Shown in pieces: positions 1-64,000 of a DNA stretch of 64,000 bases (position 1 is the stretch's first letter; each line of letters starts with the position of its first letter). This stretch comes from Prosthecobacter sp. (lineage in GTDB: Bacteria; Verrucomicrobiota; Verrucomicrobiia; Verrucomicrobiales; Verrucomicrobiaceae). The stretch covers positions 5,444 to 69,443 of the forward strand of contig NZ_JBAQCR010000151.1 of NCBI RefSeq assembly GCF_049294395.1, in the 5' to 3' direction. A program made the translations under genes and the position numbers. Below the pieces are notes generated by a model that searched no databases, was not told the origin of the DNA, and worked only from the letters and a program-made list of their open reading frames with translations.

Positions 1-8
1 TTTGACCC

Positions 9-2729
9 ATGTTTTGTGTTCTGACTTCCTGGAGAATCATTCCGGCCCTCATTCTCTTTGCCTTCGTATCGCAGACCGCTGCCAGCACTTTGATCTGGGA
101 TGGAAACACCAGCACCACAGGCCTTCAGGACGGCGGGGGAAACTGGAACAACTCGGACACCAACCGGTGGCACGATGGTTCAAGCTACCAGATCTGGAGC
201 AGCACCACACCGGACAGCGCCATTTTTGGCAATGCCAGCGGCGCGGCGGGCACCATCACGCTCACATCGCCCATTTCCGCCAATGACCTCACGTTCAATC
301 CCGCAGGCACCGGCACTTACACGATCACAGGTACGGCGACCAACAAGCTGACGCTCACCGGCGATCACACGCCTGTCATTCAGGTCAACCTTGATTCAGC
401 GAGCGCCGCCACCATCAACGCAGTCGTCGCCGGGACTCAGGGACTTACCAAAACCGGCGCCGGCATTCTGGTGCTGGGGGGCACCGTGGCCAATGAATAC
501 ACCGGCAGCACCACCGTTTCCGCAGGCACCCTGAAAATGTCAAAAACAGCCGGCCTGGCAGCCATCAATGGAGATGTCATCATCGACGGTGGCACGCTCC
601 AATGGACTGCGGCCAATCAGATGGCTGACACCGCCAGCGTGACATTGAACACCGGCACGCTTTGGATTGGCGGACAAACGGAGACCATTCGCAATCTCAC
701 GCTCAATGGTGGCACCACCAATGGCGGCACCGGCTCCAATGGCGGCACCTTTACCATCACCGACACTCTCACCGTCACCAGCAACACCAATCTGGGGCTG
801 AACAGCGGCGCCAACTGGTCTGCAAATACAGTCGTTTTCACCGGCAGCGGCACCGCCCTTTCTATGACTGGCAACAACAGCACCGTCATCTCCCAGTTCG
901 TGGTCGGCACTGGCGGACTTTCGATAACGAGTCGAACGATCAGCCTCAACACGGGCAACGCAGGAAACTCCACCGCGAAGGGCAGCAAGATCGTCCTCAA
1001 CGGCAACGTCACCGCCACAGGTGTGAACACCTTCAATAAAAATGGCACCAATGTCGGTGTGGCGCAGGTGGATCTCGGCAGCGCCACGCGCACCTGGAAT
1101 GTCACCACGATATTGAGCACGGATGTCACCAACGTCGGTATTGCCATTGTCGGCACCGGCTCTGCCGGGCTGACCAAGACCGGGGGCGGCACGCTGCTTT
1201 TTTCCGGCGAAGACGCCAACACCTACACCGGCCTCACCACCATCTCGGCCGGCATTCTTCAAGTCGGCAAAAATGCAGGCGTCAATGCGATCGCCGGCGA
1301 CATCCAGATCAACTCCGGCGGCAAGCTTGCTTACACCACGCTCAATGACCAGCTCGCAGACACCACCTCCATCACGCTCAATGGTGGCACCATCAACTTC
1401 AACAACCGTACTGAGACCTTTGCCAACCTCTATCAGATTGCCGCTGGCAGCAATGTGAATCCGGATCAAGGAAACGGCTCCATCGTCACCATCACCGGAA
1501 CGCTTCGTGCCACCGCCGGTGGCACCATCAATCTCAACAGCGGCGGTCGCTGGACCGTTTACAACACGGAGTTTGCCAGCACCTTTACCGGGAATGCCAT
1601 CGCGCTGAATGGCAACAGCACCACCAGCATGAACCGCTACACCGCAGGTTTGGCCGGCAACGGTGGCATCAGCCTGACCGGCCAGACCATCAGTCTTGCC
1701 AAAGGCACCACAGCCTCGGCCAAAGGCAGTGAACTGGTGCTCGACGGCACGCTCACCGCCAGCGGCACGAACAACATCAACGCGGGCGGTGGCACCATCG
1801 GCGTGGCGCAGGTGAATCTTGATGGGGGCCAGCGCGAGTTCAACATCACCAGCGGCACCACCACCAGCAACGCCGCAGTGGTCAGCACCACGGTCACCGT
1901 CACGAATGACGATTCCACGCCCACGGCTGGCGGCGTCACCAAGACCGGTGCTGGCACCCTGGTGTTCACGGCGGTGAACACCTACACCGGTGCCACCGTG
2001 GTGCAGGCGGGGACGCTGCGCCTTGGCAGCACAGGTTCCATTGATGCCTCTCCCACCATCACCGTCGCCAGCGGTGCCACATTTGATGTGGCCAGTGTCA
2101 GCGGCGGCTATGCCGTGAAGTCCGGCCAGACCCTGCAAGGCGGCGGCACCGTTTCCGGAGCCACCACGATCAACAGCGGTGCCACACTCTCCATGGGCAC
2201 CACCGGCGGCGATGTCACCCAGACTCTGACGGTGACTGGAAATCTCACTCTCGCCTCCGGTTCCACCACCGTGTTTGATCTGGACACGCCCACCTTCACC
2301 AGCACCAACAGCTTTGACGGCAATGACGTCGGCACCGTCGGCTACAACACGTACATTCAAGGCTTCGCCACCGCCTCCACCGGCGACCACGACCGACTGA
2401 TTTCTTCCGGCAGCATCACTCAGGCCGTGGGTGCCGCCATCACCGTCCTGGCCAATGGCATCACTCCGACCTACGGGCAAATCTTCAACTTGGTGGACTG
2501 GCAGACCACCTTCAACGCTTCCTCGAATCTTGGCACCAATTACCGCACTGGTGCGGGGGATGGCGCATTCGACCTCGACCTGCCGGACATCTCCGCCAGC
2601 GGCCTCGTTTGGGACATGAGTTTCTTTGCCTCCAGCGGCATCCTCGTCGTCGTGCCGGAACCCTCCCGCGCGCTCCTCCTTCTCATCGGGCTCGGCCTCG
2701 CATCGCTGCGCCGCCGCAGGGCTCGATGA
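9..2729 (+). CDS. Secreted surface protein with autotransporter-associated beta-strand repeats and a C-terminal PEP-CTERM sorting signal
   Basis: ATG at 9. Signal-like N-terminus (IIPALILFAFVSQTAAS). Many G/T/N-rich repeats of the 'TKTGxGTLxLxGxxxNTYTGxTTVxAGTL' type. The C-terminus VPEPSRALLLLIGLGLASLRRRRAR is a PEP motif plus TM helix plus Arg cluster. Confidence 0.85.
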   Translation: MFCVLTSWRIIPALILFAFVSQTAASTLIWDGNTSTTGLQDGGGNWNNSDTNRWHDGSSYQIWSSTTPDSAIFGNASGAAGTITLTSPISANDLTFNPAGTGTYTITGTATNKLTLTGDHTPVIQVNLDSASAATINAVVAGTQGLTKTGAGILVLGGTVANEYTGSTTVSAGTLKMSKTAGLAAINGDVIIDGGTLQWTAANQMADTASVTLNTGTLWIGGQTETIRNLTLNGGTTNGGTGSNGGTFTITDTLTVTSNTNLGLNSGANWSANTVVFTGSGTALSMTGNNSTVISQFVVGTGGLSITSRTISLNTGNAGNSTAKGSKIVLNGNVTATGVNTFNKNGTNVGVAQVDLGSATRTWNVTTILSTDVTNVGIAIVGTGSAGLTKTGGGTLLFSGEDANTYTGLTTISAGILQVGKNAGVNAIAGDIQINSGGKLAYTTLNDQLADTTSITLNGGTINFNNRTETFANLYQIAAGSNVNPDQGNGSIVTITGTLRATAGGTINLNSGGRWTVYNTEFASTFTGNAIALNGNSTTSMNRYTAGLAGNGGISLTGQTISLAKGTTASAKGSELVLDGTLTASGTNNINAGGGTIGVAQVNLDGGQREFNITSGTTTSNAAVVSTTVTVTNDDSTPTAGGVTKTGAGTLVFTAVNTYTGATVVQAGTLRLGSTGSIDASPTITVASGATFDVASVSGGYAVKSGQTLQGGGTVSGATTINSGATLSMGTTGGDVTQTLTVTGNLTLASGSTTVFDLDTPTFTSTNSFDGNDVGTVGYNTYIQGFATASTGDHDRLISSGSITQAVGAAITVLANGITPTYGQIFNLVDWQTTFNASSNLGTNYRTGAGDGAFDLDLPDISASGLVWDMSFFASSGILVVVPEPSRALLLLIGLGLASLRRRRAR

Positions 2730-2937
2730 TGGAAGCCAGCAATCTGACAGGTTTTGAAACCGCCTGTGCAGCACCGCGCTCCTGTGTCACCAAAGGCGAA
2801 GGCGCCGGGATTTCTCCCGACGCCTTCATTGTGGATCGGCCCTCATAAGCCGGATTCTGTGTCCCCGATGCCCTTCGACACCTGGCTGTGATCATTTATC
2901 TGTCAGGCTGATCACTCAGCCTGCCCCCGCTTGCGCA

Positions 2938-3258
2938 GTGGAGCGACTATTACCCGGAGTTATCCATCCCTTGCGGGACTTGCGGCCAGGCGGGCCTTTC
3001 TCCTGTTCTGTCTTGCACCGCATGAGGTTTGTCGTGCCCCCTTCCTCGCGGTTGGGGCGGTGGGCTCTTACCCCGCCGTTTCACCCTTACCCCCTTTCGC
3101 TCTTGCGAGTTACGGAGGGCGGTTTGTTTTCTGTGATACTGTCTGTGACTGCGGCTTGCACCGCAGCCCCCACGCTTTCACGTGGCATGCTGCCCTGTGG
3201 TGTCCGGACTTTCCTCTGGCATCTCCGCCTTGCAGCAAAAATACCAGCGATCACTCCG
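2938..3258 (-). ncRNA. rnpB: RNase P RNA, bacterial type A, compact (~320 nt)
   Basis: The minus strand reads GGAGUGAUCGCUGG...CCAGAGGAAAGUCCGGACACCACAGGGCAG...CACAGAAAACAAACCGCC...GGGUAAGGGUGAAACGGCGGGGUAAGAGCCCACCGCC...GGAUAACUCCGGGUAAUAGUCGCUCC. These match the universally conserved RNase P RNA blocks (GAGGAAAGUCCGG, ACAGAAA-CAAACCGCC, GGUAAGGGUGAAA..GGUAAGAGC.CACCG). The 5' and 3' ends can pair as P1 (GGAGUGAUCGC / AGUCGCUCC). End coordinates are approximate, within about 5 nt. Confidence 0.85.
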
Positions 3259-3378
3259 ACCGACCCGCCGTGAGAGTAAGGGCTTCAGCGGAAAGGGCAA
3301 GCCGGGTGTACGTGGAAAGATGCCGTGAAACTTATTCCCCGGCTCCGGTGTTGAACCGCATGCACCCACCACCGCGCC

Positions 3379-3852
3379 ATGAAACTCCTGCCTTCTTTTC
3401 TGCTCGCCCTCACAATCAGCTTCTCTCTGACCCATGCCGAAGACGCCCCGAAACAACGCCCCGATGCCGCAGGCACCGGCGGCCCGGGCCGCAAGAAGAT
3501 CAAGGAGATGCTGCTGCAGAAGTTTGACGCCAATAAAAACGGCACGCTCGATCCCGATGAAAAAGCTGCCGCCATGAAAGCCATGCAGGAACGCCGTGGC
3601 GGCGGCCCCAAAGGCGGCTCCCCCGGCGAACCCACGAAAGGCGGTGGCCCGATGCAGGCGATGCTTCTGCAAAAATTTGACGCCAACAAGAACGGCGTCC
3701 TCGATCCCGACGAAAAAGCTGCCGCCATGAAAGCCATGCAGGAGCGCAAGGGCAAATCAGGCGGGTTCCCCGGTGCTGCTGGCCCCAGCACGGAAAGTGG
3801 CAGCAAGTTCCGCCGTCCGCCGGAAGCACCAAAAGAAGGCGACGCCAAATAA
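3379..3852 (+). CDS. Secreted protein with two tandem EF-hand calcium-binding loops
   Basis: Signal peptide MKLLPSFLLALTISFSLTHA. Two copies of LLQKFDANKNG(T/V)LDPDEKAAAMKAMQER. DANKNGxLDPDE fits the canonical 12-residue EF-hand loop (D1, N3, N5, G6, D9, E12). Confidence 0.7.
   Translation: MKLLPSFLLALTISFSLTHAEDAPKQRPDAAGTGGPGRKKIKEMLLQKFDANKNGTLDPDEKAAAMKAMQERRGGGPKGGSPGEPTKGGGPMQAMLLQKFDANKNGVLDPDEKAAAMKAMQERKGKSGGFPGAAGPSTESGSKFRRPPEAPKEGDAK
3508..3750 (+). repeat. Tandem duplication with a 153-bp period inside the EF-hand gene
   Basis: atgctgctgcagaagtttgacgccaataaaaacggc... at 3508 recurs as atgcttctgcaaaaatttgacgccaacaagaacggc... at 3661. About 90 nt of each copy align at high identity. 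Confidence 0.8.
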
Positions 3853-3866
3853 GCTGGCAGCGATCC

Positions 3867-4334
3867 TTACTTCGCAACGCTGTCCTTGAGCAGCTTCAGC
3901 AGCGCATAGTCTGCGTACTGGATGTCGCTGATCTTCCATGCGCCGCCCTGCTGCACGCAGTGGAAGGTGATGCGCTTCTTCTCTTCAAAGTTCACAAAGG
4001 TCACCAGGACGGTGGCCTTGCCCTCTTCCGTCTTCGCCGGGTGGATCACGAAATTTTTGATCTCCATGTCCTGGGCGTCGTAGAGCGGGTCGCCATCGAG
4101 CGCGCCGACTTCGCCTTTGGAGTCGATGGAGTCCTTCCAGAGGAGATCTCCAAGCTCCTTCGTGAAGTAGTGGTCCACCAGCGCCCGGTCATTGTCTTGG
4201 AAAAAGGGTGACGCTTTTTTCTTCTCCGACTTGTAGAGCTCCGCGACCAGCGCATCTGGCGTGGCAGCCTTGTCAGCAGCGTGAAGAGTCAGACCGCAGG
4301 AAACAAACAGCAAAAACAAAGTCAGGAGGCGCAT
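3867..4334 (-). CDS. Secreted protein or lipoprotein, DUF3828-like
   Basis: ATG at 4334. Signal peptide with a Cys (LLFVSCGLTLHA). The overall pattern (LYKSE...FF...DHYFTKELGDLLWKD...GALDGDPLYDAQD) resembles DUF3828 proteins. The family call is tentative. Confidence 0.5.
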   Translation of the reverse strand: MRLLTLFLLFVSCGLTLHAADKAATPDALVAELYKSEKKKASPFFQDNDRALVDHYFTKELGDLLWKDSIDSKGEVGALDGDPLYDAQDMEIKNFVIHPAKTEEGKATVLVTFVNFEEKKRITFHCVQQGGAWKISDIQYADYALLKLLKDSVAK

Positions 4335-4380
4335 GCGGCTGTTATCGCCGCAAACGCGCCAAAGTCGAGTTCATCGTGCC

Positions 4381-5910
4381 TCACTCGTCCGCGTCCTTCT
4401 TGCCCTTCTTTTTGGGCGCATCCGGCAGAGGCACACCGCGCTGGCGGGCCTCCCACTCCGCGTAGCCTTTTTTGCTGTGATTTCCCACATACTGATAGGT
4501 GTCAAAGATCGCTCCATTACCCAGCACGCGCGGGTCTTTTTCCTCTTTGAGCATGGTCTCCAGCTTCGCGCGCAGCTCTTGTTTCTTCACGGCAAACTCG
4601 GGCACGTTGGCCAGGTTTTTCAGACACTCGGGATCCTGGGCGATGTTATAGAGCTCCTCCTCCGGGCGGTAGTTAAACGCGAGATCATAGAAGAGCTCCT
4701 TGTTCTCCACGATCCATGATTTCGTGGGCCCATCATCGCAGTTGCCGTAGCCGGTTTCCGGATTGCAGGCGGGCCAGCGCTCCGGGTGGTAGTTGTGGCT
4801 GTAGAAAAACTCGGGCGTGCGGATGGCGCGCACGGGATAACCCCAGTCGTTCGGACGCCCCAGATCGTGACGCTCCTTGCCAGCCAGCATGACTTTGCGA
4901 TCTTCCACGAAGCCGCTTTTGTCACTGCTCAAAATCTTTACCAAACTGCTGCCGCTCATCTGCTCATGCTTCGGCAGTCCGGCCAGTTCGAGATAGGTCG
5001 GCGCAAGATCGCGCACGTTGATAAAATCTTCAACGACACGCCCCGGCTTGATCCCCTTCCCCCAACGCATGGCAAGCGGCAGGTGATAGCCGTCCTCATA
5101 AATCTGCCCCTTCACCCGTGGAAACGGCATGCCATGATCCGAAGTCACAATGACCAGCGTGTCCTCCAGCAGGCCGGACTTCTCCAGAAGGTCGAGCGTC
5201 TGCCCGATCTGCTTGTCGCCCCATTCCACCTCGATTGCGTAGTCCGCCAGATCACCTCGCACCGTGGCGTTGTCCGGCAGGTAGCCGGGCACCTTCACGT
5301 CCTCGAGTTTCTTGCCCAGACGCACACCGGAATCGAGCTCATAAGAGCGGTGCGGCTCCTTGAATCCCATCCAGAAACAGAAGGGCTGCGCCTTTTCGCG
5401 CTGCGCCAGAAAGGCTTCGAAGTTGCGAGGGTAGTCCGTGGTCGTGATGCCCTTCGCTGGTACTTCTTGTTTGAATTCATCAAACGCCGGCCCGGCAGGA
5501 TTGCGCGTGCGGCCTTCCAGTTTGAACTCGCCCGGCCCCCAACCCTTGCCAGTGAGGCCCACGGTGTAGCCGCCTTTTTCCAACAGGTCGGGATACACGG
5601 CAAACTTCGGCGGGAAGATGCCCCCATGGCAAACCGCCTCCTCAAGCTGCCAGGAGTTGCGCCCCGTGAGGATGGTGGCGCGGCATGGACTGCACTTCGG
5701 ATTGGAGGTGAAGGCGTTCTTAAACAGCACCCCTTCCTTCGCCACACGGTCAAAGTTCGGCGTCTTGACCCAGTCACAGCCATACGCACCCGCATGCTGC
5801 CAGCCCCAGTCATCAAAGATGATGAAAAGGATGTTCGGACGCGGCACATCCGCAGCACGGATGCCGGCAGCGAAGGCGAGAGCAGCTAGGACGGCCAGAT
5901 GGAATTTCAT
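4381..5910 (-). CDS. Sulfatase (formylglycine-dependent, arylsulfatase A family)
   Basis: Signal peptide. NILFIIFDDWG metal-binding start. C-x-P-x-R formylglycine motif CSPCRATILTGR. VTSDHG motif. Confidence 0.88.
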   Translation of the reverse strand: MKFHLAVLAALAFAAGIRAADVPRPNILFIIFDDWGWQHAGAYGCDWVKTPNFDRVAKEGVLFKNAFTSNPKCSPCRATILTGRNSWQLEEAVCHGGIFPPKFAVYPDLLEKGGYTVGLTGKGWGPGEFKLEGRTRNPAGPAFDEFKQEVPAKGITTTDYPRNFEAFLAQREKAQPFCFWMGFKEPHRSYELDSGVRLGKKLEDVKVPGYLPDNATVRGDLADYAIEVEWGDKQIGQTLDLLEKSGLLEDTLVIVTSDHGMPFPRVKGQIYEDGYHLPLAMRWGKGIKPGRVVEDFINVRDLAPTYLELAGLPKHEQMSGSSLVKILSSDKSGFVEDRKVMLAGKERHDLGRPNDWGYPVRAIRTPEFFYSHNYHPERWPACNPETGYGNCDDGPTKSWIVENKELFYDLAFNYRPEEELYNIAQDPECLKNLANVPEFAVKKQELRAKLETMLKEEKDPRVLGNGAIFDTYQYVGNHSKKGYAEWEARQRGVPLPDAPKKKGKKDADE

Positions 5911-5935
5911 GCGCCGTGAAACGCATGAGAAGTCC

Positions 5936-8764
<2,829 letters not shown>

Positions 8765-8817
8765 CGAAATCGGAGCGGTTTGAGGAGGCCGCCACGGTAT
8801 CTAGCCGAGGGCCTGTG

Positions 8818-9642
8818 TCACTTGCCAAACAAGGCCCAGAATTTTTTCTCGGAGGCCTTCTGCTTGCCCTTAGCTTCGCGCAAAAACGGTGCCAGCGAGG
8901 CCAGATTCAAGATCAAGTGATTGAGAAAATTGAACGGCGCCCGCAGCGGACGCTCGAAATCCACGAACAGCACCACGCGATAGCCGTCGGTGTCGTTCCA
9001 GACTTCGTGATTGTAAGTGTCATCAAAGATGATCGCGCTGCCCTCCTGCCAGGCATAGACCTGATCGGCGATGCGAATGCGACACTGGTGGCGCGGCTCC
9101 GGCACCATCAGCCCGAGATGCATGCGCAGCACACCCGCGAAGGGGCCCCGGTGCTCAGGGATGTGTTTGTTCGGAGAAAGGATGGAGAAGAAGCCGGTCG
9201 TGCAGCCAGGGATCTGGGCCAGCACTTTCATGGTCTCCGGGCAGTGGCGGGCGTTTTCCTCGCAGTCCATGCCGACCCCTTTGAGAAAGAACGTCTTCCA
9301 CTGGTCATCGCCCTGGATCATGCCGACCTCCTTCACGATGTCCTGAAAGCTGGGCATCGCATCGCGGTATTTCATCACTGAGTCGACTTCGGCACGAACC
9401 TTCTGCCAGTCTGCCTCAATACCCTTGACCCAAGGGAAGTGCCGCGAGTCATAGATCGGCGGATCACCATGAATGGAACAATGCGCAATGACCGCCTCGA
9501 CGACGTCCTGCAGACGATTGGTGATGCGCTCCACCCAGCCGTTGGCCGGAAAGGTGCGATGACGGCGGTGATAAGCGTCAATCGGCTTGAGCTGAAAGCC
9601 GGCTGGGACGGTGGCGATGGAAGAGGATGCTTCGGGAGGCAT
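8818..9642 (-). CDS. Aspartyl/asparaginyl beta-hydroxylase family 2OG-Fe(II) oxygenase (LpxO-like)
   Basis: Family-typical block LSPNKHIPEHRGPFAGVLRMHLGLMVPEP...CRIRIADQVYAWQEGSAIIFDDTYNHEVWNDTDGYRVVLFVDFERP. ATG at 9642; an upstream in-frame GTG at 9678 is an alternative start. Confidence 0.8.
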   Translation of the reverse strand: MPPEASSSIATVPAGFQLKPIDAYHRRHRTFPANGWVERITNRLQDVVEAVIAHCSIHGDPPIYDSRHFPWVKGIEADWQKVRAEVDSVMKYRDAMPSFQDIVKEVGMIQGDDQWKTFFLKGVGMDCEENARHCPETMKVLAQIPGCTTGFFSILSPNKHIPEHRGPFAGVLRMHLGLMVPEPRHQCRIRIADQVYAWQEGSAIIFDDTYNHEVWNDTDGYRVVLFVDFERPLRAPFNFLNHLILNLASLAPFLREAKGKQKASEKKFWALFGK

Positions 9643-9727
9643 GGGACTAAACTCCGTGACGAGTAACGAATCCGTCACTTTTTGCAGCCAAAAAATAGCG
9701 CGTCAAACGCTCAAAACCACACAGGCT

Positions 9728-10108
9728 TCAGGCAATGTGTTTGCCGTAGGTGGCGGCGTCCATCAATGCCTCAAACTCCGCAAGATTGGAGGACTGGATT
9801 TTGAAAATCCAGCCACCGGCATAAGGATCACGATTGAGAAGACCCGGGTCGCCGGTCAGCGCCTCATTGACGGCCACGATTTCTCCAGACACCGGAGCAT
9901 AAATATCACTCGCCGCTTTGACAGATTCGATCACGCACACCTGCTGCCCCGCAGTGACCTGGGTGCCCACCTTGGGAGGGTCCACAAAGACCACGTCCGT
10001 CAGTTCCGCCTGCGCATGATCCGTGATTCCGACCGGAGACGGGCTTTGGGTGGGATCGATCCATTCGTGGGAGTCACGGTAGCGGAGGTTTTCGGGGACG
10101 TTGCTCAT
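9728..10108 (-). CDS. gcvH: Glycine cleavage system H protein
   Basis: 126 aa. Lipoyl-lysine motif [18 protein letters not shown]. Start [10 protein letters not shown]. Confidence 0.95.
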
Positions 10109-10129
10109 GGGGATGTCTGTTTGGGAATA

Positions 10130-11245
10130 TTAAAGGGAGGGCTTGCGATAAAACGGCTTCTTCACCACTTCCGCCGGGAAACGCCGCCCGCGGATTTCGA
10201 TTTCCAGCGTGCTGCCGATCGTGGCGGCGCTCAGCGGCACGTAGGCCATGCCGATGCCGGCTCCGAGGCTGGGAGACTGCGTGCCGCTGCACACCTCGCC
10301 GATGATCTCCCCGGCAAATGCCACCGGATAATGCGGCCGTGGTGGCGGAGCCGCGCCCGTCATGCGGAAGGCGGCCAGCTTGTCGGGCAGTCCGGCGGCT
10401 TTTTGCGCCACAAGAGCTTCACGGCCCGTGAAGTCGCCTTTGTCCAGATCCACAAAGAAGCCGAGTCCGGCCTGCAACGGCGTGCGCGTTTCCGAAAGAT
10501 CATTGCCATTGAGCGGATAGCCCATCTCAAGCCGCAGCGTGTCACGCGCCCCGAGTCCGCAGGGCATGCCACCAGCAGCCTTCACGGCATCCACGATTTT
10601 GCGGAACCACGTCTCCGCCGTCTCTATGGGCATGAAAAATTCAAAGCCTTCCTCCCCGGTGTAGCCAGTGCCGCACAGCCACATCGGCCCTTCACTGGTC
10701 ATGGAGACGAGGATGGTGTTGTGCTCAGGAAAAGATGCGGCACTGCCAAAGACCGCTGCCGCCACTTCACGCGCCTTGGGTCCCTGAATGGCCAGACCGG
10801 CGGTAAAATCACTCGCGTTGGCCATCATCACCTCATCATCCTTGTTGAGCTGCGTTTCCAGATGCGCCCAGTCCGCATCAATGCGCGAAGCATTCACGAC
10901 GAGGTAAAATTCACGCTCGCTGGTGCGGTAGGCGATCAGGTCATCAATCACGCCGCCGAGTCCGTTCAGCAGCAGGGTGTACTGCCCCTGGCCGGGCTGC
11001 AGCTTGGTGATGTTGTTGGTCAGCACCCTGTTCAGAAAAGCCTCGGAACCGGGGCCGCTCACGATGAACTGGCCCATGTGGGAAATATCAAAAACGCCGA
11101 CGCTCTGGCGCACGGCTTTGTGTTCATCGACGATGCCGGTGTACTGCACCGGCATGTCCCAGCCGGCAAAGGGCACCATGCGAGCCCCCATTTCCACATG
11201 CACGGCGTGTAGAGGAGTACGGCGAAGAGGAGTGGTATCAGACAC
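10130..11245 (-). CDS. gcvT: Aminomethyltransferase (glycine cleavage T protein)
   Basis: 371 aa. TPLHAVHVEMGARMVPFAGWDMPVQY and DISHMG motifs. The start codon is GTG at 11245. Confidence 0.95.
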   Translation of the reverse strand: MSDTTPLRRTPLHAVHVEMGARMVPFAGWDMPVQYTGIVDEHKAVRQSVGVFDISHMGQFIVSGPGSEAFLNRVLTNNITKLQPGQGQYTLLLNGLGGVIDDLIAYRTSEREFYLVVNASRIDADWAHLETQLNKDDEVMMANASDFTAGLAIQGPKAREVAAAVFGSAASFPEHNTILVSMTSEGPMWLCGTGYTGEEGFEFFMPIETAETWFRKIVDAVKAAGGMPCGLGARDTLRLEMGYPLNGNDLSETRTPLQAGLGFFVDLDKGDFTGREALVAQKAAGLPDKLAAFRMTGAAPPPRPHYPVAFAGEIIGEVCSGTQSPSLGAGIGMAYVPLSAATIGSTLEIEIRGRRFPAEVVKKPFYRKPSL

Positions 11246-11390
11246 AGTGCGCGCATGTTGTGAAGCACGGAGGCTTTGTCAATTCTCGCGGCATTTTAAG
11301 CCAATTTCTGAATGCCAATCTTATTTGCAGGCCCTCGCATCCACTCCATACTCCGCCTCCCCAAACGCCCGCGAAAAAAAAGCCCCAACC

Positions 11391-13514
<2,124 letters not shown>

Positions 13515-13593
13515 AGTAGGATGGGCGTGGCGACAGCCCGCCCGTCCATGAGCGTGTGGAAACATCCACGACTACGCGCTTCCCAGACCTATT

Positions 13594-14799
13594 CTACGTC
13601 CTCGCCGCCCGTCCTCGATACGCCACGGCAAAGAACACACACACCGCCGCAGTCAGCGCCGTCTCTCCCCACCAAAAGCGGGGCCAGTCGGTGGTCTTGC
13701 CCACCGTGCAGGCATCAAACCACCAGCCACCGCCGAGGTAGCCGAGGAGATTACCCACACCGCTCATCAGCATGGCCAGCAGCGCCTGCGCGCGCACCCG
13801 CCATTTCGGATCAATGCGCTCCTCCAGGTAAATCTGTGTAGTGATGAAATAGAGCGTATAGGCAAAGCCGTGCAGAAAGGTGCCAAACACCACACTCGGC
13901 AGCGTGTTGAACGTATTGAGAGAGTAGCGCACCACACAGATCGCAATGCCGGAGAGGAAAACCCACTTCAACCGGAAACGCGTCAGCAATCCCGACAGCA
14001 GCAGCATGACCACCACCTCGGTCGTCTGACCAATCGAGATGACTGCGGAGATGTTCTGCACGCCAAGATCATGCAGCTGACGTGAAGTGTAGGGATAAAA
14101 AGCCGCCAGCGGAATGCAGTACAACGCCGCCGTCAGAAAGACCACCCGGTGATCCCGGTGTATAAGCAGCCCCAGCGCATCCAGGCCAAGGACCTGCTTC
14201 CAAGTTCGGTGCTGCACGATCTCCCCGGGCGGAATCATCGGCAGCCGCCATGTCAGCGTCATCACCACCAGCCACAGTCCCGCAGCGGTGACTCCTGCCA
14301 ACAACGATGCATCGGCACGCAGCACAAAGCTCACGATCCAGCAGCCGACCATCCAGCCCCCCGTTGCCCAGGCACGCAGCGGACCGAACTGAACCTTGGC
14401 ATCGTGCAGCTGGGAGAACACAATGCTGCTGGTCACGCTCCAGGCTGGCAAAGCCACAAGAGCCAGGATCTGCGCGCAGATCAAAACCGCCGCATCACTC
14501 CAGCCCCAGGCCAATGAACCACACGTGAGGAGCAGGGCAATGCTCGTTGCCGCTGTCAGCCACCGCAGCAGCAGCACCGGCGAGTGTTTTTGATCCGCCA
14601 GCGCTCCCACAAACAAAGGCGAGATGAACGCGGCGGTCGCAGTCGTGGCAAACACCCAGGGCACCAGATGCCCCCGGCCGTGCGCATTGAAGACGTTCGC
14701 CAGCGGCACACTCCACATCCCCATGGGCATCGCTGTGCAGAAAAACAGCGTCGCCAGCGATTTGCGGCTGGCCTTGGCATCCGGGGCGGGGTTGGACAT
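13594..14799 (-). CDS. MFS transporter, nucleoside:H+ symporter (NHS)-like
   Basis: About 12 hydrophobic segments. FLHGFAYTLYFITTQIYLEERIDPKWRVRAQAL resembles the NupG/XapB family. ATG at 14799; the track ORF extends to 14871. Confidence 0.7.
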   Translation of the reverse strand: MSNPAPDAKASRKSLATLFFCTAMPMGMWSVPLANVFNAHGRGHLVPWVFATTATAAFISPLFVGALADQKHSPVLLLRWLTAATSIALLLTCGSLAWGWSDAAVLICAQILALVALPAWSVTSSIVFSQLHDAKVQFGPLRAWATGGWMVGCWIVSFVLRADASLLAGVTAAGLWLVVMTLTWRLPMIPPGEIVQHRTWKQVLGLDALGLLIHRDHRVVFLTAALYCIPLAAFYPYTSRQLHDLGVQNISAVISIGQTTEVVVMLLLSGLLTRFRLKWVFLSGIAICVVRYSLNTFNTLPSVVFGTFLHGFAYTLYFITTQIYLEERIDPKWRVRAQALLAMLMSGVGNLLGYLGGGWWFDACTVGKTTDWPRFWWGETALTAAVCVFFAVAYRGRAART

Positions 14800-14933
14800 C
14801 GTTGTTATTTTTGAAATAAGCCGGGAGGCGGTAAACTCCAACAACGAGTCTGTAAAAAGCGTTGGTTGCACCCCCGGCTCACCTTTCCATCTTCCGCGAC
14901 CTTTCTACCTCCCCTCCCAACCTCCCCTTTCTC

Positions 14934-15866
14934 ATGGAAAACGTCATCATCATCGGCACCGGCTGCGCCGGATACACCGCAGCCATCTACACCGGCCGCG
15001 CGAACTTGAAGCCTCTGATCCTCTCTGGCAACATGCCCGGCGGCCAGCTCACCACGACCACGGAGGTCGAAAATTTCCCCGGCTTCCCGAACGGCATCAT
15101 GGGCCCGGAGCTGATGATGAACATGCAGACGCAGGCTGAAAAGTTCGGCGCACGCATCGAGTACGCCCTCGTCAGCAACGTCAAAAAGACCGCCGCAGGC
15201 CACTTCGAAGTGCACACCGACGGCGGCACCGTCTATGAGACCCACACGGTGATCGTCGCCACCGGCGCCTCCCCCAAGCACCTCGGCCTGCCAAACGAAA
15301 AGGGCCTCATCGGCCGTGGTTTGACCAGCTGCGCCACCTGCGACGGTGCCTTCTACCGCAACGTCCCCGTCTGCGTCATCGGCGGTGGCGACAGCGCCTG
15401 CGAAGAAGCCGGATTCCTCACCAAATTCGCCAGCACCGTCTATTTGATTCATCGCCGCGACGAATTGCGCGCCTCGAAAATCATGGCCGACCGCGCCCTC
15501 GCCAATCCGAAGATCAAACCGGTCTGGAACTCCACAGTCAGCGAATACCTGACCGACGAGAAGGGCGAAATGCGCGCCGTGACCCTCGAAAACCTCGTTA
15601 CGGGTGAAAAGAGCGAGCTGGAGCTGAAGTGCGTCTTCGTCGCCATCGGCCACGTCCCGAACGGCCAGTTCCTCGGCGATCTCGTCGACACCGACGAAGG
15701 CGGCTACATCCTGCAGACCGAAGGCACCCGCACCAAAACGGAGGGCCTCTTCGCCGCCGGTGACGTGGCCGACCATGTCTATCGTCAGGCCATCACCGCC
15801 GCGGGCCAGGGCTGTGCCGCCGCCCTCGAAGCGGAACGCTACCTCGCCGATCACGGCGTGCATTGA
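14934..15866 (+). CDS. trxB: Thioredoxin-disulfide reductase
   Basis: GTGCAGYTAAIY FAD site. Redox-active CATCDG. GGGDSACEEA NADPH site. I use the ATG at 14934 (MENVIIIG). Confidence 0.94.
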   Translation: MENVIIIGTGCAGYTAAIYTGRANLKPLILSGNMPGGQLTTTTEVENFPGFPNGIMGPELMMNMQTQAEKFGARIEYALVSNVKKTAAGHFEVHTDGGTVYETHTVIVATGASPKHLGLPNEKGLIGRGLTSCATCDGAFYRNVPVCVIGGGDSACEEAGFLTKFASTVYLIHRRDELRASKIMADRALANPKIKPVWNSTVSEYLTDEKGEMRAVTLENLVTGEKSELELKCVFVAIGHVPNGQFLGDLVDTDEGGYILQTEGTRTKTEGLFAAGDVADHVYRQAITAAGQGCAAALEAERYLADHGVH

Positions 15867-15942
15867 TTGACGCTGGACAGATGCGCTGCGGCAAGGCATA
15901 TGAATCGCGGCTTCCCAAGCCGCGCACACGTAACCCTTACGC

Positions 15943-16557
15943 ATGAGTCAATTGGTAATCCCCCCAGCCGTCCGCCTCGCTCTACTTTCCGCACTTGCTC
16001 TGCTGGCCTCCTGCCAGAGCTCGTCTTCGCGTGGACAGACGCAGTACCTCGAAGCCTTCTCCACCACAAGCGTCCCGCATTCCGCGCTGTACAATGCGGA
16101 CCAGGACTCCTACTGGGATGGCGACGGCATGTCCGGCGCGCCCAGCATCATCATCGATATCAGCGACCAGAAGGCCTACTTTTACAAAGGCGGTGCGCTC
16201 GCGGGTGTCTCCGCTCTATCCACTGGCGACGAACGGCACGCCACCAAAACTGGCAACTTCAAGATCTTCGAGAAGGACCAGTGGCACAAATCCAATCTCT
16301 ACGGCGACTTTGTGGACAGCGCAGGAAACGTCGTCCAGGCCAACGTGGACGTCACCAAGGACAAGGCGCCTCCCGGCACACGGTTCGAGGGCTCCAAGAT
16401 GCACCACTTTATGCGCTTCGTCGGCGGCATCGGCATGCACGAGGGATTCCTCCCCGGCTACGCCGCTTCCCACGGGTGCGTCCGCATGCCTCCGCACATG
16501 GCGGCCATTTTTTACAACAACGTCTCCAAAGGCACCCCCGTCACGGTTCGTCCCTGA
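15943..16557 (+). CDS. L,D-transpeptidase (YkuD domain) lipoprotein
   Basis: Lipobox-like LLASCQS. Catalytic motif SHGCVRMP near the C-terminus. Confidence 0.85.
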   Translation: MSQLVIPPAVRLALLSALALLASCQSSSSRGQTQYLEAFSTTSVPHSALYNADQDSYWDGDGMSGAPSIIIDISDQKAYFYKGGALAGVSALSTGDERHATKTGNFKIFEKDQWHKSNLYGDFVDSAGNVVQANVDVTKDKAPPGTRFEGSKMHHFMRFVGGIGMHEGFLPGYAASHGCVRMPPHMAAIFYNNVSKGTPVTVRP

Positions 16558-16578
16558 TGCTTCGCTGCTGCTGAAATC

Positions 16579-16923
16579 ATGACACCGGAAACACCGCTCG
16601 AAATCGACCCTACGGATGTCAGCAATCTGCTGCAGCATCCCGGCGAGCGCACCTTCCGGCTCATCGACTGCCGCGAAGAAAGCGAATGGCAGATCTGCCA
16701 CCTGCCGCACGCGCAGCTCGTCCCTCTCTCACGCTTCGGTGAGCTGGTGCCCCAGGTGTTCACCGACACTCAGGAGCACGTCATCATCTACTGCCACCAC
16801 GGCATGCGCAGCCTCCGCGCCGCCCAGTTTCTGCGGCAGCATGGCTTCGCCCGTGCCCAGAGCATGAGCGGCGGCATTGACGCATGGTCGGACATGGTCG
16901 ACCCCGCTACGCCACGTTACTGA
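16579..16923 (+). CDS. Rhodanese-like sulfurtransferase domain protein
   Basis: 114 aa. Active-site loop CHHGMRS. IDCREESEW and GGIDAWS are typical of single-domain rhodaneses. Confidence 0.8.
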   Translation: MTPETPLEIDPTDVSNLLQHPGERTFRLIDCREESEWQICHLPHAQLVPLSRFGELVPQVFTDTQEHVIIYCHHGMRSLRAAQFLRQHGFARAQSMSGGIDAWSDMVDPATPRY

Positions 16924-17002
16924 CACACATCCGGGTGAGTTTGCTGTGGCACCCAGTGCCTGCGCGACTACCCTCACGCTACCCCCGCACACGCACCCAC
17001 GC

Positions 17003-17977
17003 ATGGTACGACTCATCACACAGCAAGGACAGCTCATCGACTGGAATGACGAAAAGACACATCCGTTCCCGGATAATCTCGTCTTCCTCGATTTGCTGAA
17101 TCCCGGCCGTGCTGAGGAGCTGGAAGCGGAAAAATGGCTCGAATACCAGCTCCCCACGCGTGAAGAAATGCAGGAGATCGAGGAATCCAGCCGACTCTAC
17201 ACCGAGAAGGGCACGCTCTACATGACCGCGTGGCTGCCCGTCGGACTGGACAACCCGGATCCTGACAACACGTCCATTTCCTTCGTCATCGCGCCCGACT
17301 GCCTCACCACCGTGCGCTATGCCGACCCGCTGTCCTTCCGCATACTCGCAGATCAGGCGAAGCGCCAGTGCACCCTGCCCCTGACCAGCGATGCCGTTTT
17401 CCTCCTCCTGCTGGAGCTCATCGTCGCCCGCATTGCCGATGCGCTGCAGGGTGTCGAAGGCGACATGAAAAAAATCTGCCGCGACATCTTCAGCCTCGAT
17501 CCGCACAAAGCGCACGCCGCGATGGAAAAAGACCTCAGCGATGTCGTCAAGCTGCTGGGCCGCCGCAGCGCCCTCGTCGCCAACGTGCGTGAGAGCCTCC
17601 TCAGCATCAGCCGCATGCTGCAGTATTTCCTCAACAACGCCGCCAGTTGGATGCGCGGAGACCTCGCCGCGCAGTTCCGCAGCGTCATGCGCGACATCAA
17701 GAGCATGGACGACTACACCAACCAGCAGACCCAGGAAATGACCTTCCTGCTGGAGTCCACCCTCGGCCTCATCAACATCCAGCAGAACCAGATCATCAAG
17801 ATCTTCACCGTCGCCAGCGTGCTCTTCATGCCGCCGACCCTCATCGCCAGCATCTACGGCATGAACGTCGGCCTGCCCGCCGCCACCAACGGCTGGGCCT
17901 TCCTCCTCGTCATGATCATGATCGTGCTCTCCGCGATCCTGCCCATCGTCTACTTCAAGCGCAAGCGACTGCTGTAA
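17003..17977 (+). CDS. corA: Magnesium/cobalt transporter CorA
   Basis: YGMNV (GMN) motif between two C-terminal TM helices. I use the ATG at 17003; the track ORF from 16877 overlaps the rhodanese gene. Confidence 0.85.
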   Translation: MVRLITQQGQLIDWNDEKTHPFPDNLVFLDLLNPGRAEELEAEKWLEYQLPTREEMQEIEESSRLYTEKGTLYMTAWLPVGLDNPDPDNTSISFVIAPDCLTTVRYADPLSFRILADQAKRQCTLPLTSDAVFLLLLELIVARIADALQGVEGDMKKICRDIFSLDPHKAHAAMEKDLSDVVKLLGRRSALVANVRESLLSISRMLQYFLNNAASWMRGDLAAQFRSVMRDIKSMDDYTNQQTQEMTFLLESTLGLINIQQNQIIKIFTVASVLFMPPTLIASIYGMNVGLPAATNGWAFLLVMIMIVLSAILPIVYFKRKRLL

Positions 17978-17995
17978 AACAGGCGCGGCCGCCGG

Positions 17996-20900
17996 CTAGA
18001 ACTGGTAGCTGAAGCGGATGCTGCCAAAGTGCGCCTGCAAATCATGGCGGAAGAACTGCCCCTGATAGGACAGCATGAGGCTGAACCGGTCGGTGAATGC
18101 AAGGCTCACCCCAAGTCCGGCCACCAGATAATCCTGACCAGGAGCCTGCTGGTCGCCAGTGGAGGAGAAGGGCACATTGATCAGTGACACACTGGTGCCG
18201 TTGTTGTTTTTGATGTTCTGCCGCTCATAGCTCAGACGCACCTGCGGTGTGATCGTCCCAAAGCTTGCCTTGATCTGCTTGGAGGCAGACCAGCCAACCC
18301 GGCTGACCAGAGATTGATAACTCTGCGCGTTGTAATGCAAGGCCGCCAGACCGCCGCCAGTTTCATTGTAGGCGTCAATCGAACCATGCAAGTAGTCCAC
18401 GCCTGCGAAGGGGCCGGTGACCAGCGTATCATTCTGGAAACGCATGTTCCAGCCTGTGTTGTACTGCACCGAGTGCGTGTAGGTGCGGGTTGAGCCAAAG
18501 GCCGTCGGGAATGCCACCCCAGTGTTGCGAATGGAGTCCATCTGGTAGGTGCCAAAGCTGTAGAGCAGGCTGTTCCAGAAGCCGCCACGCACATAGGAGA
18601 CGTAAGCAGACAGCGCCGGACCTTCGAGATGCAGGCTGCCTGCATTGCCGGTGTACCCCTGGCTGCTCTGCAGGAAGGATGCGGCAAATCCGAGGGTCAG
18701 CCCCCGTGAGAAATGACGCTCTGCACCGACGCCCGAAGCCCACGAGTCAATCTGCACACCTGACTGCGTGCGGATGGGATTGAGTTTGACGTTGCCGTAA
18801 TTCACCGTGGCAAACACTTCCCATTGGCGGGAGCGCGCCACCCGTTTGGCTATGGGCGAGGCCTTCTTGGGATCACCGTCCCCTTCACCGACAATGACCC
18901 CGTCATCAAGTGCAGCGGTGATGGAGCCTGAATCGTCGTCCTCTTCACCACCACCAGCCCGAAGATTGAAGAGGTGCCCGTTCAGATCATTCGTCACGGT
19001 GTTGCCACCGGACACCAGCGCCTGCACTTCGACAGCGGCAAGTGCCAGACCGCCATTCGTGTCGATGATGGAGAACACACCATTGCTCTGGTCGAGGTAG
19101 CTAGTGAAGCCGCTCGCCAGGTGCAGGCTGCTGTCATTCAAAGCCAGACTGGCCGCGAAGCTCCCCGCATTGGCATCGCCGCTGTTGAGGTGAACCAGCT
19201 GCCATTGGTCGCCGCCGCGGAAGTTCGTCATGTCATTGGGATTACCGATGACGACCGTGCCGCCAGCCGTGGCATCCACCTTGCCATGCAGATTGATGGA
19301 ATCTGCTGCCGTGGCATTGCCGGTGTTGTTACCCAAACCCGCGCCACTGAACAAATCCAGCCGGATCACGCTGCCAGCCCCCATCACCACGGCTCCCGAG
19401 CCCGATGTGGTGAGCGCGAAATTCGTCGGCGTCGCCGCCACTCCTGGATCACCCACGCTGAACGTGCCATTGATGAACATGGACTGGTTCACCGCCGTGG
19501 TGATGGCACCGGTTCCAGCCAGCATGCTGTCACTGCTGAGGTCCAGCCGCGTCGTGGTCACCGATGCATTGGCAATCAAGGCAGCGCTGTTCTGCACCGT
19601 GGTGGGACCGCTGTAGTCGCTGTCGGCGCTGACCACCAGCGTCGTTCCATCCACCACAAGATCGGAACTGGCGCTGGCTCCACTGATGCCTGTGCCGCTC
19701 ACATACACCGTCCCGCCTCCCGTGATGGTGAGCACCGTGCCGTCCTTCACCAGACCGCCCGTGAGGTTCAAGATACCACCACCCGCATTGATGCTGGCAT
19801 TCGTTTCCGCAGTGATCGCCCCAGTGTAGGTGCTCGTGCCGCTGTTGCGTAGCGCACCGCTACTGCCCGTACCGCTGCCATTAAGAGAAAGGGATTCGGC
19901 AGTACTGTAGTTCACGTTGTTGAGCAGCAGTGTCGCACCACTGCTCACCGTGGTGCCCGCGTCTGCTGTGCCCAGCGCATTGTTGTGGGTCACTTCCAAT
20001 GTACCTGCGCGGACGTTCGTCGTGCCCGTGTAGGTGTTGTCGCCATTGAGTGTCAGCGTGCCGCTGCCGGCCTGGGTCACCCCGCCGCTGCCGCTGATCA
20101 CACTGGCAAAATCGCTTCCCTGAACCACTCCATCCGTGCGATTGAATGCCAGCGTGCCATTGCTGATGAGCGCACTGCTCGTGGACAGCGAACCCGTCGT
20201 GCCACCGTTGCCGATCTGCAGCACTCCCGCACCGATCGTCGTGGCACCAGTGTAGCTGTTCGCCCCGGTGAGAACCCAGGTGCCAGCACCAGTCTTCGTC
20301 AGCGCGGTGGCATCCCCATTGTCGCCGATGATTGCGGCAAGGATGTTGCCACCCGTGTTTGTCCCGGTGAGGGTCAACGTGCGAACGCCGCTCTGACCGT
20401 TGAAGTCCATGCTACCGGTGTTCGTAAAATTCACAGCTCCGGTGCCAGAAGCATCCAGCGTGCCTCCGCTGCTGCCAATGCTGAACAGCCGGTCCGTGCT
20501 GGTGGCTCCGCCGGTGTACTGCAAGGTGCCGCCATTGAGCACCAAGTTGGACGCGGCATTGGTGGATGCCCCCACGTTGCTGCTGGCACCACCATCTGCG
20601 AGGACCGCCACACTGAGCACCCCTGCGTTGATCGTCGTGCTGCCTGTATAACTGCTGGTTCCAGTCAGCGTGGTGGTCCCGGAACCCGCCTGGGTGAATG
20701 AACCGCTGCCGCCGATCGCATTGGCAATGGTGAGGGCATCCGAACGGTTGATGATGAGGCTGGCGTTGTTGATCACTGCTCCCGTACCAAGCGTCCCCGT
20801 CGTACCGCCCGAGCCGATCTGAAGCTCGCCCGCGCTGATGGTGGTGGTTCCAGTGTAGGTGTTGCTGCCGGTGAGCGTGAACTTCCCCGAACCTTCCTTG

Positions 20901-23900
20901 ACCAGTGACAACGCTCCTGCGCCACCGTCCCGAATGACCCCGCTGAAGATGGTGCTGGAGTTGTTGCTGCTGGTCGTCAGGGTGGCCGCAGTGGTGGAAT
21001 TGTTTTGCACGGTGCCTGAGCCGGCCAGCGAGCCGATCCGCGTGTTCAGTCCATTCAGCTCCAAGGTGGCATGCGCCCCCACAATGATGGCCGATGCCAG
21101 ATTGCTGCCGCCGATTTGCAGCACCCCGGAACTGACCGTCGTGGCTCCCGTGTAGGTGTTGGCTCCGGTGAGCAGCCAGGTGGCATCACCTTCAATGCTC
21201 ACCGAGGTGGCCCCGCCAAAGTCACCAATGGCTGCGGCGATGATGTTCACCCCTGTCGCGTTCGTTCCGGAAAGCACCAGCGTGCGCGCACCACTCTCGC
21301 CATTGAACCCCATGCTGCCCGTGTTGGTAAAGTTCAGGTTGCCGCTGCCGGACACATCAATGCCCCCGCTGCCGAGCCCCAGGCTGAACAAGCGATCCGT
21401 GCTCAGGTTCGCGCTGCCTGTGTATTGCAGTGTGCCACCATTGATCACGAGATTGGTTGCCGCACTGCTGGAGGCACCGATGCCGCTGTTCGTCCCGCCG
21501 TTGGCAAGGGTCGTCACATTGAGCACCCCTGAGGTGATCGTCGTCACCCCGGTGTATGAATTGCTTCCGCTGAGCGTGGTCGTGCCCGCGCCTGCCTGGG
21601 TGAATGTTCCGTTGCCGCTGATGGTGTTGGCAATCGTCACTGCATTCGAACGGTTGACGACAAGGCTGGCGTTGTTGGTCACCGCACCGCTGCCCAGCGT
21701 GCCGGTGGTGCTGCCACTGCCGACTTGCAGCACTCCCGCGCTGACGGTTGTGGTGCCGGAGTACGTGTTCGTTCCCGTGAGCACCCAGGTGCCGGCCCCA
21801 GATTTCACCAGCGCTGTGGCACCACCGTTGTCGCCGATGGCTGCGGCAATCGTGTTGTTGCCGGTGTTCGTTCCGGTGAGGGTCAAAGTACGGGCACCGC
21901 TCTGGCTGTTGAATCCCATGCTGCCCGTGTTGGTGAAATTCACCGCGCCAGTGCCTGAGGAATCCAGCGTGCCGCCGGAGGTCGTGACCGTGAACAGTTT
22001 GTCCGTGGAAACTGCGGCGCCAGTGTAGCGCAGCGTGCCGCCGTTGAGGATGAGGCTGGAGGCCGCGTTGCTGGCGGCACCGATGTTGCTGGCCACCCCA
22101 CCGTTCGCCAGTGAGGAAACGCTCAGCACCCCGGCGCTGACGACCGTGCCGCCGGTGTAGGTGTTTGCCCCCGTCAGCGTGAGCGTGCCAGAACCGTTCT
22201 TGTTGAAAGCCAAAAAGGCGCTGCCGCCATTCTGTATGAGTCCGTCAAAGGTCGTGCTCAGGGTGCCGCCAGAGTTCAAGGTCGCCCCCGTGGACGTGCC
22301 GTTCTGCACCGTGCCCGATCCGGAGAGGGTGCCGATGGCATTGGTAAAGCCATTGATTTCGAGAATAGCACCGCTCTCGAGCGTGACTGCGGAAGAATTG
22401 CTGAAAACATAGGATCCACCCGCCTGAAGTTTTCCTGCGTTGATCAGGGTGGCACCCGTGTAAGTGTTCGCACCTGAAAGCATCCAGGTGCCAGCACCTG
22501 ACTTCGTCAGCGAAGTGGAGCCGCCGTTGTTGCCGATCACTGCAGCAAGGGTGTTGCTGCCGGTGTTCGTGCCGGTGAGGGTCAGCGTGCGTGCGCCGCT
22601 CTGGCTGTTGAAGCCCATGCTGCCGGTGTTGGTGAAGTTCACCGTGCCGCTGCCTGAGGCATCCAGCGTACCGCCGCTGATCCCCACGCTGAACAACCGG
22701 TCTGTGCTGGACCCGATTCCCGTGTATTGCAGCGTGCCGCCATTGAGCACCAAGTTGGTGGAGATGGAGGCGGCAGCGCCAATGCTGCTGTTGCTGCCTC
22801 CGTTGAACAGCGTGACGGCTTTGAGCACCCCGCTGTTGATCGTGGTCACTCCGGTGTATCCGTTGCTTCCGCTCAGCAGCCAGGTGCCGGCACCGGACTT
22901 CGTGATTGCTGTGGCTCCGCTGTTGTCACCGATCAGAATGGAGATGGTGTTGCTGCCGGTGTTGGTTCCGGTGAGGGTCAGTGTGCGCGCGCCATTCTGA
23001 CTGTTGAAGCCCATGATGCCCACACTGGTAAAGTTCACCGCACCACTGCCCGATGAGTCCAGCGCACTGCCCGCCGCGGTTCCCACGCTGAAGACGCGGC
23101 TGGTGCTGACAGCACCTCCCGTGTACTGCAGCGTGCCGCCGTTGAGCACCAGATTGGTCACGGCATTGGTGGCCGCACCGATGCCGCTGGCAGAACCACC
23201 ATTGGCAAGACTGGAAATGGACAGCACACCACCATTGATCGTTGTGGCCCCGGTGTAAGAATTCGCACCAGACAGCACCCAGGTGCCGGCGCCGCTTTTC
23301 ACCAAGGCGGTGGAACCGGTGTTGTCACCGATGACAGCAGCGAGGGTGTTGCTGCCCGTGTTCGTGCCCGTGAGGGTCAAGGTACGTGCGCCAGTCTGGC
23401 TGTTGAGCCCCATGCTGCCTGTGTTGGTGAAATTCACCGCCCCGGTGCCGGAGGCATCCAGCGTGCCACCGCTGCTGCCAATGCTGAAGAGACGATCCGT
23501 GCTGACAGCGGCACCCGTATATTTCAAAACAGCGCTTGTGTTGTTCAGGATGAGGTTTGTGGCGGCGTTGCTGGAGGCACCGATGTTGCTGGCACTGCCA
23601 CCATCCGCCAGGGTCGAAATACTCAAGGTGCCGCCCGTGATGGTAGTCGCGCCGGTATAAGTGCTGCTGCCCGACAGCGTCAGCGTTGTGATCGCCCCCA
23701 TTTTGGTCAGGAACAGGGTGCCAGTACCGCCGTCCTGAAGCACGCCGCTGAATGCGCTGCTGATGTTTCCACTGACGATCAAACCCGAATTGTTGCTGCT
23801 GCCATTTTTTACAATCCCTGAGCCGGAAATCGAGCCGACTGCGGCTCCCAAAGGATTCCCGTTGGTGGCCAATGTACCACCGCTGTTGACGATCATCGCG

Positions 23901-26900
23901 GACGCATTCCCCAGTCCGCTGGCAACCCCGGCAGAGAGAATCCCCGCGTTCACCGTGGCACTGCCCCAGTTGTTGCTCAGACCGCTGAGGGTTGTGGTTC
24001 CCGTGCCGTTCTGGATCAAAGCACCTGTTCCGCTCATGGTGCCGGAAATCGTGATCGCATTGGATCGGTTGATGATGAGCGTGCCATTGTTGGTGATCGT
24101 CCCGCTGCCAAGCGTTCCCGTCGTACCACCGTCGCCTATCTGCAGTGTGCCGGCACTGATCGTGGTCACACCGGCATAGCTGTTGGCACCAGTCAGAATG
24201 GTCGTACCCGTTCCAGCCTGGGTGAGCGCACCTGTGCCGCTGATGCTGTTTGAAATGGTGACACTGTCAGAGCGTTTAAAGGTCAGGTTGGCATTGTCCG
24301 TCACTGCGCCGCTGCCGAGCGTGCCGGTGGTGCCGCCGCTTCCGACCTGCAGCACCCCGGTGCTGATAGTCGTCGTCCCCGTGAAGTTGTTCGTTCCAGT
24401 CAGCACCCAGGTGCCGACACCAGATTTCGTCAGCGAAGTGGCGCCACCATTATCTCCGATCGCAGCAGCGAGTGTATTGGCCCCCGTGTTCGTACCCGTC
24501 AGCGTCAAAGTGCGCGCACCGGTCAGACTGTTGAACCCCATGCTGCCTGTGTTCGTGAAATTCACCGCCCCTGTGCCTGAGGCATTCAGCGTGCCGCCCA
24601 AGGTGCCGATGCCAAACAAACGGTCCGTGGAGGAACCGGCGCCGGTGTATTTGAGAATGCCATTGTTGAGGACGATGTTGGTTGCCGAATTGCTGGCCGC
24701 CCCCAGATTGCTGGCCACACCACCGTCAGCGAGGGTCGCAACAGAAAGAGTCAGCCCGCCCGCAATGCTTGTCACGCCTGTGTACGTGTTGGTTCCGCTC
24801 AGGGTGTGCGAACCGGCATTCACCGTGACCCCGCCCGTTCCGCTGATGGTTTGTGACAGGGTGAGGCCGGCCGTGTTGTTCAGCATGAGCGTGCCATTGT
24901 CCACAATGTCCCCGCTGATGGAGCCGCTGCTGCCAAAGTTCCCAAGGATCAATGTGCCTCCGCTGATGGTGGTCAGGCCCGTGTAAGTATTGTTTCCGGT
25001 CAGCATCCAGGTGCCTGTGCCAGATTTGATCAGAGACGTGGCACCTCCGTTGTCGCCAATCACTGCAGCGAGGACATTGCCCCCACCATTGGTCCCCGTC
25101 AATGTCAGGGTGCGAGCACCAGACTGCCCGTTGAACCCCATGCTGCCCGTGTTCGTAAAACTCAGCACGACTCCGGAGGAGTCGAGCGTGCCCCCTGAGG
25201 TTCCCACGCTGAACAACCGGTCGATGCTCACGGCACTACCGCCCGTGTACTTCAAAGTTCCGCCGTTGAGAACGAGGTTGGTTGCCACATTGGAAGACGC
25301 GCCAATGTTGCTGTTGCTCCCGCCATTCGCAAGGAATGTGACGTTCACAACCCCCGCATTGATGACCGTCACACCAGTATATGAATTGCTCCCGCTCAGC
25401 GTGGTGGTGCCGGCACCCGCCTGAGTCACCGAACCGCTGCCGCTGATGGCATTGGCCACCGTCAGACTGTCAGAACGATTGAAAGTCAGATTGCCATTGT
25501 CGGTGACTGCCCCGCTGCCCAGGGTGCCGCTGGTGCCGCCATTCCCCACCTGCAGCACACCGCCGCTGATCGTCGTCACCCCCGTGTACGTGTTGTTGCC
25601 CGCAAGCACCCATTTTCCGGTTCCAGACTTGGTCAGCGCGGTCGCCCCCGAATTGTCGCCAATCACCGGCGTCATCGTGTTGTCCTGCGCATTGCTGCCG
25701 CTCAAGACGAGTGTCCTTGCTCCAGTCGAGGAGCCAAATCCCATGGCTCCCGTATTGGTAAACACCAGCGCCCCGCTGCCGGACGCGTCAATGGTCGCCA
25801 CAGGATTGGCCGTGCCCGTGGGCACTTCAAACAGGCGGTCCGTCGAAGCTCCCGTCCCCACATATTTCAACGTGCCCAGATTGGTGATGGACAGATTGCC
25901 TGCAGCAGAACTCGAAGCCCCGATGCTGCTGGCCACCCCGCCATTTTTAATGTCACTCACCGTCACAACTCCCCCGTTGCTGATGATGCGGGTCACCCCG
26001 GTGTAAGTATTGGTGCCGCTCAGCGTCAGAGCTGTGTTTCCATTGCTGGTCACGCCACCAGCACCGCTGATGGTCTGCGCCAGATTCACCGATCCCGAAC
26101 GCGAGACAAACAATGTCCCTCCAGTGTTGATGATAATGTTCCCGGAGCCAATGCTCCCGGTGCTGCCACCCACGATGCCAATCGACACCGCGCCTCCGTT
26201 GATCGTTGTCGTCCCTGTGTATGCATTGTTGTCATTGGTCAGCCGAAGCGTCCCAAACGTGTTTGCCTTCACCACAGAAGTCGCGCCACCGTTGTCACCG
26301 ATGCCGCTGGCCAGCGAAATGATGCCGCCGGCGGTGCTGTTGCTGAATGCGAAGGTCAGCGTGCGCGCGCCAGATTCACCATTGAATCCCAGGTTGCCTG
26401 TGTTGGTAAAGTTGAGTGTTCCAGTCACAGGAAGAGCGATGGTGCCGCCTGCGGTGCCCACACCAAACAAACGGTCCGTGTTCGCGGTGATGGTGTTGGC
26501 ATACTGCAGTGTGCCACCTTTGAGGACCAGATTGGCCGCCTCATTTGTAGAAGCACCTATGTTGCTGCTGCTGCCTCCGTTGGCCAGCGCGGTCACGCTG
26601 AGCACACCGCTGCTGATGGTGGTCGCCCCCGTGTAGGTGTTCATGGCAGAGAGCGTCAGTGATCCCGTGCCGTTCTTGGTCAGGCCGGAGCTGCCGCCGA
26701 GCACAGCGCCGATGATCGTATTCGCATTGGTGGTGATCGTTGAATTCGCAAGCGTCAGCGTATTCCCGCCACCCAGCACAGTGTACGCAGAATTAAACAC
26801 CATGTTCCCTGCCGTCACAGCGCCCCCAAGTGTCACCGTACCCGCCGTCCCGCCAAAGATCGCAGAGTCCGGCGTGGAGTTGTTCCAGAGGGTGTCACCA

Positions 26901-27157
26901 CTGCCGGTGTTCCAGTTGCCCAGTCCATCAGTCCAAGTCCCACTCCCACCCGTGATGATGCCACCATCTCCAGTCACAGTGTCCCAAGTCAACGTCGCTG
27001 CCTGCGAAACAGCTCCCATCTGCCCAAAGCCTGAAACAGCCAAAAATAACACCCCCACTCGTACCCGGAACCGGCGGAATACCTTCAAGGACACACCCAC
27101 TTGCTTGGTCACCCTGAAGTAATGGGTTTCACAGGCTGCACTAAGATCATTGTTCAT
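17996..27157 (-). CDS. Giant (3053 aa) autotransporter adhesin-like protein with a repetitive beta-strand-repeat passenger and a C-terminal autotransporter beta-barrel
   Basis: ATG at 27157. At least 10 modules carry '(V/L)NFTNTGSMGFN(S/G)xSGARTLTLTGTN...IGDNGGAT(S/A)LxKSGxGTWxLxGxNTYTGxTTIxxGVL'. The last ~280 aa alternate hydrophobic residues and end in ...GSIRFSYQF (terminal Phe), as in an outer-membrane beta-domain. Confidence 0.9.
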   Translation of the reverse strand: MNNDLSAACETHYFRVTKQVGVSLKVFRRFRVRVGVLFLAVSGFGQMGAVSQAATLTWDTVTGDGGIITGGSGTWTDGLGNWNTGSGDTLWNNSTPDSAIFGGTAGTVTLGGAVTAGNMVFNSAYTVLGGGNTLTLANSTITTNANTIIGAVLGGSSGLTKNGTGSLTLSAMNTYTGATTISSGVLSVTALANGGSSSNIGASTNEAANLVLKGGTLQYANTITANTDRLFGVGTAGGTIALPVTGTLNFTNTGNLGFNGESGARTLTFAFSNSTAGGIISLASGIGDNGGATSVVKANTFGTLRLTNDNNAYTGTTTINGGAVSIGIVGGSTGSIGSGNIIINTGGTLFVSRSGSVNLAQTISGAGGVTSNGNTALTLSGTNTYTGVTRIISNGGVVTVSDIKNGGVASSIGASSSAAGNLSITNLGTLKYVGTGASTDRLFEVPTGTANPVATIDASGSGALVFTNTGAMGFGSSTGARTLVLSGSNAQDNTMTPVIGDNSGATALTKSGTGKWVLAGNNTYTGVTTISGGVLQVGNGGTSGTLGSGAVTDNGNLTFNRSDSLTVANAISGSGSVTQAGAGTTTLSGSNSYTGVTVINAGVVNVTFLANGGSNSNIGASSNVATNLVLNGGTLKYTGGSAVSIDRLFSVGTSGGTLDSSGVVLSFTNTGSMGFNGQSGARTLTLTGTNGGGNVLAAVIGDNGGATSLIKSGTGTWMLTGNNTYTGLTTISGGTLILGNFGSSGSISGDIVDNGTLMLNNTAGLTLSQTISGTGGVTVNAGSHTLSGTNTYTGVTSIAGGLTLSVATLADGGVASNLGAASNSATNIVLNNGILKYTGAGSSTDRLFGIGTLGGTLNASGTGAVNFTNTGSMGFNSLTGARTLTLTGTNTGANTLAAAIGDNGGATSLTKSGVGTWVLTGTNNFTGTTTISTGVLQVGSGGTTGTLGSGAVTDNANLTFKRSDSVTISNSISGTGALTQAGTGTTILTGANSYAGVTTISAGTLQIGDGGTTGTLGSGTITNNGTLIINRSNAITISGTMSGTGALIQNGTGTTTLSGLSNNWGSATVNAGILSAGVASGLGNASAMIVNSGGTLATNGNPLGAAVGSISGSGIVKNGSSNNSGLIVSGNISSAFSGVLQDGGTGTLFLTKMGAITTLTLSGSSTYTGATTITGGTLSISTLADGGSASNIGASSNAATNLILNNTSAVLKYTGAAVSTDRLFSIGSSGGTLDASGTGAVNFTNTGSMGLNSQTGARTLTLTGTNTGSNTLAAVIGDNTGSTALVKSGAGTWVLSGANSYTGATTINGGVLSISSLANGGSASGIGAATNAVTNLVLNGGTLQYTGGAVSTSRVFSVGTAAGSALDSSGSGAVNFTSVGIMGFNSQNGARTLTLTGTNTGSNTISILIGDNSGATAITKSGAGTWLLSGSNGYTGVTTINSGVLKAVTLFNGGSNSSIGAAASISTNLVLNGGTLQYTGIGSSTDRLFSVGISGGTLDASGSGTVNFTNTGSMGFNSQSGARTLTLTGTNTGSNTLAAVIGNNGGSTSLTKSGAGTWMLSGANTYTGATLINAGKLQAGGSYVFSNSSAVTLESGAILEINGFTNAIGTLSGSGTVQNGTSTGATLNSGGTLSTTFDGLIQNGGSAFLAFNKNGSGTLTLTGANTYTGGTVVSAGVLSVSSLANGGVASNIGAASNAASSLILNGGTLRYTGAAVSTDKLFTVTTSGGTLDSSGTGAVNFTNTGSMGFNSQSGARTLTLTGTNTGNNTIAAAIGDNGGATALVKSGAGTWVLTGTNTYSGTTTVSAGVLQVGSGSTTGTLGSGAVTNNASLVVNRSNAVTIANTISGNGTFTQAGAGTTTLSGSNSYTGVTTITSGVLNVTTLANGGTNSGIGASSSAATNLVINGGTLQYTGSANLSTDRLFSLGLGSGGIDVSGSGNLNFTNTGSMGFNGESGARTLVLSGTNATGVNIIAAAIGDFGGATSVSIEGDATWLLTGANTYTGATTVSSGVLQIGGSNLASAIIVGAHATLELNGLNTRIGSLAGSGTVQNNSTTAATLTTSSNNSSTIFSGVIRDGGAGALSLVKEGSGKFTLTGSNTYTGTTTISAGELQIGSGGTTGTLGTGAVINNASLIINRSDALTIANAIGGSGSFTQAGSGTTTLTGTSSYTGSTTINAGVLSVAVLADGGASSNVGASTNAASNLVLNGGTLQYTGGATSTDRLFSIGSSGGTLDASGTGAVNFTNTGSMDFNGQSGVRTLTLTGTNTGGNILAAIIGDNGDATALTKTGAGTWVLTGANSYTGATTIGAGVLQIGNGGTTGSLSTSSALISNGTLAFNRTDGVVQGSDFASVISGSGGVTQAGSGTLTLNGDNTYTGTTNVRAGTLEVTHNNALGTADAGTTVSSGATLLLNNVNYSTAESLSLNGSGTGSSGALRNSGTSTYTGAITAETNASINAGGGILNLTGGLVKDGTVLTITGGGTVYVSGTGISGASASSDLVVDGTTLVVSADSDYSGPTTVQNSAALIANASVTTTRLDLSSDSMLAGTGAITTAVNQSMFINGTFSVGDPGVAATPTNFALTTSGSGAVVMGAGSVIRLDLFSGAGLGNNTGNATAADSINLHGKVDATAGGTVVIGNPNDMTNFRGGDQWQLVHLNSGDANAGSFAASLALNDSSLHLASGFTSYLDQSNGVFSIIDTNGGLALAAVEVQALVSGGNTVTNDLNGHLFNLRAGGGEEDDDSGSITAALDDGVIVGEGDGDPKKASPIAKRVARSRQWEVFATVNYGNVKLNPIRTQSGVQIDSWASGVGAERHFSRGLTLGFAASFLQSSQGYTGNAGSLHLEGPALSAYVSYVRGGFWNSLLYSFGTYQMDSIRNTGVAFPTAFGSTRTYTHSVQYNTGWNMRFQNDTLVTGPFAGVDYLHGSIDAYNETGGGLAALHYNAQSYQSLVSRVGWSASKQIKASFGTITPQVRLSYERQNIKNNNGTSVSLINVPFSSTGDQQAPGQDYLVAGLGVSLAFTDRFSLMLSYQGQFFRHDLQAHFGSIRFSYQF
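20250..26860. repeat. Diverged tandem coding repeats inside the giant autotransporter gene
   Basis: The FTNTG...ARTLTLTG module recurs at roughly 26390, 25740, 25140, 24540, 23400, 23004, 22610, 21900, 21300 and 20400. Spacing is irregular, about 0.4 to 1.1 kb. DNA copies such as ~20400-20550 and ~23400-23550 align closely by eye. Confidence 0.85.
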
Positions 27158-27535
27158 GTGTCGATTTATAAAAAGTTTTAACCACCAATTATCTTTTAAG
27201 ATTTAATCTTGAAACAGGCATCAAACGGCAGCCTGACTTTCCACCAGCGCGCTGAATTCACCTTCAGAGAATACTCGCTTAGCGAGTAACAGCGCCTGCC
27301 CGTGCCAGCAGCAAAGACTCGCAGATGCCGCTGTGAAATAATAAGAAATTCACCTCGTGTGGAGGAGTGTAAACACAGGTGAAGCGGTCGATTTGCATAG
27401 TCCTAGGCGGCGAATTAAATTAAAGATTATATCAAAATAAGATAAAACTTTACCATCCCGCAAGGATAAAACTTCACTCCATGCAGGGTTCGACCAGCCC
27501 CGCCAACCTAAAAGCAAACATTCAAGATCAATTGA
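27158..27535 (-). promoter_or_regulatory. AT-rich intergenic region upstream of the giant autotransporter gene, with a candidate extended -10 promoter, direct repeats and a palindrome
   Basis: Only 4 G/C occur in the 38 nt at 27413-27450. The minus strand reads TGATATAAT (27434-27426), an extended -10. AAGTTTTATC occurs twice (27474-27465 and 27450-27441). Perfect palindrome TACTCGCT-T-AGCGAGTA at 27272-27288. Confidence 0.4.
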
Positions 27536-29044
27536 TTACTTATCCAGGATCACCATCGGAAAATCCGCACTAGGTGCATGCTGCCCCGCCATAATCGTTT
27601 TCATCCTGGCGATGAGATCGGCATGACCGGCAGCCACGTCTCGAGTCTCGGCGGGATCGGTGGCAATGTTAAAGAGTTCTTCTGTTACGGTGGCAGCTTT
27701 GGCCTTCCCCTTGCCTTTGGGGGCAAGATTTCGGCGCACAAGTTTCCAGTCGCCCATGCGCAGGATCTGCTGGCCGCCGTAGCTGGCAAACTCACGGTAG
27801 AGGAACTCGCGCTCCGGCTGTTTTTCGCCTAGCAGCGTCGGAGCAAAGCTGATGCCGTCAGTTCGGGGCGTTTGGTCTTTGGCCCCCACGAGTTCGAGCA
27901 GCGTGGGCATCCAGTCCTCAAAACCCGTGATACGGTCGCTGGTCGTTCCGGCCTTGATCCTGCCCTGCCAGCGCACCACGCAGGGAGAACGGAAGCCGCC
28001 TTCATACAGCGTGCCTTTGCCATCGCGCCGGCCTTCGTTGGAGTTGAAGAAAGCGCAGTCCGTACCGGCGAGTCCCTGGTGCGTACCGCTCACCGGGCCG
28101 TTGTCACTGACAAAGACGAAGATCGTGTCCTTATCGAGGCCCAGTTCCGTGATGAGCGCCTGCATGCGCCCAATCTCACGATCCATGCGCGTGATCATCG
28201 CGGCATACGCAGCCTTGGGCTTGAAATGCGGAAGGTAGCCGTTGCCACCGGGATAGGGCGGGTCATCAAATTTGCCGAGGTATTCTTGCAGCGAATCATC
28301 CGGCACCTGCAGCGCCACGTGCGGCACGGTCGTGGGCCAGTAGAGAAAGAACGGCTTGTCCTTGTTGGCACGGGCGAATTTCAGCGCCTCTTCCGCGATG
28401 AGATCAGCCGAGTACTCGCTGCCCTTGAAGCGCTGGTAGCTCTCCGGCTTCGACGGGTCTTCATCAGCCCTGAGCTTGTCATTCGAAGGAAAGGGCGGAT
28501 TCTTAAGCTCAATGGTGTGGTCGTTGTCCCACAGGTAGGTCGGATAAAAGTTATGCGCCACGCCCTGACAGTTGTAGCCAAACCAGCGGTCAAAGCCCTG
28601 CTTCAGAGGCTCCCCGGTGGAACCCGGTCCACCCAGGCCCCACTTGCCAAAACCACCCGTTGCATACCCGAGCGGCTTCAGGACTTCAGGAATAAGAACC
28701 GTGTCAGCGGGAATGGGAAACTGACCTTCGTGCTCGGGTTTGCCCAGCTTAGGCAACCCCTTGGCATCATCCGCCTGCCGGTTGTCGCGAATGAAAGCAT
28801 GCCCAGGGTGCAGGCCGCTCATCAGCACGCAGCGTGACGGCGCGCACACTGCATTGCCAGAGTAGTGCTGCGTGAAACGCATGCCCTCGGCCGCCATGCG
28901 GTCGATGTTCGGAGTCCTGATGATCTTCTGCCCATAGCATCCCAGATCCCCGGGCCCGAGATCGTCAGCCATGATGAAGATGACATTGGGCTGGCGGGCC
29001 TGCACCGTCAGCGTCAGGGCGAGCAGAAGAAAGAGAGACTTCAT
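27536..29044 (-). CDS. Sulfatase (formylglycine-dependent)
   Basis: I use the ATG at 29044 (MKSLFLLLALTLTVQARQPNVIFIMADDLG). C-x-P-x-R motif CAPSRCVLMSG. VSDNG motif. The track ORF extends to 29209. Confidence 0.87.
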   Translation of the reverse strand: MKSLFLLLALTLTVQARQPNVIFIMADDLGPGDLGCYGQKIIRTPNIDRMAAEGMRFTQHYSGNAVCAPSRCVLMSGLHPGHAFIRDNRQADDAKGLPKLGKPEHEGQFPIPADTVLIPEVLKPLGYATGGFGKWGLGGPGSTGEPLKQGFDRWFGYNCQGVAHNFYPTYLWDNDHTIELKNPPFPSNDKLRADEDPSKPESYQRFKGSEYSADLIAEEALKFARANKDKPFFLYWPTTVPHVALQVPDDSLQEYLGKFDDPPYPGGNGYLPHFKPKAAYAAMITRMDREIGRMQALITELGLDKDTIFVFVSDNGPVSGTHQGLAGTDCAFFNSNEGRRDGKGTLYEGGFRSPCVVRWQGRIKAGTTSDRITGFEDWMPTLLELVGAKDQTPRTDGISFAPTLLGEKQPEREFLYREFASYGGQQILRMGDWKLVRRNLAPKGKGKAKAATVTEELFNIATDPAETRDVAAGHADLIARMKTIMAGQHAPSADFPMVILDK

Positions 29045-29251
29045 GGTGGATGAGAAACGGCAGCAGGAGCAGTTTGTTTCGCTTTCTGCTTCGGCAGCGA
29101 ATCGATCTTCCATTGCAGCCACAGCGTCAGCAGCAGCATCGCCGCAATGAGCAGGAAGATGACATAAAAGCCGGGACGGGAGAGAAACTTCATGAGATGA
29201 ATCAGGCAAATAAAGCGAGTTTCACCCTGCTCGCTCCGTCTTTCCCTTGCC

Positions 29252-30424
29252 ATGAAATTCACCGCCCTGCTTGTTCTGTTTTTTGCCGCCCTCCAGTCTG
29301 CACGGGCGCTCCCGGAGGCGGAGCTGCAGCGCTTCATCAATGAGGCCATCAAAGCCGGCGGCGGTGAGGTGGTCATTCCCCCGGGCGTACATGTCATCGA
29401 GCGCGGTCTCATCGTGAAAGACGCCAAGAAACTCCGCATCATTGGTCTCGATGCCGAGAACACCGTTCTGCAACTTCCGCCCGTCGCCTATGCACTCGCT
29501 ACAGGCACCACGGCCGCAGGCACCACGACGATCCCGGTGAAATCCCAGCGCGGATTCAAGCCGGGCATGCGTTTGAAGATCGAGGCGGATGGCGAGCTCG
29601 ACAGCTTCACCCAAAAGCCCAGGCCTTACCATCTTGCCATCGTGAAGGCCGTCGAGAAGGAGACCATCCAGCTCGAATCAGCACTCAAATTTCCCGTGCC
29701 AGACGGCACCATGATCCGCCATGAGGATGCACCGAACCTCATCGAAATTCGCGGAGCCAGCGAAGAGGTGAGAATTGAAAAGCTCACACTGGACGGCGGT
29801 CGCGTGGATGGCGACCCAGCCATTCGCGGCCATACGCAGCTCTGCGCCGTGTTGGCCTCGGGAGCCTACAACTACGAAAAAGGTCCCACGGGACCAAAGA
29901 TAAAGAAACTCGGCATCTCCCGCTGCTTCATCCAGAACTGCCACGGCCGCGGCATCGCCTTGTACTCCGTGGAAGGAACCGAAATCGACGGCTGCACCAT
30001 TCGTGACACCTCGGATGAGGCGATCGACTTTGATCACTTCACCGTGAAGTCCATCGCCACGCACAACCACATCGCCCGCTGTCTCCTTGGGGTGGAGTTG
30101 AATGATGCGAACGACTGCCTCGTGGCCGGCAATGAATTCCTCGAATGCGGCACCGGCATCAATCTCTGGCGCTGGTGCAAGCTGCCCGGGCTGAACGAAG
30201 GAAATCTGATCGTGCAAAACGTCTTTGAACGCACCCGGGGCAACGCCGTGCAGATCGCCACCGGTACGAAAGGCAACACCGTCGCACAAAATGAAATCAA
30301 CGCTTCCGGCAAAAACGGCATCATCCTGTCCGGGGAAGCCCAGATCGTGAAAGCGAACAAGATCACAGGCAGCGGCATGAAGGCCCTTGTGATCCAGGAA
30401 GGCAAACACGATGTCTCCGAATGA
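29252..30424 (+). CDS. Secreted right-handed parallel beta-helix repeat protein (pectin-lyase fold)
   Basis: Signal peptide MKFTALLVLFFAALQSARA. Repeated about every 22 aa are units such as CHGRGIALYSVEGTEIDGCTIRD / DEAIDFDHFTVKSIATHNHIARC / GVELNDANDCLVAGNEFLEC / NAVQIATGTKGNTVAQNEI / NGIILSGEAQIVKANKI. Confidence 0.7.
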   Translation: MKFTALLVLFFAALQSARALPEAELQRFINEAIKAGGGEVVIPPGVHVIERGLIVKDAKKLRIIGLDAENTVLQLPPVAYALATGTTAAGTTTIPVKSQRGFKPGMRLKIEADGELDSFTQKPRPYHLAIVKAVEKETIQLESALKFPVPDGTMIRHEDAPNLIEIRGASEEVRIEKLTLDGGRVDGDPAIRGHTQLCAVLASGAYNYEKGPTGPKIKKLGISRCFIQNCHGRGIALYSVEGTEIDGCTIRDTSDEAIDFDHFTVKSIATHNHIARCLLGVELNDANDCLVAGNEFLECGTGINLWRWCKLPGLNEGNLIVQNVFERTRGNAVQIATGTKGNTVAQNEINASGKNGIILSGEAQIVKANKITGSGMKALVIQEGKHDVSE

Positions 30425-31600
30425 TCACCCGCCGTAAAGCGCCCGCACCAACCCCAGCGCGCGCTCACCCGGCAGAGCACCGATTTCCATCTGGTTCATC
30501 GCGTAGGCAAAGCTGATGCCGTTCTCAGGATCCGCAAAGGCAAGGCTGCCCCCTGCACCGGGGTGGCCGTAGGCGCGGCGGCTCGGGCCATAAAGCTGTC
30601 GCAGCTTGCCGCCATCAGACTCAGGGTCCTCGTTCAAGGGATCCTGCATCATGCCCGTGGAGAATGCGATGGGAGTGAGCAGCACGGAATCCACCTCCTG
30701 CGTAAGCGTCTGCTCAAACCGGCGCACCACTGTTTCAGGAATGAGCTGAACACCATTCCACACACCGCCCTGAGCCAGCATGGAGTAAAATTTGGCAAGC
30801 CCCTGCGCACTGCCCACGCCACCCATGCTCGCGTAACCGCGTGACCACATTTCGCTTTGATTGAAATCGCTGACCGCGTTCAGGCCAAAGGGCGAGGTGA
30901 ACGTGCGCTGCGTGAGCGTGCCCGCCGTATTGAAAGCTTTGATGAAAGGCTGGTCACTGTTGGCAATGCTGATCTTCCCCGGATAGACCGGCGAGACGCG
31001 GTCCCACTGCGCACTGGGGAGCCCGATCCAGAAATCGAGCGCCATCGGGCTGCCAAACACCTCACGATAATACTCACCCAGCGATTCCGCCTCCGTGAGC
31101 CGACGCACGATTTCATCCAGCAGAAAACCAAAGGTGCGTGCGTGATAGCCTTGGCGCGTGCCAGGCTCCCACAAGGGCCGCTGATGTTCCAGCGCCTGAA
31201 TCACGGCATCATAGTTATAGATGGGCGTGCGCTCATCCAAGGCGCACAAGCCTGCGGTGTGAGAGAGCAGGTGAATGAAGGCGATGTTGGACTTTCCACC
31301 TCCGACAAATTCGGGCCACACCTCCGCCACCGGGCATTCCAGCGGGATGCCCGCCTCTTCCAGCGCAAGCAGGCAGCACACGGCGGCAGGGCCTTTGGTG
31401 GCGGACCACACGGGGACGAGCGTGTCGCGGTCCCACTCCCGGGTATGTGCCCGGTCACGATGACCATGCGCAAGGTTCAGCACCTCCTGCCCATGCTGCC
31501 AGATGGAGACCGAGGCCCCCATCTCCCAGCGGGTGCGGAAGCTCTCTTCGAACCATGCGCGTACTGCCTGAAGATTTGCGGAACTGACAGGGGAACTCAT
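30425..31600 (-). CDS. Serine hydrolase, beta-lactamase (class C)/esterase family
   Basis: S-x-x-K motif VWSATKG. YHARTFG (Y-x-N-like region). C-terminal HPGAGGS. The start ATG overlaps the upstream gene's stop codon (ATGA). Confidence 0.85.
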   Translation of the reverse strand: MSSPVSSANLQAVRAWFEESFRTRWEMGASVSIWQHGQEVLNLAHGHRDRAHTREWDRDTLVPVWSATKGPAAVCCLLALEEAGIPLECPVAEVWPEFVGGGKSNIAFIHLLSHTAGLCALDERTPIYNYDAVIQALEHQRPLWEPGTRQGYHARTFGFLLDEIVRRLTEAESLGEYYREVFGSPMALDFWIGLPSAQWDRVSPVYPGKISIANSDQPFIKAFNTAGTLTQRTFTSPFGLNAVSDFNQSEMWSRGYASMGGVGSAQGLAKFYSMLAQGGVWNGVQLIPETVVRRFEQTLTQEVDSVLLTPIAFSTGMMQDPLNEDPESDGGKLRQLYGPSRRAYGHPGAGGSLAFADPENGISFAYAMNQMEIGALPGERALGLVRALYGG

Positions 31601-32082
31601 GCGTGGTGGGACTCTAGTTGCGCCCGCAAACAGTCGAGATCGCGGTCTCTTCTGGCATGCTGGCGCAGTTCACCGTCCATCTCAAAAGCCCGCTTCAGAT
31701 AGGAGAGAGATTTGTCCAGATGTCCGAGGCAGGCGTTGTAGCAGCCCATGTTGTAATAGTAGACCGGCTTGGCTCGCAGGGTGGCGGGGCCGCGCGAAAG
31801 CACATCCACCGCCTCGGCGGTGCGCCCGAGTTCATGCAGGCAGAAAGCCGCATGGATGAAGCCTCCGGGCTCCATCGGTTCCTGGGAGCAGAGCTTGGTG
31901 GCCAGTGTCAGGGCCTCTTCCCACCGGTGTCCGCCCATGAGGCAGAGCAGCGTGATCTCGATCACATCTACCCGGTTGTGCATTTCCGCCGGCAGTGGTG
32001 ACAATTCCACCCGAGCCTCGTCAAAGAGACCCAGCTCCACGTATCCCTGGGCGGCGATGATCCTGCGTTCAGCTTCGGTCAT
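31597..32082 (-). CDS. TPR-like helical repeat protein
   Basis: ATG at 32082 (MTEAERRIIAAQGYVELGLFDEA...). Ala/Leu-rich ~34-aa helical repeats (YYYNMGCYNACLGHLDKSLSYLKRAFEMD). The longer 394-aa track ORF was rejected as an N-terminal extension. Confidence 0.6.
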   Translation of the reverse strand: MTEAERRIIAAQGYVELGLFDEARVELSPLPAEMHNRVDVIEITLLCLMGGHRWEEALTLATKLCSQEPMEPGGFIHAAFCLHELGRTAEAVDVLSRGPATLRAKPVYYYNMGCYNACLGHLDKSLSYLKRAFEMDGELRQHARRDRDLDCLRAQLESHHA

Positions 32083-32186
32083 TTTTTGAGTAAGAATGGC
32101 CTGATCAGAACGCAAAGCATGCGCGGGAACAAGGTTTTTCGTGCCTGACGACACGCAAAAAAGAGGTTCATTCGCCCATGGATGCT

Positions 32187-32762
32187 TCAAACAGCGGCCG
32201 CTTTCACGTCCCGCAATTTTTTTGCCATCTCCATGCGCAATCCAATTTCCCAGCAGCTCCAGGTGGCGATGTAGCTGACGAGGGACACCACTGCCCCGAG
32301 GATGATGCCCCCCATCAGCATGACCGGCGCATGCTCCTTGAGCACGATCCAGGCATCCACCATGGACTCCGGCAGATGCTTGGGAAACGGTGAGGTGGGC
32401 ACCGTGGTGTACAGCGCCAGCACCCATTTCCCAATGGCATATTCCAGCCACGCCATGAACGGCACGGTGAATGGATTGCTCACCCAGCACATGGCGATGG
32501 CAATGGGGATGTTCACCCGGAAAATCGCGGACAGAATGACGGCCGTCGGCATCTGGATCGGCAGCAGTTGCAGGGTGATGAACATCCCCACCGCCATGCC
32601 GCCGGAAAGCGTGTGCTGCGTGGGCTTCCACACGCGCTTGTCGAGAAAGTGCCGTGCAAACCACCGCCGGGCCGGGCTTTGCCTCAGCTTGCGCGGATGT
32701 TTGAGAAAGCGGATGGTTTTGAACACCGAACGGCGAAACCAGCCCCGGGCGAGCGCGAGCAT
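32187..32762 (-). CDS. DUF2062 family membrane protein
   Basis: The N-terminus RFLKHPRKLRQSPARRWFARHFLDKRVWKPTQHTLSGGMAVGMFITLQLLPIQMP...NPFT is typical of DUF2062. It lies 2 nt downstream of uppP. Confidence 0.7.
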   Translation of the reverse strand: MLALARGWFRRSVFKTIRFLKHPRKLRQSPARRWFARHFLDKRVWKPTQHTLSGGMAVGMFITLQLLPIQMPTAVILSAIFRVNIPIAIAMCWVSNPFTVPFMAWLEYAIGKWVLALYTTVPTSPFPKHLPESMVDAWIVLKEHAPVMLMGGIILGAVVSLVSYIATWSCWEIGLRMEMAKKLRDVKAAAV

Positions 32763-32764
32763 GA

Positions 32765-33568
32765 TCAGTGTCCTCCCCCATTATAAACCCAGATCAGCAG
32801 CGCACTGCCAAGCGCGATGCGATACCAGGCAAAACCGTTGAACGTGTGTCCCTGAACAAAACGAATGAGCCACTTCACCACGATGAAGGCGGAGACGGCT
32901 GAAACCACCGTGCCGAGAACCACCATGCCCCAGTCTTCATCACCTGCCTTGCCGTCCTTGATCACGGAGAGGATTTTAAACGCCCCGGCCGCCATCAGAG
33001 TAGGAATACCCAAAAGGAAGGAAAACTCCGTGGCGGCAGGCCGTGAAACGCCAAAAGCCAGCGCCATCAGAATGCTGGCCCCCGAACGCGAGGTCCCTGG
33101 AAACACCGCCGCCAGCAGCTGCGCCAGCGCCACGGCCACCACAACCGCCCAAGTGATGTCCGCCGTACCCGCCTTGTCTTTGTGCAAAAATTCCAAAGCC
33201 AGGATGATGAAACCGCCAATCAACGTGGCCCACGCCACCGGCGGAATCGTTTCCGGCAGCTTGATGTCTAATTTCTTGATGATCAATCCACCGACGGCGG
33301 TGATGAAAAAAGACACAAACAGCTTCGCCAGATAAGTCCGTGTGGTGGCATCCCCCAGCGTGGTGGCCAGATGTTTCAGCCGCTGGGTGAAAACCGCCAG
33401 CACCGCCAGCACCGCACCGCTCTGGATCACCACATTGAACAAGTCGCTTTTCTGCGGCAGCCAGTGCAGATTTTGCGGGATGAGAAGGTGCCCTGTGGAG
33501 GAGATGGGAAGGAATTCGGTGACACCTTCAATGATGCCGAGGAGAATAATCGCAAGCCAGTCGGGCAT
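32765..33568 (-). CDS. uppP: Undecaprenyl-diphosphate phosphatase
   Basis: I use the ATG at 33568 (MPDWLAIILLGIIEGVTEFLPISSTGHL). PGTSRSGASI motif. About 8 TM segments. The 403-aa track ORF is an artefactual 5' extension. Confidence 0.9.
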   Translation of the reverse strand: MPDWLAIILLGIIEGVTEFLPISSTGHLLIPQNLHWLPQKSDLFNVVIQSGAVLAVLAVFTQRLKHLATTLGDATTRTYLAKLFVSFFITAVGGLIIKKLDIKLPETIPPVAWATLIGGFIILALEFLHKDKAGTADITWAVVVAVALAQLLAAVFPGTSRSGASILMALAFGVSRPAATEFSFLLGIPTLMAAGAFKILSVIKDGKAGDEDWGMVVLGTVVSAVSAFIVVKWLIRFVQGHTFNGFAWYRIALGSALLIWVYNGGGH

Positions 33569-33751
33569 GGCGGGTATGGAAAAAGGGGGTGGTGGTAAAG
33601 AGCTTGGAACAATCAGGCGGGTGGCGCAGTTTGCAACTTCACTGAATGCATTGAACCTGATAATTCGCAGCAAGCCGCCGTTCTCTTCCACCGCAATGGT
33701 TTTCAGGCTGGCCTTTGCAACGATTTCGACTACCATCTCCATCCCTTCGGC

Positions 33752-34606
33752 ATGCCAGCCAGTGCCTCCCATTCTCCCATCTCGTTGTCCGCCCCCCGTT
33801 TTTCGTGGTGGCACGCGCTGATGTGTGCCTGCGCCGCGCTGCTCCTGACGGTGCCTGCCGCCGCCCAGTCCGGCTCCACGATTCGCGTGCGCCTGGCGGA
33901 TGGCTTTGATTTTCCTGTGGGCAAGCCGGACGCTGACGGCTTTTACAAAGCACGCGGCTACTGGCCCAACGGTCATCTGGGTGAAGACTGGAACGGCCGC
34001 GGCGGCGGGGACACCGATCTCGGGGAGCCGATTTATTCCATTGGCCGTGGCGTGGTGATTTTGTCACAAAACATCGGTGTTGGCTGGGGTAACTGCATCT
34101 TGGTACGCCACATTTTCCGCGAGGCTGATGGCAAAGTCGCCATGGTGGATTCGCTCTACGGCCACCTGCATGAGCGCAAGGTCAAGCTCCATGACCTCGT
34201 CGAAAAAGGCCAGCTCGTCGGCACCATGGGCGGCAACAACGGCATGTACCCGGTGCATTTGCACCTTGAAGTGCGCAAGAATCTTCAGATCGGCATGAAC
34301 CGCTCCTCGTTTGCCCGTGATTCTTCCAACTACTACAGCCCGACGGCCTTTATCAACGCACGTCGCGTGCTGCCTTCAAGCATGCAGAAATACTCCGTGC
34401 CGGTGAACAATTTCGCCCCCTACGGTCGGGCGCTGGCGGACACCAACAGTGATGGCTCAAGCGCCGCCAGTGTGGATGTGCCCGCCTTCAAAGGCAGCTC
34501 TGGCTCCGCCAAGGACGATTCCAAACAGGATGATGACTTCTGGTCACGCCTGAAAGCCAAAATGCGCAACGGCCAGACAACGAACGCTACTGACGAGAAA
34601 CGCTGA
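33752..34606 (+). CDS. M23 family metallopeptidase (LytM-type)
   Basis: HLGEDW (HxxxD) and VHLHLEV (HxH) zinc motifs. Signal-like N-terminus. The start is uncertain; an alternative ATG lies at 33821. Confidence 0.8.
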   Translation: MPASASHSPISLSAPRFSWWHALMCACAALLLTVPAAAQSGSTIRVRLADGFDFPVGKPDADGFYKARGYWPNGHLGEDWNGRGGGDTDLGEPIYSIGRGVVILSQNIGVGWGNCILVRHIFREADGKVAMVDSLYGHLHERKVKLHDLVEKGQLVGTMGGNNGMYPVHLHLEVRKNLQIGMNRSSFARDSSNYYSPTAFINARRVLPSSMQKYSVPVNNFAPYGRALADTNSDGSSAASVDVPAFKGSSGSAKDDSKQDDDFWSRLKAKMRNGQTTNATDEKR

Positions 34607-34692
34607 GCAGGCCACGGCAGATAATAGCCCTTGATTCATCGCTACCCGTGGTGGCATCTTTGCTGCTATAATAGGACCTCTTACTCCCGGCC

Positions 34693-36201
34693 ATGCAAAT
34701 ACCGCCCCGCTCCTCCCCCTCCCGATCCGTTTACGGCGGCAGTCTTGTGCCTGTTCTCATCGTCGTGGGCGCACTCGCGCTCAGCACCGCCATTTTCTTC
34801 CTCTTTACCAAGAAGAAAATTCAGTCCCAAAAGGACGCCGTGGCCGAAGCTCCTGGCTCCACCGACTCACCCGCCAGGTCAGCCGCTGAGGCCGCCAAGT
34901 CGGCTGCAGCCGCAGTCCCTGCCAAGCCACCCATGGTAAAACCTCCGGAGCCTCCTAAGCCTGCACCTCCGGCCTTTGCCTTCGCCCGCCCGCTGGATCT
35001 GGGCAGGCAGCTGGTGCGCAGTCTTACCACGGGAGATTTTGCCACCGCTGGCAAGCTCGCAGCCGCCTCAGATGCGGAGCAGTCAAACAGCGCCGCCAAG
35101 CTCTTCGAAAAGCTCGCCTCCATGGGCTACAAGCCTGCGGCGGAGGATCAGGTGGAGCTGCTCGGCCTTGTCGAAAATCGCACCCGCATCACCCTTCCCT
35201 TTGTCATGGCTGGCTCGCAGGAAACCGTGCGCATCCAGCTCGATCTGGAGCGTGACGAAAAAATGGGCTGGAAAATCGCCAAAGCCACCCTGCCCAAGGC
35301 CATGAGCAGTGCCATCGCCGCCATGCCGGCCACTTCCCCTGCTGCGGCTCCTGCAGCCGCAGCCGCAGCTGCAGCCACACCTGGCACTCCGGCATCTAAA
35401 ACGGCCCCAGCCCCTGTTGTTGCAGCCTCCATGAAGCCGCTCTTCACCGTTGAAGACGGCACCGACGCGCTGGCCTTCGCCAGTGATTTTGTCCGCCACC
35501 TTCTAAAGCACGACTTCAATGCCGCACGCGCTTTTGTCGATGACAAAAAAGTCCCGGTCGAGCGCCTCCTCGGCCTCTGCATCGTCTTTGAGGAAGGCCA
35601 GTATTCTTTGAACCCGGCCAAGCCGCTCATCGTGACCATCGCCAACCCCGAAGTCTCCTGGGTCATTGCCCAGGTGCAGTCGGAGTCGCTCCAGCAGAAC
35701 ACCGAATTTGGCGTGGAGCTCAAGCGTGCGGACACCGCCCAGCCATGGAAAATCGTGGGACTCAATCTCTCAGACATCCTCGGTGCCTTCGCCAAAAGCG
35801 CCTCCAAGCTCGGCGTGCCCTACACGCCCATCGTGAAAAATCCCAAGGGCGGCGAATCTCTCGCCCTCTACTTTGAATACGACCGCGCCGAACTGCACCC
35901 CCGCGCCCTGAAGCAGCTCGAAGTCATCGCCGCCCTGATGAAGGCGGACCCGTCCAAAAAACTCCGCATCGCCGGCCACACCGATGAAAAAGGCGAGGAT
36001 GACTACAACATCCGTCTCTCACGTGGACGCGCAGAGTCGGTGAAGAAGCAGCTCGCCGCCCTCGGCGTGCCAGCCGAGCAGGTGGAAACCACCGGCCTCG
36101 GCAAAGCCCAGCCGCTCAGCCCGAACAAAAAATCCGACGGCACCGACGATCCCGAAGGCCGCAGCCACAACCGCCGCGCTGAGATCTACCTCGATTTCTG
36201 A
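34693..36201 (+). CDS. OmpA-family peptidoglycan-binding protein with an N-terminal TM anchor and a Pro/Ala-rich linker
   Basis: C-terminal OmpA-like domain: IAGHTDEKGEDDYNIRLSRGRAESVKKQLAALGV...NRRAEIYL. N-terminal TM helix LVPVLIVVGALALSTAIFFLF. Confidence 0.85.
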   Translation: MQIPPRSSPSRSVYGGSLVPVLIVVGALALSTAIFFLFTKKKIQSQKDAVAEAPGSTDSPARSAAEAAKSAAAAVPAKPPMVKPPEPPKPAPPAFAFARPLDLGRQLVRSLTTGDFATAGKLAAASDAEQSNSAAKLFEKLASMGYKPAAEDQVELLGLVENRTRITLPFVMAGSQETVRIQLDLERDEKMGWKIAKATLPKAMSSAIAAMPATSPAAAPAAAAAAAATPGTPASKTAPAPVVAASMKPLFTVEDGTDALAFASDFVRHLLKHDFNAARAFVDDKKVPVERLLGLCIVFEEGQYSLNPAKPLIVTIANPEVSWVIAQVQSESLQQNTEFGVELKRADTAQPWKIVGLNLSDILGAFAKSASKLGVPYTPIVKNPKGGESLALYFEYDRAELHPRALKQLEVIAALMKADPSKKLRIAGHTDEKGEDDYNIRLSRGRAESVKKQLAALGVPAEQVETTGLGKAQPLSPNKKSDGTDDPEGRSHNRRAEIYLDF

Positions 36202-36252
36202 TTCTTTGCCGCGTCTTGCACCGTTGTCGCGTCCGCCTAGTCTGGCGCACGC

Positions 36253-38568
36253 ATGAAGAAAAAGTCCCCACCCGCCCCGCCACCACCCGAATCATCGTGG
36301 AAGGCCGGGCTGTTCCTCGGTGGCATTGCCGCAGGCGTGGTGGCCTTGGTCTCATGGGCTTTATGGCCGCAGAAAAAGTACACCCCTCTGCCCGCTCCCG
36401 TGGCGGTCTCCCTCGCGAAAGCTGAACCCTACGCAATGCCGGACGAAAAAACGGCCTTCGCCCAATACGCCGGCTCCCAAAGCTGCCGTGAATGCCACGC
36501 CGATCAGTTCGCCAAGTGGCAGGGGTCCCACCACGGCCTCGCGGAACGCAAACCCGACCCCAAGCTCGACGACCCGGGCTTTGTTCCCACCCGCAGCTTC
36601 CAGCACGGCACGCAGACGACTGAGGTGCGCAAAAACGGCAGTGACTACGAACTGACCGCCCTCGGCTTTGGCAATAAAATCACCCCCTACCGCGTCGAAC
36701 GCGTCATCGGCCACGACCCACTGCGCCAGTTCCTCGTCGATGGTGGCCATGGCCGCCTGCAGGCCATGGAAGCCTGCCTCGATCCAAAGAAAAACGAGTG
36801 GTTCAATGTCTATGGCAATGAAGACCGCAAGCCCGGCGAATGGGGCCACTGGACCGGTCGCGGCATGGTGTGGAACCAGATGTGCGCCTCCTGCCACAAC
36901 ACCCGACTGCGCAAAAATTACGACGCCAAGACCGATGCCTACCGCACCACCATGGCAGAGATGTCCGTGAGCTGCGAATCCTGCCACGGCCCCATGAAGC
37001 CGCACAACACCTGGCAGCACGCCCATCCCGGTGCCAAAGGTGATCCCACCCTCACCAAATTCACCCGCGACCAGCACATCGAAAACTGCGCCGGATGCCA
37101 CGCCCTCCGCAGTGAAGTCACCGGCGATTTCGTCCCCGGCGAATCCTTCTGGGACCACTACCGCCTCTCCATCACCGATCAAAGCGACACCTTCTACCCC
37201 GACGGCCAGATTCGCGGAGAAGACTACGAGTTCAGCAGCTTTCTCAGCAGCCGCATGCACAACGCCGGCGTGCGCTGCATGGACTGCCACGACATGCACA
37301 GCATGAAGACCGTCCTGCCCGGCAATCAGCTCTGCATGCGCTGCCACACCCCCGGCGGCTTCCCCAATGCACCGCCCATCATGCCTGAAGCGCACAGCTT
37401 CCATCAAACCGCCAGCACCGGCAATCAATGCGTGAACTGCCACATGCCCCAGACGGTTTACATGCAGCGCCACCCACGCCACGACCACGGCTTCACCATT
37501 CCCGATCCGCTGCTCACCAAGCAGTTCAACGTGCCCAACGCCTGCAACAAATGCCACACCGACAAAACCACCGACTGGGCGCTCGAAGCCACCCAAAAGT
37601 GGTGGGGCCCCAAAATGGACCGCAAAACGCGCACCCGCGCCACGCTCATCGCCCAGGCTCGCCAGGGAAATGAAGAGGCCCGCAGCGGACTCATTGATCT
37701 GCTCAGCAGCGATGAAATCCCCCACTGGAAGGCCAGCACCACACTGCTCCTCGACCGCTGGATCGACCAGCCTGCCGTACAAACCGCCGTGACCGCCCAG
37801 TTGCAACACGCTCATCCGCTCGTACGTGAGAGCGCCATCCGCACCCTCGAACCCGTCTTGCAAAACGGCTCGATCCGCTCCGCCATCGAGCCCCTGCTCA
37901 ATGACCCCGCACGCAGCGTTCGCGTCTCCGCTGCATGGGCTCTGCGCGAAAGCCTGCACCTCGACTCCCCCGCCGGCCAGGATCTTCAGCACATGCTCAA
38001 CTGGAACGCCGACCAGCCCAGCGGCCAGATGCAGCTCGCCCAGTTCGAGTTCGCCCGGCGCAATCTTTCCGCCGCCACTGCGCACATGGAAACCGCCATC
38101 CGCTGGGATCCCAACTCACCCCCTTTCCACCACGATCTGGCCATGATGTACAGCACCACCGGCCAGACCCAGCTCGCCATCGCCAAGCTGCGCGATGCCA
38201 TCAAACTCGCTCCCAATCACGCCGAGTATCATTACGAACTCGGCCTCGCTCTCAGCGAAACGGGCGACATACCGGCCGTGATTCAATCCTTAGAGGAAGC
38301 CACGCGGCTCGATCCCAGCTTGTCACGCGCTTGGTACAATCTGGGCCTCGCCAAAAACGGCCAGGGCGACATCCCCGGAGCCCTCGGCGCATTACAACGC
38401 GGCGAACTCGCCAATCCCCGCGATCCCGGCATCCCCTATGCCCGCGCCACCATTCTCGCACGGCAAAACCGTATCCCCGAAGCCATCGCGGCACTCGATC
38501 GCGCCTTGCGCATCTCCCCCGGCTACGGTGAGGCTCTGGAACTCCGCGCCGCTTTGACGAGGCGCTGA
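36253..38568 (+). CDS. Octaheme c-type cytochrome fused to HEAT-like and TPR repeats
   Basis: Eight CxxCH motifs: CRECH, CASCH, CESCH, CAGCH, CMDCH, CMRCH, CVNCH, CNKCH. N-terminal TM/signal segment. The C-terminal half has TPR-type repeats (AEYHYELGLALSETGD..., SRAWYNLGLAKNGQGD...). Confidence 0.85.
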   Translation: MKKKSPPAPPPPESSWKAGLFLGGIAAGVVALVSWALWPQKKYTPLPAPVAVSLAKAEPYAMPDEKTAFAQYAGSQSCRECHADQFAKWQGSHHGLAERKPDPKLDDPGFVPTRSFQHGTQTTEVRKNGSDYELTALGFGNKITPYRVERVIGHDPLRQFLVDGGHGRLQAMEACLDPKKNEWFNVYGNEDRKPGEWGHWTGRGMVWNQMCASCHNTRLRKNYDAKTDAYRTTMAEMSVSCESCHGPMKPHNTWQHAHPGAKGDPTLTKFTRDQHIENCAGCHALRSEVTGDFVPGESFWDHYRLSITDQSDTFYPDGQIRGEDYEFSSFLSSRMHNAGVRCMDCHDMHSMKTVLPGNQLCMRCHTPGGFPNAPPIMPEAHSFHQTASTGNQCVNCHMPQTVYMQRHPRHDHGFTIPDPLLTKQFNVPNACNKCHTDKTTDWALEATQKWWGPKMDRKTRTRATLIAQARQGNEEARSGLIDLLSSDEIPHWKASTTLLLDRWIDQPAVQTAVTAQLQHAHPLVRESAIRTLEPVLQNGSIRSAIEPLLNDPARSVRVSAAWALRESLHLDSPAGQDLQHMLNWNADQPSGQMQLAQFEFARRNLSAATAHMETAIRWDPNSPPFHHDLAMMYSTTGQTQLAIAKLRDAIKLAPNHAEYHYELGLALSETGDIPAVIQSLEEATRLDPSLSRAWYNLGLAKNGQGDIPGALGALQRGELANPRDPGIPYARATILARQNRIPEAIAALDRALRISPGYGEALELRAALTRR

Positions 38569-39213
38569 TCAGCCGTCCGCCTTCTTCCACTCCTCACCTT
38601 CCTCGTCGTCGTCATCGCCGCCGAAGCCGTCGTCATACTCATCCTCACTCTTGCCAGGTTCGAGGCCCGCAATCGTGTTGATGTCTTCATCGCTGAACTC
38701 CTCGATGTCGTCCTCATCATCATCTTCGTCCTCCTCCGCAGCCGCTTCAGCCGCCTGCTGCACTTCCAGCCCCTTCTTTTCGATCTGCGCCAGCGTGTCG
38801 CTCACATCTTCCACCGTATCCCACACAGACTTCGCCACAAAAATCGGCGCGCTTTGCTGCACCGCCATCGCAATGCTGTCGCTCGGGCGCGCATCCAGCT
38901 CGATCACCTTGCGCGTCGTCTGCAGTTCGTTCTCCGCAGAGATGATGAGCCGCGCATGGAAGACGCTGCCATTGATGTTGTTGATCACCACGCGCTCCAC
39001 CCTGGCGCCAAAGGCCAGCAGCAGATGCCCCACCAGATCATGGGTCAGCGGCCGCTCTTTGGAGACCCCCCGCATGAACATGGAAATCGCCGTCCCCACC
39101 GACTCGTCGATGTAGATCACGAAGACCTTCGTTTCATTCCCCAGGAAAACGGCAAAGCTGCCCTCCAGCGGCAGCACCGCTCTCACCTGCACTTCGATGA
39201 CGTCCTTGTTCAT
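38569..39213 (-). CDS. Bifunctional nuclease (BFN/DUF151) family protein with a poly-acidic C-terminal tail
   Basis: LPIYIDESVGTAI-type core (VFVIYIDESVGTAISMFMRG...RPLTHDL...ELDARPSDSIAMAV). Tail EEDEDDDEDDIEEFSDED...DDGFGGDDDDEEGEE. ATG at 39213 with GGAG 5 nt upstream. The track start at 39222 is a TTG. Confidence 0.8.
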   Translation of the reverse strand: MNKDVIEVQVRAVLPLEGSFAVFLGNETKVFVIYIDESVGTAISMFMRGVSKERPLTHDLVGHLLLAFGARVERVVINNINGSVFHARLIISAENELQTTRKVIELDARPSDSIAMAVQQSAPIFVAKSVWDTVEDVSDTLAQIEKKGLEVQQAAEAAAEEDEDDDEDDIEEFSDEDINTIAGLEPGKSEDEYDDGFGGDDDDEEGEEWKKADG

Positions 39214-39274
39214 TAACTCCAATTAAAAACCGCACGCAGCCCGATGGCAACACACACCGTGGGTTTTTGTGCGC

Positions 39275-39838
39275 CTAAACTGGAGCCCCCCCGGCGATCT
39301 CCACCACCCCTCCGCCAAGTCCCATGGCCAGGAAACGCCGCGAGACCTCGACATACTTCAGCGCCAGCTTCGCATTCGTCTGCTGCTCCTCCAGAGACAG
39401 TGCACGCACCACCCGTGCCGGTGAGCCGACGACCAGCGAGCCCTCAGGAATGATCGTGTTTTTGGTCACCAAAGCTCCCGCCGCAATGATGCTGCGCGCT
39501 CCGATCTGCGCACCGTCCAGAATGATCGCCCCCATGCCCACCAGCACCTCATCCCCCACGGTGCAGGCATGCACCACGGCGCGGTGCCCCACCGTCACGC
39601 GATCCCCCAGCACGCACGCGCAGTCATCGCTCACATGCAGCACGCTGCCATCCTGCACATTGCTTTGCACACCCACCACGATGCGGTTGATGTCTCCCCT
39701 TAGGACCGCGCCGAACCAGACGCTGGACTGCGCCCCCAGTTCCACCGCGCCCAGCACAATGGCTCCTTGGGCAATAAACACATCCGCAGCCACAGAAGGC
39801 CGTGATTCAGGAAGCAAGAATTTCTTTAATGGATCCAT
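39275..39838 (-). CDS. Gamma-class carbonic anhydrase-like / hexapeptide-repeat transferase family protein
   Basis: I use the ATG at 39838 (MDPLKKFLLPESRPSV). Left-handed beta-helix hexapeptide repeats (VFIAQGAIVLGAVELGAQSSVWFGAVLRGD...VGHRAVVHACTVGDEVLVGMGAIILDGAQIG). Confidence 0.85.
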   Translation of the reverse strand: MDPLKKFLLPESRPSVAADVFIAQGAIVLGAVELGAQSSVWFGAVLRGDINRIVVGVQSNVQDGSVLHVSDDCACVLGDRVTVGHRAVVHACTVGDEVLVGMGAIILDGAQIGARSIIAAGALVTKNTIIPEGSLVVGSPARVVRALSLEEQQTNAKLALKYVEVSRRFLAMGLGGGVVEIAGGAPV

Positions 39839-39958
39839 GGGCAGGAAGAAAGATTTTATGATTGTGAAACGAATCGGAAAGCGCCATAAAAAGCGCCGCG
39901 CCACATGCATTCTGGAACGGACTGACCTTCTATCCAACAACGAATCTCACCCACGCTC

Positions 39959-40231
39959 ATGAACAAAGCTCAACTCATCGACGCAGTGCAGGAAATCCTT
40001 GGTGGCGACACCTCCAAGCGAGCCGCCTCTGAAGCTCTGGACGCTGTGCTGACCGCCATCACCAAAGGTGTGAAAAAGGGCCCCGTGCAGCTCATCGGCT
40101 TCGGCACCTTCAAGCCGGTGGACCGCAACGCACGCATGGGCCGCAATCCCAAGACCAAGGAGCCTGTGGAAATCAAAGCCTCCAAGACCGTGCGCTTCGT
40201 CGCCTCCGCCGCTCTCAAGTCCTCACTCTAA
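39959..40231 (+). CDS. hup: HU family DNA-binding protein
   Basis: 90 aa. MNKAQLIDAV...GFGTFKPVDRNARMGRNPKTKEPVEIKASKTVRF is the canonical HU/IHF fold signature. Confidence 0.94.
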   Translation: MNKAQLIDAVQEILGGDTSKRAASEALDAVLTAITKGVKKGPVQLIGFGTFKPVDRNARMGRNPKTKEPVEIKASKTVRFVASAALKSSL

Positions 40232-40250
40232 GACAGGCCACTCACTTTCC

Positions 40251-40282
40251 CCCGCGCTTCGTTCACGGAGCGCGGGTTTTTT
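40251..40282 (+). terminator. Rho-independent terminator downstream of hup
   Basis: CCCGCGCT (40251-58), a 10-nt loop, AGCGCGGG (40269-76), then TTTTTT (40277-82). Confidence 0.8.
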
Positions 40283-40287
40283 GTGCC

Positions 40288-40578
40288 TCAGTCTTTCAGT
40301 TCTTGCTCCATGCGCTCACTCAGCCACTGCTTGATCATGCTCTGGTAGTTCAGGTAGCGCCGGCGGGCCACCCGCTTGATGCGGCTCAGCATGCGCGGGT
40401 CAAACCGCAGCGTGATCGTGGTGGACTCACGCACATCCGCGCGATGGATGGACGCCTGCATCAGGCGCGCGTCCAGCTGATGCCTGGCCCAGAATTGTCC
40501 TTCGGCTTCGTCGCCATCAAATGCCGGCACATCTTTCCATGCTCGGACAGGCTTCAAATCGGCAGGTGCGGTTTCCAT
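40288..40578 (-). CDS. brnA: BrnA-like antitoxin (CopG/RHH-type, type II TA)
   Basis: The 96-aa C-terminus TITLRFDPRMLSRIKRVARRRYLNYQSMIKQWLSERMEQE matches the BrnA pattern (isIRLd..lL..iK..A...g.pYQslIk.wL.Erl). It lies 17 nt downstream of the BrnT-like ORF. Confidence 0.65.
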   Translation of the reverse strand: METAPADLKPVRAWKDVPAFDGDEAEGQFWARHQLDARLMQASIHRADVRESTTITLRFDPRMLSRIKRVARRRYLNYQSMIKQWLSERMEQELKD

Positions 40579-40595
40579 GATGGTGCTGGGTGGGT

Positions 40596-40874
40596 TCAGA
40601 GTTCTTCCGCCTTCTTGCGCTCGAAAAAGTCATGCTCCCCGGGAGTCATCAGCCGGGCGAAAATGACACGGTAGTGTTTGCCGTCGGTCCAAAACACACT
40701 GAACACCGACTTCCCCTGAAGTGATTTGCCCAGGTTGTAGTAACGAGCCTCCGCGCTCCCCTCCTGGCCGTCCGGCAGCAGCTTGATCGAGAACGGATCC
40801 TCAAACGACTCCTCAATATCCTTCGGAGGAAGGAGTGAGAGGTCAAACGCGGCGCCGATCCAGTCAAAGTCCAT
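40596..40874 (-). CDS. brnT: BrnT-like toxin (DUF497 ribonuclease family)
   Basis: 92 aa. FDW...IEESFEDPFSIKLLPD...EARYYNLGKSLQGKSVFSVFWTDGKHYRVIFARLMTPGEHDFFERK follows the DUF497 pattern (F.WD..., vF.DP...., E.R....G....G.ll.VV.t.r....RIISAR.at..Er..Y). Confidence 0.6.
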   Translation of the reverse strand: MDFDWIGAAFDLSLLPPKDIEESFEDPFSIKLLPDGQEGSAEARYYNLGKSLQGKSVFSVFWTDGKHYRVIFARLMTPGEHDFFERKKAEEL

Positions 40875-40892
40875 GGAGTTGTATTTACGAGA

Positions 40893-41270
40893 TTATTTGC
40901 GGTATTCGATCAGTTCTATCTCATAACCCTCGGGAGCGTCAATGAAAGCAAATACACCGCTCGAGCTGGGGGTCGGCCCGTCCGAGAGCGGATAACCCAG
41001 TGCAGCGGCATGTTTGGCAAACTCTTCAATGCTCTCCACCTCAAACGCCAGATGCGTCAGATCGCTGCAAAAGGTCACCGGCCCGCTGGCGGGAAAGCTG
41101 CAAATCTCAATGAGTTCATCGCTGTTCGGTGTCTGCAGAAAGACCAGCTCGGAACCACGCGGCGACTTGTGGCGGCGCACTTCCTTCAGGCCGAGCACCT
41201 GCGTGTAAAAGTTGATCGTCTTTTCGAGATCGTTCACCCGGTAGCGGGTGTGGAGGAGTTTTTTGACCAT
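40893..41270 (-). CDS. VOC family protein (glyoxalase I-like)
   Basis: 125 aa. LLHTRYRVNDLEKTINFYTQVLGLKEV...HLAFEV...GYEIELIE is typical of lactoylglutathione lyase-type VOC domains. Confidence 0.8.
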   Translation of the reverse strand: MVKKLLHTRYRVNDLEKTINFYTQVLGLKEVRRHKSPRGSELVFLQTPNSDELIEICSFPASGPVTFCSDLTHLAFEVESIEEFAKHAAALGYPLSDGPTPSSSGVFAFIDAPEGYEIELIEYRK

Positions 41271-41368
41271 GATGCACGGTTTATGCCACAGGCTGCAGGA
41301 CGTGGCAAATGATCCTCCATGTAGAGGAAAGCTTGATGTGTCGGGCGACGTCTCCTAAATCCTCACAC

Positions 41369-42127
41369 ATGATTTCCATCGATCTCACAGGTAAAGTCGC
41401 CCTCATCACCGGCGCATCGCAGGGTATCGGCACGCAGGTGGCCCGCACCTTCCATCGTGCAGGCGCCACGGTCGTCATCAACCACCTCGGCACCCCCGGC
41501 ACCACGGAAGGCGCTCAAGCCCTCGCCGATGAACTCAACCTCCTCCGCACAGACAGCGCCAGCATCATTGCTGCAGATGTCGCCAAACCCGAGCAGGTGC
41601 AGAGCATGATGGGAGACATCCAGGCCCGTCACGGCGGCCTCGATTTCCTGGTGAACAATGCCGCCATCATCAAGGACCGCACCATCGCCAAAATGGGCCT
41701 CGATGAATGGGACGCCGTCATCGATGTGAACCTCTCCGGCGTGTTCTACTGCTGCAAATACGCCCTGGAGATCATGCGTGATGGCGGTGCCATCGTCAGC
41801 TTCGGCAGCATCGCCGCCATTCAGGGCTTCTTTGGCCAGGCCAACTACGCCGCCGCCAAGTCCGGCGTGCAGGCCATGATGCGCGTCCTCAGCCGCGAAG
41901 CCGCCCGCAAGCAGATCCGCGCCAACGCCATCGCCCCCGGCGTCATCGATACCGCCATGGCCGCCACCATTCCCGAAAATGTCCGCGCCGAGATGATCAA
42001 AAACGTCCCCCTCGCTCGCTTCGGCACCACAGAGGAAGTCGCCAATGTCGTCCTCTTCCTCTGCTCTCCGCTGGCATCGTATGTCACCGGCCAGACAATC
42101 GAAATCAACGGCGGCTGGAGAGGCTGA
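41369..42127 (+). CDS. Short-chain dehydrogenase/reductase (FabG / 3-hydroxybutyrate dehydrogenase-like)
   Basis: I use the ATG at 41369. TGASQGIG cofactor motif, NNAA, and catalytic Y-x-x-x-K (YAAAKSG). Confidence 0.85.
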   Translation: MISIDLTGKVALITGASQGIGTQVARTFHRAGATVVINHLGTPGTTEGAQALADELNLLRTDSASIIAADVAKPEQVQSMMGDIQARHGGLDFLVNNAAIIKDRTIAKMGLDEWDAVIDVNLSGVFYCCKYALEIMRDGGAIVSFGSIAAIQGFFGQANYAAAKSGVQAMMRVLSREAARKQIRANAIAPGVIDTAMAATIPENVRAEMIKNVPLARFGTTEEVANVVLFLCSPLASYVTGQTIEINGGWRG

Positions 42128-42145
42128 CTAAATACTCCAAAACAG

Positions 42146-42247
42146 CTCTCCCTCTCCCCGCCCCTGACTCACGACAACGCATATTCCTCTTCGGGGAACC
42201 GGAGCGCAGCGGAGATAGACGAAGTCAAAGGGCCGGGGTGAGGGGAC
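42146..42247. repeat. Imperfect inverted repeat, possibly a REP-like element
   Basis: ctctccctctccccgcccc (42146-64) faces gggccggggtgaggggac (42230-47), which is roughly complementary. It lies in the 190-bp gap between the SDR and CoA-transferase genes. Confidence 0.3.
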
Positions 42248-42318
42248 AACGGAAGCCCTTCGCCAGCATGAAGTGGCCCCTCTACATACCTCCCCTCCAA
42301 GGAATATAAAACGTTTCA

Positions 42319-43779
42319 ATGCGCGCCCCAGCCATACTAGCCACAGCAGACGAAGCCATCGCCGCCATTCCCAGCGGTGCCACCGTGGCCGTCAGTGGTT
42401 TCGTCGGTGCCGGACATGCGGAAATGCTCACTGCCGCCCTGGAGCGGCGCTTCCTGCAAACCGGCACGCCAAACGATCTCACTCTTTATTACTGCGCAGG
42501 TCAGGGAGACCGCGCAGAGCGCGGCTTGAACCACCTCGCCCATCGCGGCTTGCTCAAACGCATCGTCGGTGGCCATTGGAACCTCGCGCCAAAACTCGGG
42601 GCGCTGGCTCTGGCCAACGAAGTCGAGGCCTACAACCTGCCTCAGGGCGTCCTCTCCGTCCTCACCCGCGAAATCGCCGCCAAACGTCCCGGCTTGTTCA
42701 CCCAGGTCGGGCTGAACACCTTCATCGACCCCATTCACGGCGGCGGCATGCTCAACGCCCGTACCACCGAACCACTCGTGGAGCGCATCGAACTCGATGG
42801 TCAAATCTGGCTGCGCTACAAACCCATGCCCATCCATGTGGCCCTGATCCGCGCCACCTATGCCGATCCTCGCGGCAATCTCAGCATGGAGCGCGAAGGC
42901 CTGATCAGCGAGGTGCTGCCGATGGCGCAGGCCGCGAAAAATCACGGTGGCATTGTCATCGCCCAAGTTGAAAAGATCGTCGATCAGCTGTCCGATCCCA
43001 AATCCGTACGCGTCCCCGGTCTGCTCGTTGATTACATCGTCACCTCGGGCGGCCAGCAGCATGACCAGACCTTTGGCGAAGTCTTCAAAGAAGACTTCGT
43101 CGTCACAAGTGACGGCACTTTCACCCTGCCCCCAATGCCGGAATCCGAGCGCAAACGCATCGGCGCGCGTGCGCTGCGCGAAGTGCGCAACGGCGACATC
43201 GTCAATCTCGGCATCGGCCTTCCCGAAGCCGTGGCCATGGTCGCTGCGGAAACCGGCCGCCTGAGTGAATTCACCCTCACAGTCGAAAGCGGCCCCACCG
43301 GCGGCGTGCCTGCCTCCGGTCTCAGCTTTGGCTGCAGCCACTTTCCAGAAGCCATCATCGACCAGCCTTCTCAGTTCGACTTCTACGACGGCGGCGGGCT
43401 CGACATCGGCGTGCTCGGCGCCGTCGAAATCGATGCCGAAGGCAGCGTGAACGTCGCCAGCTTTGCAGACCGCTTCGCAGGCGTCGGCGGTTTCGTAAAC
43501 ATCGCCCAGTGCGCACGCCGCCTCGTCTTCTGCTGCACGTTTCAGGCAAAGGGAAACGCCAAGTTCGTGAATCACATCCAGCACGTCTGCTTCCACGGCC
43601 CCTCCGCCATCGCCCGCAGCCAGCAGGTGCTTTACGTTACTGAACGCGCCGTGTTCGAACTCACCCCGCACGGCCTCCGCCTCATCGAAATCGCCGCTGG
43701 ACTCGATCTGCAACGCGACGTCCTCGATCACATGCAGTTCAAACCCCTGCTCGCAGAAACCATCTCCATCATCCCATGA
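42319..43779 (+). CDS. Acyl-CoA:acetate/3-ketoacid CoA-transferase (fused family I, YdiF-like)
   Basis: 486 aa. N-terminal GATVAVSGFVGAGHAE. Candidate catalytic Glu region LTVESGPTGG. 4-nt ATGA overlap with the downstream thiolase gene. Confidence 0.82.
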   Translation: MRAPAILATADEAIAAIPSGATVAVSGFVGAGHAEMLTAALERRFLQTGTPNDLTLYYCAGQGDRAERGLNHLAHRGLLKRIVGGHWNLAPKLGALALANEVEAYNLPQGVLSVLTREIAAKRPGLFTQVGLNTFIDPIHGGGMLNARTTEPLVERIELDGQIWLRYKPMPIHVALIRATYADPRGNLSMEREGLISEVLPMAQAAKNHGGIVIAQVEKIVDQLSDPKSVRVPGLLVDYIVTSGGQQHDQTFGEVFKEDFVVTSDGTFTLPPMPESERKRIGARALREVRNGDIVNLGIGLPEAVAMVAAETGRLSEFTLTVESGPTGGVPASGLSFGCSHFPEAIIDQPSQFDFYDGGGLDIGVLGAVEIDAEGSVNVASFADRFAGVGGFVNIAQCARRLVFCCTFQAKGNAKFVNHIQHVCFHGPSAIARSQQVLYVTERAVFELTPHGLRLIEIAAGLDLQRDVLDHMQFKPLLAETISIIP

Positions 43780-44918
43780 AACCCGTTTACATCATCGACG
43801 CCAAGCGCACCCCCATCGGCCGTTTCGGCGGTGGCTTGAAAGCCCTCACCGCAGCAGAACTCGGACACGCTCTCGGAGATGCCATGCTTCCACAGGAACT
43901 GCGCGCCCACATTCAGCAGGTCATCCTCGGCCATGTTCTTCAGGCAGGCAGCGGCATGAACGTGGCGCGTCAGATCGGACTCAAGCTCGGCCTGCCGCAG
44001 GAAGTCCCCGCCTACACCGTCAACATGGCCTGCGGCTCCTCTCTCAAAGCCGTCGCGCTCGCCGCCGATGCCATCCGCAGTGGTGAGAACGATCTCGTGC
44101 TCGCCGGCGGCGTGGAGATGATGAGCCGCTCCCCGCATTACGCCATGGATCTGCGCTGGGGCAAAAAGCTCGGCGATTCTTCCATGCAGGACGCCATGTT
44201 CGTCGATGGCCTCACCGATCCCCTTCTCAAAATAGGCATGGGCGAAACCGCCGAACGCATCGCCGACAAACACGGTATCACCCGCGCCGAGCAGGATGCC
44301 TTCTCCGCACTCAGCCAGAGCCGTGTCGCCGCCAGTCGCGCCGCCTTGAGCCGCGAGATCATTCCCGCCGGCGATTTGACCGAAGACGAGCATCCGCGCG
44401 CCGAAACCACGGTCGATACCCTATCAAAGCTAAAGCCAGCCTTCCGCAAAGACGGCACCGTCACCGCCGGCAATGCCTCAGGCATCAATGATGGAGCCGC
44501 TTTGGCCTTGCTAGCCAGCGAGGACGCCGTCTCACGCCACGGCCTGAAACCCCGCGCACGCATCATCGCCAGCGCCGCTGTCGGCTGTGATCCCGCCTTG
44601 ATGGGCCTCGGTCCCGTGGGTGCCATTCGCAAAGTCTGCGCCCAGACCGGCTGGAGCCTCGGTGAAGTTGATGCCATCGAGATCAATGAAGCCTTCGCCG
44701 CCCAGGCGCTCGGCTGCATCAAGGAGCTCAATATCGACACAGCGAAGCTCAATCCACGCGGAGGCGCCATCGCCCTCGGTCACCCCCTCGGCGCCAGCGG
44801 CGCCCGTGTGCTGGTCACCCTTCTGCACTATCTCGAAGATCACGGCCTGCGACGCGGCATCGCCAGCCTCTGCATCGGCGGCGGCATGGGCATCGCCATG
44901 GCGGTGGAGCGGGATTGA
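43776..44918 (+). CDS. Acetyl-CoA C-acetyltransferase (thiolase II)
   Basis: VNMACGSSLKAV (active Cys). NEAFAAQ. GGAIALGHPLGASGAR. CIGGGMG C-terminal motif. Confidence 0.94.
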   Translation: MKPVYIIDAKRTPIGRFGGGLKALTAAELGHALGDAMLPQELRAHIQQVILGHVLQAGSGMNVARQIGLKLGLPQEVPAYTVNMACGSSLKAVALAADAIRSGENDLVLAGGVEMMSRSPHYAMDLRWGKKLGDSSMQDAMFVDGLTDPLLKIGMGETAERIADKHGITRAEQDAFSALSQSRVAASRAALSREIIPAGDLTEDEHPRAETTVDTLSKLKPAFRKDGTVTAGNASGINDGAALALLASEDAVSRHGLKPRARIIASAAVGCDPALMGLGPVGAIRKVCAQTGWSLGEVDAIEINEAFAAQALGCIKELNIDTAKLNPRGGAIALGHPLGASGARVLVTLLHYLEDHGLRRGIASLCIGGGMGIAMAVERD

Positions 44919-45005
44919 GACGTGTTCGCAGCAGGCATTCCTCAGGAAAATTGCACGCTCGGCTTGCACAGCCGCATCGTATCTCCATGATGAAATCCTC
45001 CCCAC

Positions 45006-45710
45006 ATGAGCGCTGTTTTTGACTCCCTTTCGCGATTTTACGCCTCCTCCATTGGCAAGAAGATTCTTGTGGCCCTCACCGGCCTCGCACTGATCGGCTT
45101 TGTACTTGGCCACATGATTGGCAACCTGCTGATCTTTGTCGGCAAGGACGCCATCAATGAATACGGTCACATGCTTCAGACCGCGCTGCATGGCGGTGGT
45201 GTTTGGATCGCCCGCATCGGCCTGCTGGTCGCAGTGGTGATTCACATCGTGGCCACCATCTCTCTGACCCGCGCCAACCGCGCCGCACGTCTGGACAAGT
45301 ATGGTCAGCACAAGGCGCAGGTGAGCAGCAAATCCTCCCGCATCATGATCTGGAGCGGCCTGACAATCCTGGCCTTCATCGTTTACCACCTGCTGCACTT
45401 TACCGTCCACGCCGGCAACAACTACGGCACCTACAAGACCACGCTCCACGGCGAAACCGTCCATGACGTCTACCGCATGGTCATCGCAGGCTTCTCCTGG
45501 GCCCCAGCGGTGTTCTTCTACATCCTCGCCATGCTGCTGCTCACCAGCCACCTCAGCCACGGCTTCAGCAGCCTGTTCCAGACACTCGGCGTCGCCACGG
45601 ACAAGACGGAGCCGCTGTTCAAGAAACTCGGTTACGCCTTCGCGGGTCTGATCCTCGTGGGCAACTGCTCCATCCCCATCGCCATCTACTTCTTCGGCTA
45701 CGGACGTTAA
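45006..45710 (+). CDS. sdhC: Succinate dehydrogenase/fumarate reductase cytochrome b subunit (b558, 5-TM type)
   Basis: 234 aa with five hydrophobic helices carrying His residues (GHMIGNL, VIHIVATI, YHLLHFT, TSHLSHG). It sits immediately upstream of sdhA. Confidence 0.8.
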   Translation: MSAVFDSLSRFYASSIGKKILVALTGLALIGFVLGHMIGNLLIFVGKDAINEYGHMLQTALHGGGVWIARIGLLVAVVIHIVATISLTRANRAARLDKYGQHKAQVSSKSSRIMIWSGLTILAFIVYHLLHFTVHAGNNYGTYKTTLHGETVHDVYRMVIAGFSWAPAVFFYILAMLLLTSHLSHGFSSLFQTLGVATDKTEPLFKKLGYAFAGLILVGNCSIPIAIYFFGYGR

Positions 45711-45728
45711 TTTTTTCTGCGACTCGCC

Positions 45729-47645
45729 ATGTCTCTTAATTCCAACATTCCCTCCGGCCCGATGGCCACGAAGTGGTCCAAGCACAAGCAGGACTCGAAG
45801 CTCATCAATCCGAAGAACAAACGCAAGTTCACCGTGCTCGTCGTGGGCAGCGGCCTTGCTGGCTCCTCCGCAGCGGCGACGCTCTCGGAGCTCGGCTACA
45901 AGGTGAAGTGCTTCTGCTTCCAGGACAGCGCCCGTCGTGCCCACTCCATCGCAGCGCAGGGCGGCATCAACGCGGCCAAGAACTATCAGAACGACGGTGA
46001 CAGCGTTCATCGTCTTTTCTATGACACCGTCAAAGGCGGCGACTTCCGCGCCCGCGAGGCCAACGTGCATCGCCTCGCCGAAGTCAGTGTCAACATCATC
46101 GACCAGTGCGTGGCGCAGGGCGTGCCCTTCGCGCGTGAATACGGCGGCATGCTGGCCAACCGCTCCTTCGGCGGTGCTCAGGTGAGCCGCACCTTTTATG
46201 CCCGTGGTCAGACCGGACAGCAGCTTCTGCTCGGTGCCTACTCGGCCCTGAACAAGGAAATCGCCTCCGGCGGCGTGAAGATGTACCCGCGCACTGAAAT
46301 GCTCGATCTCGTGACCGTGGACGGCCACGCCAAGGGCATCGTCACACGCGATCTCGTCACCGGCAAAATCGAATCTCACGCAGGTGATGCCGTGCTGCTT
46401 TGCACCGGCGGTTACGGCAACGTCTTCTACCTCTCCACCAACGCGATGGGCTGCAACGTCACTGCGACGTGGCGCGCTCACCGCAAAGGCGCGTTCTTTG
46501 CCAATCCCTGCTACACGCAGATCCACCCGACCTGCATTCCCGTCAGCGGCGACTACCAGAGCAAGCTCACGCTCATGTCCGAGTCCCTCCGCAACGACGG
46601 TCGCGTCTGGGTCCCCAAAAAGAAGGAAGACTGCGGCAAGGCTCCGGACCAGATCCCAGAAGCGGACCGCGACTACTACCTGGAGCGCAAGTACCCCAGC
46701 TTCGGCAACCTTGCCCCTCGTGACATCTCCTCCCGTGCAGCCAAGGAAGCCTGCGATGACGGACGCGGCGTCGGCCCTGGCGGTCGCGGCGTGTATCTCG
46801 ATTTCGCGGAAGCCATTGGCCAGTTCGGAGCCAAGACCATCGCCGAGCGTTACGGCAACCTCTTTGACATGTACGAGCGCATCACCGGTGAAAGCGCCTA
46901 CAAGCGCCCGATGCGCATCTACCCCGCCGTTCATTACACCATGGGCGGCCTCTGGGTGGACTACAACCTCATGAGCAACCTCCCTGGCCTGCACGTGCTT
47001 GGCGAGGCGAACTTCTCCGACCACGGCGCCAACCGCCTCGGTGCCAGCGCGCTCATGCAGGGCCTCGCGGATGGCTATTTCGTCATCCCGACGACCATCG
47101 CCAACTACCTCGTGAATCAGAAGCCCGGCAGCATCACCACCGAGCATCCTGAATTCAAGAAGGCTGTCGAAAACTGCACCGCCCAGACCAAGCGCTTCCT
47201 CAACATCAAGGGCAAGCGCAGCGTGGACAGCTTCCACCGTGAACTCGGTCTCCTCGTTTGGGACAAATGCGGCATGGCCCGCACCAAGGAAGGCCTTACC
47301 GAGGCCATCAACCGCATCCCCGCCCTGCGCGAAGAATTCTGGCAGAACGTCAATGTCCCCGGCAGCGGCGACTTCACCAATCCCGAGCTCGAAAAAGCCG
47401 GCCGCGTGGCTGACTTCATGGAGTTCGCCGAACTCCTCTGCCTCGACGCCCGCCACCGCGAAGAAAGCTGCGGCGGCCACTTCCGCTCTGAATATCAATA
47501 CCCGGATGGCGAAGCCAAGCGCGACGACGAAAACTTCAGCTACGCCGCCGCTTGGGAATACACCGGCAATCTAAGCCAGCCCATCCTCAACAAGGAGCCG
47601 CTGACCTTCGAAGAAGTCCACCTCGCCGTCCGCAGCTACAAATAG
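45729..47645 (+). CDS. sdhA: Succinate dehydrogenase/fumarate reductase flavoprotein subunit
   Basis: [15 protein letters not shown] fold. [14 protein letters not shown] (FAD-linking His). [20 protein letters not shown]. Confidence 0.96.
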
Positions 47646-47660
47646 TGGTTTCCTGCCGTC

Positions 47661-47948
47661 ATGACCCGCGAATCTGAGTCCGAACTCCTCCATTTCTGCG
47701 CCACCCAGCGCGGGGAGTTCCACGAAGACGCGTGGACCAGCTTCGCCCCCATCGAAAAAAAAGAGATGGCCGCCGTCTGCCTCTTCCTGGCAGGCGTGGA
47801 CTGGTTCGGGCATCAGCAAGACCTCCGAAACGCTGCTCGCAAATTGCTCAATGGTGCCGAGACCACCTTTGGTGTACTCGCTCGTTCTCTCCGCTTCGAC
47901 ACTCCTCGATTCGCCAACTCGCTCAAAAGGAGGCTCGGCCATGCATAG
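47661..47948 (+). CDS. Hypothetical 95-aa protein, first gene of a two-gene insert in the sdh operon
   Basis: ATG 15 nt after the sdhA stop. Same strand. Its stop overlaps the next ORF's start by 8 nt. I recognise no motif, so coding status rests on position and composition only. Confidence 0.45.
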   Translation: MTRESESELLHFCATQRGEFHEDAWTSFAPIEKKEMAAVCLFLAGVDWFGHQQDLRNAARKLLNGAETTFGVLARSLRFDTPRFANSLKRRLGHA

Positions 47949-48516
47949 TCTGCACCCAGAACTCACCCGCGCCATGGGCGAAATGATGGATCGTATAGAC
48001 GGATTCCTGCGCGACAGCGGATACGCCGGAGAGCCCGTTCAGATGTATCTCGCAGGAGGCATGGCCGTTCACTACTACTGCGGCACACGTTACACGGATG
48101 ACGTGGACGCCACTTTCTCCCGACGGCTGATCCTCCCATTTGAAAAGCTGGTCATCGACTACATGCGTGAAACGGGAAAGCCGTCCTGCATCTACTTCGA
48201 CACCACTTACAACGACACCTTCGCTCTCCTGCATCCCGATCATCGCGAGTGCTGCGTTGAATGGGAGGGGATGGGCAATGAGCACCGGCTGATTCATCTG
48301 CTCGTCTTCTGTCCGGTCGATCTGGCTGTCTCGAAACTCTCCAGGTTTTCACCGAACGATCAGGCTGACATTCTCGCACTGGCCCGCCAGCGTTATTTCA
48401 CCACGGATCAACTCCAAACCCGCGCCACTGAAGCGCTCGACCATTACGTTGGCGAAACGCGCTGGATTCACCTCAATCTGGCCCAGATCAGCCAGGAAAT
48501 CGCCCTCGCCGCTTAA
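47941..48516 (+). CDS. Minimal nucleotidyltransferase-fold protein (AbiEii/DUF6036-like)
   Basis: The ATG at 47941 is preceded by AAAAGGAGGCTCGGCC (AGGAGG 7 nt upstream). [23 protein letters not shown] fits the Pol-beta NTase signature GG-x(~13)-[RT]xDxD. 191 aa. The track ORF start at 47851 is a less likely upstream start. Confidence 0.6.
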
Positions 48517-48538
48517 TTTTTCATCAAACCAAGTTCCC

Positions 48539-49327
48539 ATGTCTCAACTCAATCTGCACCTCAAAGTCTGGCGTCAGAACGGCTCGCAACCCGGTCATTT
48601 CCAGGACATCGACGCCCCGGACATTCCCGATCATGCCTCCTTCCTGGAGATGATGGACATCGTCAACGAGCGCCTCATCTCCAAGGGCGAAGATCCCGTG
48701 GCCTTTGACCACGACTGCCGTGAAGGCATCTGCGGCATGTGCTCCATGCAGATCAACGGCGTTCCACACGGCCCTGAAAAAGCCACCACGACCTGCCAGC
48801 TTCACATGCGCAAGTTCCGCAGCGGAGACACCATCTGGGTCGAGCCTTTCCGCGCACGTGCCTTCCCGGTCCTGAAGGATCTCATGATCGACCGCAGCGC
48901 CTTTGACCGCATCCAGCAGGCCGGCGGTTTCGTCAGCGTGCGCACAGGTGCGCCGCAGGACGCCAATGCCCTGCCCATCGGCAAGGAAGTCGCTGATTCC
49001 GCCATGGACGCAGCCGAGTGCATCGGCTGCGGTGCCTGCGTGGCCGCCTGTAAAAACGCCAGCGCCATGCTCTTCGTCTCCGCGAAAGCCGGCCAGCTCA
49101 ATTCCCTGCCCCAAGGCCAGCCTGAAAAAGACCGCCGCACCCTCGGCATGGTCCGCCAGATGGACAAAGAAGGCTTCGGCAACTGCACCAATCAATACGA
49201 GTGCGAAGCCGCCTGCCCCAAGGAGATCAGCGTCCGCTGGATCACCAAGCTCAACCGCGACTATGCCGTGGCTGCCGTCAAAGACGCCTTTGGCAACAGC
49301 CGCAAGGAAGCGGGCGGCGGAGATTGA
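48539..49327 (+). CDS. sdhB: Succinate dehydrogenase/fumarate reductase iron-sulfur subunit
   Basis: I use the ATG at 48539 ([15 protein letters not shown]). 2Fe-2S motif [18 protein letters not shown]. 4Fe-4S/3Fe-4S motifs [11 protein letters not shown] and [12 protein letters not shown]. Confidence 0.94.
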
Positions 49328-49333
49328 TCCGTT

Positions 49334-50080
49334 TTACGGCTTCGGCTGCCCGGGAGGAGGAGCAGGCTTGTCCTGCTCCGGTGGCGGACGGCGGAACCCG
49401 TCCTTGGGCTCTCCTCCCCGCTCACGAAATTTCATGAATTCCTGACCCGCAGCCTCGCGGTAGATGTCGCGGAATTTTTTGAAGGCCTCCATGCGCTCTG
49501 CAGTAGGCAGTGTATCCAGCCTCGCCAGGGCTTCTTTGACACGCGGCAGCTGCAGCAGCCGCTCATGGAAAACCCGCGTCTCATCACGACGCTCAGGCCG
49601 TGAGATGGATTGCAATTCAGCCCCGAGTCGGATGGCCGCCATGTGGGCGAAATTGGGCGAATCCGGCTTCGGCATCTCTGGCAGGCCACGCTGATCCATC
49701 GGAAACTGCGGTTTGATCTTTTCCAGGATGCCCACGACTTCAGGATCAATTTCCTTCAGGGCGTTGTGCAGCGTGTTGCGCATCTCCTCATTCGCCCGCA
49801 GTGCTCTGTCCCGCGATTCGATCACCTCGGGACGCTGCCAGGCCTTTTCGAAAGCGGCCCGCACCTTCTGCTTCTCGACTTCAGAGAGTTTTTCAAAGCC
49901 GTCAAACCCACGGGGTCTGCCCATGCCCGGAGGTCCTCGATGTTCTCCTTCACGATACGGCGGCGGGCCGTCGCCAGGTTTGGGCGGAGGTGGCGGCGGC
50001 ATTGGTTTGTCACCTTCCGACTGAGCGAGAGCAGCCGTGGCGAGGGTAAATAGGAAGACCAGAGGTCGCATGGCGGTCAT
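49334..50080 (-). CDS. Secreted Pro-rich, helical hypothetical protein (possibly a Spy/CpxP-like periplasmic protein)
   Basis: Signal peptide MTAMRPLVFLFTLATAALA (ATG at 50080 or 50071). Pro-rich ends (PPPPPPKPGDGPPP; PPPEQDKPAPPPGQPKP). Charged helical core. The function is a guess. Confidence 0.5.
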   Translation of the reverse strand: MTAMRPLVFLFTLATAALAQSEGDKPMPPPPPPKPGDGPPPYREGEHRGPPGMGRPRGFDGFEKLSEVEKQKVRAAFEKAWQRPEVIESRDRALRANEEMRNTLHNALKEIDPEVVGILEKIKPQFPMDQRGLPEMPKPDSPNFAHMAAIRLGAELQSISRPERRDETRVFHERLLQLPRVKEALARLDTLPTAERMEAFKKFRDIYREAAGQEFMKFRERGGEPKDGFRRPPPEQDKPAPPPGQPKP

Positions 50081-50168
50081 TTTCCGCCGCTGCACCCTGT
50101 TGGCAACTTGATAGCTGGTCTCAGTCTTCATTGAGGCTAATAACCCGTCTGCCAGCCAAAAGTTGCAC

Positions 50169-51182
50169 TCACTTGATGCGCTCCAGTTTCAGCAGGGGTG
50201 CCGCCGGCGAAGCAAACTGCGCCACGTAAAGGTTTCCCTCGGCATCCACAGCCACGCCATGAGGATGAATGAAGGTCTTGTGATCGCTCTGCATTGGCTG
50301 CAATACCCCATCCACATAAACAGCCGCTGGTGCACCTATGTTGGACACGATCCGATACTCCCGGTCCACAATGGAAATGAAGCCGGGGGAGTTCTTGTCC
50401 TTCGGCCACTGATCACCCAGATGCGGCACAATCACATTCTCCCCCCAAAATACGATGTCCCTCGGATTCCCGCCGGGCATGGCGATTTTGTCGATGAACT
50501 GCCCGTCTGCCGTAAAACGTTTGATCTCCTGCTGGTCGCTCATGGCGATAATCACCCGTGTTTTTGCGGAATCCGACACATCAATTCCGCCGCCATGCGG
50601 CCCCCAATGCTTCAGTTGGTTCTCCCCTTCCCCCAGATTTCCACCCCACGAGCGCAGCAGCGAGCCATCCGGTTTGTAGTGAAAAATGTAGTCCTTCCCG
50701 TAACCGTCGAACACGAAGAACTCCCCGTTCGCGAAATGAATCGTTTTCGAGGGCCGGTACTCATTCGCGCTCGCATGCAGCTTCGCCTGCTCCGGCCATG
50801 CAAAATGCGCCAGTTCTTCGCCATCCAGCGTCAATTTGCGCACCTCATGGAGCTGCGTGTCTGTGATGAAGAGCACCTCGCGCTCCCCTTCACGCACCAG
50901 ACTCATCCCATGCGCTCCCGGCATGCGCGCCGTCCAGTGCTTGATCAAGGCCCCCGTTTTCGGATCGAGCACAACCACATTGTTCCTGACGTCATCCGTC
51001 AGAAACAACAAGCGTCCATTTGCATCAATGTTCACTGCGTGACCATTTTTGACGTTCACCTGCGCAAGCGCCTCACGTCCCCAGCCAGGCACCACCCGAT
51101 AACGAAACTCCCCTTGGCCAAGAATGTCTTCAGCATGGGAAAAACCTGCTGCAAGCAGGCACAAGATAACAAAACGAATCAT
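50169..51182 (-). CDS. Secreted NHL-repeat / six-bladed beta-propeller protein (peptidyl-alpha-hydroxyglycine lyase-like)
   Basis: I use the ATG at 51182 (MIRFVILCLLAAGFSHA). Recurrent blade-like segments (NGRLLFLTD, VLFITDT, FFVFDGYG, VIIAMSD, HPHGVAVDAEGNLYVAQ). Confidence 0.6.
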   Translation of the reverse strand: MIRFVILCLLAAGFSHAEDILGQGEFRYRVVPGWGREALAQVNVKNGHAVNIDANGRLLFLTDDVRNNVVVLDPKTGALIKHWTARMPGAHGMSLVREGEREVLFITDTQLHEVRKLTLDGEELAHFAWPEQAKLHASANEYRPSKTIHFANGEFFVFDGYGKDYIFHYKPDGSLLRSWGGNLGEGENQLKHWGPHGGGIDVSDSAKTRVIIAMSDQQEIKRFTADGQFIDKIAMPGGNPRDIVFWGENVIVPHLGDQWPKDKNSPGFISIVDREYRIVSNIGAPAAVYVDGVLQPMQSDHKTFIHPHGVAVDAEGNLYVAQFASPAAPLLKLERIK

Positions 51183-51280
51183 GCAGCCATGCAATCATGC
51201 CTCCCGCCCCGGCGCAAGATCAACGCATGGATGGTTTGCCAGCACCCGTATTGCTGCGAGGGTGATCCCCGCTTCCTCTC

Positions 51281-51976
51281 ATGGTCTTCATTCTCATTGT
51301 CGCTGCTCTTTTCCTCGGCCTCGCCGTTGCCCGCTGGGCTCAGGCACGCCATGAGTCGATGATGCTCAAAGGCTTTCGGGCGAATGCCCCCACCGCGCAT
51401 ACGGGCAGCGAGATCGCCCTCATGTTTTTAAAATCCGAAGGCGTGGATGACGTGCAGATCGTCGAGCACAACGCTGTTGTGACCGATTACTTCGATCCGA
51501 CCCGCCGCCGGCTGTTTCTGAGACGGGATGTCGCCGAGGGCACGACTTTGTCCGCTTGGGCCATCGCCCTGCATGAGGCGGCGCATGCGCTGCAGACAGG
51601 AGAGGCTCTCAGCGAACTTAAGTGGAGACAGAGCTGCATCCGCATGAGCCGCTACCTTCCCATGGCCGCCGTCTTCGCCATCGTGGGATTGATGATCGCC
51701 CGCATTCTCATAGCGAAGAACGCCATTTTCGTCACCGCCGGCGTCATCGTCATCCTGCTGCTGCTGAACCTCGGCAGCGTGCCGCTGGAGTTCAACGCCA
51801 ACAAGCGTCTGCGCCGTTTCCTGGATGGTTATCTCAAAAATCATCCGCAAGCTGGTGGTCGGCTTGATGAACTGCTTTTTTGCATGGCCATTCGTGAAGT
51901 CGGCGATCTGCTGCGCTCGCCCCGTTATTTCTTCCTGAGCGCCCTGCCCGGCACGGGAAAGATGAGGCCGCAGTGA
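51281..51976 (+). CDS. Membrane zinc metallopeptidase, YugP (Zn_peptidase_2) family
   Basis: HEAAHALQ zinc motif. DYFDPTRRRLFL (compare DHYDP...L.LS). An N-terminal TM helix and C-terminal TM helices. Confidence 0.8.
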   Translation: MVFILIVAALFLGLAVARWAQARHESMMLKGFRANAPTAHTGSEIALMFLKSEGVDDVQIVEHNAVVTDYFDPTRRRLFLRRDVAEGTTLSAWAIALHEAAHALQTGEALSELKWRQSCIRMSRYLPMAAVFAIVGLMIARILIAKNAIFVTAGVIVILLLLNLGSVPLEFNANKRLRRFLDGYLKNHPQAGGRLDELLFCMAIREVGDLLRSPRYFFLSALPGTGKMRPQ

Positions 51977-52018
51977 TCTGAGTGGCAAGGCGTCCATCTT
52001 GGGTGACGTTGTATTCTC

Positions 52019-52729
52019 ATGGTCAAACTTGCCGCCTTCTTCATTCTTGCCACCTCGTCCGTACTTCTCGCAGACACACAAACACCGGCTTCATACAGCG
52101 GTGATTTTGTCATCAAGGTCAACTACCGCTACCTCCTGAGCAAGCCGGAGGGCTACACAGACAACAAGGATAAAAAATGGCCTCTGGTGGTCTTCCTCCA
52201 CGGTTCAGGTGAACGGGGCACCGATCTTGAACTGATCAAAAAACACGGACCGCCGAAGCTGCTGGCTGCCGGGCAGAAATTTCCCGCCATCATCGCCAGC
52301 CTGCAATGCGAACCCAACAACCTGTGGAATCCGCACAGTGTCCAGGCGGTCACCGAACACTTGGTCAAAACGCTGCGTGTCGATCCCAAGCGCGTTTATC
52401 TAACTGGCATCAGCATGGGCGGCTTCGGCACCTGGGAAACCGCTTTTGAGTATCCTGAGACCTATGCCGCCATCGCGCCCATCTGTGGCGGTGCTGGTGT
52501 GCGCTGGGTGACGGCGCAGCGTCTCAAGAGCATGCCCTGCTGGATCTTCCATGGCGACAAGGACGGCGCGGTTCCGATCGAGAACAGCCAGAAGATTTAT
52601 GATGCTCTGAAAAAGATCGACGCGCCGGTCAAATTCACCATCTACCCCGGCGTCGGTCATGATTCGTGGACTCAAACTTATGCCAACCCAGAGTTCTGGA
52701 GCTGGCTGTTTGAGCAGAAGAAGCCATGA
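52019..52729 (+). CDS. Secreted alpha/beta-hydrolase esterase (phospholipase/carboxylesterase or PHB-depolymerase-type)
   Basis: WPLVVFLHGSGERG. Nucleophile elbow GISMGGFG. HGDKDGAVP (Asp) and GVGHDSW (His) complete the triad. Confidence 0.8.
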   Translation: MVKLAAFFILATSSVLLADTQTPASYSGDFVIKVNYRYLLSKPEGYTDNKDKKWPLVVFLHGSGERGTDLELIKKHGPPKLLAAGQKFPAIIASLQCEPNNLWNPHSVQAVTEHLVKTLRVDPKRVYLTGISMGGFGTWETAFEYPETYAAIAPICGGAGVRWVTAQRLKSMPCWIFHGDKDGAVPIENSQKIYDALKKIDAPVKFTIYPGVGHDSWTQTYANPEFWSWLFEQKKP

Positions 52730-52762
52730 CAGGCGGCAGGTCCGGCGGGCGTTTGATCTCTC

Positions 52763-54949
52763 ATGATCCGCCCTCTCCTCCCGCTACTCATTGCCACCTC
52801 ATTGCAGGCTCAGGTGCTGCCAGGCACCCAGCCGCTGGAGCCGAATCCCGATTTCTCCGCCACCATGGTGGCGGGGATCGACAAAATGGCGCTGCGGCTC
52901 ATCGACCAGTCGAAAACAGGCCGCAAGCCGACCCGCGAAAAATTGAAGGCCATCATCGGTGCGGTGGACGAGCGCCTGCCTATCACGGCGCTCGAACTCG
53001 TGGGTGATACAAACAATCCGGCGCTCCTGGCGGAAACCGACACCGCACGCATCCTGCGGGTGCGCTGGCCAGTGTTTGACGGCGTGCATGGAGAGGGCAT
53101 CCTGATTCAGCCGAAAGACAAGCCAGTAGCGCGGGTGATCTACATCCCGGATGCGGATACTGATCCCGAGAAGCTGGCGAATGACGCCATGCTGGCCTAT
53201 AGCGGCTGCGAGATCGTCATCCCTGCGCTTATCAGCCGCAGCAGCGAGTTCAGCACCAATGACAAGTTTGGCGTTAAGACGAACGTGCCGCACCGTGAGT
53301 GGATCTACCGCCAGTCGTATGAGCTGGGACGTCACATCATCGGTTACGAAGTGCAGAAGATGCTCTCCCTCGTCGATTACTTCGGCACGCAGACGAAGCT
53401 GCCGCTGCTTCTAGCCGGACTCGGTGAAGGCGGCCTGATCGCCATGTACTCCGGAGCCATCGACGAGCGCATCAGCTCTGTCTATGTGTGGGGCTGTTTT
53501 GAGCCGCGTGAAGGCGTTTGGGCCGAGCCGATCTACCGCAATGTCTTCAACCTGCTGCGTGACTTTGGCGATGCCGAAGTGGCCTCCCTCATCGGGCCAC
53601 GCCCCCTGGTGGTGCAAAACCTCGGCTTCCCGAATGTGCAGGGCCCGCCGAAGGCAAAGCCGGGCGAACGTGAAATCGCAGCCCCTGGCAAGATCAGCAA
53701 ACCGACACTCGAAGCCGTCAAGGCCGAGGTCGCCCGCGCCAAGGCACTCGTGCCCGGTGACTGGCTGATGCTGGCCACGGAGGAGCATGGCCTGAAGGAT
53801 GTGGTCACCCATCTGCTGCCCTCAGAAGTTGCCGAACAGCTCGTGAAACGGATCGAGCCGATCATGCCACAGAAAAACGAGCAGCATGCCCGAGTGGATG
53901 TCACGCGCCAGAAGCGCATGGTGCGCGAACTGGAGACATTCACGCAACGTCTGCTCGTCAGCACCGAAATGGAGCGCAAAACACAATTCTGGGACAAGCT
54001 GCCACTCAAAACCCTGGCGGAGTTTGAAAAGCATACCGCCGGTGAGCGTGACCGCTTTTGGAATGAAGTCATCGGCCGCCTGCCAGATCCGAGCCTGCCA
54101 GCGAATGCCAAAAGCCGCTTTGTGCGTGAGACTGACAAGGTCAAGATCTATGAGGTGACGATGGATGTGTGGGACGATGTCTTTGCCTGGGGATGGCTGT
54201 GCATGCCCAAGGATCTCAAGCCCGGCGAGAAGCGCCCCGTCGTCGTCTGCCAGCATGGTCTGGAAGGACTGCCGGAAGACACCATCACCACGGATGAGAC
54301 CAACCGCGCCTACGGAGCCTACAAGGCTTTCACGCTGCGTCTGGCTGAGCAGGGCTTCATCACCTTTGCTCCGCACAATCCCTACCGTGGCAAAGATGCG
54401 TTTCGCACGCTGCAGCGGAAGCTCAATCCGCTGGGCCTCACGCTCTACAGCGTCATTAATGGCCAGCACCAGCGCATTCTGGAGTGGCTGAAGGCGCAGC
54501 CGTTCACGCAGCCGGGCAAGATCGCCTTCTACGGCCTGAGCTACGGTGGAAAATCCGCCATGCGCACGCCTGCCGTGCTGACGGATTACTGCCTGAGCAT
54601 CTGCAGCGGCGACTTCAATGAATGGGTGCGCAAGTGCGTGAGCACTGACATGCCCATGAGCTACATCCACACCCATGAGTATGAAATCTGGGAGTGGAAC
54701 ATGGGCCGCACTTTCAACTATGCGGAAATGGCAGCCCTCATCGCGCCGAGGCCCTTTATGGTCGAGCGCGGTCACAACGACGGTGTGGGCGTGGATGAAT
54801 GGGTGAACTACGAGTTCGCCAAGGTGCGCCGGCTTTACAACAAGCTCCTCATCGGTGACCGCACGACCATCGAGCACTTCGACGGCCCTCACACCATCCA
54901 CGGAGTTGGGACATTTGAATTTTTGAAACAGAATCTCGGGTGGAAGTAA
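52763..54949 (+). CDS. Secreted two-lobed alpha/beta-hydrolase-like protein; the N-terminal lobe lacks the nucleophile
   Basis: The C-terminal lobe has YGLSYGGKSAM (GxSxG) ...ALIAPRPFMVERGHND. The N-terminal lobe has the parallel LAGLGEGGLIAMY ...SLIGPRPLVVQN with Glu in place of Ser. Signal peptide MIRPLLPLLIATSLQAQ. Confidence 0.65.
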   Translation: MIRPLLPLLIATSLQAQVLPGTQPLEPNPDFSATMVAGIDKMALRLIDQSKTGRKPTREKLKAIIGAVDERLPITALELVGDTNNPALLAETDTARILRVRWPVFDGVHGEGILIQPKDKPVARVIYIPDADTDPEKLANDAMLAYSGCEIVIPALISRSSEFSTNDKFGVKTNVPHREWIYRQSYELGRHIIGYEVQKMLSLVDYFGTQTKLPLLLAGLGEGGLIAMYSGAIDERISSVYVWGCFEPREGVWAEPIYRNVFNLLRDFGDAEVASLIGPRPLVVQNLGFPNVQGPPKAKPGEREIAAPGKISKPTLEAVKAEVARAKALVPGDWLMLATEEHGLKDVVTHLLPSEVAEQLVKRIEPIMPQKNEQHARVDVTRQKRMVRELETFTQRLLVSTEMERKTQFWDKLPLKTLAEFEKHTAGERDRFWNEVIGRLPDPSLPANAKSRFVRETDKVKIYEVTMDVWDDVFAWGWLCMPKDLKPGEKRPVVVCQHGLEGLPEDTITTDETNRAYGAYKAFTLRLAEQGFITFAPHNPYRGKDAFRTLQRKLNPLGLTLYSVINGQHQRILEWLKAQPFTQPGKIAFYGLSYGGKSAMRTPAVLTDYCLSICSGDFNEWVRKCVSTDMPMSYIHTHEYEIWEWNMGRTFNYAEMAALIAPRPFMVERGHNDGVGVDEWVNYEFAKVRRLYNKLLIGDRTTIEHFDGPHTIHGVGTFEFLKQNLGWK

Positions 54950-55031
54950 TTTCCTGCATTTAACAAAGCTCTCCAATCCATTCCGGACTTAGAGGCAAAG
55001 GCTTAGGTTCTTTTGAACCAACTGCCAAGGG

Positions 55032-57389
55032 ATGGCCGTGGCCATTCACCTATGGTCTCGCGCAATGAGCGTGACCCATTTTTTAAAGAAGCCTGTATTC
55101 TCCCTGCCGGCGCGCCAGGAGCTGCCCAATTTGCGGCATTTTTTCAGGCGTCTTTGGCTCATCTTCGGGGGGTCTGCACTGCTTCTGCTGGTCAGCTTTA
55201 TCGTGTTTGAAAACATCGGAGCCACTCTGGAAAAAGAACGTACCGCGACGGTGAACGCGGTCAATTTGCTGGGGAGGCAGCGTGCAGACAGCCAGACACT
55301 CAGCCGACTGATGCTTCAGGCGGAGAGCAGCACCGCACCGCTGCAGACTTACTATCTGGGACGCATAGATCTCGTCTGGGGCCTCATGAACACCTGCGAG
55401 GAAACCCTCCATTCTGGCAAGCTGGTGAAGCACGCCACAGGGAACCAGCTGGCCAGCATCCTGCAAAAGCTGGAGGAGGCCCATGGAAGCTATTTAAAGG
55501 CAGCCAAGCTGATGAGGAGGCTCTATCCCCGCACCGACGCCACCCCCACTCTGCTGAGGGGCATGGGAGAATTGCTGACCGAAGACTGCGACGCTCTGGC
55601 AGGTTCCCTGGATCAGGCCGCCCAAAAAATTCTTCAGGTCAATGCGGACATCAACGAGCATATCCGGCTGCTGGACTGGTTGCAGATCGGAGTGACAGGA
55701 GGCATCGCCTTGATGACAGCCCTGCTGCTGACGCGCGGACAGATCTCCACCATGGAGCGGCTGATCGACACCAGTGTGAAACTCCAGGAACTGACGTATC
55801 TGCAGAATGGCGTGCTGGAGAGCGCCGCCTGCGGCATCATCAGCACCAACACGAAGGGACTGATCGCCACGTTCAACTGCGGAGCAGAAAAGCTCACCGG
55901 GTATTTACGGCAGGAGGTTGTCGGCAGCCTGACACCGGAACTGTTCCATGATGCGTCCGACATGGAGCGCATGGCCGCCGAGGTCTCGCGCGAAACAGGA
56001 ATGACCATTGCACCGGGATTTGAGGTGTTCGTGGCCCATGTCAAATGCGGCATCCTGAGAGAACGGGAATGCACCTACGTGCGGAAAGATGGCAGCCGCG
56101 TCTCCGTCTCCCTGAATATCACAGCCATGCTGGACGAGGAGGGAGAGATCACCGGCTTCCTCGGCATCGTGACCGACATCACTGAGAAGAAGAAGCTGGA
56201 GCAGCAGTTCCTGCGCGCACAGCGGATCGAAAGTGTGGGCACGCTGGCAGGCGGCATCGCCCATGACCTTAACAATGTGCTCACGCCGATCATCATGTCG
56301 ATCGAGCTGCTGCGACTCACCCATACGAACGAACGCACACTCTCCATCCTGGGCAACATTGAAAGCAGTGCCAGGCGCGGGGCGGATCTGGTGCGGCAGA
56401 TCCTCACGTTTGCGCGCGGAGTGGAGGGCAGACGGACGGAATTGCGCGCCGGCCCTCTCATCAAGGACATCCAGCACTTCGTTCAGGACACCTTCCCCAA
56501 GAACATCTGCTGTTTCAGCAAACTGCCTGACGAACTGCCTTCATTTCTGGGGGATCCCACGCAGCTGCATCAAATTCTGCTCAATCTGTGCGTGAATGCG
56601 CGTGATGCCATGCCCGACGGCGGAACACTGACCATCGCTGCCGGCTGTTCCGTCATGGACGAGGCCGCAGCAGCCTTGCAAATGGATGCCAAACCCGGCC
56701 CCTATGTCACGATCAGCGTGAGTGACACCGGCAGCGGCATTCCCCCGGAGGTCTTGGACAAGATTTTCGACCCCTTCTTCACCACCAAGGAGATCGGCAA
56801 GGGCACGGGGCTCGGCCTGTCCACGGTGCTGAGCATCACCAAGAGCCATGGTGGCTTCGTCACGGTCACCAGCGAACCCACCAAGGAAACCGCCTTCACC
56901 ATCTGGCTGCCAGCCGTTCCCAATACAGGCAGCTGCATCAAATCCCCACTCAAGGAGGAACCACCGATGCCGCTTGGCAAAGGCGAGCTGATTCTGATCG
57001 TGGATGATGAGGAGGCCATCCGCACCACCACGCGGCAGACCCTCGAGGCGCTGGACTACCGCACCCTGGTGGCCGCCAATGGGGCTGAGGCAGTGGCGCT
57101 TTATACCCAGCACAACGCGGAAATCGCCGTGGTGCTGACGGACATGATGATGCCAGTCATGGATGGCCCGGCCACCATTCAGATGCTCCAGCGCATCAAT
57201 CCCGATGTGAAAATCATCGCGGCCAGCGGTGTCGCCCACCTGGGCGGGCCGGCCAAAGTGGCCGAGATGGGTGTCAGGCACTTCCTGCCCAAACCTTACA
57301 CGGCCCAGACTGTGATGACGACTCTTCACCTCGTGATCAACGAGGCAGACACTTGGCGGGAAGCGCCGGTCAGCAGCATGACCTTGTAA
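55032..57389 (+). CDS. Hybrid sensor histidine kinase/response regulator with PilJ/NarX-type periplasmic sensor, PAS, HisKA, HATPase and REC domains
   Basis: Two TM helices flank a sensor segment containing AVNLLGRQRADSQTLSRLMLQ. PAS region (GIISTNTKGLIATFNCGAEKLTGY). H-box GGIAHDLNNVLT. G-boxes DTGSGI and GTGLGLS. Receiver region ILIVDDEE...LTDMMMPVMDG...K. An alternative start lies at 55074. Confidence 0.9.
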   Translation: MAVAIHLWSRAMSVTHFLKKPVFSLPARQELPNLRHFFRRLWLIFGGSALLLLVSFIVFENIGATLEKERTATVNAVNLLGRQRADSQTLSRLMLQAESSTAPLQTYYLGRIDLVWGLMNTCEETLHSGKLVKHATGNQLASILQKLEEAHGSYLKAAKLMRRLYPRTDATPTLLRGMGELLTEDCDALAGSLDQAAQKILQVNADINEHIRLLDWLQIGVTGGIALMTALLLTRGQISTMERLIDTSVKLQELTYLQNGVLESAACGIISTNTKGLIATFNCGAEKLTGYLRQEVVGSLTPELFHDASDMERMAAEVSRETGMTIAPGFEVFVAHVKCGILRERECTYVRKDGSRVSVSLNITAMLDEEGEITGFLGIVTDITEKKKLEQQFLRAQRIESVGTLAGGIAHDLNNVLTPIIMSIELLRLTHTNERTLSILGNIESSARRGADLVRQILTFARGVEGRRTELRAGPLIKDIQHFVQDTFPKNICCFSKLPDELPSFLGDPTQLHQILLNLCVNARDAMPDGGTLTIAAGCSVMDEAAAALQMDAKPGPYVTISVSDTGSGIPPEVLDKIFDPFFTTKEIGKGTGLGLSTVLSITKSHGGFVTVTSEPTKETAFTIWLPAVPNTGSCIKSPLKEEPPMPLGKGELILIVDDEEAIRTTTRQTLEALDYRTLVAANGAEAVALYTQHNAEIAVVLTDMMMPVMDGPATIQMLQRINPDVKIIAASGVAHLGGPAKVAEMGVRHFLPKPYTAQTVMTTLHLVINEADTWREAPVSSMTL

Positions 57390-57402
57390 GGAGCCGCCCC
57401 CC

Positions 57403-58248
57403 TCAGCTTTTCATTGGCGCTGTCGAGAGCACGGGCTGGATGTGATGTTCGGAGACGAGCGTGACGAGCAGATTGTTCACCATGGTGGATTTGGAGGCTG
57501 CGTCGAGCTGCACGATGCCGTCGGTTTCAAGCTTGCGCAGCGCCATTTCGACCATGCCGATGGCGCCATCCACGATGATCTGGCGCGCGGCGAGAACCGC
57601 CTGTGCCTGCTGGCGGCGCAGCATGGCCTGGGCAATTTCCGGGCTGTAGGCCAGATGGCTAAGCTGGGCCTCCAAAATCTCAATGCCCGCCAGACTGGTG
57701 CGTTCCTCAAGTTCCGCACGCAACTGGCGTGCGATGTCCACAGGGTGGCTGCGGAGGGCGATTTCCCCGGGCGTGTGCGGCTCATAGGGGAAAAGATTGG
57801 AGAGGTGGCGCAGTGCCGTCTCCCCCTGCAGACGAACGAAGTTATTGCAGTTCTCGACGGCAAAGGTCGCCTTGGCCGAGTCCACCACACGCCAGACGAT
57901 CACCGCTGCGATTTCAATCGGATTGCCATGAGCATCGTTGACCTTGAGCTGCTCGCTTTGGAAGTTGGCGATTTTGAGGGAGATCTTCTGCCTGCCGGCG
58001 AAGGGGTTGATCCACCAGAACCCGTTGTGAACGAGGCTGCCGGTGTACTTGCCAAAGAAAGTGAGCACCACGGCTTCATTGGGAGAAACGATGACGAAAC
58101 CCTTCAGCAGCAAGAACCCGATGATGGCCGCTGGAACTGTCAGCAGTGGGATGTACTGAGGGAATTGGTAAAAGCTGATGGCCACAAGACCAAGGGCCGC
58201 AAAAATGACGAGGATGCCGGGAAGGGCCAGAGCATTGCGTTCTTTCAT
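57403..58248 (-). CDS. SPFH/band-7 domain membrane protein
   Basis: I use the ATG at 58248 (MKERNALALPGILVIFAALGLVAISF). Two N-terminal TM helices, then an SPFH-like core (ISLKIANFQSEQLKVNDAHGNPIEIAAVIVWRVVD...). The track ORF extends to 58365. Confidence 0.8.
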   Translation of the reverse strand: MKERNALALPGILVIFAALGLVAISFYQFPQYIPLLTVPAAIIGFLLLKGFVIVSPNEAVVLTFFGKYTGSLVHNGFWWINPFAGRQKISLKIANFQSEQLKVNDAHGNPIEIAAVIVWRVVDSAKATFAVENCNNFVRLQGETALRHLSNLFPYEPHTPGEIALRSHPVDIARQLRAELEERTSLAGIEILEAQLSHLAYSPEIAQAMLRRQQAQAVLAARQIIVDGAIGMVEMALRKLETDGIVQLDAASKSTMVNNLLVTLVSEHHIQPVLSTAPMKS

Positions 58249-58399
58249 AATCAGAAGGTTGTTTAGGACGCAATTGAACTGGTTTCTTGAATTCCCGTCA
58301 CTGAGAATTTTACAGAGATTTTCCGCCCACCTGCGACCACGACAGCCCATTTGCATTCGCTGCATCGTCCGCTAGGCTGAAGGCGTAACCCAACGCGCT

Positions 58400-58756
58400 A
58401 TGCAAACACCCAAAATCACCGCCTACCTGAAAACCTACTGTGGCTGGAGCGAAGGCGTCCGTGCCATCTTCCGCAAATACGATCTCGCTTTCGAAGAGAA
58501 GGACATCATCAAAAATCCGGCCTTCCGCTGGGAAATGGAACAGAAGAGCGGCCAGCCGCTGTCCCCCTGCGTGGAAATCAACGGCACCATGCTGGCCGAC
58601 ATCAGCGGCGCTGAAGTGGAAGCCTGGATGAATGACAACGGCCTGCTCGAAAAGAACGAAGCTCCGGCCGATGCACCGATCGATTCCGCCTGCACCGACG
58701 CGCAGCACGCCGCCATGGCCGCAGGTCAGGTGGGCACCTTGAAATTCGTGGGCTGA
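58400..58756 (+). CDS. Glutaredoxin-like (thioredoxin-fold) protein with a single-Cys CGWS site
   Basis: KITAYLKTYCGWSEGVRAIF...DII...SPCVEINGTMLADISG follows the glutaredoxin beta-alpha-beta layout, but CGWS replaces CPYC. Confidence 0.55.
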   Translation: MQTPKITAYLKTYCGWSEGVRAIFRKYDLAFEEKDIIKNPAFRWEMEQKSGQPLSPCVEINGTMLADISGAEVEAWMNDNGLLEKNEAPADAPIDSACTDAQHAAMAAGQVGTLKFVG

Positions 58757-58762
58757 TTCTGC

Positions 58763-59395
58763 ATGCGTTCCCGGCTTTTCCTCCTTGGGCTGGCGGTTTC
58801 ACTCGCTGCCTGCAACACCGTTTATTACGCCGCCTGGGAAAAGCTGGGCTACGAGAAGCGTGACCTGCTCAAGAGCGCGGTCAAGAAGGCTCGTGGCGAG
58901 CAAAAAGATGCGGGTGAGCAGTTTCAAGATGCACTCACCCAGCTCAAAAAGCTGACCAACTACAACGGCGGCAATCTCGAGTCTGCGTACAACCGCTTTA
59001 AAGGCGAATATGAAGACTGCGAAGCCCAGGCAACTCGGGTACGCGGCCAGATCCGCGAGGTGGACACGGTGGCGCGGGATCTCTTCCGCGAATGGGAGAG
59101 CGAGATCCGCCAGTATGAAAACGCCTCTCTGGCGGCCGACAGCCGCCGCAAGCTGGCGGACACTCGCAGCCGGTTTGAGCCCCTTTCACGTTCCCTGCAC
59201 TCGGCCGAAGCCACGATGGAGCCCGTGCTGCGCCAGTTTCACGATCAGGTGCTTTATTTGAAGCATAATCTGAACGCCGCAGCCATTGGCTCGCTGCGTG
59301 GTACGGCGGACAACATCCAAAGCGACATCCAGCGACTGCTCGACCAGATGAACCGCTCCATTGCTGAGGCGGACCGGTTTATTCAGACGCTGTAA
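58763..59395 (+). CDS. DUF2959-like lipoprotein
   Basis: Lipobox LAVSLAACN. The helical body (YYAAWEKLGYEKRDLLKSAVKKARGEQKDAGEQF...) resembles DUF2959 proteins. The family call is tentative. Confidence 0.55.
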   Translation: MRSRLFLLGLAVSLAACNTVYYAAWEKLGYEKRDLLKSAVKKARGEQKDAGEQFQDALTQLKKLTNYNGGNLESAYNRFKGEYEDCEAQATRVRGQIREVDTVARDLFREWESEIRQYENASLAADSRRKLADTRSRFEPLSRSLHSAEATMEPVLRQFHDQVLYLKHNLNAAAIGSLRGTADNIQSDIQRLLDQMNRSIAEADRFIQTL

Positions 59396-59398
59396 AAA

Positions 59399-59474
59399 GT
59401 ACGACAGACACTCTTGTCTGTCGGTCTGGGACAATTTGTGAACGCTGATCGACAGACAGGAGTGTCTGTCGTAC
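59399..59474. repeat. Nested palindromes: two self-complementary 25-nt arms in inverted orientation
   Basis: Arm 1, gtacgacagacactcttgtctgtcg (59399-423). Arm 2, cgacagacaggagtgtctgtcgtac (59450-474), is its reverse complement with 1 mismatch. Each arm is itself a 9-bp stem, cgacagaca-NNNN-tgtctgtcg. Confidence 0.85.
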
Positions 59475-59479
59475 TCCAG

Positions 59480-59511
59480 AAAAAAGCCCCCCCGCTTCGC
59501 AGCAGGAGGGC
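59480..59511 (-). terminator. Rho-independent terminator downstream of the formaldehyde dehydrogenase gene
   Basis: The minus strand reads GCCCTCC-TGCTGCGAAGC-GGGGGGGC followed by TTTTTT, about 25 nt after the stop at 59538. Confidence 0.7.
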
Positions 59512-59537
59512 TTTCCAACCTAACTCTCAAAAACCTA

Positions 59538-60734
59538 TCAGGCTTTGATCATGCCGTGAGGGTCGATGACGTACTTGCGGGCAGCGCCCTTGTCGAAGTC
59601 CACGTAGCCTTTGGGAGCACCCTTCAGGGAGATCACCTGGACATTGGTCGCCTTGGCGATTTTGATCTTGTCGTGAAGGATGGCCATCATGAGGCGGCGA
59701 TGGTACTTCATGACCGGGCACTGGCCGGTGACGAAGGTGTGGCTCTTGGCCCAGCCGAGACCGATGCGGATGGAAAGACTGCCCACTTTGGCAGCTTCAT
59801 CGACCGCGCCTGGATCACCCGTGACGTAGAGGCCGGGAATGCCGATGGCACCGCCCGCCTTGGTGAGTTCCATGACGCTGTTGAGCACCTGAGCAGGCAC
59901 TTCCTTGCTGTGGTCATGGCCGCAGCCACGGGCTTCAAAGCCGACGCAATCCACCGAGCAGTCCACTTCAGGCACGCCGAGGATGTTTTCGATCTGATCC
60001 TGAATGGAAGCAGAGAGGGAAACGTCCACGGTTTCACAACCGAAGCGGCGGGCCTGGGCCAGACGCTCCTTGTTCAAATCACCGACGATGACGACAGCGG
60101 CGCCGAGCAGATGACAGGAAGCCGCACAGGCGAGGCCGACAGGGCCGGCACCAGCGATGTAGACCGTCGCACCCGGGCCCACTCCTGCGGAGACGGCACC
60201 GTGATAGCCGGTGGGGAAAATGTCCGAAAGCAGGGTGAGGTCTTTGATCTTGGCCAGCGCCTGATCGCGATCCGGGAACTTCAGGAGATTGAAGTCAGCG
60301 TAGGGCACCATGACGTATTCCGCCTGCCCACCGACCCAGCCGCCCATGTCCACGTAGCCATAAGCCGCGCCAGGACGGGCAGGATTCACATTCAGACAGA
60401 TGCCGGTCTTGCCTTCTTTGCAGTTGGCGCAACGTCCGCAGGCGATGTTGAAAGGCACGCTGACGATGTCCCCTTTCTTGATGAACTCCACATCGCGCCC
60501 CGTCTCGATGACTTCACCAGTGATTTCATGGCCGAGGATCAGCCCCTTCTGTGCGGTGGTACGACCGCGCACCATGTGCTGGTCGGAACCGCAGATGTTG
60601 GTGCTGACGACTTTAAGGATGACTCCGTGATGGCATTTGCGCTTTTGTTCGCGCAATTCCAGTTTCGGGAAATCAATGCTCTGAACCTCTACCTTACCGG
60701 TACCCATGTAGGCGACACCATGATTGCTTGGCAT
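59538..60734 (-). CDS. fdhA: Glutathione-independent formaldehyde dehydrogenase (Zn-dependent MDR family)
   Basis: 398 aa. GHEITGEVIETG zinc site. Structural-Zn cluster CGRCANCKEGKTGIC. GAGPVGLA NAD fold. Layout matches Pseudomonas-type FdhA. Confidence 0.88.
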   Translation of the reverse strand: MPSNHGVAYMGTGKVEVQSIDFPKLELREQKRKCHHGVILKVVSTNICGSDQHMVRGRTTAQKGLILGHEITGEVIETGRDVEFIKKGDIVSVPFNIACGRCANCKEGKTGICLNVNPARPGAAYGYVDMGGWVGGQAEYVMVPYADFNLLKFPDRDQALAKIKDLTLLSDIFPTGYHGAVSAGVGPGATVYIAGAGPVGLACAASCHLLGAAVVIVGDLNKERLAQARRFGCETVDVSLSASIQDQIENILGVPEVDCSVDCVGFEARGCGHDHSKEVPAQVLNSVMELTKAGGAIGIPGLYVTGDPGAVDEAAKVGSLSIRIGLGWAKSHTFVTGQCPVMKYHRRLMMAILHDKIKIAKATNVQVISLKGAPKGYVDFDKGAARKYVIDPHGMIKA

Positions 60735-60955
60735 AATATTGTGTGGTTGTGGTTGGTTGAATTTAGGGGATTCCCGGTCATGCTAGTCAGAACCGGCAGA
60801 TCGCGTCAATCCCAGTGAAGGAAAAACGTTGGCAGCCAGGAAGGAGCGGTGCAGGGGCCGGGAAAAGGCTGACGCCGCTGGGATTAGCTAAACGAATGGC
60901 ACCAGATGCTCTTTCGGATTGCCTGCCCGCGAGCAGCCCGCCACAATGCGCATGC

Positions 60956-61726
60956 ATGAAAATTACATCACTCGCATTGTCCCTGCTCCTGCTTGCCACC
61001 ACCGCCCTCCGGGCACAGACCCCGGCTCCTGCCGTCAAGCCAGCCGCTCCGGCGGTTGTCATGCCCCCGCAACCACCGGATGTGCCTGCGGAGAAGTATG
61101 GCAAAGATGGCAAGATCAACCCCGGCTTCATCGCTTCGCATGAGAAGTTCGTGAACATCGCCAAGGAAGGCAAAGCGCAGCTCGTGTTCCTGGGCGACTC
61201 GATCACCGCTGGCTGGGCAGGCGCTGGCAAGGAAGTCTGGGCAAAGGCCTTCGCCGGCTACACCCCTGCAAATTTCGGCATCGGCGGCGACCGCACACAG
61301 CATGTGCTGTGGCGCATCCAGAATGGCGAACTTGAGGTCATCAAACCGAAGGCCGTGGTGCTCATGATCGGCACAAACAACTCCGGATCGGATTCCGCCG
61401 AAGGCATCGCCAAAGGCGTCACTGTCATTGTCGAAACCATCCGCGCCAAACAGCCGCAGGCGAAGATCCTTCTGCTCGCGGTTTTCCCACGTGGCGAAAA
61501 AGCCAGTCCGAATCCAGGCCGCGACAAACTGAAGGTGGTCAACTCCATCATCGCCAAACTCGACGACGGCAAGAATGTCTTCTTCCTCGACATCGGCGAC
61601 AAGTTCATGCAGCCCGACGGCAGCCTGACCAAGGAGATCATGCCAGACTTCCTTCACCTCTCCCCTGCCGGCTATCAGATCTGGGCTGACGCAATTGGTC
61701 CAAAGCTCGCTGAGCTGATGAAGTAA
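60956..61726 (+). CDS. Secreted SGNH/GDSL hydrolase (PAF-acetylhydrolase IB-like)
   Basis: I use the ATG at 60956 (MKITSLALSLLLLATTALRA). Block I FLGDSITAGW, block II GIGGD, block III GTNN, block V DFLHLS. Confidence 0.85.
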   Translation: MKITSLALSLLLLATTALRAQTPAPAVKPAAPAVVMPPQPPDVPAEKYGKDGKINPGFIASHEKFVNIAKEGKAQLVFLGDSITAGWAGAGKEVWAKAFAGYTPANFGIGGDRTQHVLWRIQNGELEVIKPKAVVLMIGTNNSGSDSAEGIAKGVTVIVETIRAKQPQAKILLLAVFPRGEKASPNPGRDKLKVVNSIIAKLDDGKNVFFLDIGDKFMQPDGSLTKEIMPDFLHLSPAGYQIWADAIGPKLAELMK

Positions 61727-61791
61727 TCCGCCCCGTCATTCTCAGCACGAATTCATCTGGCACACGCGAGACCTGCGTGCATAGGAAAGCC

Positions 61792-62406
61792 ATGCCCCAG
61801 CCCGTTATTCTTTCCGACATTGGCAAAGTCCTCATCGATTTCGATTTCAGCATCGCCGCCCGGCGGCTGGCGCAGCAATGCGACCATCCGGCGGAGACGG
61901 TGCTGACATTGTTCGATGACATCAAAGGCCCGTATGAGGTGGGGGACATGGATGATGCGGAGTTCGTGCGGCAGGGCATGGCGCGGACGGGGTTTCGAGG
62001 CTCGCCCGATGAATTCGCGGCCATCTGGTGCGAAATCTTTGCCCAGAATGAGCCCATGCACGCGACGCTCTCCGCGCTGGAGGGAAAGCTGCCGATGCAC
62101 CTGCTCTCCAACACCAACGAGCTGCACAAAAGCTACTTCCTGCGCGAGTTTGGGATCTTCCAGCATTTCCAAGATGGAGTGTACTCGCACACCGCCCGCT
62201 GCGCCAAGCCGGGAGATGAGATCTTCCTCAAGACCGCCGCGCAGCTGGATCTGGACCCCGCGCGCACGTTTTACATCGACGATCTGGAGGCCAACATCGC
62301 CACCGCGAAACGCCTGGGTTTTCGGACATTTCATTACAGCTTTGTGAAGCATTCGCAGCTTCAGGCCGAGCTGAACGAATGGCTGGCAGCTCAGGGCATT
62401 GGTTGA
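61792..62406 (+). CDS. HAD-superfamily hydrolase (subfamily IA-like)
   Basis: I use the ATG at 61792. VILSDIGKVLIDFD (motif I variant), LLSNTN (motif II), K...FYIDD (motifs III/IV). Confidence 0.72.
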   Translation: MPQPVILSDIGKVLIDFDFSIAARRLAQQCDHPAETVLTLFDDIKGPYEVGDMDDAEFVRQGMARTGFRGSPDEFAAIWCEIFAQNEPMHATLSALEGKLPMHLLSNTNELHKSYFLREFGIFQHFQDGVYSHTARCAKPGDEIFLKTAAQLDLDPARTFYIDDLEANIATAKRLGFRTFHYSFVKHSQLQAELNEWLAAQGIG

Positions 62407-62487
62407 CGGGCGCGAATACCTGTCATACCCAGTACGTGCTGCCGTTCGTATCACTTGTGTGGCATGATAGCATGCACGACTAAATCC

Positions 62488-63045
62488 ATGAAATGCGACG
62501 TTTGCGAAAATGAGGCCACCGTGTTCCTCACCCAGATCATCAACGGTCAGATGACCACGGTGAATCTGTGTGAAACCTGCTCCAAGGCCAAAGGCGTGAC
62601 CGAGGAAACCGGCTTCGGTCTGGCGGAGGCATTTCTAAGCCCCTCCCACCGAACGGAGTCGGACACGATGGAAATCGTGTGTGACGCCTGCGGCTTCACG
62701 GCCTCCCAGCTGAAGAAGATCGGACGCATGGGCTGTCCGGAATGTTATGCCGCCTTCCGTGATGGATTGGACGGGCTGCTGCGCAACATGCACAAGGGAA
62801 CCCGGCATGTGGGCAAGCGCCCGAGCCACCTCAGCGCTGTAGCCCCTCAGATACTCCCAAGGCAGCGAGCTTCAGCCTTGAAGGAAGCACCTCCACCGGC
62901 CCCGGTGCCGACTCCTCCCGTGCCGCCACCGGACATTGCCAAGCTCCGCGCCGAGCTGGATCTGGCCGTGAAGGAGGAGCGCTACGAGGACGCCGCCAAG
63001 TTGAAATCCGAGATCGAAAATCTCCAGCCCAAGGCCTCCAAATGA
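62488..63045 (+). CDS. mcsA: McsA-like protein-arginine kinase activator (zinc-finger plus UVR domain)
   Basis: I use the ATG at 62488 (MKCDVCENEATVFLTQI...NLCETC). Second Cys4 unit CDACG...CPECY. C-terminal UVR motif LRAELDLAVKEERYEDAAKLKSEIENL. Confidence 0.75.
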   Translation: MKCDVCENEATVFLTQIINGQMTTVNLCETCSKAKGVTEETGFGLAEAFLSPSHRTESDTMEIVCDACGFTASQLKKIGRMGCPECYAAFRDGLDGLLRNMHKGTRHVGKRPSHLSAVAPQILPRQRASALKEAPPPAPVPTPPVPPPDIAKLRAELDLAVKEERYEDAAKLKSEIENLQPKASK

Positions 63046-63121
63046 AGGATGTCTCAGCTGGAATGATCCTTCCTCATCTTTCAACGCGTATCTCTATTGC
63101 ACCGTCCAACTTCGTAATCTC

Positions 63122-64000
63122 ATGATGCGTTTTGCCACCTTGATCAAGAACCCCGCCGACTGGATGAAAGGCGCGGGGCCGCACTCCGACGTGGTCATGA
63201 CCTCGCGCGTGCGTCTGGCACGCAATCTTCGTGGCTACCCCTTCCCCGGCTTCAGCCAGGAGCGCCAGCGCATCGAGCTGCTGGAACGTGCACGCCCGGT
63301 GGTGGAAGAACTGCCCGAAATGCGGGACGGCTACAGTGAGGACTACACTGAGCTCAGCAAGATCCGCAAACAGGTGCTGGTGGAGCGCCACCTCGTCAGC
63401 CGTGAGCATGCAGCACGGTCATCCGGCTGCGCCGTGGTCGTGGACCGCAAGCAGAGCATCTCCATCATGATCAATGAGGAGGACCACTTCCGCATCCAGG
63501 GCATCCGCCCGGGGCTCAACCTCACCAGCGCCTTTGAAGTGGTGGACCGTGTGGACACGGAGCTGGAAGGCCTGCTGCCGTATGCGTTTGACCCCAAACT
63601 GGGCTACCTCACCGCCTGCCCCACCAATCTCGGTACGGGCATGCGCGCCTCCGTCATGCTGCATCTGCCGGCGCTGGTGCTCACCGAGCAGATCAACCCG
63701 GTGATCAAGGCCATTGGCAAAATCGGTCTGGCCGTGCGCGGTCTCTACGGCGAAGGCACCGAAGCTCTGGGCAACCTCTTCCAGATCTCCAACCAGCACA
63801 CGCTGGGTGAGGCGGAGCCGGAAATCATCGCCCAGATCGAAAAAGTCATCGAAGGAGTAGTCCGCTCTGAAGTGACAGCCCGTGCCAAGCTCAAGGAGGA
63901 CCACCAGACGATGCTGCAGGACCAGATCGGGCGTGCCTTCGCCATTTTGAGGTATGCGCACATCCTTACCTCCAAAGAGGCACTGAACCTGCTTTCCATG
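63122..64000 (+). CDS. mcsB: Protein arginine kinase McsB (ATP:guanido phosphotransferase), 3'-truncated by the window end
   Basis: My own translation from the ATG at 63122; this ORF is not in the track because no stop is reached. VMTSRVRLARNLRGYPFP, INEEDHFRIQ and the CPTNLGTGMRASVMLHLP phosphagen-kinase signature. Confidence 0.9.
   Translation, partial: MMRFATLIKNPADWMKGAGPHSDVVMTSRVRLARNLRGYPFPGFSQERQRIELLERARPVVEELPEMRDGYSEDYTELSKIRKQVLVERHLVSREHAARSSGCAVVVDRKQSISIMINEEDHFRIQGIRPGLNLTSAFEVVDRVDTELEGLLPYAFDPKLGYLTACPTNLGTGMRASVMLHLPALVLTEQINPVIKAIGKIGLAVRGLYGEGTEALGNLFQISNQHTLGEAEPEIIAQIEKVIEGVVRSEVTARAKLKEDHQTMLQDQIGRAFAILRYAHILTSKEALNLLSM

Follow-up and report, generated by a model that had tools for sequence, protein, structure and literature searches.

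The 893 bp that separate sdhA from sdhB in this operon (47646-48538) are, we believe, probably a promoterless two-gene toxin-antitoxin (TA) module built on a nucleotidyltransferase (NTase) and read through from the sdh promoter. The initial annotation had offered a TA or defence-like NTase module as one of its two readings. This fits the DUF6036 and MenT1 likenesses of the NTase, the occurrence of the pair away from sdh, the empty junctions of relatives and the lack of an internal promoter or terminator. If this is correct, DUF6036, a sizeable uncharacterised NTase family, gains a testable function as a MenT-like toxin together with residues to mutate. The small upstream protein, ORF95, would represent a previously undescribed family of cognate partners (191 clusters at 50% identity among 1.84 billion representatives) that has no Pfam entry and no known fold. 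The work also documents promoterless TA cassettes within an essential respiratory operon; cassettes of this sort in sdh operons did not come up in our full-text literature search. Such a junction is a natural system for asking how selfish or defence cassettes move in and out of core operons without recombinases, whether read-through from a housekeeping promoter substitutes for antitoxin autoregulation, and for what reasons orphan antitoxins are retained.

The insert and its host operon

The features are collected in the table, with positions in the window, by which we mean the whole 64-kb stretch of DNA that was analysed. The ORF list has all five reading frames on the forward strand just where they were first placed, and the two inner ones overlap by 8 nt (ATGCATAG). 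The Sdh_cyt match of sdhC is weak (20.9 bits, under the Pfam gathering score); its synteny with the other two sdh genes holds in the related loci that have a linked sdhA. The statement of the initial annotation that sdhCAB genes are normally contiguous is borne out: in 56 related loci where sdhA and sdhB are linked and no insert is present, the gap between the two runs from -3 to 161 nt.

Features of the sdh operon and of the insert, with positions in the 64-kb window
Feature	Position	Strand	Description
sdhC	45006..45710	+	dihaem cytochrome b membrane subunit, opens the host operon; ORF call and Pfam Sdh_cyt
sdhA	45729..47645	+	flavoprotein subunit; Pfam FAD_binding_2 E 1.2e-50, Succ_DH_flav_C E 4.4e-35
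left spacer, 15 nt	47646..47660	+	leader of ORF95
ORF95, 95 aa	47661..47948	+	all-helical, unannotated family; the NTase's putative antitoxin or regulator
Shine-Dalgarno (SD) site of the NTase gene, AGGAGG	47928..47933	+	encoded by the Arg90-Arg91 codons of ORF95
NTase, 191 aa	47941..48516	+	DUF6036 nucleotidyltransferase; putative MenT-like toxin
motif I glycines G39-G40 (hG[G/S])	48055..48060	+	G40 invariant, G39 ≥90% (53 homologs)
motif II R50-Y-T52-D-D54-V-D56	48088..48108	+	R50 (the Arg specific to the family) and D54 invariant; T52, D56 ≥90% (53 homologs)
D87	48199..48201	+	acidic, invariant in the NTase homolog alignment; candidate third metal ligand
K132-L-S-R135 ... D140-Q-A-D143	48334..48369	+	motif III-like Lys/Arg, motif IV-like DxxD
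right spacer, 22 nt	48517..48538	+	leader of sdhB
sdhB	48539..49327	+	iron-sulfur subunit, 3' of the cassette; Pfam Fer2_3 E 9e-21, Fer4_8 and Fer4_7 also match

Judged by their homologs and by dN/dS, ORF95 and the NTase gene are both real genes. The start codons at 47661 and 47941 agree with the N-termini of the homologs of each; a longer frame of 221 aa from 47851 is unsupported. Values of dN/dS are 0.08-0.32 for ORF95 and 0.04-0.17 for the NTase, which means purifying selection on both. It could be argued that the cassette is in decay, or inert, a remnant that no longer has a function, as it is often lost and its GC3 (0.68-0.70) is below that of the sdh genes (0.78-0.81). We give this argument scarcely any credence. 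Selection on both genes is strong, the catalytic residues are invariant, the codon pair that forms the SD site is maintained, and not one frameshift or truncation was seen in the 14 sdh-embedded copies examined.

Comparison of filled and empty sister loci (L023/L021 and L001/L019) suggests that the left spacer is the 5' portion of the ancestral sdhA-sdhB spacer. The right spacer appears homologous to the spacer of empty sites (…TTTTTCA…GTCCCC-ATG), a likeness seen by eye and unscored. The initial annotation saw no flanking direct repeats, and we found no meaningful one either. A 16-nt direct repeat shared by the tail of sdhA and the tail of the NTase gene, 883 nt apart, was considered as an insertion scar. 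It is coincidental, because its identity is at chance level in other filled loci and because the NTase tail is simply the NTase family's own C-terminal helix. An integron cassette was rejected as well: an attC site of about 57 nt or more does not fit the 22-nt gap between the NTase gene and sdhB, and no inverted repeats flank the insert. Recent horizontal transfer of the cassette is unsupported, with cassette dS at or above the dS of the flanking sdh genes in every pair. The sdh-embedded NTases do not form one clade (single-origin test, 0 of 100 bootstraps); in the NTase tree the embedded copies L090 and L091 group with L092, L002 and L003, none of which is at sdh.

The nucleotidyltransferase and its small partner

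The 191-aa protein matches Pfam DUF6036 (PF19502) over residues 33-167 with 32.1 bits, where the cut-off is 23.6 (E 1.2e-7), and most of its 379 homologs carry a precomputed PF19502 domain. Its AlphaFold2 model is confident (pLDDT 95.5). The top PDB fold matches found by Foldseek are chains of MenT1, a tRNA-modifying toxin of Mycobacterium tuberculosis, with E 2e-4 to 2e-3, probability 1.0, TM 0.43-0.47 and an RMSD of about 7 Å. Two of these chains, 8an5_B (E 2e-4) and 8an4_A (E 7.7e-4), are the sole PDB matches at E ≤ 0.001. Weaker fold matches include other nucleotidyltransferases (TM1012, TUTases and CCA-adding enzymes), and MenT4 is matched weakly at E 0.31. No PDB match to the NTase was found at the sequence level. 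The initial annotation predicted hits to AbiEii, DUF6036 or MNT folds. The DUF6036 match is above threshold and the nearest fold is MenT1; Pfam PF08843 (AbiEii, DUF1814) gives no match up to E 1. An hhalign comparison with an AbiEii-like neighbour in locus L002 aligned motif I alone and was not significant. Searches of PADLOC, NCBIfam and PHROGs returned no match for either the NTase or ORF95. DUF6036 is described as a nucleotidyltransferase family with neither function nor partner, and our literature search found no paper mentioning it; the pairing with ORF95 and the site within an operon are added here.

The 23-residue motif peptide picked out in the initial annotation is present in the translation. 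The Pol-beta signature hG[G/S]-x9-13-DhD reads here as A38-G39-G40, x13, D54-V-D56, and it is conserved across 53 homologs. Further along, the same homologs all have R135 and D143, and no fewer than 90% of them have K132 and D140. For AbiEii we take the definition of motif I (hG[G/S]) and the residues R63/D67/D69 and K173/R180/D192 from PMC3985639. AbiE (AbiEi-AbiEii, a type IV TA and abortive infection system) and the window pair are both bicistronic with an NTase. AbiEii and the window NTase share hG[G/S] in motif I and DhD in motif II with an Arg four residues before it, so that by sequence position R63/D67/D69 correspond to R50/D54/D56. A Lys/Arg segment and a DxxD segment come after these in the window protein, to be compared with K173/R180/D192 of AbiEii. 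The spacing between motifs I and II is x15 in AbiEii and x13 here, and the AbiEii motifs KLxAaxxR and +DxxD are matched in part. The motif III region of our protein is V-S-K132-L-S-R135-F, which offers a Lys, an Arg and an aromatic side chain in a different register from KLxAaxxR; in motif IV, D140-Q-A-D143 is conserved and the residue before it is N/Q, where AbiEii has K/R. AbiEi, a wHTH-plus-kinase-like antitoxin, differs from ORF95.

The best structural match is the toxin of MenAT1 (Rv0078B-Rv0078A), which has ~190 aa and a Pol-beta core like the window NTase. Matched by sequence position with no superposition, T39/D41/K137/D152 of MenT1 and T52/D54/K132/D143 of the window protein come in the same order, and T39/D41/D43 correspond to T52/D54/D56. 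The phospho-acceptor lies two residues before the first catalytic Asp in MenT1 (T39), MenT3 (S78) and MenT4 (S67), and by this comparison T52, at least 90% conserved and two residues ahead of D54, is a candidate Ser/Thr phospho-acceptor site. Both systems also encode a short protein upstream of the NTase that lacks a DNA-binding domain (MenA1 68 aa, ORF95 95 aa). The differences are also clear. Sequence homology between MenT1 and our NTase is undetectable, so the likeness is at the level of the fold (TM about 0.46); MenT1 belongs to DUF1814/AbiEii and the window protein to DUF6036; ORF95 is unlike MenA1 or any solved structure; and MenAT1 is a stand-alone operon whereas the window module lies promoterless within sdhCAB. 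On this analogy the NTase is probably a MenT-like toxin.

The initial annotation recognised no motif in ORF95, and Pfam, NCBIfam, PADLOC and PHROGs are indeed silent on it. We found 38 close homologs with an invariant N-terminus. The AlphaFold2 model is again confident (pLDDT 92.4) and consists of six helices, yet a structure search of PDB and BFVD gives it no significant neighbour, and the ORF95 profile has no match among PDB sequences. On these empty searches the wHTH or RHH antitoxin fold that had been suggested for the partner was set aside, and no Pfam HTH, RHH or wHTH domain was found. An ORF95-family gene sits directly upstream of the NTase gene in 54 loci, mostly outside sdh. In L165 and L166 an HTH_3-ORF95 fusion gene overlaps the DUF6036 gene, and in a distant NTase clade the partners are ~187 aa long with an ORF95-like C-terminal half. 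The pair looks like a generic TA module in having small, co-oriented, overlapping genes, a recurrent pairing and a patchy distribution. The usual antitoxin DNA-binding domain is missing from the window ORF95, although relatives fused to HTH_3 exist. Apparent fusions of ORF95 with the NTase were set aside: P0208 has no NTase part, and in L100 a stop codon separates the two genes. The truncation of ORF95 in L002 is a 1-nt frameshift and probably an assembly error.

Some copies of ORF95 stand alone. An orphan ORF95 with no NTase lies intact between sdhA and sdhB in L167-169, L170 and L016, and comparisons between orphans give dN/dS of 0.14-0.19 at dS 0.94-1.65, again purifying selection. This matters for the question of which protein is the toxin. 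In HEPN-MNT systems the small Pol-beta NTases are antitoxins, and like the window pair these type VII systems have two genes. One could argue from this precedent, and from the better conservation of the NTase, that the roles are reversed here, the NTase nucleotidylylating its partner as a type VII MNT does and ORF95 being the toxin. We consider this extremely improbable. A lone toxin should not survive, yet at least three alleles of the junction have kept an intact ORF95 by itself with purifying selection acting on it, and this counts against ORF95 as a toxin. The partner of a type VII MNT is a HEPN RNase, whereas ORF95 has no HEPN match in Pfam, no HEPN fold match and, by eye, no conserved Rx4-6H motif. 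Its upstream position and the Xre-type HTH fusions of its relatives are the layout typical of antitoxins, and the nearest structure to the NTase is the toxin MenT1 and no MNT. By the evidence of the intact, selected orphans ORF95 would be the harmless partner of the pair, and it is probably the antitoxin of the NTase. Kept this long without an NTase, it could have a function of its own.

A junction with many states

The synteny comparison of sdhCAB that the initial annotation proposed was run, and the insert is patchy, with an empty junction in close relatives. We found no such pair in 21 of the 28 related species genomes, whose sdhA-sdhB spacer is intact at 11-59 nt, and it is missing even where SdhA is 96-97% identical to that of the window. 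A short spacer is also found in all 35 outgroup loci. Fitch parsimony on the host tree requires at least 11-13 changes of junction state.

Other cassettes fill the junction too. In L005 a ParE protein, which at 26.5 bits exceeds the gathering score, is accompanied by an Unstab_antitox-like protein. A pair related to this ParDE-like cassette is found in L170, and L016 has a PIN-like protein. A PIN-like cassette homologous to that of L016 lies between sdhC and sdhA in L013. Larger inserts ahead of sdhB with no upstream sdhA (L034 and L056) were discounted as unrelated large genes upstream. From these comparisons the sdhA-sdhB junction is a hotspot that holds ORF95 with the NTase, a ParDE-like cassette, a PIN-like cassette, an orphan ORF95 or nothing, and the turnover among these alleles takes place within close relatives.

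This distribution bears directly on the other reading in the initial annotation, that the pair (or in our version ORF95 by itself) serves SDH/QFR as an accessory or regulatory factor and might, for example, modify or chaperone a subunit. There are reasons to take it seriously. The pair is strictly within the operon, on the same strand and tightly spaced, orphan ORF95 is retained at sdhA-sdhB under purifying selection in several lineages, and every NTase homolog of at least 58% identity with flanking sequence is at this junction. We nevertheless think it very unlikely. If the pair were accessory to SDH, every relative should have it, and since it is missing from three quarters of them (and from the outgroup loci) the reading is unsupported. 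The pair is also found at loci that have nothing to do with sdh, unrelated ParDE-like and PIN-like cassettes occupy the same junction, and one homolog lies away from sdh in a TA island, where its neighbours are AbiEii-like, HipA, Fic and PIN genes. An assembly factor of the SdhE/SDHAF2 kind was rejected on the same distribution; there is no Pfam match to Sdh5/SdhE or another assembly factor and no SdhE-like fold match. Taken on the comparative evidence, together with its lower GC3 and the lack of promoter or terminator matches inside it, the cassette is an insert, a self-contained mobile module that is very probably not part of SDH function.

Expression and a possible mechanism

The consensus scan, which may not cover the promoters of this phylum, found no promoter-like or terminator-like sites within the insert. 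Because such matches are absent, we infer that the cassette is co-transcribed with sdhCAB. Translation of the NTase can be approached through the AGGAGG that the initial annotation noticed 7 nt upstream of its ATG. The hexamer itself occurs 17 times on the forward strand and 23 times on the reverse strand of the window. Ahead of the NTase gene, 12 of the 14 copies embedded in sdh keep the full AGGAGG and 13 keep GGAGG. The 64 Arg codons of sdhCAB include no AGG. In the orphan ORF95 alleles the basic dipeptide is kept and the codons are CGC-CGC, CGT-AAA or CGC-CGA. With AGG-AGG conserved solely where an NTase follows, and with both genes under purifying selection, the NTase should be expressed; the use of AGG-AGG by paired alleles and of CGN by orphans gives indirect evidence, from sequence alone, that its gene is translated.

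We suggest the following sequence of events for the TA module. It would have lodged in the sdhA-sdhB spacer of an ancestor of the Prosthecobacter lineage, where the sdh promoter supplies its transcription by read-through, and translation of the NTase would initiate from the AGGAGG inside the final codons of ORF95. The 191-aa protein, as predicted from its motifs and model, would be an active Pol-beta-fold nucleotidyltransferase that, by analogy with MenT1, most likely extends tRNA 3' ends, or modifies some other RNA or a protein, and would thereby bring translation to a halt. As a cognate neutraliser with no DNA-binding domain, like MenA1, ORF95 would probably work by binding the NTase and occluding the active site, or else by triggering an inhibitory auto-modification at T52. 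The module would persist as a presence/absence polymorphism, lost and perhaps regained many times at a junction shared with other TA cassettes, and its benefit would be selfish persistence or phage defence. It should be said that such frequent loss sits awkwardly with strong addiction.

Phage defence can be stated as a reading of its own. The pair would be an abortive-infection or sensor-effector system, constitutively expressed from a strongly transcribed operon, in which ORF95 restrains the NTase until infection or a shut-off of host transcription depletes ORF95. AbiE/MenT-type NTases act as abortive-infection toxins (PMC3985639), rapid turnover of presence and absence in close relatives is typical for defence genes, and the homolog in the TA island has defence-like neighbours. 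On the other side, PADLOC and PHROGs have no match and no defence island surrounds the window copy. We regard this as a possible but rather unlikely account; it overlaps the TA module we prefer and does not exclude it.

A broader and more speculative extension, which we rate as doubtful, is that the short spacers of sdhCAB in Prosthecobacter-type Verrucomicrobiaceae are a dedicated, integrase-free acceptor for promoterless TA or defence cassettes. Two sdhCAB junctions harbour no fewer than three types of cassette, and the alleles turn over cleanly, with the boundaries of the inserts at the ORF ends or a few nt from them. If the idea were true, making toxin and antitoxin from the transcript of a core respiratory operon would serve a purpose: toxin release would be tied to respiratory or transcriptional shut-down, such as a phage takeover or a shift to anoxia. 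Orphan ORF95 would then be retained to protect against reinvasion, or the operon would have co-opted it.

An insert between sdhA and sdhB

An ORF and Pfam check found the layout in the initial annotation to be accurate: its gene coordinates, the 8-nt overlap between the ORF95 and NTase (nucleotidyltransferase) reading frames (ATGCATAG) and the AGGAGG ahead of the second ATG.

Genes and sites of the sdh operon and its insert in the window
Feature	Position	Strand	Remark
sdhC	45006-45710	+	Pfam-confirmed flanking gene
sdhA	45729-47645	+	Pfam-confirmed flanking gene
ORF95, 95 aa	47661-47948	+	inserted ORF
AGGAGG	47928-47933	+	7 nt ahead of NTase ATG
NTase, 191 aa	47941-48516	+	inserted ORF; Pfam DUF6036 (PF19502)
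sdhB	48539-49327	+	Pfam-confirmed flanking gene

An sdhB-anchored scan with one genome per species gave 80 loci, each scored for junction content. Within the Prosthecobacter/Verrucomicrobiaceae group, defined by SdhB at least 79% identical, five loci (L006, L013, L023, L029, L030) hold ORF95 and the NTase, one (L005) holds a ParDE-like pair, one (L016) holds a PIN-like pair and an orphan ORF95 (a copy without the NTase), and 21 are empty with a spacer of 11-59 nt. In the 35 outgroup loci where sdhA and sdhB are linked, the junction is empty as well, with -3 to 161 nt between the two genes. The earlier statement that sdhCAB is normally contiguous therefore stands, and the insert sought in related Verrucomicrobia is there in five loci and missing from 21. 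The same empty junctions, 21 inside the group and 35 outside it, speak against the alternative that this is an accessory or regulatory pair for SDH/FRD. The junction is empty in L004, L007 and L011 despite SdhA 96-97% identical to that of the window, and the cassette is also found in P. fusiformis (L001) and nine metagenomic contigs (L084-L091, L121). GC3 is 0.68-0.70 in the cassette and 0.78-0.81 in the sdh genes. On these genomic comparisons the cassette is an insert and not part of SDH.

Some loci have no sdhA within 6 kb upstream of sdhB (L034, L039, L041, L045, L052, L056-L058, L060, L062, L066, L067, L069, L073, L075-L077). These are Rubritalea, Luteolibacter and Akkermansiaceae-type; the two inspected have unrelated large ORFs upstream, so sdhB there is unlinked or a paralog rather than split by an insert. 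The MAG labels 'Akkermansia muciniphila', 'Polynucleobacter' and 'Vicinamibacteria' clash with Verrucomicrobiaceae-like sdh genes (L006, whose SdhA is 94% identical to the window, L048, L053, L041), likely through mislabelling or bin contamination.

Both ORF95 and the NTase are real genes under selection. In the sdh-embedded copies the NTase has a dN/dS of 0.04-0.17 and ORF95 one of 0.08-0.32, next to 0.04-0.14 for sdhA and sdhB. A scan of 47646-48538, which may not cover Verrucomicrobial promoters, found neither a sigma-70-like promoter nor a terminator-like site; this would fit transcription running on from the sdh promoter. Of 14 sdh-embedded copies, 12 keep the AGGAGG nucleotide for nucleotide and 13 keep GGAGG, and none of the 64 Arg codons in sdhC, sdhA and sdhB is AGG or AGA. 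Orphan ORF95 alleles all keep a basic dipeptide (R-R or R-K), encoded as CGC-CGC, CGT-AAA or CGC-CGA. Since AGGAGG is conserved in paired copies and every orphan uses other codons, the SD is kept only where an NTase follows, an indirect but specific pointer to NTase translation.

The NTase and its partner

The NTase matches Pfam DUF6036 at 32.1 bits (cut-off 23.6), and those of its 379 homologs that have names are Prosthecobacter or Verrucomicrobiota DUF6036 proteins. A sequence search against the PDB gave no match. Its AlphaFold2 model is confident (pLDDT 95.5), and the only significant PDB neighbours are the M. tuberculosis toxin MenT1 (Rv0078A) and chains of the MenAT1 complex (E 2e-4 to 2e-3, probability 1.0, TM 0.43-0.47), with weaker matches to TM1012, MenT4, TUTases and CCA-adding enzymes. 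The initial annotation had predicted matches to AbiEii, DUF6036 or MNT folds; DUF6036 and a fold nearest to MenT1 were found, and the Pfam search gave no match to AbiEii/DUF1814.

Among 53 aligned homologs, G39, G40, R50, T52, D54, D56, D87, K132, R135, D140 and D143 show complete or at least 90% conservation, and the NTase carries the motif I/II signature hG[G/S]-x9-13-DhD. It shares with AbiEii the family-specific Arg four residues ahead of the first Asp (R63/D67; PMC3985639), and matches only partially AbiEii motif III (KLxAaxxR) and the '+' of motif IV (+DxxD). It has the same order, T-x-D-x-D, then K, then D, as the MenT1 set T39/D41/K137/D152, which was validated by mutation (PMC10435456). 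Because of the fold neighbours, these residue and motif fits and the lack of a DUF1814 match, we file the NTase as a DUF6036 member that would act like a MenT/AbiEii toxin, outside DUF1814. The sdh-embedded NTases have a short C-terminal extension (…EI[AD]-LALAA; 48490-48516 in the window, and in aligned homologs); most non-sdh homologs stop at …EI/EM without it.

Close homologs of ORF95 number 38 and share an invariant N-terminus (M-x-RESE-x-LL-x-FC-xx-QR), and an exhaustive profile search of 1.84 billion representatives gave a family of 191 clusters at 50% identity, nearly all of 90-105 aa. ORF95 has no family in Pfam, NCBIfam, PADLOC or PHROGs and no sequence match in the PDB. Searches with its confident six-helix model (pLDDT 92.4) gave no significant neighbour from the PDB (best E 0.99) or BFVD, so the wHTH or RHH fold once predicted for it is absent.

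Co-occurrence, HTH fusions, surviving orphans and faster evolution lead us to infer that ORF95 is the putative neutralising partner of the NTase. In 54 loci, the majority outside sdh, the gene directly upstream of the NTase belongs to the ORF95 family, and in the most distant NTase clade the partners are ~187 aa with an ORF95-like C-terminal half. P0241 is an ORF95 domain fused to an Xre-type HTH_3, and its gene overlaps a DUF6036 gene on two independent contigs; DNA-binding and neutralising domains in one protein are the classical antitoxin architecture. L167-169, with SdhA 97% identical to that of the window, carry an orphan ORF95 at the sdhA-sdhB junction, as do L170 and L016. These orphan copies are intact, and dN/dS between them is 0.14-0.19 at dS 0.94-1.65; a lone toxin could not persist in this way. 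Antitoxins usually evolve faster, and by dN/dS among sdh-embedded copies ORF95 evolves faster than the NTase. A low-GC NTase of the distant clade (L142:3932-4946) has no upstream partner, and a 122-aa ORF downstream that overlaps its stop codon may be an alternative partner arrangement.

Turnover at the junction

Its varied contents make the sdhA-sdhB junction a hotspot. In L005 (965-1506) an 83-aa 'addiction module component' (Unstab_antitox match below threshold) is paired with a 97-aa ParE toxin that scores 26.5 bits, over the gathering score. L170 (128-669) holds a relative of the 83-aa gene, a ParE truncated to 59 aa and then an orphan ORF95, so cassettes stack and decay modularly. In L016 an orphan ORF95 is accompanied by a 74-aa gene and by a PIN-like gene of 162 aa that stays below threshold at 21.3 bits. 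L013 has ORF95 and the NTase at sdhA-sdhB plus, between sdhC and sdhA (2519-3146), a PIN-like ORF of 159 aa (weak PIN and PIN_3 matches) followed by an overlapping 55-aa ORF, hence two cassettes in one sdh operon; its PIN-like gene is homologous to that of L016 (28% identity, E 7e-14).

Filled and empty junctions are interleaved on an SdhA+SdhB tree of 37 taxa, with sister pairs including the window and L004, L084 and L007/L011, L085 and L009, L088 and L022, L023 and L021, and L001 and L019. Fitch parsimony requires 11-13 changes of junction state, and a single-gain model 14-19 losses. Among NTase homologs with flanks, all at 58% identity or more are sdh-embedded and all below are elsewhere. 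The embedded NTases are not monophyletic, L090 and L091 grouping with the non-sdh copies L092, L002 and L003, so the module entered or left the junction more than once. Cassette dS equals or exceeds flanking sdh dS in every genome pair, thus giving no sign of recent transfer; mainly, we believe, an old insert has been lost repeatedly. By comparison of filled and empty sisters, the insert begins essentially with the ORF95 start codon and ends with the NTase stop codon, dividing the original spacer. It shows no target-site duplication, and the initial annotation saw no flanking direct repeats. Such clean gains and losses may come from homologous recombination across the conserved sdhA and sdhB flanks, replacing alleles.

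In the same genome pairs NTase dS is about twice that of flanking sdh (window-L084: NTase 0.97, sdhA 0.48), ORF95 dS is equal or higher (0.57 for window-L084), and cassette GC3 is ~0.1 lower. Either weaker codon bias or cassette alleles that coalesce further back could account for this. In L002 (1983-9371) an NTase homolog of 58% identity is part of a TA/defence island that also has PIN_3, AbiEii-like, HTH+HipA and Fic genes; on that contig the CcbP gene is split and the ORF95 homolog is shifted by 1 nt, apparent frameshifts that suggest long-read assembly errors.

Proposed mechanism

By analogy with MenAT1 (PMC7450476, PMC10435456), the NTase would extend tRNA acceptor ends with nucleotides and so prevent aminoacylation, and ORF95 would bind it and occlude the active site. 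Alternatively, ORF95 may induce inhibitory auto-phosphorylation of the NTase on residue T52, the way MenA1 acts on T39 of MenT1 (PMC11375011). This mechanism, with its putative substrate and toxicity, is drawn from fold and motifs. NTase toxin-antitoxin systems are already known. What we believe to be new is the proposed assignment of DUF6036 to this functional class, a predicted partner family without a known fold, and a module inside an essential operon, apparently without a promoter of its own, at a multi-allele junction with rapid turnover. The literature searched did not mention DUF6036, and full-text searches turned up nothing about TA cassettes in sdh operons.

One ORF95-family protein, P0213 (L164:681-1547; a single cluster), joins an RNase T-family 3'-5' exonuclease domain to an ORF95 domain; a resolvase and a DDE transposase near it mark a mobile-element setting, and no adjacent NTase was called. 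We find this fusion intriguing since 3' exonucleases could reverse MenT-type tRNA 3' extensions.
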